Source: Candidatus Obscuribacterales bacterium (GTDB taxonomy: Bacteria; Cyanobacteriota; Vampirovibrionia; Obscuribacterales; Obscuribacteraceae). From it: a stretch of DNA of 64,000 nucleotides. Position 1 is the first letter of the stretch. Every line of letters begins with the position of its first letter. Below are positions 1-64,000 of the stretch, in pieces. The translations under genes and the position numbers were made by a program. The stretch is from contig CBDDIJ010000003.1 in assembly GCA_965228855.1 (NCBI GenBank), positions 2,112,001 through 2,176,000 of the forward strand, given 5' to 3'. The notes beneath the pieces were generated by a model. That model saw only the letters and a program-made list of their open reading frames with translations. It did no database searches and had not been told where the DNA came from.

Positions 1-1137
1 TACAGTTTATACGGTATTACCGGCGATGTGCCGACCGCTCTCTTCGGCGGAGGAAGCTCGGGTTCAAGCGCGAATGCCGGTTTACCATCGACAATCCAAA
101 TTCTCAACGCCGGGTTCACTCAAAATGTGTACCAGGGCGGGCGAATTTTGTTTGGAACGCTGGAGCAGAAGCACAGACTGCGCGCGTCCCGCGCAGCACT
201 CTTGGGTAACGTTAACGACACGCTTCTCGAAGCAACTCGTCGTTATTACGATCTTCTTTTGAACGAAGCATTGCTCTCGATTAGAACGAGAGCGGTTTCG
301 ATTTCCGAAGAACAAGTACGCATTAACTCCGCACAGGAAAAGGCGGGAGCCGCGACTGGTCTGGATGTTTTGCAGTCTCAGGCTCAATTAGCAAGTGACG
401 AGCAAAATCTGGTTGACCAGCAAAACGCGAGGAGACAAGCAGCGATCCAGTTGGCGCACGTTTTAAACACAAGTTTTGCCCAGGATTTGGTTTCACGACA
501 AAAACATCTTCGCAAGCGCCGTTTGATCGATAACAATATTCCGATTGAGAGACTTCTCGAAATTGCAATCGACAAACGGCCGGAACTCAAACAGTTCGAG
601 GAACTAAGGTTGGCGGCGAAACGCGCAATCGTCGTCGCAGCAGCTCCGCTCCAGCCCGGCGTAACGTTCGGAGGCAGCGTCTTCGGTATCGCAGCCGGTG
701 GCGGGAATTTCGACAAAATTTTTAATTTAAACCTTGGCGTAAAATGGTCGCTCGGAGGTTTGGGAACGACAGCACTCGCCAACGCACAGCGTGCTCGATG
801 GGAGGCAAGGCAGGCCGCCATTCAAGCCAAGCAAACGTTTCTAGACGTCTTCGATCAAGTTCGTTCTTCATATAACAACAGTTTGGCATCTGACAAACGA
901 ATCGACCGGGCGACCGTGCAGATCAACGCAGCTGAAGAGGAATTGCGTATCGCCAAGAAGCGCATGGAGGCGGGGATTGGTTTGAACATCGATGTGTTAA
1001 ACGCTCAGCGAGATTTGACTCAGGCTAGCATTAACAAATCGCGCGCCGTCATAGACTTCAACGTTGCGCAAGCTCAGCTTCTGCGTGACATAGGCGCCAT
1101 ATCAATCGATGGAGTTCTGAGAGGACTGAAGATCTAA
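1..1137 (+). CDS. TolC-family outer membrane efflux protein (5'-truncated by window edge)
   Basis: Frame open from base 1. Two OEP-type repeats: 'YYDLL...AGAATGLDVLQSQAQLA' and 'AEEELRIAKKRMEAGIGLNIDVLNAQRDL'. Confidence 0.9.
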   Translation, partial: YSLYGITGDVPTALFGGGSSGSSANAGLPSTIQILNAGFTQNVYQGGRILFGTLEQKHRLRASRAALLGNVNDTLLEATRRYYDLLLNEALLSIRTRAVSISEEQVRINSAQEKAGAATGLDVLQSQAQLASDEQNLVDQQNARRQAAIQLAHVLNTSFAQDLVSRQKHLRKRRLIDNNIPIERLLEIAIDKRPELKQFEELRLAAKRAIVVAAAPLQPGVTFGGSVFGIAAGGGNFDKIFNLNLGVKWSLGGLGTTALANAQRARWEARQAAIQAKQTFLDVFDQVRSSYNNSLASDKRIDRATVQINAAEEELRIAKKRMEAGIGLNIDVLNAQRDLTQASINKSRAVIDFNVAQAQLLRDIGAISIDGVLRGLKI

Positions 1138-2097
1138 ATGAGAAACCGCAAGCTTCAGATAGTCGGTATTGCGATTACGTTTGTCGCCGGGGCACTAACT
1201 GCGGTGGCAGCGCTGGAATCGGTATGGTGGCTTCCATATCTAGTCGCTCAGTTTCGCATTCAAATCGCAATCGGCGCCGTGGTCGCCGCAATAGCATTGG
1301 CTGTTTCCAAGCAAACGAGAATCGCAGCTGTTTTATGTATGATTTTTGCAATGTGCAACGCGACCTGCTTTATGCCCGCATTTCTGCCGAACGGAAATCA
1401 TCACGCCCCCAATTTAAACAAAGCGCATTCGATAAACCTTTTAATGCTGAATGTGAACAATAAAAATGAGCGCTTTGTTGACGCCATAAAGTACATTGAG
1501 TCTGTGAATCCGGACGTTCTGCTCATCAGCGAATTGACTCCCGATTGGGAAACGGCACTCAATCAAATGCATGAGTTTAAGTATTCATGCACCGTTCCGC
1601 GGCTCGACACATACGGCATCGCAGTTTATTCCAAGAAGAAACTGCTGAATCCTAAAATCAAATATTACGGAAGCAGCGGACACCCGAGTATTCTCTGCCA
1701 GCTCGACGCTGACTGCCAGCCGGTAACGCTCCTTCACACGCACGTTCAAGGTCCAATTAAACATCGACACTTCCTCTGGCAGAAAGAACAATTCCAAATA
1801 ATGACAAAGGAAGCAGCCAAGCTTCCGAAACCGCTGATCGTGACAGGCGACATGAATAGCACACCATGGACGCATATGCTTGCTGGTCTGGCCAAGAAAT
1901 CGCAGCTTCTGGATACTCGTAACGGATACGGTCTGCAGCTTTCATGGCCGGCGCCTATGATCTGGAGAAAGACTCCAATAGTTTTGCTTCCAATCGACCA
2001 TTGCTTCGCAAGCAAAGACATTGCCGTTCTCGATCGAAAAGTCGGTCCCTTCATAGGCTCCGACCACTATCCAATTTTTATAAGCTTGGGGCTATAG
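1138..2097 (+). CDS. Membrane-anchored endonuclease/exonuclease/phosphatase (EEP, YafD-like) protein
   Basis: N-terminal TM helices, then EEP motifs 'LNV', 'PDVLLISE', 'GDMN', 'IDH', 'GSDHYPI'. Abuts the TolC stop codon. Confidence 0.88.
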   Translation: MRNRKLQIVGIAITFVAGALTAVAALESVWWLPYLVAQFRIQIAIGAVVAAIALAVSKQTRIAAVLCMIFAMCNATCFMPAFLPNGNHHAPNLNKAHSINLLMLNVNNKNERFVDAIKYIESVNPDVLLISELTPDWETALNQMHEFKYSCTVPRLDTYGIAVYSKKKLLNPKIKYYGSSGHPSILCQLDADCQPVTLLHTHVQGPIKHRHFLWQKEQFQIMTKEAAKLPKPLIVTGDMNSTPWTHMLAGLAKKSQLLDTRNGYGLQLSWPAPMIWRKTPIVLLPIDHCFASKDIAVLDRKVGPFIGSDHYPIFISLGL

Positions 2098-2199
2098 CGG
2101 CGGTTGATTCACCAACAACGCGGCAAGATACTCGACGGACTCGTCGTCGAATTCCTGATAAAGCCGTTTCACCAGTTTTACAGTTTCAGAATTGTCCAT
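2092..2199 (-). CDS. Possible 35-aa small protein MDNSETVKLVKRLYQEFDDESVEYLAALLVNQPPL
   Basis: Translated by hand (below the ORF-track cutoff). ATG at 2199, TAG at 2094-2092, amphipathic-helix-like composition, no clear SD. Confidence 0.3.
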   Translation of the reverse strand: MDNSETVKLVKRLYQEFDDESVEYLAALLVNQPPL

Positions 2200-2338
2200 G
2201 AATTAACTAGACCGTTTTCCGGGCGAAAAAAACTCCTTCGCTTGTGTCAATCTTGTCCGATTTGGATCAAAAACGCCTCAGATCGCTCTGAAGCAAACTG
2301 CAAAAACGCCAACAGTTAAGCCTTTCCACGTTTAATGT

Positions 2339-2374
2339 TTTGTCACAAGTTTGTCACGCCTTCAACCGTACAAT
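2339..2374 (+). promoter_or_regulatory. Pho-box/OmpR-type direct repeat plus -10 element upstream of 2502..3158
   Basis: TTTGTCAC at 2339 and 2350 (11-bp period), followed 11 bp later by TACAAT (2369-2374). Confidence 0.5.
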
Positions 2375-2501
2375 GTCCTCACTGCAAACGACCGACCGGT
2401 TCCAATCTCTCTTACTAGACCGAGTTTGCAGTCGGTGTAACCAGTGGTTCTGGTGGCACTGCTTTGTATCGCTTCGCTGCTGACGGTTTGAGGTTAGTCA
2501 A

Positions 2502-3158
2502 ATGTCCAGACAGTACAACGACAATTTCGAATCCGGACTGGGAAGCGGTAGAACTTCATTCGTAAATCCGAACGGAGCAATGATGGTGAGCGCCACATCG
2601 CGCTACACCGGTCCTTCGCAGCTGCACAATATTCAATTCAATGGATTTGCTCCGTGCCTCGTCGCTGGTGGAGAGGAAGTTCCGGTTCCGGAAGAAAATT
2701 CTCCGAAATCGGACCGCTCCGAAGCGTTCACCCGCTGGCCGTTCATGAAGTCGCGCGATCAAGAGTCCCTTCATGACAGAATCTCGGACAAGGTACTGGA
2801 CTTGATGGACCAAGCCACACTGAACGAACTCAACGCTCAAATGGTGGCATATGAATCGGCTTTCAAAGCTTGGACGCTCGCCATGGACTCGATGACTCCT
2901 CCGGAACTCGACGATTACTCGTTGATCAAAGCGCACAACAACTCAGTTGCGAATGTGGAAAGAATAATTGTCCAGGCTGTCTTCGCTGACCTGACAAAAG
3001 AAGAGAGCGTGAGACTAGACCGCGAATGCGATCCGCAAGGACCTAGCTTCGCTCCGAAGCAAATGACCGACGAAGTAGTAAAAAGAATTCGCGAACAAAC
3101 TCGCACGTATCTCAACTGCACTGACAAAGTTTCCTACGCGAGCACAACCGGACTTTAG
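2502..3158 (+). CDS. Hypothetical protein (low-complexity N-terminus, helical C-terminal part)
   Basis: 218-aa ORF with GAGG SD upstream. No recognisable motif. Confidence 0.7.
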   Translation: MSRQYNDNFESGLGSGRTSFVNPNGAMMVSATSRYTGPSQLHNIQFNGFAPCLVAGGEEVPVPEENSPKSDRSEAFTRWPFMKSRDQESLHDRISDKVLDLMDQATLNELNAQMVAYESAFKAWTLAMDSMTPPELDDYSLIKAHNNSVANVERIIVQAVFADLTKEESVRLDRECDPQGPSFAPKQMTDEVVKRIREQTRTYLNCTDKVSYASTTGL

Positions 3159-3161
3159 CTG

Positions 3162-3192
3162 TGAGGAGTGGAAGGGCAGTCCGCTCTTCACG
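3162..3192 (+). terminator. Stem-loop immediately after the 2502..3158 stop
   Basis: GTGAGGAGTGGA...TCCGCTCTTCAC pairs with G-U wobbles. No U-tract. Confidence 0.35.
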
Positions 3193-3381
3193 GCGCAAGT
3201 CTAATCGCGTTGCACCAGGTTTCACTCGCTGAGCACAACAACCGCAAGATATCGATCGTTGAGCAGACGGTCGATGTTTTGTTTTTAGAGTGTTGATAGA
3301 ATGAAACCCATCTATCTTTCGAGCCGCATACGCATGCCTGACGGGGAAATCACCTACGAGCAGCGTTTAGGGGTCCTATTC

Positions 3382-3780
3382 ATGGCAGAGTTCTGGCGTT
3401 TTTGTAACGACAACGCGATATACATAATTTTTCTGCCGCTGGTCATAACAGATCTCTTGATCGCACGCGAATTCGTGAAATGGTCATCACAAGCATCGAA
3501 ACTGCGAATGTGGATCACAATTGTTTTACTGGGCATTTTTTTCTTCTATCTCAGGACCCACTACGGTCTGCTTGAAGTAGCAATGACGCTTCTTCCACCA
3601 ATCAGATGCCTTGCGGTGCTCTCAGGAGCAAAGACAAAACCTCTTTACGGTATAGTGCTGATAGTCTCAGCTCTGTTCGGAATCACTCTTCTTCTACTCT
3701 GTTATAGAAACTGGCTGCACATACCTGCACCTGTACATTTCTATCCGGTGACGCCCGGTGAACTGGAGGTCCTGCAGTGA
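3382..3780 (+). CDS. Small ~4-TM membrane protein, paralog 1 of 3
   Basis: ATG 3382 follows TTTAGGGGTC (ORF track extends to 3301). Hydrophobic; motifs 'D..I.REF..W', 'LLPPIR', 'KTKPLY'. Confidence 0.7.
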   Translation: MAEFWRFCNDNAIYIIFLPLVITDLLIAREFVKWSSQASKLRMWITIVLLGIFFFYLRTHYGLLEVAMTLLPPIRCLAVLSGAKTKPLYGIVLIVSALFGITLLLLCYRNWLHIPAPVHFYPVTPGELEVLQ

Positions 3781-3817
3781 CAGCCAATTCACTTCAACCA
3801 ATATAGGGGCGCAGGTC

Positions 3818-4183
3818 ATGGACTATCTCATAGGTTTTTGGCCCCTATTTGCCATCATCGGATACATCGTCGTTGCCGATGTGGTAATTATGAGCCAGTA
3901 CTTCAGGTGGTTAGTGCGTCAGCGCCAGTGGATGGTAAGCCTCACTGTTATTTTCATTTGCGTTCTACTTGGTTCAATGTACGCAGCAAATGACAGAAAG
4001 ATCTGGGCACTTCTAACCTTCCTTCTGCCGATCTTCCGTTTTTCGATAGCGTGGAGATACAAGATTCTTCCTAAATACCAGCTTCCACTATTGTTGGCGT
4101 TCGTAATTTCAGCTGGCTTCCTGGTAACGTTTCCGTCGGAATTTTTTGATTTACGAAATTGGCAGCTTGATCAAATGTTTTAA
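3818..4183 (+). CDS. Small ~4-TM membrane protein, paralog 2 of 3
   Basis: ATG 3818 follows TATAGGGG. Motifs 'D.VI.SQY..W', 'LLPIFR', 'KILPKY'. Confidence 0.7.
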   Translation: MDYLIGFWPLFAIIGYIVVADVVIMSQYFRWLVRQRQWMVSLTVIFICVLLGSMYAANDRKIWALLTFLLPIFRFSIAWRYKILPKYQLPLLLAFVISAGFLVTFPSEFFDLRNWQLDQMF

Positions 4184-4207
4184 CCACGCTTATTTAGAGG
4201 GTCTACA

Positions 4208-4543
4208 GTGTACGAATTTATTGCTCTACTTTCGCTCTTCGCCATTCCTGTGACGGTCGCAGCGATATTGCTGGTTTTTCAGGAATTAGTCCATTGGGTT
4301 CGCAATAAGAAGCTTGCGCAGATCAGCATATTGCCAATTATTCTTTGCCCTCTAGCGGGCCTAGCCTATGGCACAAGGCTTGCGGTGCCAGTCGTAATAG
4401 TTATGATGTTATGCACGTTGCCGGTGATTCGAGTTTTACTGGGATTCCAAATGAAGACACCGTTAGGTTATTGGATGATCTTGGTACCTGCTGCAACTGT
4501 CTGTCTTGCGGAATTAGTTGGAATTGTACTTGCTATTCATTAG
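4208..4543 (+). CDS. Small ~4-TM membrane protein, paralog 3 of 3
   Basis: GTG 4208 follows TTTAGAGGGTC. Motifs 'QEL..W', 'TLPVIR', 'KTPLGY'. Confidence 0.7.
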   Translation: MYEFIALLSLFAIPVTVAAILLVFQELVHWVRNKKLAQISILPIILCPLAGLAYGTRLAVPVVIVMMLCTLPVIRVLLGFQMKTPLGYWMILVPAATVCLAELVGIVLAIH

Positions 4544-4590
4544 GGTACGTAAACGCACCCAGCGATTCGCGAACGTCTTCACGAAAATGA

Positions 4591-6390
4591 TTACGCTGTC
4601 TGTATCTCAGCCGCTTTCTTCAAACCAAGTTCGTCAACCATGCGATCGCGCATCACGAACTTCTGAATTTTTCCTGTGACAGTCATCGGAAACTCTTCCA
4701 CGACTCTTATGTATTTTGGAACTTTGAAGTGCGCAATCTTCTCTTTGAGCCATGATTGAACATCTTCAGGCGTCGTGGTCCGACCAGGTTTGACCATAAA
4801 CCACATCGCGACATCTTCACCGAGAAATTCGTCGGGTACTCCAAAAACCTGAGCTTGCGAAATATCGGGATGGGTATGCAAAACTTCTTCAATCTCGCGA
4901 GGGTAGACGTTCTCACCGCCGCGGCAAATCATATCTTTGCTGCGGCCAGTGATGTTCAAATATCCTTCGTTGTTCATCACTCCCAAATCACCGGAATGCA
5001 ACCAGCCAGATTTGTCGATTGTCTTTTCCGTGGCCTCAGGATTATTCCAGTAGCCGAGCATCACATTATGACCACGGCAAAGAATCTCTCCTTGTGAGCC
5101 TTTCGGAAGGATCTCTTGCGTTTCAGGATCAACGATCTTCAGCTCAATACCTGGAATAATTCTGCCAACAGTCGTTGCGCGCAGTTCCAGACTGTCACTA
5201 ATAGTGGTGGCAGTCATTAGCGGAGCGCTCTCGGTCAATCCATAAAGGATCACGACTTGCTCCATATGCATCTCGCTGGCAACACGTCGCATCAGCTGCA
5301 CTGGGCAAGGCGCTCCGGCCATAAACCCACCGCGCAAACTGGACAAATCATATTTTGAAAATTCAGGTGAATCTAACTGCGCAATGAACATAGTTGGCAC
5401 ACCAGACATATGCGTGCAACGTTCGTTCTGGACAGTTTCCATCGCCGGTATCTCTTGGAAGAATGGGCTTGGAATCACCACGGTTCCACCAACACTCAAC
5501 ACGGCAAGCGCACTGCTGATCATGCCACCACAATGGTAGAACGGCATGGGCACGCAGAAACGACTCGATGAATCCAGCGCCATTGCGACGGCAGCAGCGT
5601 ATCCGTTGTTTATCAAATTATGGTGGCTGAGTGTCACGCCCTTGGGAAAACCGGTCGTGCCTGACGTGTATTGAATGTTCACCGGATCGTCGAACTGCAC
5701 TCGCGCGCGCCGTTCCTTCAAGTAGATCGGGTCGACGTTCGAACTCAGCTGCATGAACTGATCGAAGCTGTTGAAGGTAGGAGCCTTCCCCTCAGACGGC
5801 GACCGCAACGGAGCGCACAACTCAGACTCGCTCAGATCTCCCATGACGATGACCTGTTCCAGGTCTTTCACCCGTGAGTCTCCTCGCTGTTTCTTCGCAT
5901 CAAAAGCATGCGGCGCGAGCTCCATCACCATCGATAGATAATTGCTCGTCCTGTTTTTCGGAATAGTAAATAGTAGTTTCAGTCCGGATTGGTTGAGAGC
6001 ATACTCCAGCTCGCCGGTCCTGTAGCCAGGATTGATGTTGACCAGAATAGCGCCAATCTTAGACGCTGCAAGAAATATGACAAACCACTCGCAGTTGTTC
6101 GTCGACCAAATTCCCACGCGATCACCGCGCTTCACGCCCTGGTCCATCAGAGCCAGCGCGAGCAAATCTGACTGTCTCAGCAGCTCCTCATAAGTGATTC
6201 GTTTGCCCTCTTGAGGGCTCACTAGAGCCTCGGTGGACCGGGAGTTACGCGTCACTTCTTCTATATGCTGAAATATCGTACGACCGATTAGCGGCTCGCG
6301 CATAACACCGTGATCGTAGCTAGGTGACCACGTGGAGCCGTCCGGTTCATTCATTTGATTTTGAGAATCTACAGTCGGTTGCGTCTTCAC
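4591..6390 (-). CDS. AMP-binding acyl-CoA synthetase (ACSF2/YngI-like)
   Basis: 'QYTSGTTGFPKG', 'YGLTE', 'WLHSGDLG', 'GRSKDMI..GGENVYPREIE', 'TGKIQK'. Confidence 0.93.
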   Translation of the reverse strand: MKTQPTVDSQNQMNEPDGSTWSPSYDHGVMREPLIGRTIFQHIEEVTRNSRSTEALVSPQEGKRITYEELLRQSDLLALALMDQGVKRGDRVGIWSTNNCEWFVIFLAASKIGAILVNINPGYRTGELEYALNQSGLKLLFTIPKNRTSNYLSMVMELAPHAFDAKKQRGDSRVKDLEQVIVMGDLSESELCAPLRSPSEGKAPTFNSFDQFMQLSSNVDPIYLKERRARVQFDDPVNIQYTSGTTGFPKGVTLSHHNLINNGYAAAVAMALDSSSRFCVPMPFYHCGGMISSALAVLSVGGTVVIPSPFFQEIPAMETVQNERCTHMSGVPTMFIAQLDSPEFSKYDLSSLRGGFMAGAPCPVQLMRRVASEMHMEQVVILYGLTESAPLMTATTISDSLELRATTVGRIIPGIELKIVDPETQEILPKGSQGEILCRGHNVMLGYWNNPEATEKTIDKSGWLHSGDLGVMNNEGYLNITGRSKDMICRGGENVYPREIEEVLHTHPDISQAQVFGVPDEFLGEDVAMWFMVKPGRTTTPEDVQSWLKEKIAHFKVPKYIRVVEEFPMTVTGKIQKFVMRDRMVDELGLKKAAEIQTA

Positions 6391-6391
6391 A

Positions 6392-6703
6392 TTACATCGG
6401 GAAAGCGTCTTTGCCGCCCATGATGAGCATCTTGTCGGTTTTGGTTTTCTCTTGCTTAACTACTCGATCCTGAATACCAGGCTTCATGCGGTTGCGGCGA
6501 TCGTTGATTTTGACCGCTTTGCGAGCTTCATTGAGAATATCGACAGCTGTTTGGATTGTGTCATCACCAGCCTGAGCCGGTAGTGTGTTGACTGCGGATG
6601 CGACAACCGGTGTAGGAGCGTCACTGACGATCCCTGCTGCCGACGGAACTGAACCGCTTGAAGACAACATGATTACTGACGCGAGAATTGCTAGATTCGA
6701 CAT
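6392..6703 (-). CDS. Small hypothetical exported protein
   Basis: Hydrophobic N-terminus. SD-like AGGAA upstream. Stop lies 1 bp from the synthetase start. Confidence 0.6.
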   Translation of the reverse strand: MSNLAILASVIMLSSSGSVPSAAGIVSDAPTPVVASAVNTLPAQAGDDTIQTAVDILNEARKAVKINDRRNRMKPGIQDRVVKQEKTKTDKMLIMGGKDAFPM

Positions 6704-6795
6704 AATCGATTTCCTACTTTGTGCCTGCAGGAAGTATAGCGCTGCTTGGAAATATCGTGGAAACCTGTCAGTATTGGTTTAATATTTGTATATAG

Positions 6796-8151
6796 ATGCA
6801 AAGCGTGACAGGCACCAGAAAGACGTTTCACATGAAGCACAATTTAACTCCAAGCCTCATGACAAGCCTCCGTAGAGCCTTTCCCCGTTTTGCGATGTCC
6901 GCCTTACTGACATCCTATCTAATGAGTTTTGAGACGGCTTTCGCGGACGATGCTGCGGCAATTCGTGACCACATCAACAGAGGCAACGCTCTGCTAGCTC
7001 GAAAACAGTTTCAAGAAGCCATCTCAGAGTACGAAGCGGTCCTCCAGATACAGCCTGATTACCCGATTGCGAAGAGCAATATTGCTCTCACACACAACAA
7101 CTGGGGCATCTTGCTCTACAGTCAGCACAAATACGCAGAGGCGAAGGAGCAGTGGGAAACAGCTCTGAAACTCAATCCACGCGATGGACATGTCGTTCGC
7201 AATCTGAAAATAGTAGAGGCTGCTTTGGCAAGAAATCCGCAGCCGGAGCAAACACCAACTAATCCAAAACCCAGCGGACCGCAGGATTGGAACCCTTTCG
7301 ACGAATCACTGGATAACATCCCGAAGAAAAACACAAACGCCGCCTCTGACACTCCACCAGCAGCGGTGGCATCACCATCTGGTAGTCCTTCGAGCAGCAC
7401 GGCTGCAGCTACGATTTCGACAGCCAACTCTAGCGCCGCAACCGCGAAAAATGAAACCACAAGCCAGCCCTCTGGACCAGTAATAATTTTGGGAGGTGCG
7501 TCGAGCGTTCAAACATCAAATGGGACAGGAAACACCACTGACAGCGGCTCAAGAGAGGCAGGGACCATGCCACATGCCCAGAGCAGCACAACGAACTCGC
7601 CGCCGGTGACCTCCGAAGATCCCTTCAGCAGCCCATCGACGGAGCCGACACCTCCGTCCAACAAACCAAATTTCAACACCGTCGACTCAAGCACAAATTC
7701 AGTCCGCATCGTAGGGGGCACCAGCGGTGGTGCGACGATTGTTGGTGGAAGCACCGTATCAGGTGGCGGGAAGTCATTCACGCCCAGCACCACAACGAAC
7801 ACTACACCACCCTCTTTCGTTCCAGCGAAGGTTCCTCCAAAACCAGCTGGCGGCAGCACTCCCATGTCCTGGCCGGGGGCTGACGAGGAGCACGCGCCAA
7901 TGATCGGGAGGCCAGCCAGAACTCCGAATTCTACGAAAATTGACAAACACCATGAACAAACGGCTCAAGATGATTCGCTAAACGTCGAGAGCTTACTTGA
8001 AGAAATCGAGATCAAGCTCTACGGAAAGGTCAGCAAAAATCAGCCTATCCTTAAGCGAATCGAAAAACTAGAAGTCGATACACTCGGAAAGAAAAAATCA
8101 GGTCCTATTGCTGATCGCTTAAAAGAACTAAAAGAAACCTACGGTCTCTAA
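6796..8151 (+). CDS. Exported TPR-repeat protein with long S/T/P-rich linker and small C-terminal helical domain
   Basis: Signal-like 'FAMSALL...TAFA-DD'. TPR consensus 'HINRGNALL...EAISEYEAVLQIQPD' and 'NNWGILL...A...WETALKLNP'. True start uncertain (6796-6859). Confidence 0.8.
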   Translation: MQSVTGTRKTFHMKHNLTPSLMTSLRRAFPRFAMSALLTSYLMSFETAFADDAAAIRDHINRGNALLARKQFQEAISEYEAVLQIQPDYPIAKSNIALTHNNWGILLYSQHKYAEAKEQWETALKLNPRDGHVVRNLKIVEAALARNPQPEQTPTNPKPSGPQDWNPFDESLDNIPKKNTNAASDTPPAAVASPSGSPSSSTAAATISTANSSAATAKNETTSQPSGPVIILGGASSVQTSNGTGNTTDSGSREAGTMPHAQSSTTNSPPVTSEDPFSSPSTEPTPPSNKPNFNTVDSSTNSVRIVGGTSGGATIVGGSTVSGGGKSFTPSTTTNTTPPSFVPAKVPPKPAGGSTPMSWPGADEEHAPMIGRPARTPNSTKIDKHHEQTAQDDSLNVESLLEEIEIKLYGKVSKNQPILKRIEKLEVDTLGKKKSGPIADRLKELKETYGL

Positions 8152-8242
8152 TCCTTTTTTATCGAAGTTCGTCAAGGTCTTGCCTGTTTGTGCACTTGCC
8201 TGCGCAAATTCTGGTCAAGGTGCTCTAGTATTGACTAAAAGT

Positions 8243-8273
8243 TTGACCGCCCAACCCATTGTATATACAATGG
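8243..8273 (+). promoter_or_regulatory. Sigma70 promoter overlapped by a perfect 18-bp palindromic operator
   Basis: TTGACC (8243-8248), 17 bp, TACAAT (8266-8271). Palindrome CCATTGTATATACAATGG at 8256-8273. Confidence 0.75.
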
Positions 8274-8359
8274 AGTATACAAGGCTGAGATGGAAATCTA
8301 CATTCAATTCGTTTATACATTCGCTTCAGAACACGCCAAATTTATAGAGAATAGCTACC

Positions 8360-8821
8360 ATGACGGATTCGAAGAAAAATAAAAAAGGGAATTGGAGAAA
8401 GCTCGGAGGCACTTCGGCTGATGATGAAACGAGCAAACAGCTTGAAGACTTAACGCGCGACGTTGATTGGGATGCAGATGACAGCAATGAGGATTTCTCG
8501 GATATCGATGCAGTAGCAAATGGAATGCATGCATTGTCAGACAACGAAACCCAGACGCTTTTCGATTCACTGGGTCTGCAATCGATATCTATCCGATTGT
8601 CACGTCATCTGCTTGAACAGTTCAAAGCCTTCGCGGAACTAGAAGGCATCGGTTACCAGCCACTAATGAGGAGAGTCCTCGAGAACTACGAACGAAAAAA
8701 TAGACACCGTTTGGCGGAGAGTAGCACTCCTCTATCACCGGAAGAAGTACAAGCATTGGTTCGTGAACGGAATAACTTGATAGCAGAGAATCAGCGCCTT
8801 CGTGAACTTCTAAAGAAATGA
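8360..8821 (+). CDS. Ribbon-helix-helix CopG/BrnA-like antitoxin or regulator
   Basis: 'LQSISIRLSRHLLEQFKAFAELEGIGYQPLMRRVL' matches the BrnA/CopG-antitoxin pattern (ISIRL...K..A...G..YQ.L). Acidic N-terminus. Confidence 0.75.
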   Translation: MTDSKKNKKGNWRKLGGTSADDETSKQLEDLTRDVDWDADDSNEDFSDIDAVANGMHALSDNETQTLFDSLGLQSISIRLSRHLLEQFKAFAELEGIGYQPLMRRVLENYERKNRHRLAESSTPLSPEEVQALVRERNNLIAENQRLRELLKK

Positions 8822-8828
8822 GCCGTCG

Positions 8829-9998
8829 CTACTCGGGCGAGCCCTTTGCTCGCACGGCTGACACCACTAACAGTATCATAGCCAGAGTCATCAGGAGAGC
8901 GATCACAGCGTACGAACTTTGAATACCTAAACGATCGCCTATTGCTCCCATCGCCAACGGAGTGACCAGAACGGCAGTTCCAGTACTGATGGACATGCGA
9001 CCGGCGGCGAGCCCTGCTTTGTTCTCAGCAGACCCGATTGCCTGTGAATAGCTCAGGGGGTAGATGTTGGACATACCCAAACCTGTCAGTCCCAACCCAA
9101 TTAAAGAGACCATAGGAGTCGGGCCGAGCCAATAGATTAGAAAACCAACCAACGCCAGCATTGACACAACTGCTAGAAGTGGACCGAGCTTATACGTGCG
9201 AGCAAGTTTCAGCCCGATAACGCGACCAAGGAGCATGGTAACAAGAAAAATGCTGATACATCTGATAGCGTCGGCACGCACAAGATGTTTAGCTCTTTCA
9301 AGAAATTCTGATGTCCAGTAAATAATCGACCACTCACTGGCCACCGCAAACCAGATTACAAACCAGAAAAACCAATACCGTGTTGGCAGTTTTCCCCCGG
9401 CGAAACCGCCAGTAGCGGCTGCAGAATAAGGAGTAAAAACAGTTCGCGCGTAAATCCAGAACGCAAAAAAGGCAAGCAGCGGCACCAGTAAAGCGGCACG
9501 CCAGGTCAAATGGCAATCGATGAATTGCCCCATCAGCAGAGGCGCGGCGAATGCAAATAGACTGCCACAGATATTCGCTTCCGTGATACCAATGCTGCGA
9601 TTTGGTCCGAAACGCTCCGACATTATGGAGACGATTCCTTGCCCCATAGTGCTACCACAGGCGCCACCAAGAACTCCGGAACCGATTGTGAAAAACTCAT
9701 GCTTTGCCACTAGTAGAACAATGACTGCGGTACACAATCCAGCGGCACAAGTCCATATCGCCCGTGAACATCCGAGTTTCCGAATAATTATATTCCCGAA
9801 GGAACCGGCGGTAATACCACCCAATGCCCAGGCGCTGAAATGCAAAGAACTTACGGTGTAGTTCAAGTGCAACTCGTCCCTAAGGTAAGGAACCACGGGC
9901 GACATTGAGGACAACGTCAAACAATAGGTTCCGATCAGCAGATATCCGATCCACGTAGTCTTATCGCGCAGGAAATCGTGCTGGTTTAAGGAATTCAA
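8829..9998 (-). CDS. MFS transporter
   Basis: About 12 hydrophobic segments in two halves. Motif-A-like 'GNIIIRKLGCSR'. Confidence 0.88.
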   Translation of the reverse strand: MNSLNQHDFLRDKTTWIGYLLIGTYCLTLSSMSPVVPYLRDELHLNYTVSSLHFSAWALGGITAGSFGNIIIRKLGCSRAIWTCAAGLCTAVIVLLVAKHEFFTIGSGVLGGACGSTMGQGIVSIMSERFGPNRSIGITEANICGSLFAFAAPLLMGQFIDCHLTWRAALLVPLLAFFAFWIYARTVFTPYSAAATGGFAGGKLPTRYWFFWFVIWFAVASEWSIIYWTSEFLERAKHLVRADAIRCISIFLVTMLLGRVIGLKLARTYKLGPLLAVVSMLALVGFLIYWLGPTPMVSLIGLGLTGLGMSNIYPLSYSQAIGSAENKAGLAAGRMSISTGTAVLVTPLAMGAIGDRLGIQSSYAVIALLMTLAMILLVVSAVRAKGSPE

Positions 9999-10018
9999 TT
10001 GTGGGCCGCCGGTATGGA

Positions 10019-11302
10019 TTATTGATAAGTCTGTCGATTGTATTGGATGTAACCACCCTGGTGGTGAGAGTTTGTAGTGTGGTGCGTGTAATGTAAAACA
10101 CCACCTTTCTCATTCCAGATATATTCACCACATATGGTGACCGTGTCTCCTTGCTGCAGTGGAACGTAGGGAGCAAGGTCAATATTATGCGCGACCAAAA
10201 CAGTCGTACCGTTCGACAAGCCCAGCAAGAATCGCTGGTGCGGATTGCCTTTGCGGTCGTCAGGCAAAAGACGCTTTACTCTCGCCGTCGCGGTAATCCT
10301 GACGTTTTTTGCTCGCTGATTTTGCGCAGTAACGAGCGACAAGTCATCACACGAATCCATTCCGGCAGAATCATACGACGGTGCGTATTGAGAAGGCCCA
10401 TCGTATGCCGCTCCCGGTGTTTGCCCCTGCAAGATATTCTTCCGCTCCGGTGAATTCTGAGGCGGCGTCCGGAACAGCATCACCTGCTGCCGATCAGGAG
10501 ATAAACGGTTCGCCGGCGATGACATCATTGCTGGAGTCTGGAGCTGCGCCGGCTGGCGCGACAAAACCTGCGGATGTACTCCAACACTCGCTCGCCGTCG
10601 TGCCGGGCCATGCCCGGAGTTTGGTTCCGAAGTCATTTGCGATGGCTGCAAGGTAGCCGGCTTCATAGGTTGGACCGAGCCGATGCCTGCCGGTGGGCAG
10701 CCAAAGCCCTGGGAAACATTTTGCGGAGCTGGATGCGTTTCCAAAATCGGTTTCTGCGCTGGTGTTTCCATGAACACCGTCGTTCTGCCGTTCTCAGATT
10801 TACCGAACGCAGACGAATCTGTAGAGTCTGGTCGCAGATGAGCTAACGGCGCCTGCGCCGAGGACGGCATTGAGCTAAGTTCAAGAGAACTCGCGCTCTG
10901 GTTTACAGCACTTACGTTCTGATTGGCTGCTCGTTTCGCATGATCTTCGGCTTGATCCGCAGCCAGCTCGGAAGGCGTGCCCGGTGAACCGTAAGGTGTA
11001 GTGGATGCTGGCAAGGCAGAAGCGGAATTACCTTGAGCGACTTCCGCATGAGTCTCCGGCGAGCCGAATGTGGGATCAAAATTCTCCTGCCGGCCGTCTA
11101 AGTCTCGCGTGCCCTTTGGCAAAGGAGTCACTAGCCTGGCAGCCTTCCGTTCCGCATTTTCAGCGTTCAACTTGACAGGAGAAAAGTTTCCTACTCGTGA
11201 AGCAAAGCTGTTCGGGTCTTTCGAGACATTTGGTATGCCGGCACAGCCACTCAAAACGAGGGTGCACAAGAGCGCAAGGATTGGTATATACGGAGGACGC
11301 AT
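10019..11302 (-). CDS. Lipoprotein with disordered linker and C-terminal DUF3465 domain
   Basis: Lipobox 'LSGC'. C-terminal 'LLPDD..G.PHQRF...VLVAHNIDLAP...GEY.WNEKGGVLHYTH' is typical of DUF3465. Confidence 0.82.
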   Translation of the reverse strand: MRPPYIPILALLCTLVLSGCAGIPNVSKDPNSFASRVGNFSPVKLNAENAERKAARLVTPLPKGTRDLDGRQENFDPTFGSPETHAEVAQGNSASALPASTTPYGSPGTPSELAADQAEDHAKRAANQNVSAVNQSASSLELSSMPSSAQAPLAHLRPDSTDSSAFGKSENGRTTVFMETPAQKPILETHPAPQNVSQGFGCPPAGIGSVQPMKPATLQPSQMTSEPNSGHGPARRRASVGVHPQVLSRQPAQLQTPAMMSSPANRLSPDRQQVMLFRTPPQNSPERKNILQGQTPGAAYDGPSQYAPSYDSAGMDSCDDLSLVTAQNQRAKNVRITATARVKRLLPDDRKGNPHQRFLLGLSNGTTVLVAHNIDLAPYVPLQQGDTVTICGEYIWNEKGGVLHYTHHTTNSHHQGGYIQYNRQTYQ

Positions 11303-11485
11303 AACGGTATCCTAACTTATGAAAGACATTTTTGTTTTCACCGGGTCGAGCCACGAGATCGACTAGTACCGCGAATATCGACCGAGATCGCCGCATCAAG
11401 CGACTTGCACCGTGGTATATAGTGATTGCATAAGGCTTAAAACTAGTCTACGGTTTAGTTTACTCAGTCAGCCCTATTAAACAAG

Positions 11486-12574
11486 ATGCTATCAACCATT
11501 TATTTAACTGGAGATTCGGTCAACGCCCACGACTTGATGGGCGAATTAGCTTCCTCTGATTGGCGTTCTTCGGCAGTTCAGAAGCTTGAAACTCACGGCT
11601 TGCGCGTTGTCAATCCGCTCGAATTAGCCTGGGCGATGCAAGAGATTCGTGAACCGTTGGACATCAGCGATTCGGCCAACAAGAAAGTGCGCCGAGCGCT
11701 TGACTTGATCGACGAATGTGACGCGCTTCTAGCCAATATCGAACGCTCGAGCTACGGCACCGCGATGGAAATGTTCTATGCCCACAGGCGCGGAAAAATG
11801 GTGACTGTCATTGGCCCGTCGCCGTACAGCCCATGGGTCGTGACTCACTCTCAGGCGCGCTTCAACGACATGGAAGGTGCGCTCAATTATCTTATCGACA
11901 ACAATCCGGATGTAGCCCCACTGACCTGGGCGTTGCAGTACGAGGCGCAACTCTCGGAACGCTACGAACAAATGCCACCGCCGGGAGAACCAGATTACAA
12001 ATTCTTGGGTGGCAGTTTGCCAGTGCTGGTGCTGGCTCCGCATGCGACCGCCTACTGGCGCGAAGGCGAGTTCAAAGGACAGGATTCATTCACTGGCTCG
12101 CTTGCATCCATCTGCAATCGCCTATCCATGTGCCATTCCATGCTTACCAACTATTGCTGCGCTGCGGACCCAGGTTGGTATTTAGAAACACCATTCCGCC
12201 GGGCGTTGACTGACATAGTCCGTGCAGGCAAGGTCGGTCTAGTTATGATGGTACTGGGAAGCAGTTGGGAAGAGGCCCCCGGTCTACAGGTTTCAAGTTA
12301 CGGTCCCACGGAAGAAGCTTGCCACCCGTTCATAAATCTGATCACCGAAAAACTTTCCAAGCTAGAACCAGTGGTTCCCGGCAGCTACGACCATCCAGTG
12401 CGGCCGCTCGCGCTGTTTATCTCCGAGGTTCTAGGAGTGCCGACAATTATAGTGCGCTTGCACAAGCGCTACCGGATGCCTCGCTTACAGCCACAACCTT
12501 TTTCAAAAGTCGCAGGTTTGCTATCCGAATTTGCCTCGGAAATCGGCGTAGAATTGGCTCGGAGTCAAGCTTAG
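11486..12574 (+). CDS. Nucleoside 2-deoxyribosyltransferase/hydrolase-like domain fused to an N-formylglutamate-amidohydrolase-like domain
   Basis: N-terminus 'IYLTG...WR...VVNP...CDALLA...SYGTAME..YA...GK'. C-terminus 'PVLVLAPHA...D.FTG...DP'. Confidence 0.6.
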   Translation: MLSTIYLTGDSVNAHDLMGELASSDWRSSAVQKLETHGLRVVNPLELAWAMQEIREPLDISDSANKKVRRALDLIDECDALLANIERSSYGTAMEMFYAHRRGKMVTVIGPSPYSPWVVTHSQARFNDMEGALNYLIDNNPDVAPLTWALQYEAQLSERYEQMPPPGEPDYKFLGGSLPVLVLAPHATAYWREGEFKGQDSFTGSLASICNRLSMCHSMLTNYCCAADPGWYLETPFRRALTDIVRAGKVGLVMMVLGSSWEEAPGLQVSSYGPTEEACHPFINLITEKLSKLEPVVPGSYDHPVRPLALFISEVLGVPTIIVRLHKRYRMPRLQPQPFSKVAGLLSEFASEIGVELARSQA

Positions 12575-12889
12575 ATGCCCGGCGAACTAGTAGCACTCGT
12601 AACTTGTCCGCCGGATCAAGCAGAGGTCATTGCCAAATCGATCGTCGAAAGCCGACTGGCAGCTTGCGTTAACATTCTGCCGGGAATCACTTCTATATAC
12701 TCCTGGGAAGGCGCTATACACAAGGACCCGGAGACACTACTCATAATAAAAACCAATCGCGCTTTTTATGACGCTTTTGAGACTAAAATCAAAGAGATAC
12801 ATCCATACGATGTGCCTGAGATAATTTGTGTACCGATAGAACTGGGCAGTCAAGCCTATCTAAGCTGGCTAAACCAATCAATAGGCTGA
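12575..12889 (+). CDS. cutA: Divalent-cation tolerance protein CutA
   Basis: 'LAACVNILPGITSIYSWEG', 'HPYDVPEI'. Confidence 0.95.
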   Translation: MPGELVALVTCPPDQAEVIAKSIVESRLAACVNILPGITSIYSWEGAIHKDPETLLIIKTNRAFYDAFETKIKEIHPYDVPEIICVPIELGSQAYLSWLNQSIG

Positions 12890-12901
12890 AAGGAGTTCGC
12901 G

Positions 12902-14761
12902 TTGGCTGACACTGATGCAACTATCATCGACAGATTCTGGAGCCGCGTAAGCGAGACGCCTGACCGTACAGCGATCATGTACAAAGCTGATGGCAAGTAC
13001 CATTCGGTAAGCTGGCGAGACCATGGAAAAACCGTTGAGAGTCTTTCGGCTGCATTAATCAAACACGGATTACAGCCGGATGACAAAGTCGGAATTCTCT
13101 CCGGAAATCGGCAACACTGGACCTGGGCTGATTTAGCCATTCTTTCCGCGCGCGGCGTCACGGTTCCTGTTTATCCAACACTGGGTGCAGAGGAAGTTTC
13201 ATACGTTCTTGAACATAGCGACGTCACGGCAGTATTTGTTGAAAACGCTCGCCAGCTGGAGAAAATCAGTACTCCCTCATCAACCAACCCTGGGAAACTG
13301 AAACTGGTAGTCATCATGGACGGTGCCGCATCAAATGCGGAACCGCTGCTCGAGATCAAGTCGTGGGACGACTTCGTCAAAGAAGGTGCAGACTGTCTCT
13401 CAGAAATTGGAGACCAAGTTCGTCAGCGTCGCGAGAATATCGATCCGGAATCGGTCGCGACGATCGTTTACACATCAGGCACTACCGGCTTGCCCAAGGG
13501 TGTCATGCTCTTGCACCGAAACATTTATTCGGTACTTGGAGCAATGAGCGACATGGTGGACTTCAACGAAGATGACCTCGCTTTGTCATTCTTGCCGCTG
13601 GCTCATGTGTATGAACGAGTCGGCGGACAGTTTCTGTCCACTTATTTAGGTATTCCATTTGCATACGCCGAGTCGATGGAACAGGTCGCAAACAATCTGC
13701 AGGAAGTCAGACCAACGTTTCTAAACGCAGTGCCTCGATTCTACGAAAAGGTCTATGCCAGAGTGCAAGGACAAATTCGCCAGATGCCGCCAGCGCAGCA
13801 AGGTTTTGTCCGCTGGGCCATCGCCCTCGGCAAGCGCGCGACAAAACAAAAGATGGAAGCGAAGCATGACACAAGTATTCTCGATCAGCTTTATAAAGCC
13901 GAACTGAGAATTGCCGATCGGTTGGTATTCCGAAAAATCAGAGAGCGCTTCGGTGGTCGGTTACGCATGATGACTTCGGGCGCGGCACCGCTCGCTAACG
14001 ATGTCCATATCTTCTTCGAAGCGCTAGGCATGCCGATTGTAGAAGGGTACGGTTTGACAGAAACCAGCGCGCCTTTATGCGTTAATAAACCGAGCGACAA
14101 TCATTTTAAAACTGTTGGAAGACCGCTCGCAGGCGTCGAGGTTAAACTGAATCCCGATGGCGAACTTTTAGTAAAAGGACCTAACGTTTTTAAAGGCTAT
14201 TACAAAAACGAGGAAGCCACTGCGGCGGCGTTTGAAGACGGATGGTTTAAAACCGGTGATATTGCCAGAATTGACGAACAAGGCTATATAACGATCACCG
14301 ATCGGAAGAAAGACATCATCATCACCGCTGGTGGCAAACATGTCGCACCGCAATTTATTGAAAACTTGTTCAAAGACGAACCGCTAATCAACCATGTCAT
14401 CGCATATGGTGACAGGCGAAAATACATTACCGGTTTGATCACGCTCAACCCTGATGGACTCAAGAGCTTCGCAGCCAGTAAATCGCTGAGCTACAAAGAC
14501 ATCAAGGAACTCTGTCAGAACCCGACAGTCCGCAAAGAGATTGAACGAGTAGTTCACGACAAAAATCAAAATCTGGCGCGGTTTCAGCGCATCAAGAAAT
14601 TTGTGATTCTGGATAAAGAGCTGACTATCGAAGACAATGATTTGACGCCCACCTTGAAGGTGAAGCGTAAAGTCGTCACCGAGAAATATCGAAAGGAATT
14701 GGACGAACTCTACGAAGCAGAGGATCTCGAAGCGCAGGAAACTGCCGAGGTCGACGCGTAA
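12902..14761 (+). CDS. Long-chain fatty acid-CoA/ACP ligase (FadD15/Aas-like)
   Basis: 'YTSGTTGLPKG', 'SFLPLAHVYER', 'EGYGLTET', 'WFKTGD', 'DRKKD', 'TPTLKVKR'. Confidence 0.92.
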   Translation: MADTDATIIDRFWSRVSETPDRTAIMYKADGKYHSVSWRDHGKTVESLSAALIKHGLQPDDKVGILSGNRQHWTWADLAILSARGVTVPVYPTLGAEEVSYVLEHSDVTAVFVENARQLEKISTPSSTNPGKLKLVVIMDGAASNAEPLLEIKSWDDFVKEGADCLSEIGDQVRQRRENIDPESVATIVYTSGTTGLPKGVMLLHRNIYSVLGAMSDMVDFNEDDLALSFLPLAHVYERVGGQFLSTYLGIPFAYAESMEQVANNLQEVRPTFLNAVPRFYEKVYARVQGQIRQMPPAQQGFVRWAIALGKRATKQKMEAKHDTSILDQLYKAELRIADRLVFRKIRERFGGRLRMMTSGAAPLANDVHIFFEALGMPIVEGYGLTETSAPLCVNKPSDNHFKTVGRPLAGVEVKLNPDGELLVKGPNVFKGYYKNEEATAAAFEDGWFKTGDIARIDEQGYITITDRKKDIIITAGGKHVAPQFIENLFKDEPLINHVIAYGDRRKYITGLITLNPDGLKSFAASKSLSYKDIKELCQNPTVRKEIERVVHDKNQNLARFQRIKKFVILDKELTIEDNDLTPTLKVKRKVVTEKYRKELDELYEAEDLEAQETAEVDA

Positions 14762-14780
14762 CGGCCAATGAGATAGGTGC

Positions 14781-15269
14781 TCAGTGGGGATGTGACGCGA
14801 AGATTGCGCGAAGAAACAGCCAAATAATGAATACTAAGAGACCCGTCTGTGTGAGCAGCATTAACATACAAGGAACGAAGACGTATTTTAGCAATCGAGC
14901 CTCTTCGGCTCGATGACGCTCAGTTGAAGGAAATTTTGAGCGGTTGCTTACAGCGAGAGTGCGAGTAGCAAGAATTCTATCGTTCGTTGCTGATGACTTC
15001 TCAACTAGTACTTTTTCTGTTCGGTTGTCCGAAGCATCTTCCCGTGGAAAGTCTTGTTGGTGCCGATAGGAAAAGTTGCTCCAAGCGTTAGACTCGCCTC
15101 CTGCAACTATAGTTGAGCATGCGGGACACTTCAAAATCTCAACGGCAAAAATCGTCCCGCACTGTGTGCAAGTGTGCGTCCTAACCGCGTCGAGCTTTTT
15201 GTGTTCGGCCAATTCGGTCGGACTCAACTCGTCCGCCCGGCGTCCAAGTCTCTTTTGCTCATTGGTCAT
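14781..15269 (-). CDS. Hypothetical protein with zinc ribbon and C-terminal TM helix
   Basis: 'CTQC...CPAC' plus a hydrophobic C-terminus. Confidence 0.6.
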   Translation of the reverse strand: MTNEQKRLGRRADELSPTELAEHKKLDAVRTHTCTQCGTIFAVEILKCPACSTIVAGGESNAWSNFSYRHQQDFPREDASDNRTEKVLVEKSSATNDRILATRTLAVSNRSKFPSTERHRAEEARLLKYVFVPCMLMLLTQTGLLVFIIWLFLRAIFASHPH

Positions 15270-15539
15270 AAAACCATCTTGCCACTGCTTCCAAGTCTTG
15301 TAAATCCGGCGCAGGGGTGAAAACCGTGTGGTCGAAGCCTCGAAAATTTGGCAAAATTCTCTATATATCGATAGTTCTAGATTAAAAAGCTATTTACATT
15401 CGCTTGGCAACTAATTACAATACTGTCGGCAGCTTATATGCCGTTCCATGGACCTCCGCTCTTCTAAGCGGCTCTCCCCTTACTAAATTATCCGACCGGA
15501 CGCGGTTTGCTGGTTTTCCAGCCACGAGGAAAAGAACTT

Positions 15540-16550
15540 ATGTTTGATTCGATAGGACGAGGCTTTAGGCTAATCTGGGCCAGCATCAAGATGGGCTGGC
15601 ACGACAAACGCCTCTTGGTCCCGTCCATAATCACAGTCGTGATGAACATCTTCTTCGCCATCCTGATGTTTGTCCAGGCAAAGAGCAACTTCGGCGGCAA
15701 GTCTGAAGTCGCTGGCAAATTTATGCAACAGGGTCAGAGCCTTCTTCAAGGCGGTCCGGGCGGTGCGCACGGTCTAGCCGGCATGACCGGACTCAACGGA
15801 CCGATGGATCCCTCGGGGCTCGGCGCGGCGATGGGCAACGTCAGCCAGGACAATGTGATGGCAGTCACAGGCATACTTTGCGTGTGGTGGCTCACCAACA
15901 GATTCCTCGAAGGCGTCACGACCGCGCTGGTATACAGCCATCTGACCGAAGGACGAGGTTCCGGCAAATTCGGCGCAGCCGCAAGTGCTGTGTTCACAAG
16001 CCTTCCAGCGATCATCATGCTGGGTTTAGTCACACTAATCGTCAAACGCATTGCAGGCTGGTTGCGCTCTAAGCAGGGAGCAGGCGGCATGTTCGGCTTC
16101 GGCTTTAATTTCCTTGCTGGAATTATGGAAGTATTCTGGACACTGGCGGGTCACATGATCTTGCCGGCAATCGTTATAGAAGGAACATCTTTCTGGGGTG
16201 CGTTGAAACGCGCCGACCGAATCGCGCAGGGCAACCTCCTCACCATCGGTGTAGGCGAAGTCGGCGTTGATGTAATTTGCCGCGTCACGAGCGGAATTGT
16301 TTACGCAATCGGCTTGGGCGGCTTCGGTCTTGCCTATTTTGCGCAGATGAGCGTCAGTTCGCCGGCGATGGTCATCACCGGAATTGCCTGGGCCGCCCTG
16401 GTTCTCGTTATCACGGCTCTATCCATTTATATACGAGCAGCGTTCTACACCTGCCTGTACGTGTGGGCTATCACCGCTGAGGAAGTGGAAGAAGCCATGC
16501 GTGCCGAGATTGCACCGCCAGCTCCGTTGGCAGCTGCACTAGCTCACTAA
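15540..16550 (+). CDS. Multi-pass membrane protein, DUF6159-like
   Basis: ATG 15540 follows GAGGA. 'RGFRL..AS......DKRLL.P', 'LPAIVIEG...ALKR', 'AAFYTCLY' pattern. Confidence 0.65.
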   Translation: MFDSIGRGFRLIWASIKMGWHDKRLLVPSIITVVMNIFFAILMFVQAKSNFGGKSEVAGKFMQQGQSLLQGGPGGAHGLAGMTGLNGPMDPSGLGAAMGNVSQDNVMAVTGILCVWWLTNRFLEGVTTALVYSHLTEGRGSGKFGAAASAVFTSLPAIIMLGLVTLIVKRIAGWLRSKQGAGGMFGFGFNFLAGIMEVFWTLAGHMILPAIVIEGTSFWGALKRADRIAQGNLLTIGVGEVGVDVICRVTSGIVYAIGLGGFGLAYFAQMSVSSPAMVITGIAWAALVLVITALSIYIRAAFYTCLYVWAITAEEVEEAMRAEIAPPAPLAAALAH

Positions 16551-17203
16551 GAGCCTTTCGGAAAGTAGAGTCTGTAGTACTTTTGCTCGCGATAATGGCC
16601 GAAGCGGTCATCCAGTATTTGATGCTCCAGTCGACCCATTGAATTGCTATAGGCAGTGAATCGGTGATTCCGTTGGTCATATTCGCCAACAAAGCCAACG
16701 TGCCGATCGTTGTTACCTGGTTTTCCACTCGTATCGCCGCCCATGCCGACCACTGCGTCACCAGGCTTGATCTCGCTTCTCGGAATTTCCCGGGCTAAGC
16801 CCTGACTTTTCATCACGTCCACCCAGCGGGGAACCAGCACCTGTGTCAATTCTCGATAGTTTGGACTATCGTCAGAGTTGATGAAACGGCCGATGCGCAA
16901 CGCATCGCGATAAACATTTGAAGCTGTCGATGCGCACTGTACCCGAGGTTTCGGATATCGCATCTCCTTCGGAACCCAATCAGGCGTCTCGCCCATCTTA
17001 TTATCCTTCTCACTTTGAAGGACATCCAAAATCTGTCGATTGGCTTCACCACCGGGCTGCACCGGCGCGCCGCGGCGATCAGTTAATGATTGGGTCCAGG
17101 CATCAAGCCTTGCCGCGTCCATGCCAGAATGCTCGGAGCCCGCAAAAGCTGACTTCTGCTCGAAGTTGACCTTTTTTAGATTGTTATCGAATACTTCTGT
17201 CAT
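16547..17203 (-). CDS. NlpC/P60 (CHAP-like) papain-fold protein, probable peptidoglycan hydrolase
   Basis: Cys in 'QCASTAS', 'IKPGDAVV', His in 'HVGFV', polar residue in 'AYSN'. No signal peptide. Confidence 0.6.
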   Translation of the reverse strand: MTEVFDNNLKKVNFEQKSAFAGSEHSGMDAARLDAWTQSLTDRRGAPVQPGGEANRQILDVLQSEKDNKMGETPDWVPKEMRYPKPRVQCASTASNVYRDALRIGRFINSDDSPNYRELTQVLVPRWVDVMKSQGLAREIPRSEIKPGDAVVGMGGDTSGKPGNNDRHVGFVGEYDQRNHRFTAYSNSMGRLEHQILDDRFGHYREQKYYRLYFPKGS

Positions 17204-17305
17204 GCAGCCTTTATACCCAGAACGCCGCGCCACCAAGCGAAGGCGGTCTTTCAGTACGCCTTCGCCAGGAAAGGTGCAGTCGTTATGAAATCGGCGTTCC
17301 GGTTA

Positions 17306-17337
17306 GTTGCAGTTTGGTTGCAACTTCTCTGTAGTCT
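17306..17337 (+). promoter_or_regulatory. GTTGCA direct repeat (11-bp period) with possible -10 TAGTCT in the divergent NlpC/LysM spacer
   Basis: GTTGCA at 17306 and 17317. TAGTCT at 17332-17337. Confidence 0.3.
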
Positions 17338-17385
17338 TGCAGAGTGACTGACGAACACCGCCCAAAATCATGAGGCCACGCTACT

Positions 17386-18423
17386 ATGACTGCTGTAGAA
17401 AGAATTGAACATCAAAATAATGCCGCTGGAGATCGTACGGATTCACCAATTGCAAGAGAGGCGATGCTACTCATGGCGGTCTCTGACTCCCGAGGGGGAG
17501 CAACTCAACGGACAGAACCCCGTTCTCTAACACTGACAAATCCTTATGCTGGTATCGCAGACAGTGCCGTCGGCTCATGCGGTCCGACCACCGATTGCGA
17601 GTCGCGAAGGCAATTCAGACCTGACCCCTCCCTGAGCACTCCGCGTGCACGAGAATGGCAACAACAATCACAACAGCAACGCAGACAAAACCTGGAAGTT
17701 GGGCAAGATGGCCGCTACGAGGTAAAACCGGGCGATAGTTTATGGACGATTGGCGAGCGAGCTGCGCGCGGAGACAGGTCTCAAAGACCGTCGGCCCGTG
17801 AAATTCAAGAGTCGATGCGTCGCATCATCGAAGCGAATCCCGACCTGAAATGCAATCCGAATCTACTAAGACGCGGTCAACGACTGGTTATCCCAGACAA
17901 CGTACGTCCAGAAAACGGAACTCCGCAAGCACCGGAACAACCAAACTCCTCGCATGAAAGCAGACCCGCGGCTCGTCCCAAACCAGAAGTCCCTCCGGCA
18001 CAGCCGGCGCCCGAAGCGCGCCCAGCGCAGCCGGCTCCTGAAGCACGCCCCGCACAGCCAGCTCCCGAAGCACGCCCCGCACAGCCAGCTCCTGAAGCGC
18101 GCCCCGCGCAACCCGCACCTGAAGCACGCCCGGCTCAGCCGGCTCCTGAAGCACGTCCGGCACAGCCGGCGCCCGAAGCACGCCCAGCACAGCCGACTCC
18201 TGAAGGACGCCCAGCACAACCGGCTCCTGAAGCACATCCGGCACAGCCAGTGCCCGAAACACGTCCTGACTCGCTACCAGCGAATCCAGAGTGTCCGCCT
18301 CACGAACGTTCGGAAAAGCCGCGTAAGCCCTATGACTTCAATCCGTTCGATGGACGCTTCCAAAACTTGCCGTTTTTCATCCCGAACGCCGATCTTGAGT
18401 TCCTTCGCAAGCAAAGTAAGTAG
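17386..18423 (+). CDS. LysM-domain protein with Pro/Ala-rich repeat tail
   Basis: 'YEVKPGDSLWTIG...I.EANP...NPNLLRRGQRLVIP'. Confidence 0.85.
   Translation: MTAVERIEHQNNAAGDRTDSPIAREAMLLMAVSDSRGGATQRTEPRSLTLTNPYAGIADSAVGSCGPTTDCESRRQFRPDPSLSTPRAREWQQQSQQQRRQNLEVGQDGRYEVKPGDSLWTIGERAARGDRSQRPSAREIQESMRRIIEANPDLKCNPNLLRRGQRLVIPDNVRPENGTPQAPEQPNSSHESRPAARPKPEVPPAQPAPEARPAQPAPEARPAQPAPEARPAQPAPEARPAQPAPEARPAQPAPEARPAQPAPEARPAQPTPEGRPAQPAPEAHPAQPVPETRPDSLPANPECPPHERSEKPRKPYDFNPFDGRFQNLPFFIPNADLEFLRKQSK
17995..18264 (+). repeat. 10 x 27-bp coding tandem repeat (PAQPAPEAR)
   Basis: 270 bp. Units differ mostly at synonymous positions. Confidence 0.95.
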
Positions 18424-18434
18424 AACCGACGCAT

Positions 18435-18467
18435 CGATTCTAGTTCCAAAACGTGGAACTAGAATCG
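18435..18467. terminator. Perfect 14-bp hairpin between convergent genes (probable bidirectional terminator)
   Basis: CGATTCTAGTTCCA-aaacg-TGGAACTAGAATCG. Confidence 0.7.
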
Positions 18468-18487
18468 CACGGTGATTTTCATTCTAC

Positions 18488-19552
18488 CTATTCTTCCGGC
18501 TGAAACGACTGCGATTCAAGCACAGTATGAATTGCGTAGGTGCGCTTGTCTTGCGACTCGTGATAGGTTCGAATCAACAGCTCTGCCATCAATCCCATGA
18601 GGATGCACTGCACACCGACCATGAACAACATCGTAGTGAGCACCGGCAGTGGTGTGTCGATGAAGTGCGTATCATAGAAGAGTCGAAGAATGACCATCAA
18701 TGCGAAAGCGGCAAAGGAGCCAAGCATCGAAAGTCCGCCGATCGAACCGAAAACGTAAATCGGTTTCGTCAGATAGTTCGACATAAATGTGACGGTGATG
18801 AGGTCGAGAACAACTTTGAATGTTCTCGAGATACCGTACTTAGATTGTCCGAATCTTCTGGGATGGTGAATAACCGGTATCTCAGCCACTTTCGCGCCGA
18901 GCCAGGTCGCGTAGATCGGAACGAATCTGTGCATCTCACCATAAAGTTTGACGTCTTGAATCACTTCACGACGGTACGCCTTCAAACAGCAACCATAGTC
19001 GCTAAGCTTCACGCCTGTCATTTTTGAAATCAGACGATTGGCAATCCATGAAGGGATCAGACGCAAAAACAATTCGTCGTGGCGTTTTTTACGCCAACCG
19101 CTGACGACATCGTAACCCTCATTAAGTTTGTCCAATAGACGCGAGATGTCCTTAGGATCATTTTGAAGGTCGGCGTCGATGTGCAGAATTATTTTGCCTC
19201 GCGCATAATCATGTCCCGCTGACAGGGCGGGCGTCTTGCCGTAGTTACGCGCAAATTTCAAAACTCGTACGTTTGAGTCCTTAACCCAAAGCTGTTTGAT
19301 CAATTCATATGAACGATCGGTAGAACCGTCATCAATAAACAGAAGCTCGTACGTGCAGCCAATTTTGGAGAGCGCGTCGATGGTCTGGTCATAGAGAGGT
19401 TGAATCGTATCCTCTTCATTGCAAACCGGGATGATGATCGACAGGTCGACCTCACCGGGCTTCGCTGGCGTCTGAACGCTCGCCGGGACACCATTGAGAA
19501 TGGTTTCGCCGGATCGATACGAGATTGTTGGGGGGTATTGAATACTAGGCAT
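18488..19552 (-). CDS. GT2 polyprenol-phosphate glycosyltransferase (ArnC/GtrB-like)
   Basis: 'SIIIPVCNEE', 'DDGSTD', 'RNYGK', 'DADLQNDP', 'HHPRRFGQSKY', two C-terminal TMs. Confidence 0.92.
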   Translation of the reverse strand: MPSIQYPPTISYRSGETILNGVPASVQTPAKPGEVDLSIIIPVCNEEDTIQPLYDQTIDALSKIGCTYELLFIDDGSTDRSYELIKQLWVKDSNVRVLKFARNYGKTPALSAGHDYARGKIILHIDADLQNDPKDISRLLDKLNEGYDVVSGWRKKRHDELFLRLIPSWIANRLISKMTGVKLSDYGCCLKAYRREVIQDVKLYGEMHRFVPIYATWLGAKVAEIPVIHHPRRFGQSKYGISRTFKVVLDLITVTFMSNYLTKPIYVFGSIGGLSMLGSFAAFALMVILRLFYDTHFIDTPLPVLTTMLFMVGVQCILMGLMAELLIRTYHESQDKRTYAIHTVLESQSFQPEE

Positions 19553-19730
19553 GGGAGCATTAAAACATGGTGCGCAACTTTGTTACCTTGAAAACTTCTT
19601 ATCACCGCTAAAGCCCGCGCCAGTCTGCCAAAATTCTGTATTCAAGTTGCTACACATGAGGACCCGCTAATGAATGCGTTCCTTATGAAGAAGATACTTG
19701 ATATCGGAAACGGCGTGGAGACTGCTATCT

Positions 19731-21752
19731 GTGTGTGGAATTGCCGGTTATTTGAACCTTAACGGGTCTTCGCTGGACAATCGTCCAGGCTCGAAAGAGG
19801 ACTACCTGCCAGGGATGTGTCATAGCATCCATCACCGCGGTCCTGATGAGCAGGGCATGAAGTATATCGGACCGGCCGCATTAGGTATGACTCGGCTTTC
19901 GATCATCGATTTGTCGACCGGTCAGCAGCCAATCTCCAACGAGGATGAAACCGTTTGGATCGTCTTCAACGGCGAAATCTACAACTTTCACGAACTCAAA
20001 GAGCGTTGCGAGAAACTCGGTCATACTTTCAAAACGCGCTCGGATACGGAAGTGATTGTTCACCTCTATGAGGAATATGGTGTTGACTGTGTTCAATACC
20101 TTGAAGGAATGTTCGCGTTTTCGATCTGGGACATCGCCAAAAAGCGGATGTTTATAGCCCGCGATCGCATGGGTGAAAAACCCCTGCACTGGGCGATCTT
20201 CGACGACATATTCTTCTATGGTTCCGAAATCAAAAGTATTCTCACGCACCCCAGCGCAAAACGGCAGCTGAATCCGGTTGCGATGCAGCAATACTTATCG
20301 CTCGAGTACGTGCCGTCGCCTAGCACTATGTTCGAAGGCATTCATAAACTTCCGCCCGCCAGCTACATGGTGATTGAAAACGGTCAGGTCAACATTCAAC
20401 GCTACTGGTCTCCGAGTGTAGACACAGTAAAAATGTCTGAAACCGAAGCCAGCGAACGCTTGTTGCAACTTCTGGACGATTCGGTAAAAGGGCGTCTAAT
20501 TTCAGACGTGCCGCTCGGCATATTTCTTTCCGGCGGTATCGACTCTTCAGGAGTGACAGCCCTTGCGGCACGACACGTTTCGCACAAACTGAAAACGTTC
20601 TCTATCGGATTCAACGACGCGTCATTCGACGAGTCAGACTATGCGGAACAAGTCGCGAAGCACGTCGGCACGGAGCATCATAAAGAGCAGTTCACGCCTA
20701 ACCTGGCACTCAATATGATGGAAGACCTCTGGAAAGTTCTCGACGAACCAATAGCAGACGCCTCCATACTGCCCACGTATTTCTTGTCGAAGATAACCCG
20801 ACAACGAGTCACAGTCGCACTTTCAGGAGAAGGCGGAGACGAACTGTTCGGCGGTTATCCAACCTATTTCGCCCACAGCTTAGCCGCAATCTGGCGAAGC
20901 ATGCCAGGCGTGTTGAGAAACGGAGTTGTCGCTCCGATGGTCAACGCGCTGCCCGTAAATCTCAACAATCTCAGTTTCGACTATAAGTTGAAACGGTTTA
21001 TATCGTCCGCGGAAGAAGCGCCGATGGTTCGCCACCTTAAGTGGATGGGCTCGATACCGGTAGCTCAGCACAGCGGGCTCATCAAACAGTCGGCGTTTGA
21101 CACCATTGGCGGTGCGCCGTTTAAAACACACGATGACTTAATAGCCTGGCTACGAGAAACCAGATGGTTGATGCAACAGATCACCGAGAGAAGCCACGTG
21201 GTAGATACTGCCATGAGGCTGGACACAAGCTGCTTCCTGGCCGATCAATTGCTCGTCAAGGCGGACCGCGCTTCCATGGCTTGCTCACTCGAAGCCCGTA
21301 TGCCTTTCCTCGCCCATCCAGTCGCGGAATTCGCGCTGTCGCTGCCGCCATCATATAAAGTGCGTGGCACGACGACGAAGTATTTGTTGAAGAAAACTCT
21401 CTCTCCGCTCCTTCCGGAAAACATCATTAAACGTCCAAAGAAGGGCTTCGGCATTCCTGTTGCAAAATGGCTCAAAGGCGACTTCAAGGTTCTCGTTGAT
21501 GAACTTCTGGAGGAAGGCTATGTTCAGCGTCAGGGCATCTTCGAATGGTCGTATCTGAGCAAACTGCTGAGCGATCACTATGAAGGTCGAGCTGACCGCA
21601 GGAAAGAACTCTGGACGCTAATTATGTTCCAGAGATGGTGGCACAAATTCTTCAATTCGCAAACACCGATCGGTGGATGCGAGTTGGATGAGACGCTCCA
21701 TATTCCGGGGCGTGCAGCTCAAATTGCGCAACTCCAAACGTCGGCTCGTTAG
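19731..21752 (+). CDS. asnB: Asparagine synthase (glutamine-hydrolysing) family amidotransferase
   Basis: GTG start gives the Ntn Cys1 'MCGIAG'. 'HRGPD', 'NGEIYN', 'FLSGGIDSS', 'SGEGGDELFGGY', 'KKGF..P'. Confidence 0.93.
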   Translation: MCGIAGYLNLNGSSLDNRPGSKEDYLPGMCHSIHHRGPDEQGMKYIGPAALGMTRLSIIDLSTGQQPISNEDETVWIVFNGEIYNFHELKERCEKLGHTFKTRSDTEVIVHLYEEYGVDCVQYLEGMFAFSIWDIAKKRMFIARDRMGEKPLHWAIFDDIFFYGSEIKSILTHPSAKRQLNPVAMQQYLSLEYVPSPSTMFEGIHKLPPASYMVIENGQVNIQRYWSPSVDTVKMSETEASERLLQLLDDSVKGRLISDVPLGIFLSGGIDSSGVTALAARHVSHKLKTFSIGFNDASFDESDYAEQVAKHVGTEHHKEQFTPNLALNMMEDLWKVLDEPIADASILPTYFLSKITRQRVTVALSGEGGDELFGGYPTYFAHSLAAIWRSMPGVLRNGVVAPMVNALPVNLNNLSFDYKLKRFISSAEEAPMVRHLKWMGSIPVAQHSGLIKQSAFDTIGGAPFKTHDDLIAWLRETRWLMQQITERSHVVDTAMRLDTSCFLADQLLVKADRASMACSLEARMPFLAHPVAEFALSLPPSYKVRGTTTKYLLKKTLSPLLPENIIKRPKKGFGIPVAKWLKGDFKVLVDELLEEGYVQRQGIFEWSYLSKLLSDHYEGRADRRKELWTLIMFQRWWHKFFNSQTPIGGCELDETLHIPGRAAQIAQLQTSAR

Positions 21753-21842
21753 GTCGACTGATTGTTCAGCGAAAAGAAGCGACTCATCTCATGAGTGAAG
21801 AAACGGAAACCGCTCCGGAAGTCAAAAATGCCAGGAGGAACG

Positions 21843-23750
21843 ATGTCATCATCAACCATTAATGTCGACCGTTCGACAGCTACGCAGAAAGCGTCGCCGT
21901 CCGGATTACGACACGATGATGCAAAACCGAAGAAGCTGGGCCTGGAACTAGCGGTGGTGGCATTAGTTTTTGCGACTGCCGGCTATATGTTCTACACGGC
22001 ACTGGGTGACGTTCCACTGTTCAACCCGGATGAATGCTTCTACGCCGAGCCAGCCAGGGAGATGCTGGAGACCGGTAACTGGATTACGACCACACTCAAC
22101 TACGATATCCGCTATACAAAGCCACCGCTCCACTATTGGGCAACGGCACTTTCATACTACTTATTCGGCGTCGATGAATTCGCCGCTCGTTTTTACTCCG
22201 CTACGTGTGCGGCAATACTCGTGGCATCGACATACTGCCTGACGAATAAATTCGTTGGTATGCGAGCCGGTCTGATAGCGGCTGCAGTGCTTATGTCTGC
22301 GCCACTATATGTAGTGACCGGTCGACTGGCGATCAACGAGATGTCGCTCTCGCTCTTCACCACTGGCGGACTCTACTGTTTCTACACAGCTTTTCACGAA
22401 AAGCGGATGTCTTATGCCTGGCTGGGCTACGCAATGCTCGCAGGCGGCATGATGACTAAAGGTCCTGTCGGAATTGTCTTACCGGTCCTGATTCTAGGCG
22501 TCTATCACCTGATGCGCCGAAATTTCGTCGAAGCGATCAAGTTTTACAAACCGCACTGGGGAGCGCTTCTTGCAGCAGCAATCTCGTTGCCCTGGTACGT
22601 AATCGAAACCATCGCCACTAACGGCGAGTACTTCACTTGCTTCATCGTCATGGAAAACTTTCAGCGTTTCACTAACGTTGTCAGCGGTCACAAAGCACCA
22701 TGGTGGTATCACATCGCTGCGGTGAGCGGTGGCTTTTTGCCGTGGACGATTTTCCTGCCCCAGGCGATCCTCAATGCGCTGAGACCGGAGAAGGAACCTT
22801 CCCTGTCCACCGCCGCTCCATCGCGATGGGCAATACTGGATTCGTATAAACATCTGAACGCTCGACAGGACCTCGCGCTCTTTGCAGTATGCCTGTTCGT
22901 CACTACGATTGCCTTCTACAGCGCAAGCGTCTCGAAGCTGCTGTCCTACACCGTCTGCTGCTTCCCAGCACTGGCAATTGCGGTAGCACTGCAAATCGAC
23001 AAATCGATCGAACACCCCCGAGCAAAAAGTCTCTTGGTTCCCATCTTAATTCTCGCCACCGCATTCGGTATCGGCATATTCGTGGAACCGATGATCCTCA
23101 AAATTGTGCGTGGCGCTCCAAACAACATCGGGCACGTGGTCGAGAGCTGCATGACGCTTGAGTTTGGCGCATTCACCGCTGCCGCAATTTTGATCGCGAT
23201 GGGTCGCAGGGTCTGGGGCATCGGCTTAGTCTCGGTCGCAACTCTAATTTCGATGTCCTTCTTCGGGCTGCAAATCATTTCGGCGGTAGCGACGAAACAA
23301 GAGCGCGGATTGCCTGCGCTAGCCCGCTTTGCGGCGGCTTCTAACGACCCGATATTCACATATAAAGCGCGTATGCCCTCCGTTCCGTTTTACACGAAAC
23401 GCGAAACTGTTTTTTCTCCGGCGCAGGAAATTCCAATTGCTGGGACAGACAGATACACCGGAGTAGCCGGTCAGTCACAGCCGCCGGAAATCACCATATT
23501 CGGTAAAAAGGTGCTGGCTGGTCAGACCGCTGAGCAATCGGAAGCGTCACGAACTCTCGCAGCGATGCCGAAATACGAGCGCCTTTCAGGCGAAACGGTT
23601 TTAACCGAAGTAGAGACGCGTCCACGCGCTTACATACTCCTGAAAGACAATGACGCAAAAGATTTCGAAAACCGAGCCGGGTACAAGAAAATCGCGAAAT
23701 TGAATTCATACGCTTTGGTTCAATGGATTAAACCCAGCGACGCGCATTAG
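21843..23750 (+). CDS. ArnT/PMT-family (GT-C) lipid-linked sugar transferase
   Basis: ATG 21843 follows AGGAGG. 'DE..YAE.AREM', 'KPPL.YW', 'EFAAR', 'TKGP', 'F.R.......H..P.WY', 'SK...Y'. Many TMs. Confidence 0.9.
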   Translation: MSSSTINVDRSTATQKASPSGLRHDDAKPKKLGLELAVVALVFATAGYMFYTALGDVPLFNPDECFYAEPAREMLETGNWITTTLNYDIRYTKPPLHYWATALSYYLFGVDEFAARFYSATCAAILVASTYCLTNKFVGMRAGLIAAAVLMSAPLYVVTGRLAINEMSLSLFTTGGLYCFYTAFHEKRMSYAWLGYAMLAGGMMTKGPVGIVLPVLILGVYHLMRRNFVEAIKFYKPHWGALLAAAISLPWYVIETIATNGEYFTCFIVMENFQRFTNVVSGHKAPWWYHIAAVSGGFLPWTIFLPQAILNALRPEKEPSLSTAAPSRWAILDSYKHLNARQDLALFAVCLFVTTIAFYSASVSKLLSYTVCCFPALAIAVALQIDKSIEHPRAKSLLVPILILATAFGIGIFVEPMILKIVRGAPNNIGHVVESCMTLEFGAFTAAAILIAMGRRVWGIGLVSVATLISMSFFGLQIISAVATKQERGLPALARFAAASNDPIFTYKARMPSVPFYTKRETVFSPAQEIPIAGTDRYTGVAGQSQPPEITIFGKKVLAGQTAEQSEASRTLAAMPKYERLSGETVLTEVETRPRAYILLKDNDAKDFENRAGYKKIAKLNSYALVQWIKPSDAH

Positions 23751-23756
23751 TCGTAA

Positions 23757-24254
23757 TCACTCCGTCAGGAGTTTGAAAACGTTAGGAGTAATCAACCACT
23801 TCATAGTGCCTGGCATGGTCGCCGGTAAATCCGACGTTTCCACGCAGCAGACGCCGGCTTTGGCAAATGGAAGTGTAAATTCGAATCCACCGCCGACGAT
23901 GTCCTTGACGATCTCGCCGACATCGGGTTCGTGTCCGACAAGAAAAATATCATGCGCTTTTTCAAACTTCTTCAAAAATTTATAGACACTTGCGATGGTG
24001 ATGCCGGGGGCGAGTGTATCGGAAGTAGCGAATTCGCCACCGAGTTCCGCGTGGATGATTTTCGCAGTTTGTTGCGTGCGAACGAGCGGGCTGGCGACGA
24101 TCAGATCTGGTTTGATCGCCATCTTTCTAAGCGCCCTGGCCACCATTTCGGTCTCAGCCACCCCCTCGTCAGTCAACGGACGTTCAGAATCGCGGGATAT
24201 TCCCCTGACAAGTCCCTCAACTGCGATACCGTGCCTGACGACGTATATTTTCAT
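23757..24254 (-). CDS. sixA: Phosphohistidine phosphatase SixA
   Basis: 'MKIYVVRHG.A', 'D.ERPLT..G', 'SPLVR..QTA', 'LVGHEP'. Confidence 0.9.
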   Translation of the reverse strand: MKIYVVRHGIAVEGLVRGISRDSERPLTDEGVAETEMVARALRKMAIKPDLIVASPLVRTQQTAKIIHAELGGEFATSDTLAPGITIASVYKFLKKFEKAHDIFLVGHEPDVGEIVKDIVGGGFEFTLPFAKAGVCCVETSDLPATMPGTMKWLITPNVFKLLTE

Positions 24255-24323
24255 GCGAACTCCGGGAAAAGGACGCCTTTTATATAGCTGTTTTGATTGT
24301 TCCACCTGATGTAATATTGAACC

Positions 24324-24761
24324 ATGAGTGACAAACCTAGACTAATTGGACTTGACATTGGAGACCGGCGCATCGGAATCGCCATCGCTGACCCACTGGG
24401 TATTACGGCGGCGGGGCTCGAAACTATTGAGCGTCAAAATTCGAAAATCGATGTTGAGAAAGTTAAGGAACTTGCAGAACGGCATGGTGCCACGCAAATC
24501 GTCGTAGGCTTGCCTCTCAACATGGATGGAAGTTCGGGTGAGCAAGCTGACAAGGTACGGTCTTTTGCAAGTAAACTTGCCCGCGCCACTGGTTTGCCGA
24601 TTGTTTATGAAGACGAGCGGTTATCGACGGTTTCAGCCATTCGAACTCTTACTGTACAGGGCGTTGACACCGGCAAGAACCGAGATATCGTCGACCGTCA
24701 GGCTGCTGCAATTATTCTGCAAAAATTTCTCGACCGAAGGTCTCCGCCGCCCTCGGCCTGA
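24324..24761 (+). CDS. ruvX: YqgF/RuvX RNase H-like nuclease
   Basis: 'GLDIGDRRIGIAIAD', 'VVGLPLNMDGS', 'DERLST', 'VDRQAAAIILQ'. Confidence 0.95.
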   Translation: MSDKPRLIGLDIGDRRIGIAIADPLGITAAGLETIERQNSKIDVEKVKELAERHGATQIVVGLPLNMDGSSGEQADKVRSFASKLARATGLPIVYEDERLSTVSAIRTLTVQGVDTGKNRDIVDRQAAAIILQKFLDRRSPPPSA

Positions 24762-24780
24762 ACAGTCGATTTAAACTGAA

Positions 24781-27180
24781 TTAGCGCCGGGGCAACACTA
24801 TTGTGAAGGTAGTGCCTTCGCCTTCCACGCTGTTGACCACGATGTCACCCTGGTGCGCGTCGACAATCTGCTTGCAGAGATATAGACCCAGTCCTGTTCC
24901 TACCGCCTGTCCTTTGCCCTTTTCACTGCGCCAGAAACGCTCAAAGACTTTGTTAATTTCGCTCTCGGCGATACCAATACCGGTGTCTTTAACATGGAGC
25001 ATAACCTGATTGGGTGTTTCTTCGCCCCAAACTTTGACGCCACCACGGGCGGCGGTAAATTTCAGAGCGTTATCAATCAGGTTTAGAACGACGCGCCGCA
25101 TGGCTAGCGTATCGACCTGAACACCTCCTTGACCTGGGGCAAGATTGATTTCCAGATTTATGTGTTTTTGTTCTGCCACCGCCATTAGTTCCCTTGCGCA
25201 CTCGCTGGAAAGGTCGAATAGCGAAACGTGCTCAAACGCGAGATCCGGATCGCTGAAGTCATAGCGGTTAACTTCAATCAAGTTTTGAACCATTCGAAGT
25301 AATCCCTGGTTACTTCTCCGCACCATTTGCAGAACTTCAGATTGGCTCTCGTCCACATCACCTAAAGTGCCATTGATTATTAATTCGAGTGTTCGGTCGG
25401 CGCCGATAAGCGGCGTCTTCAGGTCATGAACCAGAGTGGCGATGAAATCTTCACGCTGTTTGTCGACATTGCTTCTTTCATCGACTTCCATGGTGCTCAC
25501 GCAAACGCCGATGATTTCATTCATCTTATCCTTGAGAGGCCACGCCGCTAGATCCCAGTACAGCTCCCGCTTCCCGTTAGCATTGGCGAGCGCTACTCGT
25601 TGCCCACTCAATTGAACATTGATGTTTCGCTCCAGAACACCAGTCAAAACGTCGCGAGAAACCGTCGGAACAATTTCGTTGAAAGGTTGGCCAACCAGGT
25701 CGCTGACCTCTACGCCAAGCTGCTCTGCGACCGCCCGACTGGCTTTTGTTACAACGAGGTTTTTATCAAGTTTCCAAACTCCGATGGGAGCATTCTCCAT
25801 CGTGATGCTCTGCTCGTATAATCCAGAGTCACGGAATGCCTCATGGACACTCGATGTACTTGGCTCTCTGGTTACAGGAGGTCCACCCTCTCGGTGAATG
25901 GCAGAGAAGGTTCCGGATGCACGCAACCCTGTAGGAGCAGCAGAATCCGTTACCGCGGGATAGGTTCCGGAGCCCGCTAACTTCGCAACCACCGATGCAT
26001 CTATGCGATGCTGAGTTGTGCCGGATTCGCTGATATCCGTGCAACTGCCGATGAAGCCGAGGAAAGCACCATCGCTGCCGACTACCGGAGTGCCTGAGTC
26101 TAACAGGCGCCGGTAGCGATGATCGTGACGCCGCATTCTGTACTCGATGTGAAAACTTGTTCTCTCTTGAAGCGCGCGATCATAGGCGATCTGAAACCGC
26201 TGGCGATCCTGAGGATGTATTCCGACCAGCCAACCGTCGAACTTCAGAGCTTCTTGACTGGTTCCAGTAAATTCCAACCACTTACGATTGAAGAAAGTTC
26301 TGGTGCCATCCACTCCTGCCATCCACACCATCTGTGGTGCGGTGTTCGCGAGGTGATTGACACGCTCGGTCAAATCAATCAACGCCTTATCTTTCTCGAA
26401 AGCGTCCGTCAAATCGCGGAAGTTAGCCATAACCCCGATGATGTTTCCGGAGCGATTGCGCAACGGAGAATAGTAGGGTTGATAGTAACGACGTTCTCCA
26501 CGCGTATGGTAACTTTTGCGCTCTCCGGCAAAAGAACGCCCCGCCATAGCGAGCGAAATCTCGCGCTCCAAGCCTTCAAAAGGCAATTCTTCGGTCGCGA
26601 CTTTCCCGAGTACCTCCTGGCGTTTTCTTCCGAATATTCTCTCCATAGCGCGATTCCAGAGAACAATTCGATTCTGTAAGTCGAGGGCAACGATGCCGTC
26701 AAAGCTGTGGGTAAGCACGAAATCGCTGATTTGAGATACCATCTGGACCGACGCGACGGAGCGCTCAGCTACTCTTCCGACTATACGAGTCACTGTTTCA
26801 GTCGTCAGATGATCGAAGACGAGAACGTCAGCAGCTCCCAGCCGGATGAGCTTAAGAGCTGTATCTTCATCATTGGAATGTGTGATGTAGACAACGCTGC
26901 TTCGCGGCGCGGTCGCTCGAATTCGTCCGATTGCCTGACCCGGGTTGTCGTTAACGATGAGGTTCTCGGCCAGTATGACCACATCGACATCATCGGCACG
27001 CAACAGGTTGAGACAATCTCGCGCAGACTCAGCTTGGTCTATCGAGCAAGCAAACCCGGATAAACACTTGCTAAGTTTCGCGAATAACTCCTTATCGCCT
27101 CCGGCAATAAGTATTTTAAATTTGCTGGATTCGCTTGATTCCACGAACCTAATACCTTCAAAACGGGATGCCACGCTCAA
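24781..27180 (-). CDS. Cytoplasmic sensor histidine kinase: pseudo-REC - 3x PAS - HisKA - HATPase
   Basis: H-box 'HDLKTPL', N-box 'NLIDNALKF', 'DTGIGI', 'FERF', 'GTGLGL'. PAS 'FFNRKWLEFTG...IHPQD'. Confidence 0.92.
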   Translation of the reverse strand: MSVASRFEGIRFVESSESSKFKILIAGGDKELFAKLSKCLSGFACSIDQAESARDCLNLLRADDVDVVILAENLIVNDNPGQAIGRIRATAPRSSVVYITHSNDEDTALKLIRLGAADVLVFDHLTTETVTRIVGRVAERSVASVQMVSQISDFVLTHSFDGIVALDLQNRIVLWNRAMERIFGRKRQEVLGKVATEELPFEGLEREISLAMAGRSFAGERKSYHTRGERRYYQPYYSPLRNRSGNIIGVMANFRDLTDAFEKDKALIDLTERVNHLANTAPQMVWMAGVDGTRTFFNRKWLEFTGTSQEALKFDGWLVGIHPQDRQRFQIAYDRALQERTSFHIEYRMRRHDHRYRRLLDSGTPVVGSDGAFLGFIGSCTDISESGTTQHRIDASVVAKLAGSGTYPAVTDSAAPTGLRASGTFSAIHREGGPPVTREPSTSSVHEAFRDSGLYEQSITMENAPIGVWKLDKNLVVTKASRAVAEQLGVEVSDLVGQPFNEIVPTVSRDVLTGVLERNINVQLSGQRVALANANGKRELYWDLAAWPLKDKMNEIIGVCVSTMEVDERSNVDKQREDFIATLVHDLKTPLIGADRTLELIINGTLGDVDESQSEVLQMVRRSNQGLLRMVQNLIEVNRYDFSDPDLAFEHVSLFDLSSECARELMAVAEQKHINLEINLAPGQGGVQVDTLAMRRVVLNLIDNALKFTAARGGVKVWGEETPNQVMLHVKDTGIGIAESEINKVFERFWRSEKGKGQAVGTGLGLYLCKQIVDAHQGDIVVNSVEGEGTTFTIVLPRR

Positions 27181-27307
27181 TGTTTATATACACGTTCTTA
27201 ATCAAACTATATCGAGACGTTAAGCTAAATAGAGAGCCAAAGCCTCTAATGAGTTATAATCGCTTGTCTAGCTGTTCCGCGACGGGCAGCAGTTCCCGGA
27301 GAACATC

Positions 27308-27541
27308 ATGAGTCCGCTTTACATCGCTCTATTGATACTTACGACACTGTTCGCGATGGCTGTAATCGCGCTGGTTCTGCTGCACTCGCCCAAAGGCGAA
27401 GGGATGGGCGGTATCGGCGGCACGGCGACCCTCTTCAGTGGTAAGCGCGGAGCAGAAGCCGGTATCGACCGTGTGACCTGGACATGCGCGTTTCTGTTTC
27501 TTATCTGCTGTGGCGTCCTCGGTTTCGGCTTCGTAAGATAG
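27308..27541 (+). CDS. secG: Preprotein translocase subunit SecG (cyanobacterial type)
   Basis: 'LVLLHSPKGEGMGGIGG...LFSG.RGAE..IDRVTW' between two TMs. Confidence 0.93.
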   Translation: MSPLYIALLILTTLFAMAVIALVLLHSPKGEGMGGIGGTATLFSGKRGAEAGIDRVTWTCAFLFLICCGVLGFGFVR

Positions 27542-27544
27542 ACA

Positions 27545-28312
27545 ATGCCCTTTCAATTGCCCACGCAAGAGGAAAAGCACGCGTACGTGCACGATCAATT
27601 CGAGCGCATCGCTGCTCGATACGACCTCGCCAACGACGTTATCAGCCTCGGCATGCATCGTTTTTGGAAAAAACTGGCAGTCGATGTTTTAATCGACGGA
27701 CCAGGACGCAGCGACAATCGTCAGCAGCGCTTGTCAGGGAAATACCTGGACGTCTGCTGTGGAACCGGAGACCTGGCGCTGCGCATCGCAGAAAGACTCG
27801 AGCGTGACGGAGAAGTTACCGGTCTGGATTTCTCTGGCAATATGCTTGAAGTAGCAAGGCAAAGAACGGCGAAACACGAACAAGCGCTCAGCGCTTGCAC
27901 CAACTTTGTGCAGGGAGACGCTCAGAATTTGCCGTTCGCCGATGATTCGTTCGACGGCGCCATCATCAGCTTCGGCTTGAGAAATCTAACGCAATTCGAT
28001 CGCGGAATAGCAGAGATGGCCCGCGTTGTGAAACCGGGCGGCTTCGTGGTCAATCTCGACCTGGGACGCGCGAAGGGAGCGTTTTTCGCGCCGATGTTCA
28101 AATTATACTTTCGCCACTTCGTTCCAATCGTTGGAGCGGTTTTGCAGAACGATCGCAAGGCGTACACTTATTTGCCCGAGTCGAAGAGTACCTATCCTGA
28201 CCCGGAAGGTATTACTAAACTCTTCCAGGAAGCCGGGCTGACGAACGTTCGACATGTCGGGCTTTCATCCGGCAGTGTGGCGCTTCATGTCGGAGTAGTT
28301 GCCGAGAAATAG
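27545..28312 (+). CDS. menG: UbiE/MenG demethylmenaquinone methyltransferase
   Basis: 'F..IA.RYD..ND.ISLG.HR.WK', 'LDVCCGTGD', 'GDAQNLPF.D.SFD', 'FGLRN', 'AY.YL.ES'. Confidence 0.9.
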   Translation: MPFQLPTQEEKHAYVHDQFERIAARYDLANDVISLGMHRFWKKLAVDVLIDGPGRSDNRQQRLSGKYLDVCCGTGDLALRIAERLERDGEVTGLDFSGNMLEVARQRTAKHEQALSACTNFVQGDAQNLPFADDSFDGAIISFGLRNLTQFDRGIAEMARVVKPGGFVVNLDLGRAKGAFFAPMFKLYFRHFVPIVGAVLQNDRKAYTYLPESKSTYPDPEGITKLFQEAGLTNVRHVGLSSGSVALHVGVVAEK

Positions 28313-28430
28313 TTTCTCATTGCACCACATGCGGTGCCGGTGGGTTGCCGCAGTTCACAAAAACAGTCCTATCCTGTGAGACTGATAGAGACATCGAATA
28401 CAGCCACCACACGGGACGAATCGTTCAAGC

Positions 28431-29681
28431 ATGACTCAAGAACGACCAGACGCAACGATCTCAGATAAAGAAGTTTCAGATTCTCAACCTGAAGCCGGTC
28501 GCGCGAAGAAGCTGATGATTATCGCTGGTGATGTGTCAGCCGACAAGCACGTAGGGCTGGTTCTGGCACGATTGAAGGAATTGGCACCGGATATGGAAAT
28601 CTGGGGCGGAGTCGGCGGCGAGTGTATGAAAGCCGCAGGCGTGGAGTATCTTTACGATCTTCGTGAGATGAACGCTATCGGTCTAACTGAGGTCGTAAAG
28701 CACATTCCTAAGGCGTGGCGGATCGGTCACGCATTGCTCGATTCGATAAGAACGCGAAAACCTGATGTGCTGTTGCTTGTGGACTTCGGCGCTTTCAATT
28801 TGCGCGTTGCAAAAAAAATCAGAAAGGAATTTCCAAATCAGCAAATCGTTTATTTCATCTCTCCGCAAGTCTGGGCGTCGCGGCCGTGGCGCATCAATAC
28901 GGTCGCAGAGACAATCTCTAAAATGCTTGTAATATTTCCTTTCGAGGAGGAACTCTACAAGTCGCGCGGAATCGACGCCAGATTCATCGGACATCCGTTG
29001 ACACAGCAAATCCCGCATGAGAGCGAGCTCATGGGGCGAGACGAATTTGCCCGGAAATACGGTCTGGATCCGAGAAAACCAATCGTTGCAGTCCTGCCCG
29101 GGTCGCGCAAACAAGAGATTAAACAGCACCTCTCGATGTGCCTTCGGGCTGTAGAAGAACTCTATCAGGACCGTCCCGATACACAATTTGTCATATCGAA
29201 AGCCAGTGACGACCTCGATGGTCTGTTTAAGTCCTGCCATGGACGAGAGCGCACCGAAAAGCTGCTGGGCAAAAATCTGGTCTACATCGAGGGTCGCGAC
29301 AACTATAATCTGTTTAATAATGCGGATGTAATTTGGGCAAAATCCGGCACCACGACGCTCGAGGTATCTTTCTTCGGCAAGCCCATGCTCATCTTCTATC
29401 GCGGAAGTTGGCTATCCTTCAGCGCTGTGACAATATTCAAAACCGTTAAGAATGTGGGGCTTCCAAACATACTCGCCGGTCGGACGCTCGTTCCTGAACT
29501 TTTACAACTGGATTGCCGCCCCCAACAACTCGTAAGATATACGCGTGATCTTCTTGATGTCCCCGGATTGCGAAAAGAAATCTCGGAAGAACTCAAATCC
29601 CTGAGACGCTCACTCGGTGACAACGATTACATCACAGCCTGCACCAAGGAACTCCTTGAGACGTTAGAGGTAGCCAATTGA
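28431..29681 (+). CDS. lpxB: Lipid-A-disaccharide synthase
   Basis: 'AGDVSAD', 'VDF..FN', 'SPQVWA', 'IFPFE', 'GHPL', 'LPGSRKQE', 'SGTTTLE', 'LPNIL', 'PELLQ'. Confidence 0.95.
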   Translation: MTQERPDATISDKEVSDSQPEAGRAKKLMIIAGDVSADKHVGLVLARLKELAPDMEIWGGVGGECMKAAGVEYLYDLREMNAIGLTEVVKHIPKAWRIGHALLDSIRTRKPDVLLLVDFGAFNLRVAKKIRKEFPNQQIVYFISPQVWASRPWRINTVAETISKMLVIFPFEEELYKSRGIDARFIGHPLTQQIPHESELMGRDEFARKYGLDPRKPIVAVLPGSRKQEIKQHLSMCLRAVEELYQDRPDTQFVISKASDDLDGLFKSCHGRERTEKLLGKNLVYIEGRDNYNLFNNADVIWAKSGTTTLEVSFFGKPMLIFYRGSWLSFSAVTIFKTVKNVGLPNILAGRTLVPELLQLDCRPQQLVRYTRDLLDVPGLRKEISEELKSLRRSLGDNDYITACTKELLETLEVAN

Positions 29682-31528
29682 CACTCACGACTGAGAAACC
29701 AGCACCTATCGTAGATGCCGAGGCGGAAATCAAAATTGAAAGCAAAGGCGGTAACAAGGTTTTGAACAAACTGCTTTCAGCCAAACATGCGGAACTCTAT
29801 GTTCGCTTACTCGGATATCTGAAGCCATACACGACAGTGTTCGTGATCGGTCTTATCGCCGCGGTGCCATCCGGTGCGATGGATGGCATCATCGCCTTCC
29901 TCGCAGGTCAAGGCTTGCAGAAAATCATCGTTGACGGTCATAAAGAACTGGTTTACCTCATTCCAATCGGCATCCTCGTCGTCGCGCTTGCGCAGGGCGT
30001 GTTCCGATTTCTCGAATCATATTGCATTCGTTACGTGGGCGCCGCCGCCATCCGCGACTTGCGGAATGACTTATTCCAGCATCTGGAACAACAGCCACTG
30101 CTCTATTTCATGCGCCAATCATCAGGTGTGCTGATCGGCAGAATGTTCAACGACGTAAGCATCGTCGAAAACGCAATTGCTCAGACTTTCCAAACAATGA
30201 TAAGCAGGGTCATCACTCTGGTGTCACTATCGGCGGTACTACTATTCCAGAGCTTCTGGCTCAGCGTAATTGCCCTTTCAATTTTGTCGCTCATCGTCGT
30301 GCCGGTATCTGTTCTCGGCAAGAAGATCCGCAAGTCATCGAGAAACAGCCAGCAGAACGTCGGCGATTTGGTATCGGTGCTCTCCGAATCAATTCAGGGT
30401 GCGAAGATCGTTCAATCGTTCAACTTGCAACGGTTTCAAACCGATAGATTCAACTCGACGAATGAGAACTTCCTCGATAACCAGGTGAGAGCCATCAGAG
30501 CAGAAGCGATGATGTCGCCGATTTTGGCGATGATCGGCGCGATCGGCATCGCGGTCGTCGTCTGGGTGGCAGGCTATCAGGTCTTGCACAATCACATGAC
30601 TCTCGGGGCCCTGACCTCTTTCATCATCGCGCTGCTGCTCCTCTATTCGCCCATTAAAAACATCGGTCGAATCAATGGAACGCTCCAACCGGCATTAGCG
30701 GCCGCAGAACGAGTTTTCGAAGTTCTTGACCAGGAGTCAGACTTACAAGAATCACCGATTGCAGTAGAACTGCCGGCAGGTCCTCACAAAATCGAATTTA
30801 AGAATGTTTTCTATCAATATCCGAACAACTCCAACATGGTGCTAAACAACATCAATTGCACCATAGAACCCGGAAAGATGGTCGCTTTAGTTGGATTGTC
30901 GGGTTCCGGAAAATCTACGATTGCAAATCTGGTTCCAAGATACTTTGACCCTATATCCGGTGCTGTCTGCATCGACGGTCGACCGGTGTCCGACTATACG
31001 TTCCACAGTTTGAGACACGAGATCGCAGTTGTCACCCAGGACAACTTCCTGTTCAATACGACCATCGGCGAAAACATCAGATTAGGTAAGCTCGATGCCA
31101 CCGCCGAAGATGTCATAAATGCTGCTAAATCCGCTTACTGTCACGACTTCATCTCTGAACTTCCACAAGGTTACAACACCGAGATCGGCGAGCGCGGGGT
31201 GCGACTATCCGGCGGTCAGCAACAACGCGTGGCCATCGCCCGAGCGATTTTGAAAAACGCGCCAATCCTGATTCTGGACGAAGCGACCAGTGCGCTGGAC
31301 AACGAATCGGAAGCGATAGTTCAGGAAGCACTCAACAATTTGATGAAGGGACGCACCGTAATTGTCATCGCGCACAGACTCTCCACCGTTCGCCACGCAG
31401 ATGAGATTCTCGTACTCGATAAGGGCGAAATCATTGAGCAAGGCAGCCATGAAGAGCTCGTGAAAAGCGATCAAACATACGCTCGCCTCTTGCAAGCGCA
31501 GTTTGAACGTCCCGGCGTGTCCGGCTAG
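29678..31528 (+). CDS. msbA: MsbA-type ABC exporter (lipid A flippase)
   Basis: ABC TM domain plus NBD ('GLSGSGKST', 'LSGGQQQR', 'ILDEATSALD', 'AHRLST'). Overlaps the lpxB stop. Confidence 0.88.
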   Translation: MTLTTEKPAPIVDAEAEIKIESKGGNKVLNKLLSAKHAELYVRLLGYLKPYTTVFVIGLIAAVPSGAMDGIIAFLAGQGLQKIIVDGHKELVYLIPIGILVVALAQGVFRFLESYCIRYVGAAAIRDLRNDLFQHLEQQPLLYFMRQSSGVLIGRMFNDVSIVENAIAQTFQTMISRVITLVSLSAVLLFQSFWLSVIALSILSLIVVPVSVLGKKIRKSSRNSQQNVGDLVSVLSESIQGAKIVQSFNLQRFQTDRFNSTNENFLDNQVRAIRAEAMMSPILAMIGAIGIAVVVWVAGYQVLHNHMTLGALTSFIIALLLLYSPIKNIGRINGTLQPALAAAERVFEVLDQESDLQESPIAVELPAGPHKIEFKNVFYQYPNNSNMVLNNINCTIEPGKMVALVGLSGSGKSTIANLVPRYFDPISGAVCIDGRPVSDYTFHSLRHEIAVVTQDNFLFNTTIGENIRLGKLDATAEDVINAAKSAYCHDFISELPQGYNTEIGERGVRLSGGQQQRVAIARAILKNAPILILDEATSALDNESEAIVQEALNNLMKGRTVIVIAHRLSTVRHADEILVLDKGEIIEQGSHEELVKSDQTYARLLQAQFERPGVSG

Positions 31529-31792
31529 TCGCCCCTCAGAACGACGATCTGCTCGAAATTAATGGCGCGCCTGGTCCTGTTTTTAGCGATCAAGTCTCGA
31601 GACATGGGCAGTTCGGCATACGAGAAAACGATGAGTACCCGCTAGAATTTCGCTTTCGTCATCCAATCGGATGTGATTAATACGAAATATAAGAAATCTA
31701 TCATTCGCAAACTCTTTACATCATCTCCCCAGTGACGACAATAAATAACAGAGGTACCGAGTCCTCACGCCGAAGCCTTGAAGGTGCACAGA

Positions 31793-33001
31793 ATGTCCAA
31801 ACGCAGGAAGACGACCCAATCTAACGCAATACCGGGTCAACAGACAAAGACCAGACTTTCAAAAGCCCTGGGGGCGGCCGGCTTGACCAGACCGAACTCC
31901 GAGACGCCTGCGCCAACCTACTTTGACTTTGCACCGGATGCCGAGCAGCCGATAGCAATGACTCAGGCACAAGCAGCGAAGACGGTTGAAATCGAATCGG
32001 TCCCTACACAACAACCAGAGTTGGCTAAGACAGTTGAGATCGAGAGACTTGCGCCGCAAGAAATTTCACCTCAAAGCGAGGAGTTGCCGGCAAGCACCGG
32101 ATTGCAGCCCATGACGGCGCCGGAACCGTGGCTTCGCATGTTCAATCATCACAGTGCGCCATCTTTTCCGCAGCTTCCCGGAGCCCAGTTGCCGAACTTT
32201 CAGGAGACTTCGCTGTCTTCGCGTCAATCGCCCGGGTTTCAAGCGCCCGGATTTCAACCATCACACACACCGGCATCAGCACGTTTTTCAGCCCCCCTGA
32301 GCGAAGGGCGCCTGCCTGAAGAGCATCTCCCGGAAGCGCCACCGCCCGCGGTGATGGATACATTGACCCTCGTGGATTTCAAACCAGGTCCGGTTGATGT
32401 AAAAGAAACAGTTGCGACGCCTGAACCCGCAGAAGAACCGGCTTCAGCTCCTCTTCCTCGACGCAAGACACGAATGACCCTCGTTCAGGAATTTGACATC
32501 ACTAAATTGATAGCTGAAACGGAAACACAATCTCAAAAGGTAATTCCAATTGAAACCGTCGATGATTTCAACGCGGCCATGCATTACTTCACTGGACAGG
32601 CAGAAGGTCGTACCTATACAGCTGAGTTAAGATTCCGCGCGTCGTTTACACCTATACAGGACATGAAGGTGACGAGCGAACCGGAGGCGGCAAGCGTCAC
32701 GGACGACAACGACTGGATTGTCGCGGACAACGTATTCTCGCCGGCAGCGAGTGAAGCACCACGGGTAGCACCACCGGCAAACTCTGGATTCAATATGCTG
32801 GATCTGATCGATGAAAGTTATCGTACAATTCCAGCAAATCCGACGTTCTCTCAATCGCGTCAGGGACAGGTCGGACTATCCGTCGACTGGTCGCAGCCGA
32901 TTGCCAAGCTACCTGCGGTGCAAGAGGGGCTAATGGGCGGAATTTCCGGCAATACCAAAGGCAATGGCGCACAGTACAAGAACCACTGGTCAAAGAGATA
33001 A
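31793..33001 (+). CDS. Hypothetical Pro/Ser/Glu-rich, largely disordered protein
   Basis: Long ORF with an internal duplication 'AKTVEIE' x2. No recognised domain. Confidence 0.6.
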   Translation: MSKRRKTTQSNAIPGQQTKTRLSKALGAAGLTRPNSETPAPTYFDFAPDAEQPIAMTQAQAAKTVEIESVPTQQPELAKTVEIERLAPQEISPQSEELPASTGLQPMTAPEPWLRMFNHHSAPSFPQLPGAQLPNFQETSLSSRQSPGFQAPGFQPSHTPASARFSAPLSEGRLPEEHLPEAPPPAVMDTLTLVDFKPGPVDVKETVATPEPAEEPASAPLPRRKTRMTLVQEFDITKLIAETETQSQKVIPIETVDDFNAAMHYFTGQAEGRTYTAELRFRASFTPIQDMKVTSEPEAASVTDDNDWIVADNVFSPAASEAPRVAPPANSGFNMLDLIDESYRTIPANPTFSQSRQGQVGLSVDWSQPIAKLPAVQEGLMGGISGNTKGNGAQYKNHWSKR

Positions 33002-33014
33002 CTGGAATCGCTCT

Positions 33015-34118
33015 ATGTCTGGATTTTTAACGTCTGTGTTCTCGCGCGGCGCATGTTCGCTGCTTCTTGCTGTAGGCGTGTCTGTTTCAAACACACTCGT
33101 TAATCCGGTAGAAGCACGCGGCAGCGCTGAGAAAAGCGGTAAAACGAACCACAAGGCGAAAGATTCACGTCCGGCCTTTATGATGTTCCAACAGTTCAAG
33201 CGTGAATCTGATGGACCAGTCTTATCTCCGCGCAGCGGCAAATTCGACAGTGTCGGAGCCTTCAATCCGACTGTGGTGAAGAAGAAAAACGGACACTTCG
33301 TGATGCTTTATCGCGGTCAAGACGACAAAGGCGTTTCCCGAATAGGATATGCGGAAAGTGAAGATGGAATTCATTTCAAACCTCATGAGCAACCGGTTTT
33401 AGAGCCCACCCGCGACGATGAGAAGAATGGCATCGAGGATCCTCGCCTGACTCCAAGCCTGAGCGAAAAAGGCGCATGGGATTTGACTGCCACCATATAC
33501 AATACTGACGCGCAGCTGGCACTGTTTCGTTCCAAAGACTTGAAGAACTGGAAACGCATCACCGTCATGATGCCGGCAAAACGCGGTAATTGGAATGTCA
33601 ACTGGACAAAGTCGGGAGCGATTGTTCCGATTAAGGTAAAAGGCAAGTTCTGGATGTACTACATGGGCGATGCAAAAAACGTGACAGATCAAACAGGTGT
33701 AGCCTGGTCGAAAGACGGCGTCAACTGGCAGGATGCAACTGACGCGCCGGTTCTGCGCCGGCGCGCTGGAAAGTTTGACTCAAAGGTAGTAGAGCCCGGA
33801 CCTGCACCGATTGTCACCGCTGATGGTATCTTGCTTCTGTACAATGGCGGAGACGATGATCTCACATACCGCACTGGCTGGGCGCTTTTCGATAAGAAAA
33901 ATCCGGCGAGGCTACTTGCAAGATCAGATACCCCCATATTCGAACCTCAAATGGAATGGGAGAAGAAAACCACATCATCGACGATACATCAGGCACCGAA
34001 TGTGGTGTTTGTCGAAGGTTTGGTCAAAGATGGCAAGCGGTATCTGGTCTATTACGGAGCGGCTGACTGCCGTGTCGGCGTCGCCTCCTGCGTGCTAGAA
34101 TCTGTCCCCGGAAATTAG
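33015..34118 (+). CDS. Exported GH130-family glycosidase (five-bladed beta-propeller)
   Basis: Signal-like N-terminus. 'FNP', 'MLYRG', 'SRIGYAES.DG', 'GIEDPR', 'WTKSG', 'VEPGP', 'NVVFVEG', 'YYGAAD'. Confidence 0.88.
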   Translation: MSGFLTSVFSRGACSLLLAVGVSVSNTLVNPVEARGSAEKSGKTNHKAKDSRPAFMMFQQFKRESDGPVLSPRSGKFDSVGAFNPTVVKKKNGHFVMLYRGQDDKGVSRIGYAESEDGIHFKPHEQPVLEPTRDDEKNGIEDPRLTPSLSEKGAWDLTATIYNTDAQLALFRSKDLKNWKRITVMMPAKRGNWNVNWTKSGAIVPIKVKGKFWMYYMGDAKNVTDQTGVAWSKDGVNWQDATDAPVLRRRAGKFDSKVVEPGPAPIVTADGILLLYNGGDDDLTYRTGWALFDKKNPARLLARSDTPIFEPQMEWEKKTTSSTIHQAPNVVFVEGLVKDGKRYLVYYGAADCRVGVASCVLESVPGN

Positions 34119-34161
34119 CTTTCACGTCACTTGGAAAGTGGCTTCGAAGGAGAGTCTGACT

Positions 34162-34704
34162 ATGCCGCATACGATTGAATCCGCAAAAACAGGTCGCGCT
34201 AACTGCAGAACCTGCAAGACTACGATTGACAAGGGAACGCTGCGTTTCGGGGAAGAAGTTCCCAACGCCTTCTCGCCGGGAGAAATGACCTTTCAGTGGC
34301 ACCATCTACCCTGCGCAGCGGAGAAGAAGCCATCAGCGCTCAAACAAGCCCTTGAATCGACAGATGTGGAAGTAGCAGACAAGGAAGAGTTGTTAAAAAC
34401 AATTGCCGTCACCGGCAAGAAAGAAAAACCATCCACATTTCCCTACGCGGAGCATGCGCCGACCGGCCGAGCCTCTTGTATGGCTTGCAGCGAAAAGATC
34501 GAAAAGGGCGACTTACGAGTCGCAGTTGAGAAAGAAGTTGAAGCCGGCGGTTTCGCACAACGCGGCGCCGGATATTTGCATCCGGCGTGTGCTCCGGAGC
34601 ATACTGAAGAAGACGCAGTCGACCTCTTCGAAAAGATCAAAGCAAATACGCTGAATCTCGAAGAGGATGAACTCGCGGCCCTTGAAGAAGAGATGTGTGG
34701 CTAA
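34162..34704 (+). CDS. Stand-alone protein with two PARP-type zinc fingers
   Basis: 'E.AKTGRANCRTC...I.KG.LR...WHHLPC' and 'E.APTGRASCMAC..KIEKG.LR...YLHPAC'. ATG follows AAGGAG. Confidence 0.85.
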   Translation: MPHTIESAKTGRANCRTCKTTIDKGTLRFGEEVPNAFSPGEMTFQWHHLPCAAEKKPSALKQALESTDVEVADKEELLKTIAVTGKKEKPSTFPYAEHAPTGRASCMACSEKIEKGDLRVAVEKEVEAGGFAQRGAGYLHPACAPEHTEEDAVDLFEKIKANTLNLEEDELAALEEEMCG

Positions 34705-35194
34705 AGTGGAGACTTTAAAACTTCCAGCACATGATTTTCTGGATCAACACAACATCCCGTACGAGATCATGACCTTTCCTGACACGACGGAGAAAGGCGC
34801 AGCAGCTGTCGCTTCTGCTCTTGGATTTCGAGAACGCCAGATGGTGAAGACGCTCATTTTTCAAACCGACAAAGGCGAGAAAGCCTTGATAATGGTGGGA
34901 GCGGACCAGAACGCGATCTCGGGAAAACTAAAGAAAGCGCTGGGCTCGAGAAATATTTCGATGGCGCCACCAGATGTGGTGAAAGAGACGACCGGGTATG
35001 TGGTCGGTTCGATTCCACCATTTCACTGGCAACCAGAAGGTTTTCGAAATTTCCTGGACGAATCGCTGATGCTCGAAGAGAAGCTGGGTGTCGGAGCGGG
35101 TGTCTGGGGTAACGAAATCATCATTACACCGGCAAACCTGGTCGCGGCGACCAAAGCCACCGTTCTAAATCTCTGCACTCCCGACTCGCAGTGA
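34697..35194 (+). CDS. ybaK: YbaK/EbsC aminoacyl-tRNA deacylase
   Basis: 'VKTL', 'TGYVVGSIPP', 'GAG..G.EI'. Overlaps the zinc-finger gene stop. Confidence 0.88.
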   Translation: MAKVETLKLPAHDFLDQHNIPYEIMTFPDTTEKGAAAVASALGFRERQMVKTLIFQTDKGEKALIMVGADQNAISGKLKKALGSRNISMAPPDVVKETTGYVVGSIPPFHWQPEGFRNFLDESLMLEEKLGVGAGVWGNEIIITPANLVAATKATVLNLCTPDSQ

Positions 35195-35198
35195 AACC

Positions 35199-37001
35199 TC
35201 AGGCTCCATGCCCGCCGTAAAGCTGCTTCAGCCGAGAGAAACAATTAGTTAGCCAGTTTCCAGCACTGCCACTATCGGTAGAGCCGCGTTCACTTCGAGT
35301 CGGAGGTTGAACAGCTGAAATAGAAACAGTGTTTTTACCGCGACGCTTACTGGACTTCAAGCCGGACTTCGTAAGCTCGAGAACCTGCTCGAGAGTTTCG
35401 ACCTCGTAAGGCAGAGTGGCAACGCCCAAACTGGTTGTCGCTTTGATAAGTTGTCCGTTCTTCTGAATCAAAGAATCTGCAACTGAAGAACGAATGCGCT
35501 CGGCGATTTGAGCGCCTTGTTCGAGAGAAGTTGAGGGAAGGAAGACGATGAACTCATCGCCGCCGACCCGTCCGACCCAGTCAGAAGCACGCACAGCGTC
35601 CTGCAGAATGTTCGAGACGGTCTTCAATACCAGGTCTCCGGCGGCGTGACCATGGGTGTCATTTATTCCTTTAAAGTTATCGAGATCGATAACAATTCCA
35701 ACGACCTCATCGCCATTGCGTCGCGCAAGGGAAAGCTCACGGATCAGAACGCTTTCCAGACCGCGCCTGTTCAGCAAGCCCGTCAGTGGATCGGTTTTCA
35801 CAAGCTGCTCCAGTCGCGTGCTCGACTCCTCCAATTTTGAGACCATCGCCTTTAAACGCTGCTCTGTTGTCTTTTGCGTCGTGAGGTCTGTAAATATATG
35901 AATGTAGTACTGAACTGAGGCGTCCTCGAACTCGCTAGTCGCGACTGAAACCGGAACTTTCGCGCCGTTTGCGCCGTGAATGTAGCATTCGATCTCAGTA
36001 CCTGCCTCTATGCTCTGCCCGCCCAGAGTCGGGATCGCGCTGCGAATGTTTCGACCTAAAAAAGTCGACTTATTGCAGCCGAACATATTTTCTGCCGCTC
36101 GGTTCGTGAATTCGATAGTACCATCTGCGGTGGTAATGAAAATCGGTCGGGGAGCATTCTCCATAAAATGATTGACCAGCATCGCTGATGCTCCATTCAC
36201 GGAAGATGATTTGCCACCATTCATTTCCCATTCCGCCATTCTTGTATGCAGTCGCGCTTGAGTCGACCGCGGATTCGGAGACGATTGACCAAAACCAAGC
36301 TCTTTCTTGATCTCGAGCCATGCGGGGTTCTGTCCCAGCAGGCTTCTCGCACCGTTATCTGAATGATGTAATTCGGGGCCATTTTGTTGCGACCCGGCGA
36401 CAATTAAATGTCGAAGTTTGTTAGGAACAAGCAAAACGTCGCCGGACATAGCCAACTTCAACTCGGAGACAATTCGCGGTATCGCGTCTGTTGATGCGTG
36501 TTTACAAAGAAAGGCGCTGCAACCTTTCGCAAGAGCTTCCTTGCCGTCCTCAGAGTCGTCAGAATTCGTCAACATAATTATAGGACCGGTAAATCCGACC
36601 TGGTTGCGCAACTTATCTAAGATGATCAACCCGATGCGCTCGTCCACATCGTGCTTCTGATTGGCTTCGTACGGCAGCATGACGTCCAGGATGATGGCGT
36701 TTATGGACTTCATATTGTCGCCGTCTGAACACCAGCGCTTCGCTTCCAGGTACGACCCACACCGTTTGACGATGTTAATGTCGCCTTCTTCCGTCAAGAA
36801 ATCGCACAAGCTGTCGCGGAAAAATTCATCGTCATCAATGATTAACACGTTGGTGGCTGGTGCCTTGCGCTTCATCGGAATGACCTTATTGTTTCCAGTA
36901 GAAGTTCCAGCGCGCTCGCTGGAGTAGCCATACATCATTGTTAGTAAACCCGTCCGAATATGACCTAACAGAGCCAAAGCTAAGATATCCAGGGTGCCCA
37001 T
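35199..37001 (-). CDS. REC-PAS-GGDEF diguanylate cyclase (true start probably 36875-36938)
   Basis: REC with DDD, phospho-Asp ('ILDV'), T and K. 'DPLTGLLNRR', 'DLDNFKGINDTHGHAAGD', I-site RASD and intact GGDEF. Confidence 0.92.
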   Translation of the reverse strand: MGTLDILALALLGHIRTGLLTMMYGYSSERAGTSTGNNKVIPMKRKAPATNVLIIDDDEFFRDSLCDFLTEEGDINIVKRCGSYLEAKRWCSDGDNMKSINAIILDVMLPYEANQKHDVDERIGLIILDKLRNQVGFTGPIIMLTNSDDSEDGKEALAKGCSAFLCKHASTDAIPRIVSELKLAMSGDVLLVPNKLRHLIVAGSQQNGPELHHSDNGARSLLGQNPAWLEIKKELGFGQSSPNPRSTQARLHTRMAEWEMNGGKSSSVNGASAMLVNHFMENAPRPIFITTADGTIEFTNRAAENMFGCNKSTFLGRNIRSAIPTLGGQSIEAGTEIECYIHGANGAKVPVSVATSEFEDASVQYYIHIFTDLTTQKTTEQRLKAMVSKLEESSTRLEQLVKTDPLTGLLNRRGLESVLIRELSLARRNGDEVVGIVIDLDNFKGINDTHGHAAGDLVLKTVSNILQDAVRASDWVGRVGGDEFIVFLPSTSLEQGAQIAERIRSSVADSLIQKNGQLIKATTSLGVATLPYEVETLEQVLELTKSGLKSSKRRGKNTVSISAVQPPTRSERGSTDSGSAGNWLTNCFSRLKQLYGGHGA

Positions 37002-37195
37002 AAAAGTCAGTTAGCGTAGATGCAGGCGCATGATGTCGAGCCTGCACATTAAATTGCGCAGGCAAAAATCGGCGAGAAGGCGCGACCATCAGCTTCACGG
37101 AGCTTGCGCGCGCGGACGAATCCGCGACGCATTCACCCTTGAGAGCGCTGAGTTGTAGCCTCGAGCAGGCCGGTTTTAAACGGAATGTACGCGCT

Positions 37196-38761
37196 TTAAA
37201 CGGGATGTACGCCGTGCTTTTTGTTGACCGGCGTCATTTCTTTCGTCGCATAGGCATTGAAACGATCGATTAGTTCGTTTCGCAGATTATTCGGCGTGAC
37301 CATTTGATCGACAACCATCTCGGCAGCGAGTTTATAGATATCGACGTCTTCGCGATACTCGTTGCGCTTCTGCTCTACGAATTCGGCGCGTTCCTTGGGA
37401 TCGCTTATTTCCATAATCTTATTGAAGAAAACAGCATTGACTGCCGCTTCCGGTCCCATTACCGCGATCCACGCCGTCGGTAAAGCCAGACAAACGTCAG
37501 GTTCGAACGCCGGTCCGCACATGGCATAGAGACCAGCCCCATAAGCCTTTCTAATGACGACCGAGATTTTGGGAACGCTCGCGGCCGACATCGCGGAAAT
37601 CATTTTCGCGCCGGCTCGGATGATCCCATCGCGCTCGACCTTGGTTCCAATCATGAAACCAGGAACATCAGCGAGGAACAACAACGGAATATTGAAGGCG
37701 TCGCAAAGGTACATGAAACGCGCACCTTTGTCGGCGGAGTCGACGAACAAAACGCCGCCCTTAGCCTTCGGCTGATTGGCTAATATGCCGACCGCGCGTC
37801 CGCCAATTCGTGCAAAACCTGTGATCAACTCGGGCGCCCAGAGTTTCTTCATCTCGAAGAACGAGTCCTTATCTATGATGCGGTCGATGACTTGCATCAT
37901 GTCGAAAGGAACGTTTTCCTTCTCGGGAATTACTTGCTCCATTGTTTTCTCGAATTCTTTTGCATCGAGCGGCGGCTGCACATCAACTGGAGCATGGCAG
38001 TTCGACGGCATGAAGCTCAAGTATTTCTTGCAGAGTTCAATCGCTTCTTCTTCGCTTTGAACCAAAACATCACCGACTCCACTGACCGAGCAGTGCATGC
38101 GCGCGCCACCCATTTCTTCAAGCGAAACTTTCTCGCCAATGACCATTTCAGCCATGCGTGGCGAACCCAGATACATTGATGCGCGACCTTCGTTCATAAT
38201 GACGATGTCGCAGAATGCCGGAATGTAAGCGCCGCCTGCAGCGGACGGTCCGAACAAGAGACAGATCTGGGGAATGTATCCGCTCAATTCGACCTGATTG
38301 TAGAAAATCTTGCCGGCACCTCTTCTGCCTGGAAACATCTCGACCTGGTCGGTAATGCGTGCTCCGGCCGAATCGACGAGATAAATCAACGGTACTCGAA
38401 GTTTTTTGGCGGTTTCCTGAATACGAATGATCTTCTCGACTGTCCTCCAGCCCCAGGAGCCGGCTTTTATGGTTGAGTCGTTCGCCATGAAACAAACGGT
38501 TTTGCCTTGAATTTTGCCGACACCACATATGACACCATCGGCAGCCAATCCCTTATCGAGATTATTGGCGAATGCTCCATCTTCTACTTCAAAGCCAGGA
38601 TCGAGCAACAAGCGAAGACGCTCTCTGGCGAAGAGCTTTTTCTCTTCCTTGAGCTTTTCGTGGTACTTAGGAGCGCCACCAGCCTTGATGCGCTGATGTT
38701 CTTTCTCGAGTTTTTCGCTCTTGCTCTCTGTAACCTTCTCGTCCTTCACTTTGACTTCCAT
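37196..38761 (-). CDS. Acyl-CoA carboxylase carboxyltransferase (beta) subunit, MCC/YngE-like
   Basis: 'ARERLRLLLD', 'DSAGARI', 'AAGGAY', 'EEMGGA.MH', 'DVPGFMIG', 'RKAYGAG', 'KKHG.HPV'. Confidence 0.93.
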   Translation of the reverse strand: MEVKVKDEKVTESKSEKLEKEHQRIKAGGAPKYHEKLKEEKKLFARERLRLLLDPGFEVEDGAFANNLDKGLAADGVICGVGKIQGKTVCFMANDSTIKAGSWGWRTVEKIIRIQETAKKLRVPLIYLVDSAGARITDQVEMFPGRRGAGKIFYNQVELSGYIPQICLLFGPSAAGGAYIPAFCDIVIMNEGRASMYLGSPRMAEMVIGEKVSLEEMGGARMHCSVSGVGDVLVQSEEEAIELCKKYLSFMPSNCHAPVDVQPPLDAKEFEKTMEQVIPEKENVPFDMMQVIDRIIDKDSFFEMKKLWAPELITGFARIGGRAVGILANQPKAKGGVLFVDSADKGARFMYLCDAFNIPLLFLADVPGFMIGTKVERDGIIRAGAKMISAMSAASVPKISVVIRKAYGAGLYAMCGPAFEPDVCLALPTAWIAVMGPEAAVNAVFFNKIMEISDPKERAEFVEQKRNEYREDVDIYKLAAEMVVDQMVTPNNLRNELIDRFNAYATKEMTPVNKKHGVHPV

Positions 38762-39057
38762 CCTGATTTACCTGTAGCAGTTGTTTGGGACTGATCGGCT
38801 CGCCGACCTCTATGCTTGGCATCGTCTTCAAACCCCGGAGACAGTCTCAGATGTCAACATCCCAACAGCTCAGGGGCGCGAAGTTGCGCTTTGACGGCGA
38901 ATCGGCGAGTGAGTTTGTTTGCTCCGCCGAGCCGTCCAGAAAGCATTCTACTAACAAGAAGGCGCAGACCTCGATTTCTACCAATTCATTTCAAAATGCC
39001 GAAGCCAGATTTAATCGATATAATGATGGCTTGTGGAATTTGCTTCGGGGAGCAATC

Positions 39058-41598
39058 GTGACAACCAACAAATCGAGCGGTGAGAGGGACGGAGAACGCT
39101 CCGGTTTAAACAATTCGCGCCGCGACTTTTTGAAACATGCCGCGATTTTGCTGGCTGGGCTGAGCACAGCGACCATCGCAGAGTCAGGTTTTCTAAAACC
39201 ATCCCATGCCAAAAACAGCTACAAGATAGGCGCATTCACGGGCGATGATTTCACCATCGGTCACAAGATTCGAGACGGAAAGCAGCCCAAGCTGCCAGCT
39301 TCAGTCACCGAGAAAGTTGACTTCGTTATCGTCGGTGGCGGGCTATCCGGTCTCGCTTCCGCTCACTATCTACAAGACGCCAATTTCATTCTATTGGAAC
39401 AATACAATGATCTCGGCGGACACGCGCGTGGTGCCAGTCACAACGGCATAGGCTACTCATACGGCGCCGCATATCTCTCTACTCTCGACGGGTCGGTCGG
39501 TGAGCTTGTCGATGATTTGGGTTTAAAACCGCTCACGCTCGACGATTCAAAAGATGCATGGTATCGCGATGGTAAATGGCTTCGGGGCACCGCCGGCAGT
39601 GACGACATCATCTTCAAGGAATTTAAACGGCTCAAAGAGGAGCACAGAAATTTTTTCGGCAAATGGGATGGTTTGTATCCAAGCCTCACTAACTTTCCAG
39701 ACTTCCTCAAACTCGATGATATTTTGATGGACGAAGTTTTGAAAGGCTACGATCCAACCTTTACAGCGCTCATCGACAATTTTTTGAAGTCTTCTCTAAA
39801 TGCAGGCTCGAAGACTGTATCTGCACTCTCAGGATTATCGACACTGGAAGATGTTTTGAACAAAACGTATTTACTTCCGGGAGGCAATCCGGCTCTGACT
39901 GCGGAACTCGTGAAACGCCTGGATCGGCCGCATGGAGAGCGGATTAAAGCTGGTGCATTCGTATGGGAAATCAAGCTCAACGATAACGGTGCAACGGTTA
40001 CATACAGTTTAGCGGATGGGTCCATGCACGTCGCCGAATGCAAGCACGTTATCATCGCAACACCACATATGGTGACAGCTAGAATTGCCAAAAATCTAAG
40101 CGATCGAGCAAAGGCGACTATGTTCCGCTTTCGTTATGGTGCGTATCTGGTGGCAAATGTTTTATGTGGGAAACGTTTATTCGATGGTACTTATGACAAT
40201 TTCCTTCCCCCGTCATTTGAAATTGCAGACATAACTCCGGCAGAGACGCCTTACATGATGAACGGCAGTTATAAGCCGGATATGGGTTCTGTTCTCACTT
40301 GCTACACGCCCTATGAGCCGGGTTCGATTGGGCGAACTGTGCTGTACCAGGGCGACAAGAAGAAAATGGCTTCTGACGTATTGACACAGCTGTATAAACT
40401 TCTGCCTTCTCTGAAAGGCAACGTTAACGAAGTGGTGTTGACCCGGTGGGGTCACGCAATGGCGGTCACAAAACCGCAATACTATAAATACGTCGGCGAA
40501 CTCCAGGCTATGGAAACCAGTTCTTTCTCATTCGCTCACTCAAGTGCACATGGGCTACCGAGTGCCGAAGCAGCTATTCAAGGAGCGAAACACGCAGCGG
40601 AGAAAGCTCGGAAACTCAAGGTCTCAGTCAAGCCTATTTATTCGATCTCAGTTTTGGCTCTGATAATAGCGGTATTGAATTTGATGGCACCTGCCTCAGC
40701 TGCTGAAACAGGCAAACCGCACCACTCGCTTCCCTCATCACCGAAACCAAATACCTTGATCTGGTCTGTCAGTAATCGGCGGCTAGCCATTCCGGTTTTC
40801 GGAGCAGAAGGTATCGCTGCCGTTGCAAACGTCGGCTCTGGAGAACAGGTTAAAGGGACTTACCTGACAATGGTTCACGGCATCGGTCCTGGTCACGATT
40901 GCGGGCTGGTGGCTGGCGATATGTTGTTGATGGTGGACAAAAAGGTGACTGAAACTCCTGAGCTTACAACTCAACTAGTCACCGAATACAGTGGCATGAG
41001 AACGACTATTCGATATGCCAGGAAGAAGGGAAATGTTCTGGAAGTCAAAGATACCGAGGCGTACTGGACAATCCCCAAAGCTGACAGTTCAACCATGCCT
41101 TCAGCCGGTTTTGACTCGACCCAAACCGTAGGAGCCGTCTCACATGCGCTGGCTGACGAGGTCTCAACTGAAGACCTCGCAGACTATATGATCGAGATCA
41201 TAAATAACGACCGAGCCATGAATGGCAATCTGCCAAAACTTTATAAGAGCGAAACACTTTCGGCAATGGCAACGAAATACGCTGAGGAGATGGTAAAGCG
41301 TAAGTTCTTCAGTCACACCGATCCGGACGGTCATGACATGACGACACGCGGCGCCGCAAATGGTATCACCGGACATCTGGCTGAGAACATTTCCGTGGTC
41401 AGAAACAAGGTCGTCGACGCGCGCGAATTAGTAAAACGCTGCCAGAAAACCATGATGAACGAACCGCCCAATGTGCCAGGCAATCACCGCGCCAATATTC
41501 TCGATAAAGAGCAGAAGAGCGTAGGCGTGGGTGTTGCAGTTCTTCCAGAAGGCGGCGTCATCACCGTTCAAGAATTCTCTCACGATGAGTTGCCATAG
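39058..41598 (+). CDS. Tat-exported FAD-dependent oxidoreductase fused to an internal hydrophobic segment, PDZ-like and CAP/SCP domains
   Basis: GTG 39058 follows GGGGAG. Tat 'SRRDFLK'. Rossmann 'IVGGGLSG...E....GG'. 'RWGHAM'. PDZ 'GP...CGLVAGD.LL.VD'. CAP 'IN.DR...FFSH...AENI...HRANIL...VGVG...QEF'. Confidence 0.8.
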   Translation: MTTNKSSGERDGERSGLNNSRRDFLKHAAILLAGLSTATIAESGFLKPSHAKNSYKIGAFTGDDFTIGHKIRDGKQPKLPASVTEKVDFVIVGGGLSGLASAHYLQDANFILLEQYNDLGGHARGASHNGIGYSYGAAYLSTLDGSVGELVDDLGLKPLTLDDSKDAWYRDGKWLRGTAGSDDIIFKEFKRLKEEHRNFFGKWDGLYPSLTNFPDFLKLDDILMDEVLKGYDPTFTALIDNFLKSSLNAGSKTVSALSGLSTLEDVLNKTYLLPGGNPALTAELVKRLDRPHGERIKAGAFVWEIKLNDNGATVTYSLADGSMHVAECKHVIIATPHMVTARIAKNLSDRAKATMFRFRYGAYLVANVLCGKRLFDGTYDNFLPPSFEIADITPAETPYMMNGSYKPDMGSVLTCYTPYEPGSIGRTVLYQGDKKKMASDVLTQLYKLLPSLKGNVNEVVLTRWGHAMAVTKPQYYKYVGELQAMETSSFSFAHSSAHGLPSAEAAIQGAKHAAEKARKLKVSVKPIYSISVLALIIAVLNLMAPASAAETGKPHHSLPSSPKPNTLIWSVSNRRLAIPVFGAEGIAAVANVGSGEQVKGTYLTMVHGIGPGHDCGLVAGDMLLMVDKKVTETPELTTQLVTEYSGMRTTIRYARKKGNVLEVKDTEAYWTIPKADSSTMPSAGFDSTQTVGAVSHALADEVSTEDLADYMIEIINNDRAMNGNLPKLYKSETLSAMATKYAEEMVKRKFFSHTDPDGHDMTTRGAANGITGHLAENISVVRNKVVDARELVKRCQKTMMNEPPNVPGNHRANILDKEQKSVGVGVAVLPEGGVITVQEFSHDELP

Positions 41599-41610
41599 CC
41601 CAGGAGTTCC

Positions 41611-42252
41611 ATGCCACGAGTATTTATCATAGCCAACGGTCAAGCGGACTTTCCATTTTCTTTTCCCAGTCTTATTTCCAGTAATGACATTGTTATTTGT
41701 GCCGACGGCGGTAGCAATCACGCTGCCGAGTTGGGGGTGAAACCCGCTATCGTCATAGGCGATATGGACTCTGTCGCGCCAGACTTGCTCTTGCAGTATC
41801 AGCAGGGAGGTGTGGACATACGCAGGTTCCCGAAGGATAAAGACGCAAGCGATCTGGAGTTATGCCTGGAAGCTGCGGTCGGTTTCAACCCGACGGAGAT
41901 TACATGTATCTGCGTGCTCGGCAACCGCGAGGACCACGCGCTGACCAACACATTTCTCCTGGCTCGCTACGCCAGTCGAAATAACAAGGTGACGATGCTG
42001 GGCTCGAATTGGCAGGCACAATTTATCACGAAACAACACCCTAGAGAATTCACCGGAACCCCCGGCGACATAGTGTCACTCATGCCCATGACCGCCACCG
42101 TCACTGGTGTCACCATCGAAGGCGTAAAGTGGCCGCTAAATAACGCCGAGCTGGCATGGGGAAGTTCGCACACCGTCAGCAACGAATTCGCCCAAACCCA
42201 CGTCTCCATCAAAATCACCACCGGCCTCATCCTCGCCATGCATTATCAGTAA
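41611..42252 (+). CDS. thiN: Thiamine pyrophosphokinase
   Basis: 'CADGGSNH', 'GDMDSV', 'KDASDLE', 'GNREDH.L.N', 'GVKWPL', 'VSNE'. Confidence 0.93.
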   Translation: MPRVFIIANGQADFPFSFPSLISSNDIVICADGGSNHAAELGVKPAIVIGDMDSVAPDLLLQYQQGGVDIRRFPKDKDASDLELCLEAAVGFNPTEITCICVLGNREDHALTNTFLLARYASRNNKVTMLGSNWQAQFITKQHPREFTGTPGDIVSLMPMTATVTGVTIEGVKWPLNNAELAWGSSHTVSNEFAQTHVSIKITTGLILAMHYQ

Positions 42253-42256
42253 AATT

Positions 42257-42591
42257 CTCACTACTATATACCTTCGTACTGAAGAGAGTCCAAGAGTCGT
42301 TGTGCCGTCTCAGTTTCGAGCACTCCTCCTTAATTCCCATCTGCCCAATATCCCCCTTTGTCTACGTGAGAGCGCCGATTTTGAGCAATTGCGTCATAGC
42401 CAGATAGACACGCGAGGGTCCAGAAACCTCACTACTATATGGTCTCGTCACACCAAGCGTCTCAAAACTCTTATGCATCCAGGATTTCGAGCCTTTCCTC
42501 CCGATTCCCATCTGCCCAATATCCTCGTCTGTCTACGTGAGAGCGCCGATTTTGAGCAATTGCGTCATAGCCAGATAGACACGCGAGGGTC
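42257..42591. repeat. Two tandem copies of a 171-bp non-coding unit
   Basis: Identical blocks offset by exactly 171 bp: 13 bp (42257/42428), 21 bp (42333/42504), 62 bp (42359-42420/42530-42591). Confidence 0.9.
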
Positions 42592-42676
42592 AGCCTGGCA
42601 GTATGAATTCCAGCGTTGCTTTCCTCATAAGGTTTTCGAGACGCCCGGAGGAACGAAATTCTATAGTAGGAAGTTT
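42424..42676. mobile_element. MITE-like element with ~52-bp imperfect terminal inverted repeats
   Basis: 42424-42475 vs the reverse complement of 42626-42676: 38/52 identities by hand alignment (AAAC.TC..CTACTATA...GCGTCTC.AAA..CTTATG). No transposase, no clear TSD. Confidence 0.45.
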
Positions 42677-42685
42677 GTAAATCCT

Positions 42686-45600
42686 TCAGTGGAAGTTTCG
42701 CGCTTCCATGTCCGGCTGCCCCTTGATGCGCGGCAACGGCTCACAGTGTGAAGCAATAATATTGGCGACACCAAACTCAAGTTGCAGTCGCCCCTCCACA
42801 CAAAGGAAAGACGGTCCTCGCAAAACGCGCCTGTATTGCTCGAAAACTTGCGGTCGAATAATAACATTTGCAAGACCGGTTTCGTCTTCCAGCGTCAAAA
42901 AAACAAATCCCTTTGCCGTCTCCGGTCGCTGCCTGCAAATAACAGCACCAGCAACTTTGATGATACTGCCATCCTCAGCTTTGGTGATACCAAGACAGGA
43001 ATGAATTTTGTTCTCGTCAGCCCATCTTCGATAGAACTCCATAGGATGAGCCGACGTAGACAAACCCGTCATTCGATAATCGTCACCAATCATCTCCAGC
43101 TTGCTGAGCCGTGGAAGCGTGATTTCTTTGCGTTCGAAGGCCTCTCGTTTTTCCTCCGGCAAATTCTCCATCAACGCGTCCAACAGTGGCGTCGGTCGCG
43201 CCCGACCGAGCCGCCCGAGTATCTCCCAGAGCGCTTCACGGCGTCCTGGATAAAGCGTTTCGAACGCACCTGCCTTAGCAAGAATTTTCAAATCCGCAGG
43301 TGCCAGACCACTCCGCTCAACTACATCTTCAAGCGACGTAAAATTGCCGCCTCTATTCCAGGACTTTTCCAAAATTTCCTTCGACTTCCTTCCCAATCCG
43401 TCGATAAAACGCAAACCTATGCGCAATGCCGGTTTCGTCATACTCCGGGCACGCTTACCTTTAACTATATTTGATACCGCCTGTGGTTCACCGGAAGGCA
43501 CCACATCGATTACATCATCTTCGACTTCGAGAGTGCAGTTCCAACTACTCTTAGCAAGATCGATCGGACGGACCTCTACACCATGCCGCAAAGCATCACG
43601 AATCAAAGTTCCCGGACTGTAAAACCCCATCGGCTGCGCGTTTAAAATTGCACAATAGAACTCCGGAGCATAATACAATTTCAGATGCGCCGAAGCATAA
43701 ACCAAAAGCGAAAACGACGCCGCGTGACTTTCTGGAAAGCCATAATTCGCAAACGCCTTCAACTGGTGAATTATGGTGGCAATCGCTTCCTCTGAAAAAT
43801 TATTCTTGCGCATGCCGGCACCAAGATCATCACACAAAGCCAACATTCGCTCCATAGAGCGTTTATGACTCATCACTCGCCGCAACTGGTCAGCCTGAGA
43901 AGGAGAAAATCCGGCTGCCACCACAGCTAGTTTCATTCCCTGTTCTTGAAAAAGTGGAACTCCAAGTGTTCGCGACAAAATCGGCTCCAATGAGGGATGC
44001 AAATACACGACTGGCTCCTCACCACGCCGCCTGCGTAGATACGGATGAATAATGTTTCCTTGAATCGGACCGGGTCGCACGATCGCAATTGAAACCACAA
44101 TGTCGTAAAAACATTTCGGCTTCAATCTCGGCAAGATATTCATTTGAGCACGCGACTCAACTTGAAATAAACCAATCGTGTCGGCATTCTGCAACATTTG
44201 ATAAACAGCCGGATCGTGCATATCAAGCGCACCAAGATCAATGTTGACGCCGCGAAACTGCTCGACGAGTTTCAACCCCTCCTGAATCATCATCAACATG
44301 CCGAGCCCAAGCAAATCAATTTTGATCATTCCAACAAGATCGATGTCATCTTTGTCCCATTGAATAACCGTACGCGCATGCATTGAAGCAGGCTCAATCG
44401 GAACTAGCTCACCAAGCGGTCTTCCGGAGAGCACAAAACCACCGACGTGAATCGAACGGTGACGCGGCAATTGATGCAACCCAGAAACAATCTTTAGCAA
44501 TAAACCAACTCGCCTGTCATTACGATCCAAACCGATGCGTTGCAATCCACCGTCGAGTAAACGTTGAACCGCACCAAGAGCTTCAGTATGCTCCCCCTCG
44601 GATGACAGTCGATCTGCCTGTTCTTGCGAAAAACCTAATACGCGAGCCGCGTCGCGCACCGCGGATTTACCGCGATAAGTAATAATCTCGCAAACCATCG
44701 CAGCATGCTCGCGACCATACTTTTCATAGACGTATTGCAAAACTGTCTCGCGCTCTTGATGCGCGATATCAAGGTCTATATCAGGAGGTTCATTGCGTCC
44801 CTCCGAAAGAAACCGCTCGAATAAAAGCTCCATGCCTATCGGATCAACCGCTGTAATCATCAAGCAATAGCAAACAGCAGAGTTTGCTGCCGACCCTCGG
44901 CCTTGCACCGCGATACCACGAGAGCGTGCGAAACGCACAATGTCCCACATTATAAGGAAGTATGGTCCCAGGTCTAGACCAGTAATCATGCTCAATTCAT
45001 GATCTATTTGTTTGATGTGTTTATCCGTCAAATCCGGATAACGAATGCGCGCCCCCTCCCAGACAAGTTTTTCTAGCAGCGCATTGTGATTGAGCGAATC
45101 GGGTTTCGCCTCGCTGGAACCAAGCCCCACAAGCTCCGGCGGCAATTGAAACACAGGCAATGGTGTGCGAAGAGAACCGAGTCTGAATTTGCAACGCTCC
45201 GCCACAATCAGTGAATTTCGAACTCCCGTCAAATTATGTCGCCACAAATGAGCCATCTCATCCGGCGACTTCATATACCAGCTTGCGTTCGGTCGCAAAC
45301 GTCGCCCTGCCTCGGCGAGCGTCACCTCATGCCGAAGACAGGTCAACACATCATGCACAATTCGTTTTTCCGGACGCGAATAATGCACGTTATTAGTCGC
45401 AACCCAGGGAATCTCACACTCATCGGCCAGCTCAAGAAGCTGTTTTGCAAGTATTTGCTCTTGCGTGATGTAGTGATCCCACATCTCTATGTAGAAACGA
45501 TCTCCAAAAACTTCCTTAAACTCGCGCGCACAAGCACGCGCACTTTCAACATCGCCTTTGGTAAGAGCTGACGGAATCCGTCCATGCGGACAACCTGACA

Positions 45601-45967
45601 GGACCACAAGTCCATCGCTACTTGCATACAAATCAGCACTCTGAACTCGCGGAGATCCACGCACGCAAGCAGAACGCGCCTTCGTAATTAAGCGACAAAT
45701 GTTTTTGTAGCCAGTCTCATCCGCAGCCAGCAAGATTACATGCGAGTGATCATCCAGCGTGAGTTCCGCGCCAATTATGGCATTCAACTCTAGCTCTCTC
45801 GCCGCAGTAGCGAAACGAACGATTCCTCCCATATCGTCGTGATCGGTCAATGCCAGCGCTGCGAGGCCAATCTCCTTAGCCCTAACGGCGAGTTCCTCAG
45901 GATTGCTCGCGCCATCTAAAAGAGAAAAAGCAGAATGACAATGCAGCTCAGCGTATTCGTATCGCAA
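42686..45967 (-). CDS. dnaE2: Error-prone DNA polymerase DnaE2 (ImuC)
   Basis: PHP 'YAELHCHS.FSLLDGA'. 'GRGSAANSAVCY', 'PPDIDLD', 'KIDLLGLG', 'YGFPESHAASF'. OB 'RQRP.TAKG..F.TLEDETG'. C-terminal 'ARNFH' (SRDFH-type ImuC signature). Confidence 0.96.
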   Translation of the reverse strand: MRYEYAELHCHSAFSLLDGASNPEELAVRAKEIGLAALALTDHDDMGGIVRFATAARELELNAIIGAELTLDDHSHVILLAADETGYKNICRLITKARSACVRGSPRVQSADLYASSDGLVVLSGCPHGRIPSALTKGDVESARACAREFKEVFGDRFYIEMWDHYITQEQILAKQLLELADECEIPWVATNNVHYSRPEKRIVHDVLTCLRHEVTLAEAGRRLRPNASWYMKSPDEMAHLWRHNLTGVRNSLIVAERCKFRLGSLRTPLPVFQLPPELVGLGSSEAKPDSLNHNALLEKLVWEGARIRYPDLTDKHIKQIDHELSMITGLDLGPYFLIMWDIVRFARSRGIAVQGRGSAANSAVCYCLMITAVDPIGMELLFERFLSEGRNEPPDIDLDIAHQERETVLQYVYEKYGREHAAMVCEIITYRGKSAVRDAARVLGFSQEQADRLSSEGEHTEALGAVQRLLDGGLQRIGLDRNDRRVGLLLKIVSGLHQLPRHRSIHVGGFVLSGRPLGELVPIEPASMHARTVIQWDKDDIDLVGMIKIDLLGLGMLMMIQEGLKLVEQFRGVNIDLGALDMHDPAVYQMLQNADTIGLFQVESRAQMNILPRLKPKCFYDIVVSIAIVRPGPIQGNIIHPYLRRRRGEEPVVYLHPSLEPILSRTLGVPLFQEQGMKLAVVAAGFSPSQADQLRRVMSHKRSMERMLALCDDLGAGMRKNNFSEEAIATIIHQLKAFANYGFPESHAASFSLLVYASAHLKLYYAPEFYCAILNAQPMGFYSPGTLIRDALRHGVEVRPIDLAKSSWNCTLEVEDDVIDVVPSGEPQAVSNIVKGKRARSMTKPALRIGLRFIDGLGRKSKEILEKSWNRGGNFTSLEDVVERSGLAPADLKILAKAGAFETLYPGRREALWEILGRLGRARPTPLLDALMENLPEEKREAFERKEITLPRLSKLEMIGDDYRMTGLSTSAHPMEFYRRWADENKIHSCLGITKAEDGSIIKVAGAVICRQRPETAKGFVFLTLEDETGLANVIIRPQVFEQYRRVLRGPSFLCVEGRLQLEFGVANIIASHCEPLPRIKGQPDMEARNFH

Positions 45968-46128
45968 GACGCAAAAGGTTCAAAAGGTTTATCAGGTGGA
46001 TTTGAAAAAAAATACGCACTCTCCCCCACGCACACTCGCACGAGTGAACGGGGGAAGTAGTACTTCCTCGCCGCCCCTTTTCCTCAGGCTCAGCATCAGA
46101 ATCGGCGCGACTTGAAGATAGTATTCAA

Positions 46129-46157
46129 ACATTACCATACAAATGTATGCACGTCAA
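46129..46157 (-). promoter_or_regulatory. dnaE2 promoter with candidate SOS box CATAC-N4-GTATG
   Basis: Minus strand: TTGACG (46157-46152), 17 bp, TAATGT (46134-46129). Palindrome CATACaaatGTATG at 46136-46149. Confidence 0.75.
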
Positions 46158-46396
46158 TAATCACCAAATGCCCTGGATCACATTAAAGTCACGCAGCCAC
46201 ATTTATATGGAAGGCGATGGAGAGGCAAATTACTGAATTTCGTAATTTCCCCACTTGTCATAGGGTTGTTCCTGACGTAAAAATAAGGCACTTGCTCGCA
46301 ATATCAAAACCTCGACCCCCATGCAAAAGGCACCCTAGCCAAGTTGCACAAAAGCGCGCGCGTTCCCATCACGCCGTCGTCGTAGGAGTTACTATA

Positions 46397-47926
46397 ATGA
46401 CCGAAAAATTAGACGCCCAACGGGTTGCAGACGATGCCGCTACGGCATTGCAAACCACCGATGATGCCACTTCAAGGACGATGCTCCAGCACGTAAATGA
46501 AGACCTGCGCGCACTCTCGGAACCCGAAAGAAATTACGTCGCAAACGACCTGGCGCTGAAAGGTTTACTGCCGGATCTGGCTATTGAAACTGGTCTCGTA
46601 AGCGAAGACAAATTTGCAACCAAAGAAGACCTGGCACGAGTTGCAGCCGATGAAGGCAACTCGACAGTCAACGGCATGGCAGCAAAATTTCTGACCGACA
46701 ACTTCTCGGCCCTCGGCGGCGGTCCCCGCACCGACACGAATGCAGACTACGTCAAAGGCTTCGATATGCGCTACGATCTTGCGCTCGAAACCGCGAACGT
46801 AAAACGTGAATTTGGCGGATTGCTGGATCTGTACAAAAAGCAAAATCCGAACGACGCTGACATCCAGGCAAGAGACGGTCTGCAAGCAAATGATATTGAT
46901 GCACTTTTGAGTAAACCGGAGGCGCTCTCGCCAGCACAATCCGATGCGCTCAAAACAATGAAAAACAACTTCGACTATATGAAGACTCCCCGCGGTGTCT
47001 GGACACTGACCGACTGGACGACTCCAAGGGTCAACGAAGAAAGCATCGGTGATTTCGTTAATACGGCAGTGCCTCTAGGCATGGCTGAACAACTCAAAAT
47101 TGCCGAAGCCGAGAAATCAAAACAAGCAGGTTTAGAAGAAGGCGCTCGTCAAGCCCAACAAGAAAGACAAACGCCACCTGAAAGCAAGCCAGCAGAGGAA
47201 ACGCCTGCGACTCCTGACGCACCTCCTGCGACTCCTGACGCACCTCCTGCGACTCCTGACGCACCGCCTACGACTCCGGATGCACCTCCTGCGACTCCGG
47301 ATGCACCTCCTGCGACTCCGGACGCACCACCTGCGACTCCTGACGCACCACCTGCGACTCCAGACGCACCACCTGCGACTCCAGACGCACCACCTGCGAC
47401 TCCTGACGCACCTCCTGCAACTCCTGACGCACCTCCTGCGACTCCTGACGCACCACCTGCGACTCCGGACGCACCTCCCGCGTCACCGGACGCATCGCCC
47501 GTCTCACCAGACGCACCACCTGCAACACCAGATCAACCCGCACCGCCCGCAACACCAGACGCACCTCCGGCTCTACCGGAAGCACCCACGCCTGATGCGC
47601 CCCCCGCATCGCCGGAGGCACCGGGAGATCAAACCACACCACCGGAAAATATGGAACGAGATAAAGTTACCGACAAAGAATACACAGTCGTCGCTGGAGA
47701 CAACCTGTGGAAGATCGCCCGCGCGCACCTGACCGAATTGGAAGGCAAACGCCCCAATAATGCTGACGTCCTCAAACTCGTCAACGAAATCGTTGCGCGC
47801 AACAACATCAAAAATCCGAACTTGATCTATCCGGATCAAAAGTTCATCATCCCTGGTCCGGCGGCGGCTAATCCCGAAGCGTCACCAACACCGGTTCCAG
47901 CCCCCTCGGCACCGCCGGAGTCGTAA
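46397..47926 (+). CDS. Protein with unknown N-terminal domain, Pro/Ala/Asp/Thr repeat stalk and C-terminal LysM
   Basis: ATG 46397 follows AGGAG. LysM 'YTVVAGDNLWKIAR...IV.RNNIKNPNLIYPDQKFIIP'. Confidence 0.85.
   Translation: MTEKLDAQRVADDAATALQTTDDATSRTMLQHVNEDLRALSEPERNYVANDLALKGLLPDLAIETGLVSEDKFATKEDLARVAADEGNSTVNGMAAKFLTDNFSALGGGPRTDTNADYVKGFDMRYDLALETANVKREFGGLLDLYKKQNPNDADIQARDGLQANDIDALLSKPEALSPAQSDALKTMKNNFDYMKTPRGVWTLTDWTTPRVNEESIGDFVNTAVPLGMAEQLKIAEAEKSKQAGLEEGARQAQQERQTPPESKPAEETPATPDAPPATPDAPPATPDAPPTTPDAPPATPDAPPATPDAPPATPDAPPATPDAPPATPDAPPATPDAPPATPDAPPATPDAPPATPDAPPASPDASPVSPDAPPATPDQPAPPATPDAPPALPEAPTPDAPPASPEAPGDQTTPPENMERDKVTDKEYTVVAGDNLWKIARAHLTELEGKRPNNADVLKLVNEIVARNNIKNPNLIYPDQKFIIPGPAAANPEASPTPVPAPSAPPES
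47204..47539 (+). repeat. 16 x 21-bp coding tandem repeat (PATPDAP)
   Basis: 13 near-perfect units, then 3 degenerate units. Confidence 0.95.
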
Positions 47927-48509
47927 AAATTCCGGTTCCCACCGCATTAAATCTCTTTGGGAAGCAGCCGTTCAACACAGTTCCGACTGCACGTAAAACG
48001 CTCATTCGCGTAGCAACCCAAACCAAGCCGAAATCGCCTCGAAGAAATTCGGGGCGTTTTTGGCAAAACCTCGTTAACTCACAAGCAAGCAAAGTCTTTA
48101 GAAGCCCAGGAGCTTAATTTCGTCTCACCAAAGGCAGCTAGTCCTGGGATACAACCCCAGCAAGCAATCAACAGTCGAATAGCGCATTAATCACGGATGC
48201 GGGAAATACCGCCAAGAGACTTGCCAGCCATCCGAAAGTTTGGTGCCGGCAAGAGCGGTTAGTCCTGATGTGGACAGAAAAGCCCCAAGACTAGCCGAAT
48301 GTTAGACCTCATAACTGTTCCAACTTAAATGTATATCGAATTCCGCTACCACCGGAAGTGATTTCGCTTCGAATAACTTTGTTACGTTTTCCGAAGCCCA
48401 CCAATTGTAGTTTTCCGGGTTCGATCCATATAATCGTTCCCAACGTCTTCGGTATCCCAGTTTCTGGACGTAAATTTCAAACCAAATAAGATTGATGGTG
48501 GAGGACTCC

Positions 48510-49070
48510 ATGCAACTCAAACGTACTTCGACTCTTTTCTCAATTGCTCTGGCTCTCGTCGCAACAGCAATTTTTGATGCTCCGGCTTCGGCTCAGAAAG
48601 CGGCTTCCCCTTCCACAGTGAAGATCGGCTACTTCAACCTCACTATGGTTAAAGCCAAAACCCCGGCAGGCGATGCAGACGCATTGAAGAACCAAGCCGA
48701 AGGTCAACTTCGTCGCGATATCGAGACCGGTCAAAAGGCAATCGAAAAAGCACGCGCCGACAAAAAGACCGAAGCTGAAATCAAAGATATCGTCAAACAA
48801 GTTCAAACAGAACTGGCTGCCAAACAGCAAGCACTGTTCCAACTCGTTCAATCAGCAACTCTTCAAGACACACAAAGACTGGTTCAAGCAGTCAACGTCG
48901 TCGCCAAGAAAAAAGGTCTCGACCTGATCGTTGATGCCAACGCAGTTTACGCTGGTGGCAAAGAAGTTCTCGACAAAGGCATCGACGTCACCAACGACGT
49001 AATCGAAGCAGTCAACCCGATGGCAGCAATCGACCGCGCCGCAGAATCGAAGAAAGAAGCTTCCGAGTAG
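48510..49070 (+). CDS. skp: OmpH/Skp periplasmic chaperone family
   Basis: ATG follows GGAGGA. Signal peptide, 'KIGYFN', coiled coil, 'VAKKKGLDLIVD...V...DVT.DVI'. Confidence 0.85.
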   Translation: MQLKRTSTLFSIALALVATAIFDAPASAQKAASPSTVKIGYFNLTMVKAKTPAGDADALKNQAEGQLRRDIETGQKAIEKARADKKTEAEIKDIVKQVQTELAAKQQALFQLVQSATLQDTQRLVQAVNVVAKKKGLDLIVDANAVYAGGKEVLDKGIDVTNDVIEAVNPMAAIDRAAESKKEASE

Positions 49071-49100
49071 TCGTTCTTCAACTCAGCTGAATAGGTTATC

Positions 49101-49133
49101 GAAAGGGCCGGTTTTACCGGTCCTTTCATTTTT
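49101..49133 (+). terminator. Rho-independent terminator after skp
   Basis: GAAAGGGCCGG-tttta-CCGGTCCTTTC followed by ATTTTT. Confidence 0.8.
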
Positions 49134-49175
49134 GTCGTTGTGCTACCTTATATAGACAGAAACAGCGAGGCGCGA

Positions 49176-49661
49176 ATGACCAGTCCATACGAAGAAGATA
49201 CGATTCTCAAGGTCGGCGACCCTGCACCACAATTTTCGCTGGAATCATATCCCGCGGGTCAGGTGAGTCTGAAAGACTTTTTTGGGAAACAGAATGTGAT
49301 CCTCGCGTTCTACCCCAAAGACAATACGCCAGGATGTACAAAGGAAATGTGCACCTTCAGCGAGCGCCGTCAGGAATTCGCAAGTGCTAATACTGTTATT
49401 CTTGGTGTCTCCACGGACGATACCACTAGTCACAAAGACTTCGCTACTCAATACGGTTTGCTAAATCAATTGCTGTCCGACACCTCCCGCGAAACCGGCA
49501 TGGCTTATGGCGCGGTGCGAGGCGATCGCGTTATGGCAGATCGGGTTCTTTTCGTCATCGACAAGAAAGGTATGATTCGGCACGTTCATTCCGGACAGCC
49601 TGATTTCGATGAGCTGTTGGAAATTGTCACAGCATTGGAAAAACTGCAAGCGGATAGTTAG
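49176..49661 (+). CDS. bcp: Peroxiredoxin, BCP/PrxQ type
   Basis: 'GDPAPQFSL', 'FYPKDNTPGCTKEMC', 'GVSTD', 'RVLFVID'. Confidence 0.9.
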   Translation: MTSPYEEDTILKVGDPAPQFSLESYPAGQVSLKDFFGKQNVILAFYPKDNTPGCTKEMCTFSERRQEFASANTVILGVSTDDTTSHKDFATQYGLLNQLLSDTSRETGMAYGAVRGDRVMADRVLFVIDKKGMIRHVHSGQPDFDELLEIVTALEKLQADS

Positions 49662-49666
49662 CGTTC

Positions 49667-52246
49667 TTGAGTAACTCTGACCTCGAATTTGAGAACTATG
49701 AAATCGTCTCCAAGCTTGGAGAGGGTGGATTCAGCAACGTCTACCTGGCGATCCAAAAAACATTGGATCGAAGAGTTGTTCTGAAGGTTTTAAAAACAAA
49801 CTCAATAAACAACCGCGCGATCGTTAGATTCCAAAACGAAGCCAAAGCACTTAGCAAACTCAACCATCCCAATATCGCCTCGGTCTATGATTTTGGGCAG
49901 TCGTCAAAGGGAGATCTCTATCTCACCATCGAGTTTGTCGACGGCGACGATTTATCCACCCTGATTCAACAGCAAGAATTCATCGAAGTCGATGATGCGA
50001 TCGACATCATAATTCAGCTATGTAAAGCCCTCGATCATGCTCACCAACTCGGAATTATCCATCGTGACATCAAGCCGGCCAACGTAGTAATAACCCACTC
50101 GAGCACACCCGAAGGTGAGGCTGACATCAGCCGGCTGCACGCGAAACTGCTGGACTTCGGAATATCGAAATTGACCGAGGACGCCACCGAATTTAGTGCC
50201 GTTACGGTCGGCTCGAATCTGCTCGGTTCACCGCTGTTCATGAGCCCCGAGCAGTGTGAAGGAAAACCGATTTCGAAGTTCAGCGACCACTATTCACTTG
50301 GATGTGTTTTCTACAATATGCTCTGCGGGCAGCCTCCGTTTTTAGGCGAAACAGCGCTGTTGACCATGATGATGCATCAAAACGAACAAGCCGAACCATT
50401 ATCGAAAGTATCATCGCAGGATCTTCCCGACGGGATTGAAAAGATAGTCAACAAATTGATGTCTAAAAATCCAGGTGAGCGATACGCCTGCCTCTTGCAG
50501 GTCATCGAAGAACTTGAAAGTTTACGCACGCCGCCAGTCGAAAGTGAAGATACAGCCGACCCGGAGCCGCCTACTGCGCAGCGCAAATTCAGCAAGGCAA
50601 TGTTAGTCGGAGTAACATCAGTTCTTCTGTCTGTCAGTGCCGTTGCGCTCTCGTTGTTGTTCTTAAATATGAAAAATGACCTTTCATCTTCTGGCACCGA
50701 GTCTGGTGACAAAGCTACTGACTCGCTTTTTCCGCCACTTCCGACGACAGAGGAATCTTTCCAGAGAAAAGCTCAATCTCAGAAGGATTTCGAATATATC
50801 AATAAGCTTGCGGGCGACGAAGATATGCCTGAGATAGCTAGAAATCCCAAAATTCAGGTTGTGAACATTCCCAAAACGGGTATCACCGGCAATGCCCTGA
50901 GAGCTCTAAAATCTCTGAAATTAATGGTTCTAGATGTTTCTTACTGCAAATACCTGGGATCGTTAGACTTTTTAGAAGATCTTCCCTGGATTCAAATTCT
51001 TGATCTACATGATACCGAGATTGGTGACAAAGATTTGGCTTATGTGAGCAAACTCAAGAATCTCAAAGGGTTGAGAATTGATGGCTGTAAGCTCACTAAT
51101 AGCGGGTTGAGGCAACTTTTGAAGTCAGACTCGCTTGTTAAAGTTATGCTGCCTACCAACGCGGCGGTCGATCTACAAACTATCAAGAAGTTACATGAGG
51201 AACTTCCGCAATGCTCATTTCTTCCACGTTATAAGAAGAGCAAGATCGACTTGCGCACCGAGCAGCTCGGCATAAGCGATCCGTACAAATTAGCGATTGA
51301 GCTCAACAAAACTCCTCATTTGAGACAAACATCAACTTGCTACCTGAAAAATTTAGCCACCATATGCCAGATCCTCCTCATATCCGGCAAATCGGAAGAG
51401 GCAGGGAAGAACATCAAGCGACTCACGACGCTGAGCTTGCAGAGCGGAAATCAGAATGCAATTGCAACGGCGTATCACACTCGTGCCGAGTATGAAGCGA
51501 ATCATGGAAATTTTGCCGAGGCATACTATCTAAGCGAAAAATCACTTCCATTGTTTCGTGCCACAGTGCAGGTAGGTGATCCGGCGATTGTATCTGTCTA
51601 TCATGCATTCAACATCCTTTTATCGAGAATTGGCCACAAAGAAAGAGCAGTGACCGTCGCCGAGGAAGGACTTAAATTATTTGAGCAGTATCATGAACCC
51701 AATCTTGACCGCTCAGTAAAGCAGCATCCTTCGTCCGCGCCAATGGACGCGGTCGCAATGCGTGAGATGGTCGGTCTCTACTACTTATACGATAAACATA
51801 ACAGGGCAAAGGCAGCACCGCTGTTTGCAAAAAATATTGAGCTCCTCAACTGGCTGACCCCCAGTGCGAATGTGCTAAAGGCCAGAAATCTTATCGAATT
51901 AGCTCATAGCGAGACAAATAAAGACAAACGAATGCGACACTATTTAGAGGGAATGACTATCGTCAAAGATCTGAATTTCCCCGACGAAGATAATGCCATA
52001 ACGAGCTACTGTGATGCCGCTTTTAGCCTGGCTCAGCTCTATGACGAACAGTCAAATTCAGAGGCGGCAATCATCGAATTGCATCGAGCGCTCGCAGCGT
52101 TGCAACGCCAGAAAACTCTCGACACCTCTCGCGACGAGGTCTATCGCAAGGCACTCTTTCAATACCTCTCGAAGGCAGGAAAAACAGCAGAGGCTCACTC
52201 TGCCGCGGAAGAATTCGAGCATCGTTATCACAAGAAACCAATTTAG
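49667..52246 (+). CDS. Hanks-type Ser/Thr kinase - TM - LRR - TPR-like receptor
   Basis: 'LGEGGFSNVY', 'HRDIKPAN', 'DFG', 'GSPLFMSPE'. One TM, LRR 'L..LDVSYC...I.ILDLHDT..L..LRIDGC', helical repeats. Confidence 0.9.
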   Translation: MSNSDLEFENYEIVSKLGEGGFSNVYLAIQKTLDRRVVLKVLKTNSINNRAIVRFQNEAKALSKLNHPNIASVYDFGQSSKGDLYLTIEFVDGDDLSTLIQQQEFIEVDDAIDIIIQLCKALDHAHQLGIIHRDIKPANVVITHSSTPEGEADISRLHAKLLDFGISKLTEDATEFSAVTVGSNLLGSPLFMSPEQCEGKPISKFSDHYSLGCVFYNMLCGQPPFLGETALLTMMMHQNEQAEPLSKVSSQDLPDGIEKIVNKLMSKNPGERYACLLQVIEELESLRTPPVESEDTADPEPPTAQRKFSKAMLVGVTSVLLSVSAVALSLLFLNMKNDLSSSGTESGDKATDSLFPPLPTTEESFQRKAQSQKDFEYINKLAGDEDMPEIARNPKIQVVNIPKTGITGNALRALKSLKLMVLDVSYCKYLGSLDFLEDLPWIQILDLHDTEIGDKDLAYVSKLKNLKGLRIDGCKLTNSGLRQLLKSDSLVKVMLPTNAAVDLQTIKKLHEELPQCSFLPRYKKSKIDLRTEQLGISDPYKLAIELNKTPHLRQTSTCYLKNLATICQILLISGKSEEAGKNIKRLTTLSLQSGNQNAIATAYHTRAEYEANHGNFAEAYYLSEKSLPLFRATVQVGDPAIVSVYHAFNILLSRIGHKERAVTVAEEGLKLFEQYHEPNLDRSVKQHPSSAPMDAVAMREMVGLYYLYDKHNRAKAAPLFAKNIELLNWLTPSANVLKARNLIELAHSETNKDKRMRHYLEGMTIVKDLNFPDEDNAITSYCDAAFSLAQLYDEQSNSEAAIIELHRALAALQRQKTLDTSRDEVYRKALFQYLSKAGKTAEAHSAAEEFEHRYHKKPI

Positions 52247-52369
52247 CCGGTGGAGACGTTCTTGTCGCTATCAATACCGGAAGCTCGCTCGTCGCTTCCA
52301 TTACCAGTGGTATCGCCAACGGTGCATAAAGGCAACGCGGCATTCAACCGGCGCATGGCACGCTCGGAA

Positions 52370-53593
52370 CTACACCCAGCTCCACTGCATGCGTTGAGGA
52401 ACGCGCATGTTTAGCTCTTCAAGAGCCTCATCAAGACTGATGTCTTTCTTCACGCAAAGTCCCAGCAATTCCACCGCTTGTGTTCGAGGAAGATACCCGA
52501 AGCGCATCAGAGTTTGAACCCGAAGGGTTTTGTAGAGGACTTCCTCAGTGAGTAACTTAGAGTCTAGAAGCAGCTTGCCAATTTTGACGGCACTATCGGT
52601 ATTTGCCATCGCCTGTTCCAATTCCTCGCGTTTGCAAACCTCAGACTCTACGAGCAGGTCTCCCAGCCTCGTGTTTGAATCCGGCTTGTGCAGCAATTGA
52701 TATTCCGCGATTGTTGCGTACACATCGCTGTTCTCTTTGATTACTCGGCGAAGCGCTTCTGCCGCTTGGAAAGGCTTCAACGTACCCTTATTTATACTGC
52801 CCTGCAATGTCTCAGCCGATTCAAGCTGGTCTCGAGTAATAATGCCTCTTTCGACAAGAATCTGGCCAAAGGGCTTTTTCTTGAAAAGCTCTATTTCCAG
52901 ACACTCAGCCATCTCCTCCATCGTCACGAGGTTGGCCATCTCGAACAGCTCGCCAACGCGAGTAGTCTTAGCGTCAGGGTGAATGAAAAAGCCCAGCTCG
53001 AATAAAGCCTGCTCGAAGGAGACTTCGCGTTTTCTCGCATAACGCAGTCCCTGCGCGGCTTTATCCTTATCAAGACCGGTCTCTCTCATCATGTATACAG
53101 CACTCAGCGCCGTATACAGCTGTTTGGTAGTCAGTTTGTCATCCGTGAGCAGCCACTGGCCGATCATCATGCCGGCGTCTGTTGAGTGCTTAAGCGCATT
53201 GCCCAGGTCTTCCCGACTCAGCATCTTGGCGGACATCAGCAGCTGAGTAAGTTCGTTCGTAGCAGATACGACAATATGAGTCTGCTGGTGCAGCTTTTCA
53301 ATCGACTTGACTGCGTCTTCAAGAGAAACTTTGTTCTGTATCACCAGGCGAACAGCTCTGATGGCCATATCTAGCGTTATCTTTTTCTCTTCTACTTGCT
53401 TGAGCGCCTTTATGGGCGCTTCTAGTTTATCGGCTTCCGTAATTCCAGCGTCTACTAATGCTTCCTGGAGTTCGAGGTCTAGCTCGGCAGCGAGCTTGGT
53501 TCCGGCTTCAACTTGCTCGCGAGTTAAGACACCACTGCCCAGGAGTATTGGCACGAGCTGGGAGGACTGAGTATCTTTACTGGATGTGGTCAC
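52370..53593 (-). CDS. Stand-alone protein of tandem MshEN-like (GspE N-terminal) repeats
   Basis: Eight motifs such as 'RVGELFEMANLVT', 'FGQILVERGIIT', 'RLGDLLVESEVC', 'KIGKLLLDSKLLT'. GTG at 53593 assumed. Confidence 0.7.
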   Translation of the reverse strand: MTTSSKDTQSSQLVPILLGSGVLTREQVEAGTKLAAELDLELQEALVDAGITEADKLEAPIKALKQVEEKKITLDMAIRAVRLVIQNKVSLEDAVKSIEKLHQQTHIVVSATNELTQLLMSAKMLSREDLGNALKHSTDAGMMIGQWLLTDDKLTTKQLYTALSAVYMMRETGLDKDKAAQGLRYARKREVSFEQALFELGFFIHPDAKTTRVGELFEMANLVTMEEMAECLEIELFKKKPFGQILVERGIITRDQLESAETLQGSINKGTLKPFQAAEALRRVIKENSDVYATIAEYQLLHKPDSNTRLGDLLVESEVCKREELEQAMANTDSAVKIGKLLLDSKLLTEEVLYKTLRVQTLMRFGYLPRTQAVELLGLCVKKDISLDEALEELNMRVPQRMQWSWV

Positions 53594-53943
53594 CTTTGCA
53601 CCTTGATAAAAAAATGCGTTTTCTCGGTCCATCTCGCCATGGACACTATTCAAATGTTACCCGAAATTTGGGTTTCACATCCTTTGTTTGAACACGATTT
53701 TTATCCGGTATATGCAATCGGGCTCGGCTTGGACAGAATTCTGCAAGGGAGCCGAAGCAGCACCGCCGCACTTTATCGGTCCGGTCCTGGTCCCCAAGTC
53801 GGTCCGGACCTGGCGCCCGAGTCGATCGAATTCGGGTCTGCCAGTCGATCCAACGTTCGTCAGTGGTAGGGTCTTGGCAGTTGTTATCGCCGCGTCAGTA
53901 TTAATGTCCGTGTCGGTCTTTGCCGTTTCGCGTCGTGCTCATC

Positions 53944-55578
53944 TCAGTCATATTCGCCTTCGATAAACCAGGTTTGACACTCGTGGTCGTAAACAAGCAG
54001 CATCATCAGCATCAGATCACTGGCTGCCGGCTGAACCAGAGCCGTGTAATACGACTTGCGCACAGGCTCTTCCCACCACAACCCAGAAAGGCATTCCGGG
54101 TTGGTGATGCTTTGAATTCTGTACAGCCGCCCCTCATAGGTAAAGGCCTGCGGCTTTGTCTTGTGAACCTCCATAAAAACGGCGATCGGACTCGGGTGCC
54201 TTTTCAGAACCAATCCGGAAACTAGCCCGGCGGTGCCTGTTTTCTCTTTGACGTAGTCAACGGCAATCGCGAGCCGCTTCCTTTCGGAAGAGACCACCGA
54301 CAACTCCCTTTTGCCGGAATTCCTTTTGCCTTTTGACGACCGCGTTTGCGTCTCCGTCTGCTTGCGCGACGAGATGGCTGGTTGCCATTCTCCGGCTCGG
54401 TCGGGTGTGTATTGATCAACGGGTACGGGCTTGACGAGAACATTGTCACCTCCATATCGAGTGTTTAACTTTTGAACAAGCAGCAAAAATGATTCTGAGA
54501 AAACGCCGTTCTCTTCGCTTGGAATAATGCCGCTGGCATCGTTAGACAGCACCGGCATTTGCTTGAATACTTCAATCGAAGTCCTGGAGACAATCAGGCG
54601 GAGACTGGTAAACTCCTTTTCAAGCCGTTTGTTCTCAATTGATAATCGCAATACTTCCAGTAAAAATTTGCTCTGGCTCGAAGGACGAATTAATCGAACG
54701 GTTCGCTCATCAAACAAATCCTCATCCGAATAAAAACAGACTACAATTTCCTCCGCACATAACCCCTTTTCTATCAATAATTGGGTGAGCCGATCGAGCA
54801 TTGACTTAATCACAAAAAGCGTGTCGTTGAGAGCTTCTATGGGACCACCCATATCAACGTAACACTGAAACTCGGTTTCAATTTTCGGCAAAGAGGGCTG
54901 ACGTGCGTCAATACCAGAAGCCAGGCTGTAGGCAAGCAATCCTTCTGATTCAAATCGCGATGCCACCTCATCAACGGGCAATGCGGTCAACTGACCCATT
55001 CGTTCGATTCCTAGCCCATAGAAGATCTCTCTGAGCTCACTTTTGATTGGCAGAAAATCAATTGAAAGCGTTGACAGAAACTGCCGATCCTTGCCATGCT
55101 CCACTATGTGCCAGCGACATTTTTTATTTTGCGCCGCCACAATTGCAGCAAAAGCACTGTCAGCCATTCCGATACTACATTCGGTGTATCCTTTCCGACT
55201 TACAAATTTCAAAACGTCTCTTGCGAAATAATTTTCACCTCCTAGAAGTGAGAGTCCATCGGCATCTATCAGGAAAGTTCCGACCTGACATGCCGACACT
55301 CGCGGAGAACAAGCCACCAATTCAGCAAGCATTTCCTTCTGCGCTTTTATATAAATGTGTTCGTCGTAATCCCTCCAAATTAGTTCAGAACAAACAGCTC
55401 TTGCTTCAGAGAGTCTCATGCCGACTCTGACGTATTTCCGCTCAGCCTCAGCCGAACAAAGTAAAACCCTTGATCGTCCGCCGATTAAAACAAATGGCTT
55501 TCCCTTAAGCTCAGGCTCATGCTTTTGCTGTACGACGATCTGGAATCTGGGGATGCGTAAACAAGCGATTCGGGACAT
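53944..55578 (-). CDS. imuB: ImuB (catalytically inactive Y-family polymerase homolog)
   Basis: 'RIACL..PRF', 'G...GM.LSEARA', 'SPRV'. Clamp-motif-like 'QMPVL'. C-terminal 'PE.L...WW...R.YY...W...G.YD'. Confidence 0.88.
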   Translation of the reverse strand: MSRIACLRIPRFQIVVQQKHEPELKGKPFVLIGGRSRVLLCSAEAERKYVRVGMRLSEARAVCSELIWRDYDEHIYIKAQKEMLAELVACSPRVSACQVGTFLIDADGLSLLGGENYFARDVLKFVSRKGYTECSIGMADSAFAAIVAAQNKKCRWHIVEHGKDRQFLSTLSIDFLPIKSELREIFYGLGIERMGQLTALPVDEVASRFESEGLLAYSLASGIDARQPSLPKIETEFQCYVDMGGPIEALNDTLFVIKSMLDRLTQLLIEKGLCAEEIVVCFYSDEDLFDERTVRLIRPSSQSKFLLEVLRLSIENKRLEKEFTSLRLIVSRTSIEVFKQMPVLSNDASGIIPSEENGVFSESFLLLVQKLNTRYGGDNVLVKPVPVDQYTPDRAGEWQPAISSRKQTETQTRSSKGKRNSGKRELSVVSSERKRLAIAVDYVKEKTGTAGLVSGLVLKRHPSPIAVFMEVHKTKPQAFTYEGRLYRIQSITNPECLSGLWWEEPVRKSYYTALVQPAASDLMLMMLLVYDHECQTWFIEGEYD

Positions 55579-56380
55579 GAGTATTCAACCTGGTTTCCAT
55601 ATTCTGTGTCATACCATCACGAGAAATAAATCCTTGAATGGCAGGTGTAATCATGGCAATGCCATTCATACCGTTTTCATAACTAATCGGAGCCGTCCAT
55701 TTGAATTGCATACTGGTATGAGTACCCCAGCCACTACCTGTGGTGCCATTCAAATTGGCTCTAAAATGCTGATCCCTCAAAATAATCAATGCAGACTTTG
55801 AACGTTCCAGAGCTCTTTTCAAGCGCGCAAAGGTTCTATCCGAAAGAGATATCGATGCGCCCATATCAAATACAATGGCATCAAAAACGGCGCTTCGAAT
55901 CAATTGTTCTACCACCCAACAGGCTTCCAGACGGATGTCCTTTTTTCGGGCAACGTTGTTTTCAGCTTCATCCGAATTGTCCTGCTGAGCGAGATTTTCA
56001 CTGACTCTCACCGCAAAGAATTCACCGTTAGTGTGGCTCTTTCGTTGCATCATATTCAGTGGCACAGGTCCACACAAACCTTCGCGCACGAAAGCCCAAT
56101 CCCCAGCAACCAAGCGGCTGAAAGTGTCTACATATGCTACATTCAACCCGCTTGCGCACCAGTAAGTTACTGCCCCTCTAAGCAGCGTAGACTTGCCGGA
56201 AGAAGAAATTCCCGTCCATTCACTGATTTGTCGTCTGGCAAACCCGGAAGCGATACCAGCATCGATATCACGAATCCCGGTACGCAGGATTTTGTCACCA
56301 TCTGCCCCGGTGAGCCATTTCCCGGGAAACAGCTGCTCGAGTTGTTGTTTTAAGACGGCTACATTTGCATTCATGCGCAT
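55517..56380 (-). CDS. imuA: ImuA (RecA-like protein)
   Basis: 'LRTGI.DID', 'ISEWTG.SSSGKST', 'VAYVD', 'EQLIRS..FDAIVFD', 'RLKRA.E'. Overlaps the imuB start. Confidence 0.8.
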   Translation of the reverse strand: MRMNANVAVLKQQLEQLFPGKWLTGADGDKILRTGIRDIDAGIASGFARRQISEWTGISSSGKSTLLRGAVTYWCASGLNVAYVDTFSRLVAGDWAFVREGLCGPVPLNMMQRKSHTNGEFFAVRVSENLAQQDNSDEAENNVARKKDIRLEACWVVEQLIRSAVFDAIVFDMGASISLSDRTFARLKRALERSKSALIILRDQHFRANLNGTTGSGWGTHTSMQFKWTAPISYENGMNGIAMITPAIQGFISRDGMTQNMETRLNTHVPNRLFTHPQIPDRRTAKA

Positions 56381-56656
56381 CACCACTTCTGCCTGACAAG
56401 AAGTCAGCCAGTCCAAAGCCACCACCAACTAAGCAAGCACACAGACTTACAACGACGTTTTGGCGCCGCCTCCACGGCGTTAGAACCTCGAAGCAATTCC
56501 AACGACTTCTTCCGTCGCCTACAAGCAATTAGTAGACAGCAAACCGCGCAAGAAACGCGAGACTTTCACCCCGCCTTCCACACACAGCCTCCGCCTGAGC
56601 AAATCTCTCAGCCGCAGCAGCTGCTACTAACCCCTACTTTTACAACCAGTAAAACC

Positions 56657-56685
56657 ATTCTACCCATACATCCGTATGGCGTCAA
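56657..56685 (-). promoter_or_regulatory. imuA-imuB promoter with candidate SOS box CATAC-N4-GTATG
   Basis: Minus strand: TTGACG (56685-56680), 17 bp, TAGAAT (56662-56657). CATACatccGTATG at 56665-56678 (extends to CCATAC-N4-GTATGG). Confidence 0.78.
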
Positions 56686-56902
56686 GTAAAAATCCGCCTA
56701 TCGGCAAAGCCATCCCCGCCCCCAGCGCCCGCATAACCCTCAAAATCCCCACCACGTGGGAAAAACCGCCCCCCGCGGTCACAAATAAGTCACGCAACAT
56801 CCATAAACTCAATTCATAAGGCTGAACAAGCCTTCGAGAAATCGATGAGTCTCTGACTGGCGTTGACGGGACAACTATCGACCCCATCACCAAAAACGGT
56901 GT

Positions 56903-59527
56903 ATGGGGTTTCTCATAAATATAGATAAGGGATTAACCAACCTGATCAGAGGGGCACATTTTCCTAAGAGCATAGGTTGGCATGAAGAGAACCACTTGAG
57001 TTCAAGCACTCCGAGCGAGAAACCCAAAAGGTCAGTTGAGGATAAGCGTGCCGCAGGATTTTTCCTGTCGGTATTCGATCGCTCGACTACCAGGATCGCG
57101 CTACTTCTCATCCCTTCTCTGGTTATTTCACTTCTGCTCGCTCAAGCTTTCAATCCCGTCTTGATTCCGCTGACGGCAGAGCCACTAGCCAGGCAAATCG
57201 CCCAGGAAATCGAACCAGGCGCCATCAGCGAATTCGAGATCATGCAAGTGATCCGTCGATACAACCTGGCCTGGTGTTATCTCTCAGACAGAGACAATCT
57301 CAAAGCAGTCGGCGTCACCGCGACTTTCGCGCCCAAGACACGAAGAGGAATTCCGTCGACATCAAAAGAGATCGAAATTCGAGACGAGCGTTATTACGAG
57401 GCCGTCGTGCCCTTCCAAAACAACATGAATCTGCACGTCGGTCTCCCATTGAATCGGCATCTGCCAAAACTCACTGGCTCCGACGCACTTACTTCGATAC
57501 TCTACACGCCGATTCATCTTGGAGCCGTGCTGTGCGTTCTAGGTCTGGTCTGGCTCACCATGCTTATCTTGCTTGAATCAATCATTGGAATCTCAGTTCG
57601 AATACTGGGCGGAACGATAGACAACCTCACGGCTCTGGTCGCAGACCCTTTCACGAAACAACAGATCGCGGACATAACAAAATTGAGCTGGTGCCCGTCC
57701 GATTTCAGAGCGGTAGGTAGAAGCCTGGATCTGCTTATGAACCGGGTTTCGGAATACAAAGACCAGCTACGCGAACGCTCCACCGAAGAAGGGTTAGATA
57801 CGCTGAAATGGAAAGGGCAAAAACGCCCGATGTTTCAAGTCACCGAGTCTCGCGAGAAGCAACAAAGTTCCGCAGATTACGCAGTCGAAAGCGGCGTGTT
57901 TGCCGTGAAATTTGACAAAGAGCTCCGGTCCGCTGAATCGTCCTACGAATTTGCCGTCAAAGTGCTCGACGGAATCCACGACCTCTACACTGACACAATC
58001 GATGCAGCCGCGTTTATCAAAGTGGAGAAGAACCAGCAGATCACAGTCGAATCCTGTCTGCAACTCGATGATGACTCACTTGCGCTGCTCGAGAAAATCG
58101 ATCATCGCGAATTCATCGACGAACGCAATATGTCAAAACGCAGTATCGATGTCGGTCCCATGCTGATCAAGAAATTCGGATTCGAAGCAATCGCCACCAA
58201 AGATTCCTTCGGCAGAATTCTGTACTTCCCTTTCTGTTATGAAGGAAAACCGCTCGCGCTTCTCGCAGGTTTCATCAAGCAGGGACACAACCCCAACCCG
58301 GAGCGCATCAAAGCGCTGGAAAGGTTTCGAGACAAGGCGCTGGATCTGTATCACGAACACAGATTGCGCGAAGAACGCGACGACGATCGATGGACGGATC
58401 CAGCGACCGGAATGGGCAATAAAACTTACTTTCAAGAGCTCATGCCCAAGGTCGTTGAGCGCATGAAAGCGAAGGGATCACCGGGTCATTTCTCAATTTT
58501 GATGATCCAGCCGGACTTCACGACTCCGCGCTTAGCCCGTTTCCCAGCCGAGATGCACGATCGGTGGTTCGTAGAAATCGGCAAACTCATTAACGGCGTT
58601 CTTCCGATAAGCAAAAAAACAATTCCCGAAAAAGGCGCTACAAATTACATGATTCGCTATCAAGAACACGTAATGGCAGTCGTTCTCGAAGGAATTAAAG
58701 GAAAGGACGCGGTCAACGTCGCCGAAGGAATCAGAAACTCGGTGATAAGCAAATCCCAGTGGTCTGGCGGAGCCACAGACCTTTCGTTGTCTGTCGGCGT
58801 AGCGACCTTTCCCAGAGACAGCGAGAGCGCCGAAGAAATAATCGCCAAAGCAGCAACCACTCTTGCATACGTGAAGGAAAAACTTGGAGGCAACGCCGTC
58901 TGCGATTCGCAGAAAGTTCCCGAAGACTTCAAGCCCCGCGAGGCAACCGAGATCCAGGGCACTCTGGGCGTACTGGATAATGTTGGATTGCTCCAGTCAA
59001 TTTCATCAAGTGAAAAGAGCGGCGTGCTGATAGTGGTAAACGACATCGGTCAGAAGTTCGTTATCAGCTGGCATGAAGGTGCACCGGTCAACGCATCGCT
59101 AGGCGATCTAATCAGCCTCGATGCGGTTATAGAATTTATCACAACGTTTAAGAACGGCAGCTACAACTTCCAAACACGCAGTATCGCCCCTGGTGACAAT
59201 CAATCGACCGATCTACGCTCACTCGAGCGTTGCCTCATGGAAGCGGCGCTTTATGAGGACAAAATGATCGCGGCATTACGAGCGATACCATCTCCGGACC
59301 GCCTTGTTCGTAGCGTAGATAACCCGGTTGGTTGGCAAAAGGTCTCACAAGACCCGGACATCGTACCGGAAGAAGTGAGCGCCATGCGAGAGCTCTTCGG
59401 CATGGCCGACGGGACCAAAACTCTCTCAGCCATCTTCAACAAACTTACTCGCCAATGCACGGCAATGCGATGGCGCGCGGCAGCACTTTTGCTGCAGTAC
59501 GAACTTCTTCAAATGAAAATTGACTAG
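56903..59527 (+). CDS. Membrane sensor: 2 TM - GAF-like - degenerate GGDEF - DUF4388-like (start possibly TTG 56996)
   Basis: 'DPATGMGNKTYF', 'SLSVGVATFP' but 'RYQEHVM' in place of RxGGDEF. C-terminal 'GTLG....GLLQSI....KSGVL...G....A'. Confidence 0.75.
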   Translation: MGFLINIDKGLTNLIRGAHFPKSIGWHEENHLSSSTPSEKPKRSVEDKRAAGFFLSVFDRSTTRIALLLIPSLVISLLLAQAFNPVLIPLTAEPLARQIAQEIEPGAISEFEIMQVIRRYNLAWCYLSDRDNLKAVGVTATFAPKTRRGIPSTSKEIEIRDERYYEAVVPFQNNMNLHVGLPLNRHLPKLTGSDALTSILYTPIHLGAVLCVLGLVWLTMLILLESIIGISVRILGGTIDNLTALVADPFTKQQIADITKLSWCPSDFRAVGRSLDLLMNRVSEYKDQLRERSTEEGLDTLKWKGQKRPMFQVTESREKQQSSADYAVESGVFAVKFDKELRSAESSYEFAVKVLDGIHDLYTDTIDAAAFIKVEKNQQITVESCLQLDDDSLALLEKIDHREFIDERNMSKRSIDVGPMLIKKFGFEAIATKDSFGRILYFPFCYEGKPLALLAGFIKQGHNPNPERIKALERFRDKALDLYHEHRLREERDDDRWTDPATGMGNKTYFQELMPKVVERMKAKGSPGHFSILMIQPDFTTPRLARFPAEMHDRWFVEIGKLINGVLPISKKTIPEKGATNYMIRYQEHVMAVVLEGIKGKDAVNVAEGIRNSVISKSQWSGGATDLSLSVGVATFPRDSESAEEIIAKAATTLAYVKEKLGGNAVCDSQKVPEDFKPREATEIQGTLGVLDNVGLLQSISSSEKSGVLIVVNDIGQKFVISWHEGAPVNASLGDLISLDAVIEFITTFKNGSYNFQTRSIAPGDNQSTDLRSLERCLMEAALYEDKMIAALRAIPSPDRLVRSVDNPVGWQKVSQDPDIVPEEVSAMRELFGMADGTKTLSAIFNKLTRQCTAMRWRAAALLLQYELLQMKID

Positions 59528-59558
59528 CGAAGCAAGCATCTCCGCAAGCCTCTAAAAT

Positions 59559-62500
59559 CTACCGTTTCCGACGCACCGCACTGGATGCGGTGTCACCTTT
59601 AAACTCGTCCTTACGGCGCACCGCGCTCTTCGCGGTTGCCTGCGCCTCTATATCGGTCATCTTCACAGACTTCGACACTTTGCAAACTTGCTCGGCGTGG
59701 TATTTCAAATGCTCCATCTCGCTGAGTTGTTTTCCGAAGTAGACAGCCGAGTAGAATTTCAGGAAGCTGGACAACGCATCAGGAAGCGCTTCGGGCGCCA
59801 CCTTCCCAGCGGACTTGCGCTCGTCTATTACACCCTGAACTCGCGCCAGAAATTCCGTCGGCGTCTCCGCAGGCTCGCGCGTCAGCTTCATCGACTTCTT
59901 GATCGCTTTGCTTACTTTCTTATAGTGCTTCCACTCAGGTCCACGCCCAGAATTGGCTTTACGCCACTTTCTATACAAGGTCAGTAAAACTCTGAAGGCT
60001 ATAAAACCGACAACAAGCGCTATCAAAGCCGCGACACAGAAAGTGACCACCTCGCCCCACTTGACGATAAACTGTGACTTCTCCAGACCAAGCTGTTTCT
60101 GCACTTCTTGTTGCGTGTACTGAGCCTCGCGCTTCTGCGCAGGCAAGACACCGCCTGGATGGGCGTCGAAAGGTACCCAGCCGAACTGCGGTACAAAGAC
60201 TTCGGCCCAGACGAGCTGGTGCTTCATTCTAACTTCCTGCTCGCCTGTAACACCGTTGTGTTCACCCGGAGCAAAACCGCTCACAAGTCTCGACGGGATG
60301 CCAACGCAACGCGTCAGTACGACGAAGGTGGAAGCGAAATCGTTACTGTTGCCGACGCCTCGGTTGAATAAGAAATCATCGACCAGGTCCTTGGCTTGGC
60401 TGTCTACCACTCGATTGCCATCATATTCGAAATTGTCGCGCAGATAATTGCAAATCTGATCAGCCTGGACAAACCAGTTGTAGCGCGGGTCAGAGTTGGT
60501 TTCCGCGACCTTGAAAAGCTCATCGGAAGTGCTCTCCGGCAGCTGCAAATACTGAGAGAATCGCTCTCTAATCGCATCGTCCTCGGCCGCGGATAAAGGC
60601 ATTTCCTGCCTCATTGCGTCGATAGGATAGATAGGTAGCTCGGTTTTGACCTTGATTTCAGCGTTTCGATTGATAGCTTTGGGAGAGGTCATGACCCCAT
60701 ATGGATCGACATCCACCTTCTTTTGATCTTGACCAAGTTTCAATTCCTGGGGTATCCAGCCACCCGGAATCACATGCCCAATCGACTTTGCCTTGACCTT
60801 GATCTCCTGAACCAGCTCCACCGTCGGCAGAGCAGATTCCGGTTTTAACGCATCAGCCATGCCGACCTTGAAGATCGGTCGCTCAGTGGATTCGAAGACA
60901 AACGGACGAGCAAACTTAGATTCCTTCAGCTGTTCTTGCTTTTCCTCCGAGCTCTCCTCGGTTGCGGCAGCCTTCTGCGGCTCGACCTTCTGAGGCGACT
61001 CAGACCTGAGAACCTTGGGTTCCACGGCATTTGTCGGCGTAGCATTAGTGTTACCAAACACAGATGGCTGGCTGCCTTTCACAATCCCTGTCTCAGTCGT
61101 GTTACCAAATACGGAAGGTTGACTTCCTCGCACGATTCCCTGTGGCTGCTGATATCGCTGCACCGGCTTCACCACAGGCTTTGGCTGGACCTTCTTCTCT
61201 TCTTTTTTGACGACACCATCAACCACGCGAATCTTGTCGACAGGTGCAGCCTTCTTCTTAGGAGGGGTGCGCTTCCACATCGTTCCTGTATAGAAATCGA
61301 AGCACTGGCGCCGCAAATAGACAAGACGCCGGGACTTTACAGTGAAAACCATCCGTTCATCGAGCTTTTCCTTATCAGCAACGCGAAGGATGTTGTCACT
61401 ACCGATGGTGACATCACTTTCTCCACCGCTCTTGCCATCTTTTCCGTCTTTGCCGTCTTCAGCGGGTCCTTTGTTGCCACCCGTTCCGTCCTTACCTTCT
61501 TCGCCTTCTCCGCCGCCTTTCTTACCTTTTTTATTCTTCTTGGTTTTGGCTTTTTTCTCGCCACCACCTTCGGTGCCCTTTCCATCTTTTCCGTCGGTGC
61601 CGGCAGTACCATCTTTGCCATCAGGATTTACCGGAGTCGGTGGCTCGTCCTTCTGTTTATCTTTGCCTTCAATCTGTGCCTTAGCGGCTTCGGATGCGAC
61701 AAACGCCTTTGTTTTCGCCTGGCGCTCGGGCGGCTTATCTTTCTTCGGTGGCTCTGTTTTCTTCTTTTTATCATCAGGCGCTACGACCGGATCCGAGTCG
61801 GCTTCCGCTTTGTGAGCGTTATCGTCTCCATCCTTTGTCAGCTTCGGCTTGTTTTTGGTTGGCGTCGGAGTAGACTCGGCCTTGTCCCGGGCCTTCGCAT
61901 CCATTGCCTCTTGCCGCTTTTGAGCCATCTGCTCTTGAACGTCTTTCTCGGCTTTCTCGCGCTCTTTCTTTAGCTCTTCCTCTTTCTTCGCCTTGGCACG
62001 CGCTTCTTCGGCGGCCTTCTTCAGCTTCTCCTTCTGCTCTTCCGGAGTTAGCTTCGAGGCGTACTTACCGACCATTGGCAGCTGTTTATTCTCGTGCTTG
62101 TTAAACCAGTCGCGACCAGCATGCGCATCCTTTGGTCCTGGCTGCGGCGGCGGAGGCATTGCAGCTTTGTAGAACATATCAGTAAGGTATTCGAGCTTCA
62201 TCGTCTTACTGTACGCCCAGACTTTGTCTAAAAACTCATCAGCTCTAGGAACATAGATAAACATAGCCAGCGCGATCAGCGGCACCACCGTCAACAACGC
62301 GATGGTGTTGCCTCTAGGTACGCGTCTGGCCCGTTTCTGGTTCAAAAACAACGGAACTTCCGGCGCGTTGGTGATCCTTCTAGCTAGCCATTCTGTGAGC
62401 GTTCGGGAGACGCAATCGAAATACATCATCAGTGCGCCGAGCAGCAAATAGGCGAACACGCAACAACCATAAGGCAATCCTTTTGCCACTGGTGCCGAAA

Positions 62501-62903
62501 GGCAAATTAACAATAGACCCAGTCCGGTAGCCGTATGCAAGTCGGTTCGAGTTCTCATCGAAAAAGTTACGAACGCAAAAATTCCACACAAGAAGTGGAC
62601 AAAAGGAGAGACGTAATCGAATTCATCTCGAAGCGGTCCGGTGAACTCGTACATCGTGTTGACACCGACCAGAAGAATACCTACCCACCAGATATATTTG
62701 AGCCAGCGGGGGTCTTGCTCACGAAATTTATAGCTGAGGAAACTGCCGGCGACGATTAGCACCAGATAAATCGCCGCCATCCACCAGGCCGTTCGCACGA
62801 ATAAACTGCTTGCCACCGTGCATAATACCGCCATGGCAAACACGACAGCACGCAACGGAATCGAATCCTCGGGAACCTCATGAACTGACTGGTTTTCGCT
62901 CAT
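59559..62903 (-). CDS. TgpA-like membrane protein with transglutaminase-like domain (catalytic Cys/His substituted) and large charged insertion
   Basis: N-terminal TMs. 'FLFNRGVGNSNDFAS..V.L.R.VGIPSRLVSGF..GE', 'WAEV', 'GWVPFD'. Confidence 0.85.
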   Translation of the reverse strand: MSENQSVHEVPEDSIPLRAVVFAMAVLCTVASSLFVRTAWWMAAIYLVLIVAGSFLSYKFREQDPRWLKYIWWVGILLVGVNTMYEFTGPLRDEFDYVSPFVHFLCGIFAFVTFSMRTRTDLHTATGLGLLLICLSAPVAKGLPYGCCVFAYLLLGALMMYFDCVSRTLTEWLARRITNAPEVPLFLNQKRARRVPRGNTIALLTVVPLIALAMFIYVPRADEFLDKVWAYSKTMKLEYLTDMFYKAAMPPPPQPGPKDAHAGRDWFNKHENKQLPMVGKYASKLTPEEQKEKLKKAAEEARAKAKKEEELKKEREKAEKDVQEQMAQKRQEAMDAKARDKAESTPTPTKNKPKLTKDGDDNAHKAEADSDPVVAPDDKKKKTEPPKKDKPPERQAKTKAFVASEAAKAQIEGKDKQKDEPPTPVNPDGKDGTAGTDGKDGKGTEGGGEKKAKTKKNKKGKKGGGEGEEGKDGTGGNKGPAEDGKDGKDGKSGGESDVTIGSDNILRVADKEKLDERMVFTVKSRRLVYLRRQCFDFYTGTMWKRTPPKKKAAPVDKIRVVDGVVKKEEKKVQPKPVVKPVQRYQQPQGIVRGSQPSVFGNTTETGIVKGSQPSVFGNTNATPTNAVEPKVLRSESPQKVEPQKAAATEESSEEKQEQLKESKFARPFVFESTERPIFKVGMADALKPESALPTVELVQEIKVKAKSIGHVIPGGWIPQELKLGQDQKKVDVDPYGVMTSPKAINRNAEIKVKTELPIYPIDAMRQEMPLSAAEDDAIRERFSQYLQLPESTSDELFKVAETNSDPRYNWFVQADQICNYLRDNFEYDGNRVVDSQAKDLVDDFLFNRGVGNSNDFASTFVVLTRCVGIPSRLVSGFAPGEHNGVTGEQEVRMKHQLVWAEVFVPQFGWVPFDAHPGGVLPAQKREAQYTQQEVQKQLGLEKSQFIVKWGEVVTFCVAALIALVVGFIAFRVLLTLYRKWRKANSGRGPEWKHYKKVSKAIKKSMKLTREPAETPTEFLARVQGVIDERKSAGKVAPEALPDALSSFLKFYSAVYFGKQLSEMEHLKYHAEQVCKVSKSVKMTDIEAQATAKSAVRRKDEFKGDTASSAVRRKR

Positions 62904-64000
62904 AGCGCCTCCAGATCCTTCTCCCATTCGATGCGTCCGACGACTTCGCCCTGCGTCGGTCCCATCGCGCGTTTCACATCTTCCTGCGAACGCGTCTTTG
63001 TTTTTCTCAGGGATGCCATAGAGAATCCTTCTTTGCCTTGCGAAGCATAAGCGTCTTCGTCAAAGTCCCAACCGAATGGTACCACTATCAATTCTAGCGG
63101 ACTGCAGATCACATCTCCCTTTTCAGGGTGATACTTCATCACCTGTTCGGCTGACGGAATAAGAGTTACGACGTCTTTCTCTACGACACTGAAATCGAGA
63201 AGTGCGTCGGCATCGTCATCAGTTGAGGTTCGAAAATTACCGGAAACCAGCTCTACGCGCGCTAGAATCTCAGAATACAACTGCAGACCGGGGTTGATGT
63301 TTTCCGGCAAATCACTCATCAAGGCTTGCATTTCCTTCGACTGAATCGGCGGATTGATTAAAAGCTCAGGGAGCTGCCCTCGGTTGTATCCAAGGTGGCA
63401 AAGCGAAATGGCAGTGGACACAGCCAGCTCGAATTGTTCGGCATTCTTGTACGGCAATCGCAAGTTCAACAATAAATCGAAGACCGGAATGGTTTCCTGG
63501 TCAAACTCGCGCACAAGCATTTTGCCAAGTCGTGCCGTCGAAGGCCAGTGCACATGTCGCAAACTATCGCCGCTCTTGTACTCTCGAACACTGCGAAAAC
63601 TGGTGGATTGGTGCGTGATTTTACTGCTATGAGAAGCCATCCCCATGAGAGAACTGACTCCGCGCAGGTGCTCCATAAAGTTACCGGATATCGGATAAAG
63701 TCGCGGATATACGGTGATTGAGATGTCCTTTTTGTTGTCCTGTACCTTCATGGTGCGCGACCACCAGACGATTCCGAGCGGAAAGCAGGTGCTGATTTCA
63801 ACACCTTTCAATAAATAAACACCGCGTTTGAGAAGCGGTGTCGGAAATTCAAACCATTTTTCGTCGTCCAGCGACTCGATCAAAACGGGCTCAGGCGGAA
63901 GAATTTTTTCGAAAGTGCGGCCGTCTTTACCACGCCGCGCTACGTCTACGTTTAACCGAAGCCATTTGGCAGGAATCAACCACGAAAACGGTCCGAGAAT
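62900..64000 (-). CDS. DUF58 protein (MoxR-associated), 5'-truncated by window edge
   Basis: 'RGVY', 'FPLG', 'VYP', 'F.SVREY..GD.LR.VHW.STAR...VREF', 'FELAVS.A.S'. Confidence 0.92.
   Translation of the reverse strand: MLGPFSWLIPAKWLRLNVDVARRGKDGRTFEKILPPEPVLIESLDDEKWFEFPTPLLKRGVYLLKGVEISTCFPLGIVWWSRTMKVQDNKKDISITVYPRLYPISGNFMEHLRGVSSLMGMASHSSKITHQSTSFRSVREYKSGDSLRHVHWPSTARLGKMLVREFDQETIPVFDLLLNLRLPYKNAEQFELAVSTAISLCHLGYNRGQLPELLINPPIQSKEMQALMSDLPENINPGLQLYSEILARVELVSGNFRTSTDDDADALLDFSVVEKDVVTLIPSAEQVMKYHPEKGDVICSPLELIVVPFGWDFDEDAYASQGKEGFSMASLRKTKTRSQEDVKRAMGPTQGEVVGRIEWEKDLEAL

Follow-up and report, generated by a model that had tools for sequence, protein, structure and literature searches.

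The question raised by this locus is whether the palindrome CATAC-N4-GTATG, which lies in the predicted promoters of both dnaE2 and imuAB in a 64,000-nucleotide stretch of a Candidatus Obscuribacterales genome (the window), is the LexA operator that defines the SOS regulon of this lineage, as an initial annotation of the window had proposed. The features on which that proposal was built were recovered: both promoters have TTGACG, a 17-bp spacing, and the perfect palindrome, the boxes differ by 1 bp in register, and they are 10,529 bp apart, compared to the 10.5 kb originally given (Table 1). Within the window alone, the pair is not significant and is weak evidence, though both sites are perfect: two matches with at most one mismatch were present versus 0.85 expected, and 21 of 100 shuffles reached two. 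The strong evidence is the comparison across genomes, not the window.

Table 1. Positions of the putative operators, predicted promoters, and genes in the window
Feature	Position	Strand	Basis or detail
Putative operator CATAC-N4-GTATG, dnaE2 promoter, perfect, between -35 and -10	46136..46149		Sequence; minus strand CATACatttGTATG at 46149-46136
Predicted sigma70-type promoter of dnaE2	46129..46157	-	TTGACG 46157-46152, 17 bp, TAATGT 46134-46129
Putative operator CATAC-N4-GTATG, imuAB promoter, perfect	56665..56678		Sequence; minus strand CATACggatGTATG at 56678-56665
Predicted promoter of imuAB	56657..56685	-	TTGACG 56685-56680, 17 bp, TAGAAT 56662-56657
dnaE2/imuC, error-prone polymerase, 1093 aa	42686..45967	-	Above NCBIfam PRK05672 cut-off (1204 bits; cut-off 939; 'error-prone DNA polymerase')
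imuA-like gene, RecA-fold, 303-aa open frame	55517..56428	-	Fold and position
imuB-like Y-family/IMS polymerase gene, overlaps imuA	53944..55578	-	Family match

The imuA-like product is a distant RecA-fold protein (profile match to PDB RecA, E of about 1e-8). Its name rests on fold and position because the match to the ImuA model (E = 0.007) falls below the cut-off, and its true start is probably about 16 codons inside the open frame. Approximately 8 kb of unrelated genes (window 45968-53943), coding for a LysM protein, OmpH, a peroxiredoxin, a Ser/Thr kinase, and an MshEN/DUF4388 protein, part imuAB from dnaE2, while imuAB and dnaE2 are contiguous in 11 relatives. The gene for the LysM protein (46217-47926, plus strand) is divergent from dnaE2; its middle is of low complexity and repetitive, with tandem repeats in overlapping frames around 47280-47730. 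There is a second, foreign-looking imuA-imuB-dnaE2 cassette in this genome (C4:87900-93400), with a DnaE2 that is 44% identical and encoded in two frames. Its imuA is preceded by the alphaproteobacterial box GAAC-N7-GAAC, and the contig, C4, may represent a plasmid or contamination of the bin.

The 8.2-Mb genome contains nine perfect CATAC-N4-GTATG sites versus about two expected; five of the nine precede repair genes, and the other four fall within reading frames. When the spacer was varied, N4 was the peak, with 12 other spacer lengths giving one to seven perfect sites each. For further searches, a matrix was trained on 65 sites from the imuA, splB-like, and ssb promoters of relatives, leaving out this genome (G000) and lexA. 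The arms of the box hold 1.3 to 2.0 bits per position and the centre positions 0.2 to 1.3 bits; position 2 is A in all 65 training sites, and the 19 distinct imuA sites hold 18 different central 4-mers. Thus, near-invariant arms flank a free centre in a dyad with a rigid spacer over predicted promoter elements. The box lies between -35 and -10 at imuA and dnaE2, on the -35 at ssb, and on or after the -10 at lexA and dinG, and this variation in register from gene to gene is as expected for an operator.

Could the motif instead be a promoter element, such as a sigma-factor spacer or an extended -10? At dnaE2, and at lexA in the related family f4, the right arm ends in TG-n before the -10, at the extended -10 position, which is that of the TRTG '-16' element. 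The layout TTGAC-box-TAnnnT, with the -10 in register, also recurs in diverse phages, in 34 of the 120 viral matches listed. However, the box occupies at least four registers relative to -35 and -10, including downstream of the -10 and in tandem, its dyad symmetry is complete around a free centre, and it is restricted to repair genes, so that a promoter element is an exceedingly improbable explanation. No clear SOS gene was found at the viral matches with an in-register -10 among the 120 listed. These matches, which show no evident connection to the lineage, suggest that phages have unrelated operators built on this palindrome. Other proteins may therefore use this sequence too, and the box is not confined to this system.

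Applied to this genome, the matrix gave ten sites at 17 bits or more, upstream of the splB-like gene, imuA, Ku, dnaE2, ssb (two sites), a PD-(D/E)XK-like gene, lexA, a dinG-like gene, and a 255-aa orphan, with lexA the only regulator gene among them. Orthologous promoters, with this genome included, were then scored for a site with at most one mismatch within 450 bp. The box was present at imuA in 29/30 orthologues (26 perfect), at ssb in 29/30 (25 perfect), at the SplB-like radical SAM gene in 24/27 (17 perfect), at the DinG/Rad3-like helicase gene in 18/20 (6 of 26 loci having been dropped as internal fragments), and at the PD-(D/E)XK-like gene in 29/30, usually as a tandem pair 15 bp apart; these counts are among kin and hence not independent. 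The corresponding background, from crude gene calls of our own for this genome, was 52 of 6109 called genes (0.85%). Conservation at dnaE2 depended on gene order. Among 30 loci, searched over 1500 bp, 4 lacked usable upstream DNA, and 14 of the 15 with their own dnaE2 promoter had the box, compared to none of the 11 in which dnaE2 follows a 478-499-aa frame, taken as imuB by its size and position. The box thus accompanies dnaE2 in split cassettes such as that of the window. Conservation in orthologous promoters, a point on which the initial annotation had staked its proposal, was borne out at all six of these genes.

The PD-(D/E)XK-like gene (C5:1386634-1387428, plus strand; L369:1369-2163) is present in 40 of the 41 genomes of the order searched. 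It codes for a 264-aa protein with conserved cysteines, whose best Pfam match is only E = 0.03 and which has PDDEXK clusters among its Atlas neighbours at 0.95. The protein is a candidate for an uncharacterised SOS function. The possibility that the tandem site serves xseA was considered and rejected, as the site precedes the divergent PD-(D/E)XK-like gene by about 40 to 65 bp and moves together with that gene.

Ku (perfect site 158 bp upstream, C2:2361157), dprA (one-mismatch site just past its -10, C5:224895), and the 255-aa orphan are unconfirmed candidates from this single genome. The orphan's promoter matches that of imuA in its -35/box/-10 layout and opposes a divergent defence-type gene (TPR-GreAB-PIN/Cap4-nuclease; C3:1651906-1657038). 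The site between the two was absent from 3/3 homologues, and it was discarded as a conserved target. The core regulon predicted from these comparisons is likely to consist of lexA, imuA-imuB(-dnaE2), ssb, the SplB-like and DinG/Rad3-like genes, and the PD-(D/E)XK-like gene with its tandem sites.

The single-copy lexA gene is outside the window, on the minus strand at C5:842697-843383. Its product is a canonical LexA, with a winged helix and an S24 peptidase domain, that passes TIGR00498 (159 bits; cut-off 111) and PF01726, and alignment to the LexA proteins of Escherichia coli and Thermotoga maritima shows Ala115-Gly116, Ser148, and Lys186 to be intact. Its closest homologues (58 to 90% identity) are mostly from Ca. 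Obscuribacterales or Melainabacteria, in keeping with a position of the genome in Vampirovibrionia. The lexA promoter carries TATAC-ttac-GTATG over its -10. Of 26 lexA loci of the same order, 25 have a box with at most one mismatch within 250 bp; such a box also lies upstream of lexA in 38 of 41 close homologues versus 1 of 39 distant LexAs, the first two sets overlapping and sharing genomes. The three misses among the close homologues have a two-mismatch-type form instead, and the lexA promoters of the distant LexAs have their own known boxes. Part of the conservation at lexA reflects promoter constraint, because its left arm also serves as the -10 (TATACT). The initial annotation, which had no lexA in view, had suggested a search upstream of that gene, and the box stands there both here and in almost every close homologue. 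These comparisons make it highly probable that CATAC-N4-GTATG is a new Obscuribacterales LexA operator, with a compact SOS regulon centred on mutagenesis under its control.

The recA gene does not fit a conventional regulon. No site with at most one mismatch was found in 30/30 recA orthologues of the order, and the looser variant CWTAY-N4-RTAWG was also absent (0/31), which removed recA as a target in Obscuribacterales. In this genome, uvrA (two genes), uvrB, recN, dinB, and ruvA scored below 0 bits on the matrix, and the second ssb and dnaE1 were without a site. The enrichment at SOS genes that had been anticipated was therefore seen at lexA and ssb, but not at recA in the order or at uvrA/B and recN in this genome. 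The proposal that the box is a LexA operator defining a lineage SOS regulon is supported by these sequence data, with the amendment that the regulon would be a reduced one rather than of the full E. coli type, because recA and, in this genome, uvrA/B, recN, dinB, and ruvA are without a site.

Thus, recA appears to be outside direct LexA control in this order. SOS networks without recA regulation are cited in PMC13148647, for example in Geobacter and Myxococcus; with these documented exceptions, a recA site is a typical but not a strictly defining member of an SOS regulon. Among 27 aligned recA promoters, TT(T/C)AAT, usually 26 to 28 bp before GCTATAAT, was found in 19, and an ATATAC-like word was found upstream in 18 and downstream in 20, these patterns being loose, picked by eye, and without a shuffle control. 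The first word is about 50 to 75 bp upstream and the second about 50 bp downstream. The recA promoter of this genome has a CATAC/TATAC repeat with an 11-bp period. It is possible that this architecture is the site of another regulator.

In the mechanism we propose, a LexA dimer, with one winged helix on each CATAC arm, would occlude the sigma70-type promoters. Damage-derived single-stranded DNA would form RecA filaments that trigger Ala-Gly self-cleavage of LexA, and cleavage would lift repression from lexA, ssb, and the genes for the ImuABC mutasome, the radical SAM protein, the helicase, and the nuclease-like protein, with RecA supplied constitutively or via another regulator. LexA as the binder, the block of RNA polymerase, and induction by damage are inferred from sequence; relief of LexA repression by RecA-stimulated cleavage is itself established (PMC3091678 and PMC8565304). 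LexA might instead bind the box in a regulon that is not switched by damage but is constitutive or answers another signal, as proposed for Synechocystis. The absence of recA from the regulon, and hence of positive feedback, would suit such a system, and the LexA of Synechocystis PCC 6803 is reported to be out of SOS control (PMC3091678). However, the cleavage site and the catalytic Ser and Lys are intact, the targets are translesion and repair genes, and SOS networks in which recA is not regulated are documented (PMC13148647). It therefore seems very unlikely that the regulon lacks a damage switch.

Comparison across the class provided a further view of which protein reads the box. The LexAs of families f4 and f10 (helix TKGTLQYH) group with Obscuribacterales LexAs with moderate support (90/78). 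The variant CWTAY-N4-RTAWG was defined after inspection of the f4/f10 lexA promoters, where it is exact in 8/14 and within one mismatch in 14/14, and of five recA promoters. It was then present in seven of nine further f4/f10 recA promoters (11/14 overall; shuffles gave a mean of 0.24 and a maximum of 3), several of the genomes being close kin that share the site. One f4 genome with the site has no lexA match (assembly in 260 contigs). The variant also precedes radA in 5/5 sister-clade genomes, one of them seen earlier and one with the site at a distance of 738 bp upstream. In families of the class with another LexA or with none found, 49/49 recA promoters lacked the variant, one of the 49 holding a one-mismatch CATAC site. 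A darT-darG toxin-antitoxin pair (L341:1500-3016, G101) is preceded by CTTAC-N4-GTATG, a form of the f4 box.

Other LexA types were accompanied by other boxes. For three Sericytochromatia LexAs with the helix STSTVHYH, the box at lexA is GAAC-N4-GTTC. The LexA of family f8 is short and divergent, with the helix FKYHNSVQHY; the three lexA promoters read there (L031, L032, and L312) bear TGTAC-N4-GTACA, a box that was found at recA in 0/10. Across the class, the type of box thus goes with the type of LexA. The LexA DNA-binding domain was found in few genomes of families f5 (1/10), f6 (4/14, mostly weak), and f7 (0/8), which suggests loss of lexA in several small-genome lineages. Family f6, mostly without lexA, has perfect sites in 14/14 genomes, with one to five matches each. 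These were considered as a counter-example regulon and rejected: 14 were read, 9 lie inside reading frames, and the genes adjoining the 5 intergenic sites do not appear repair-like, as judged from their N termini. Lineages are poorly told apart by the number of perfect sites in the whole genome.

In the recognition helix of this LexA, Asn-Arg-Met-Thr-Ile-His-Gln stands opposite E. coli Ser39-Pro-Asn41-Ala42-Ala-Glu44-Glu45, for which DNA-contacting positions are listed in PMC3091678. The helix starts with N-R-M, compared to S-T-S in the GAAC-box Sericytochromatia. Three unlike helices (NRMTVHQH, TKGTLQYH, and APGTITDH) accompany near-identical boxes, which would not be expected were specificity set by helix III alone. 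The helix APGTITDH is that of Cyanobacteria bacterium UBA8530, in which a perfect CATAC box at lexA is the only perfect site in the genome; a single origin of the box that includes UBA8530 had a p-AU of 0.1. One account is that these helices, from three LexA lineages of non-photosynthetic Cyanobacteriota, all read CWTAY-N4-RTAWG, either as a conserved intermediate between GAAC and GTAC boxes that outlasted turnover of the helix or by repeated convergence, and that recA of Obscuribacterales moved to a second damage regulator, whose recA architecture would be the ATATAC elements with TTTAAT about 26 bp before GCTATAAT. We regard this account as doubtful, though worth keeping in view.

The mismatch of helices and box could also mean that another dimeric repressor, of the TetR, XRE, or phage type, binds the box and that lexA is merely one of its targets. 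The lack of a box at recA, the similar layouts in phage promoters (one of them before a small Cro/Ner-looking protein), and the control of Bacteroidetes SOS networks by non-LexA repressors (PMC8565304) are consistent with such a protein. However, the top-scoring sites include no regulator besides lexA, and a search of the genome for a second S24 peptidase found none besides LexA. The variant shifts with the LexA clade and is missing from recA promoters where there is another LexA or none, and the distant LexAs have their own known boxes at lexA. Thus, it is very improbable that a repressor other than LexA is responsible, and LexA remains the preferred reader of the box.

If LexA is the reader, Obscuribacterales and its sister clade, beside the oxygenic cyanobacteria, would have their first SOS operator and regulon, and the box would bridge the GAAC type of Gram-positive bacteria and the GTAC type of cyanobacteria. 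It would also provide natural pairs of helix and box for the study of changes in LexA specificity, for which synthetic genes suffice though the organisms are uncultured, and would mark the gene for the uncharacterised PD-(D/E)XK-like protein as a candidate in the damage response. Mechanistically, this would be an ordinary LexA, and new LexA motifs are a recurrent type of finding: 17 had been reported by 2021 (PMC8565304). A literature search on LexA or SOS in Melainabacteria, Vampirovibrionia, Obscuribacter, or non-photosynthetic cyanobacteria found no description of the box. Searches for the motif strings gave only chance, primer-type matches among those listed, and an earlier mention may exist.

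Among the closest known systems is that of the cyanobacteria, whose box is AGTAC-N4-GTACT, or RGTACNNNDGTWCB, in Nostoc PCC 7120 (PMC3091678). Both boxes are 14-bp palindromes with a 4-bp spacer, an inner TAC-N4-GTA core, and a preference for A or G beside the left arm, and they come from sister lineages. However, the outer two bases are CA..TG here and AG..CT there, giving four mismatches, and the cyanobacterial box scores -6 bits on the Obscuribacterales matrix. GTAC-N4-GTAC was found in only 0 to 4 of the 21 to 30 whole loci in each gene set; lacking GTAC half-sites, the box is not cyanobacterial. Single sites with a CATAC left arm are shown for Microcystis, never as the full palindrome in the rows shown (PMC3091678). 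The cyanobacterial regulon also includes recA and uvrA, whereas both are outside the Obscuribacterales one.

The Gram-positive box of Bacillus subtilis, CGAAC-N4-GTTCG (quoted in PMC3091678), shares the geometry, the outer C..G, and the inner AC..GT, and the helix keeps T-V/I-H-x-H. It differs in having GA rather than AT at arm positions 2 and 3, which makes four mismatches, and in its GAAC half-sites, which the present box does not have. Both regulons have lexA, error-prone polymerases, and a radical SAM protein as a core (PMC7739468), but recA is not included in that of Obscuribacterales. TAC-containing half-sites also occur in the LexA motif of Balneolaeota, TTACACATATTTTWTACATA, which is a direct repeat (PMC7739468), and in that of Bdellovibrio, TTAC-N3-GTAA, which has a 3-bp spacer and other outer bases (PMC8565304); both are lineage-specific motifs found by the same comparative route. 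Geobacter and Myxococcus, as cited in PMC13148647, resemble Obscuribacterales in having an autoregulated lexA and a recA without a box, with different motifs. In the present case, recA of the sister clade is still under a variant of the box.
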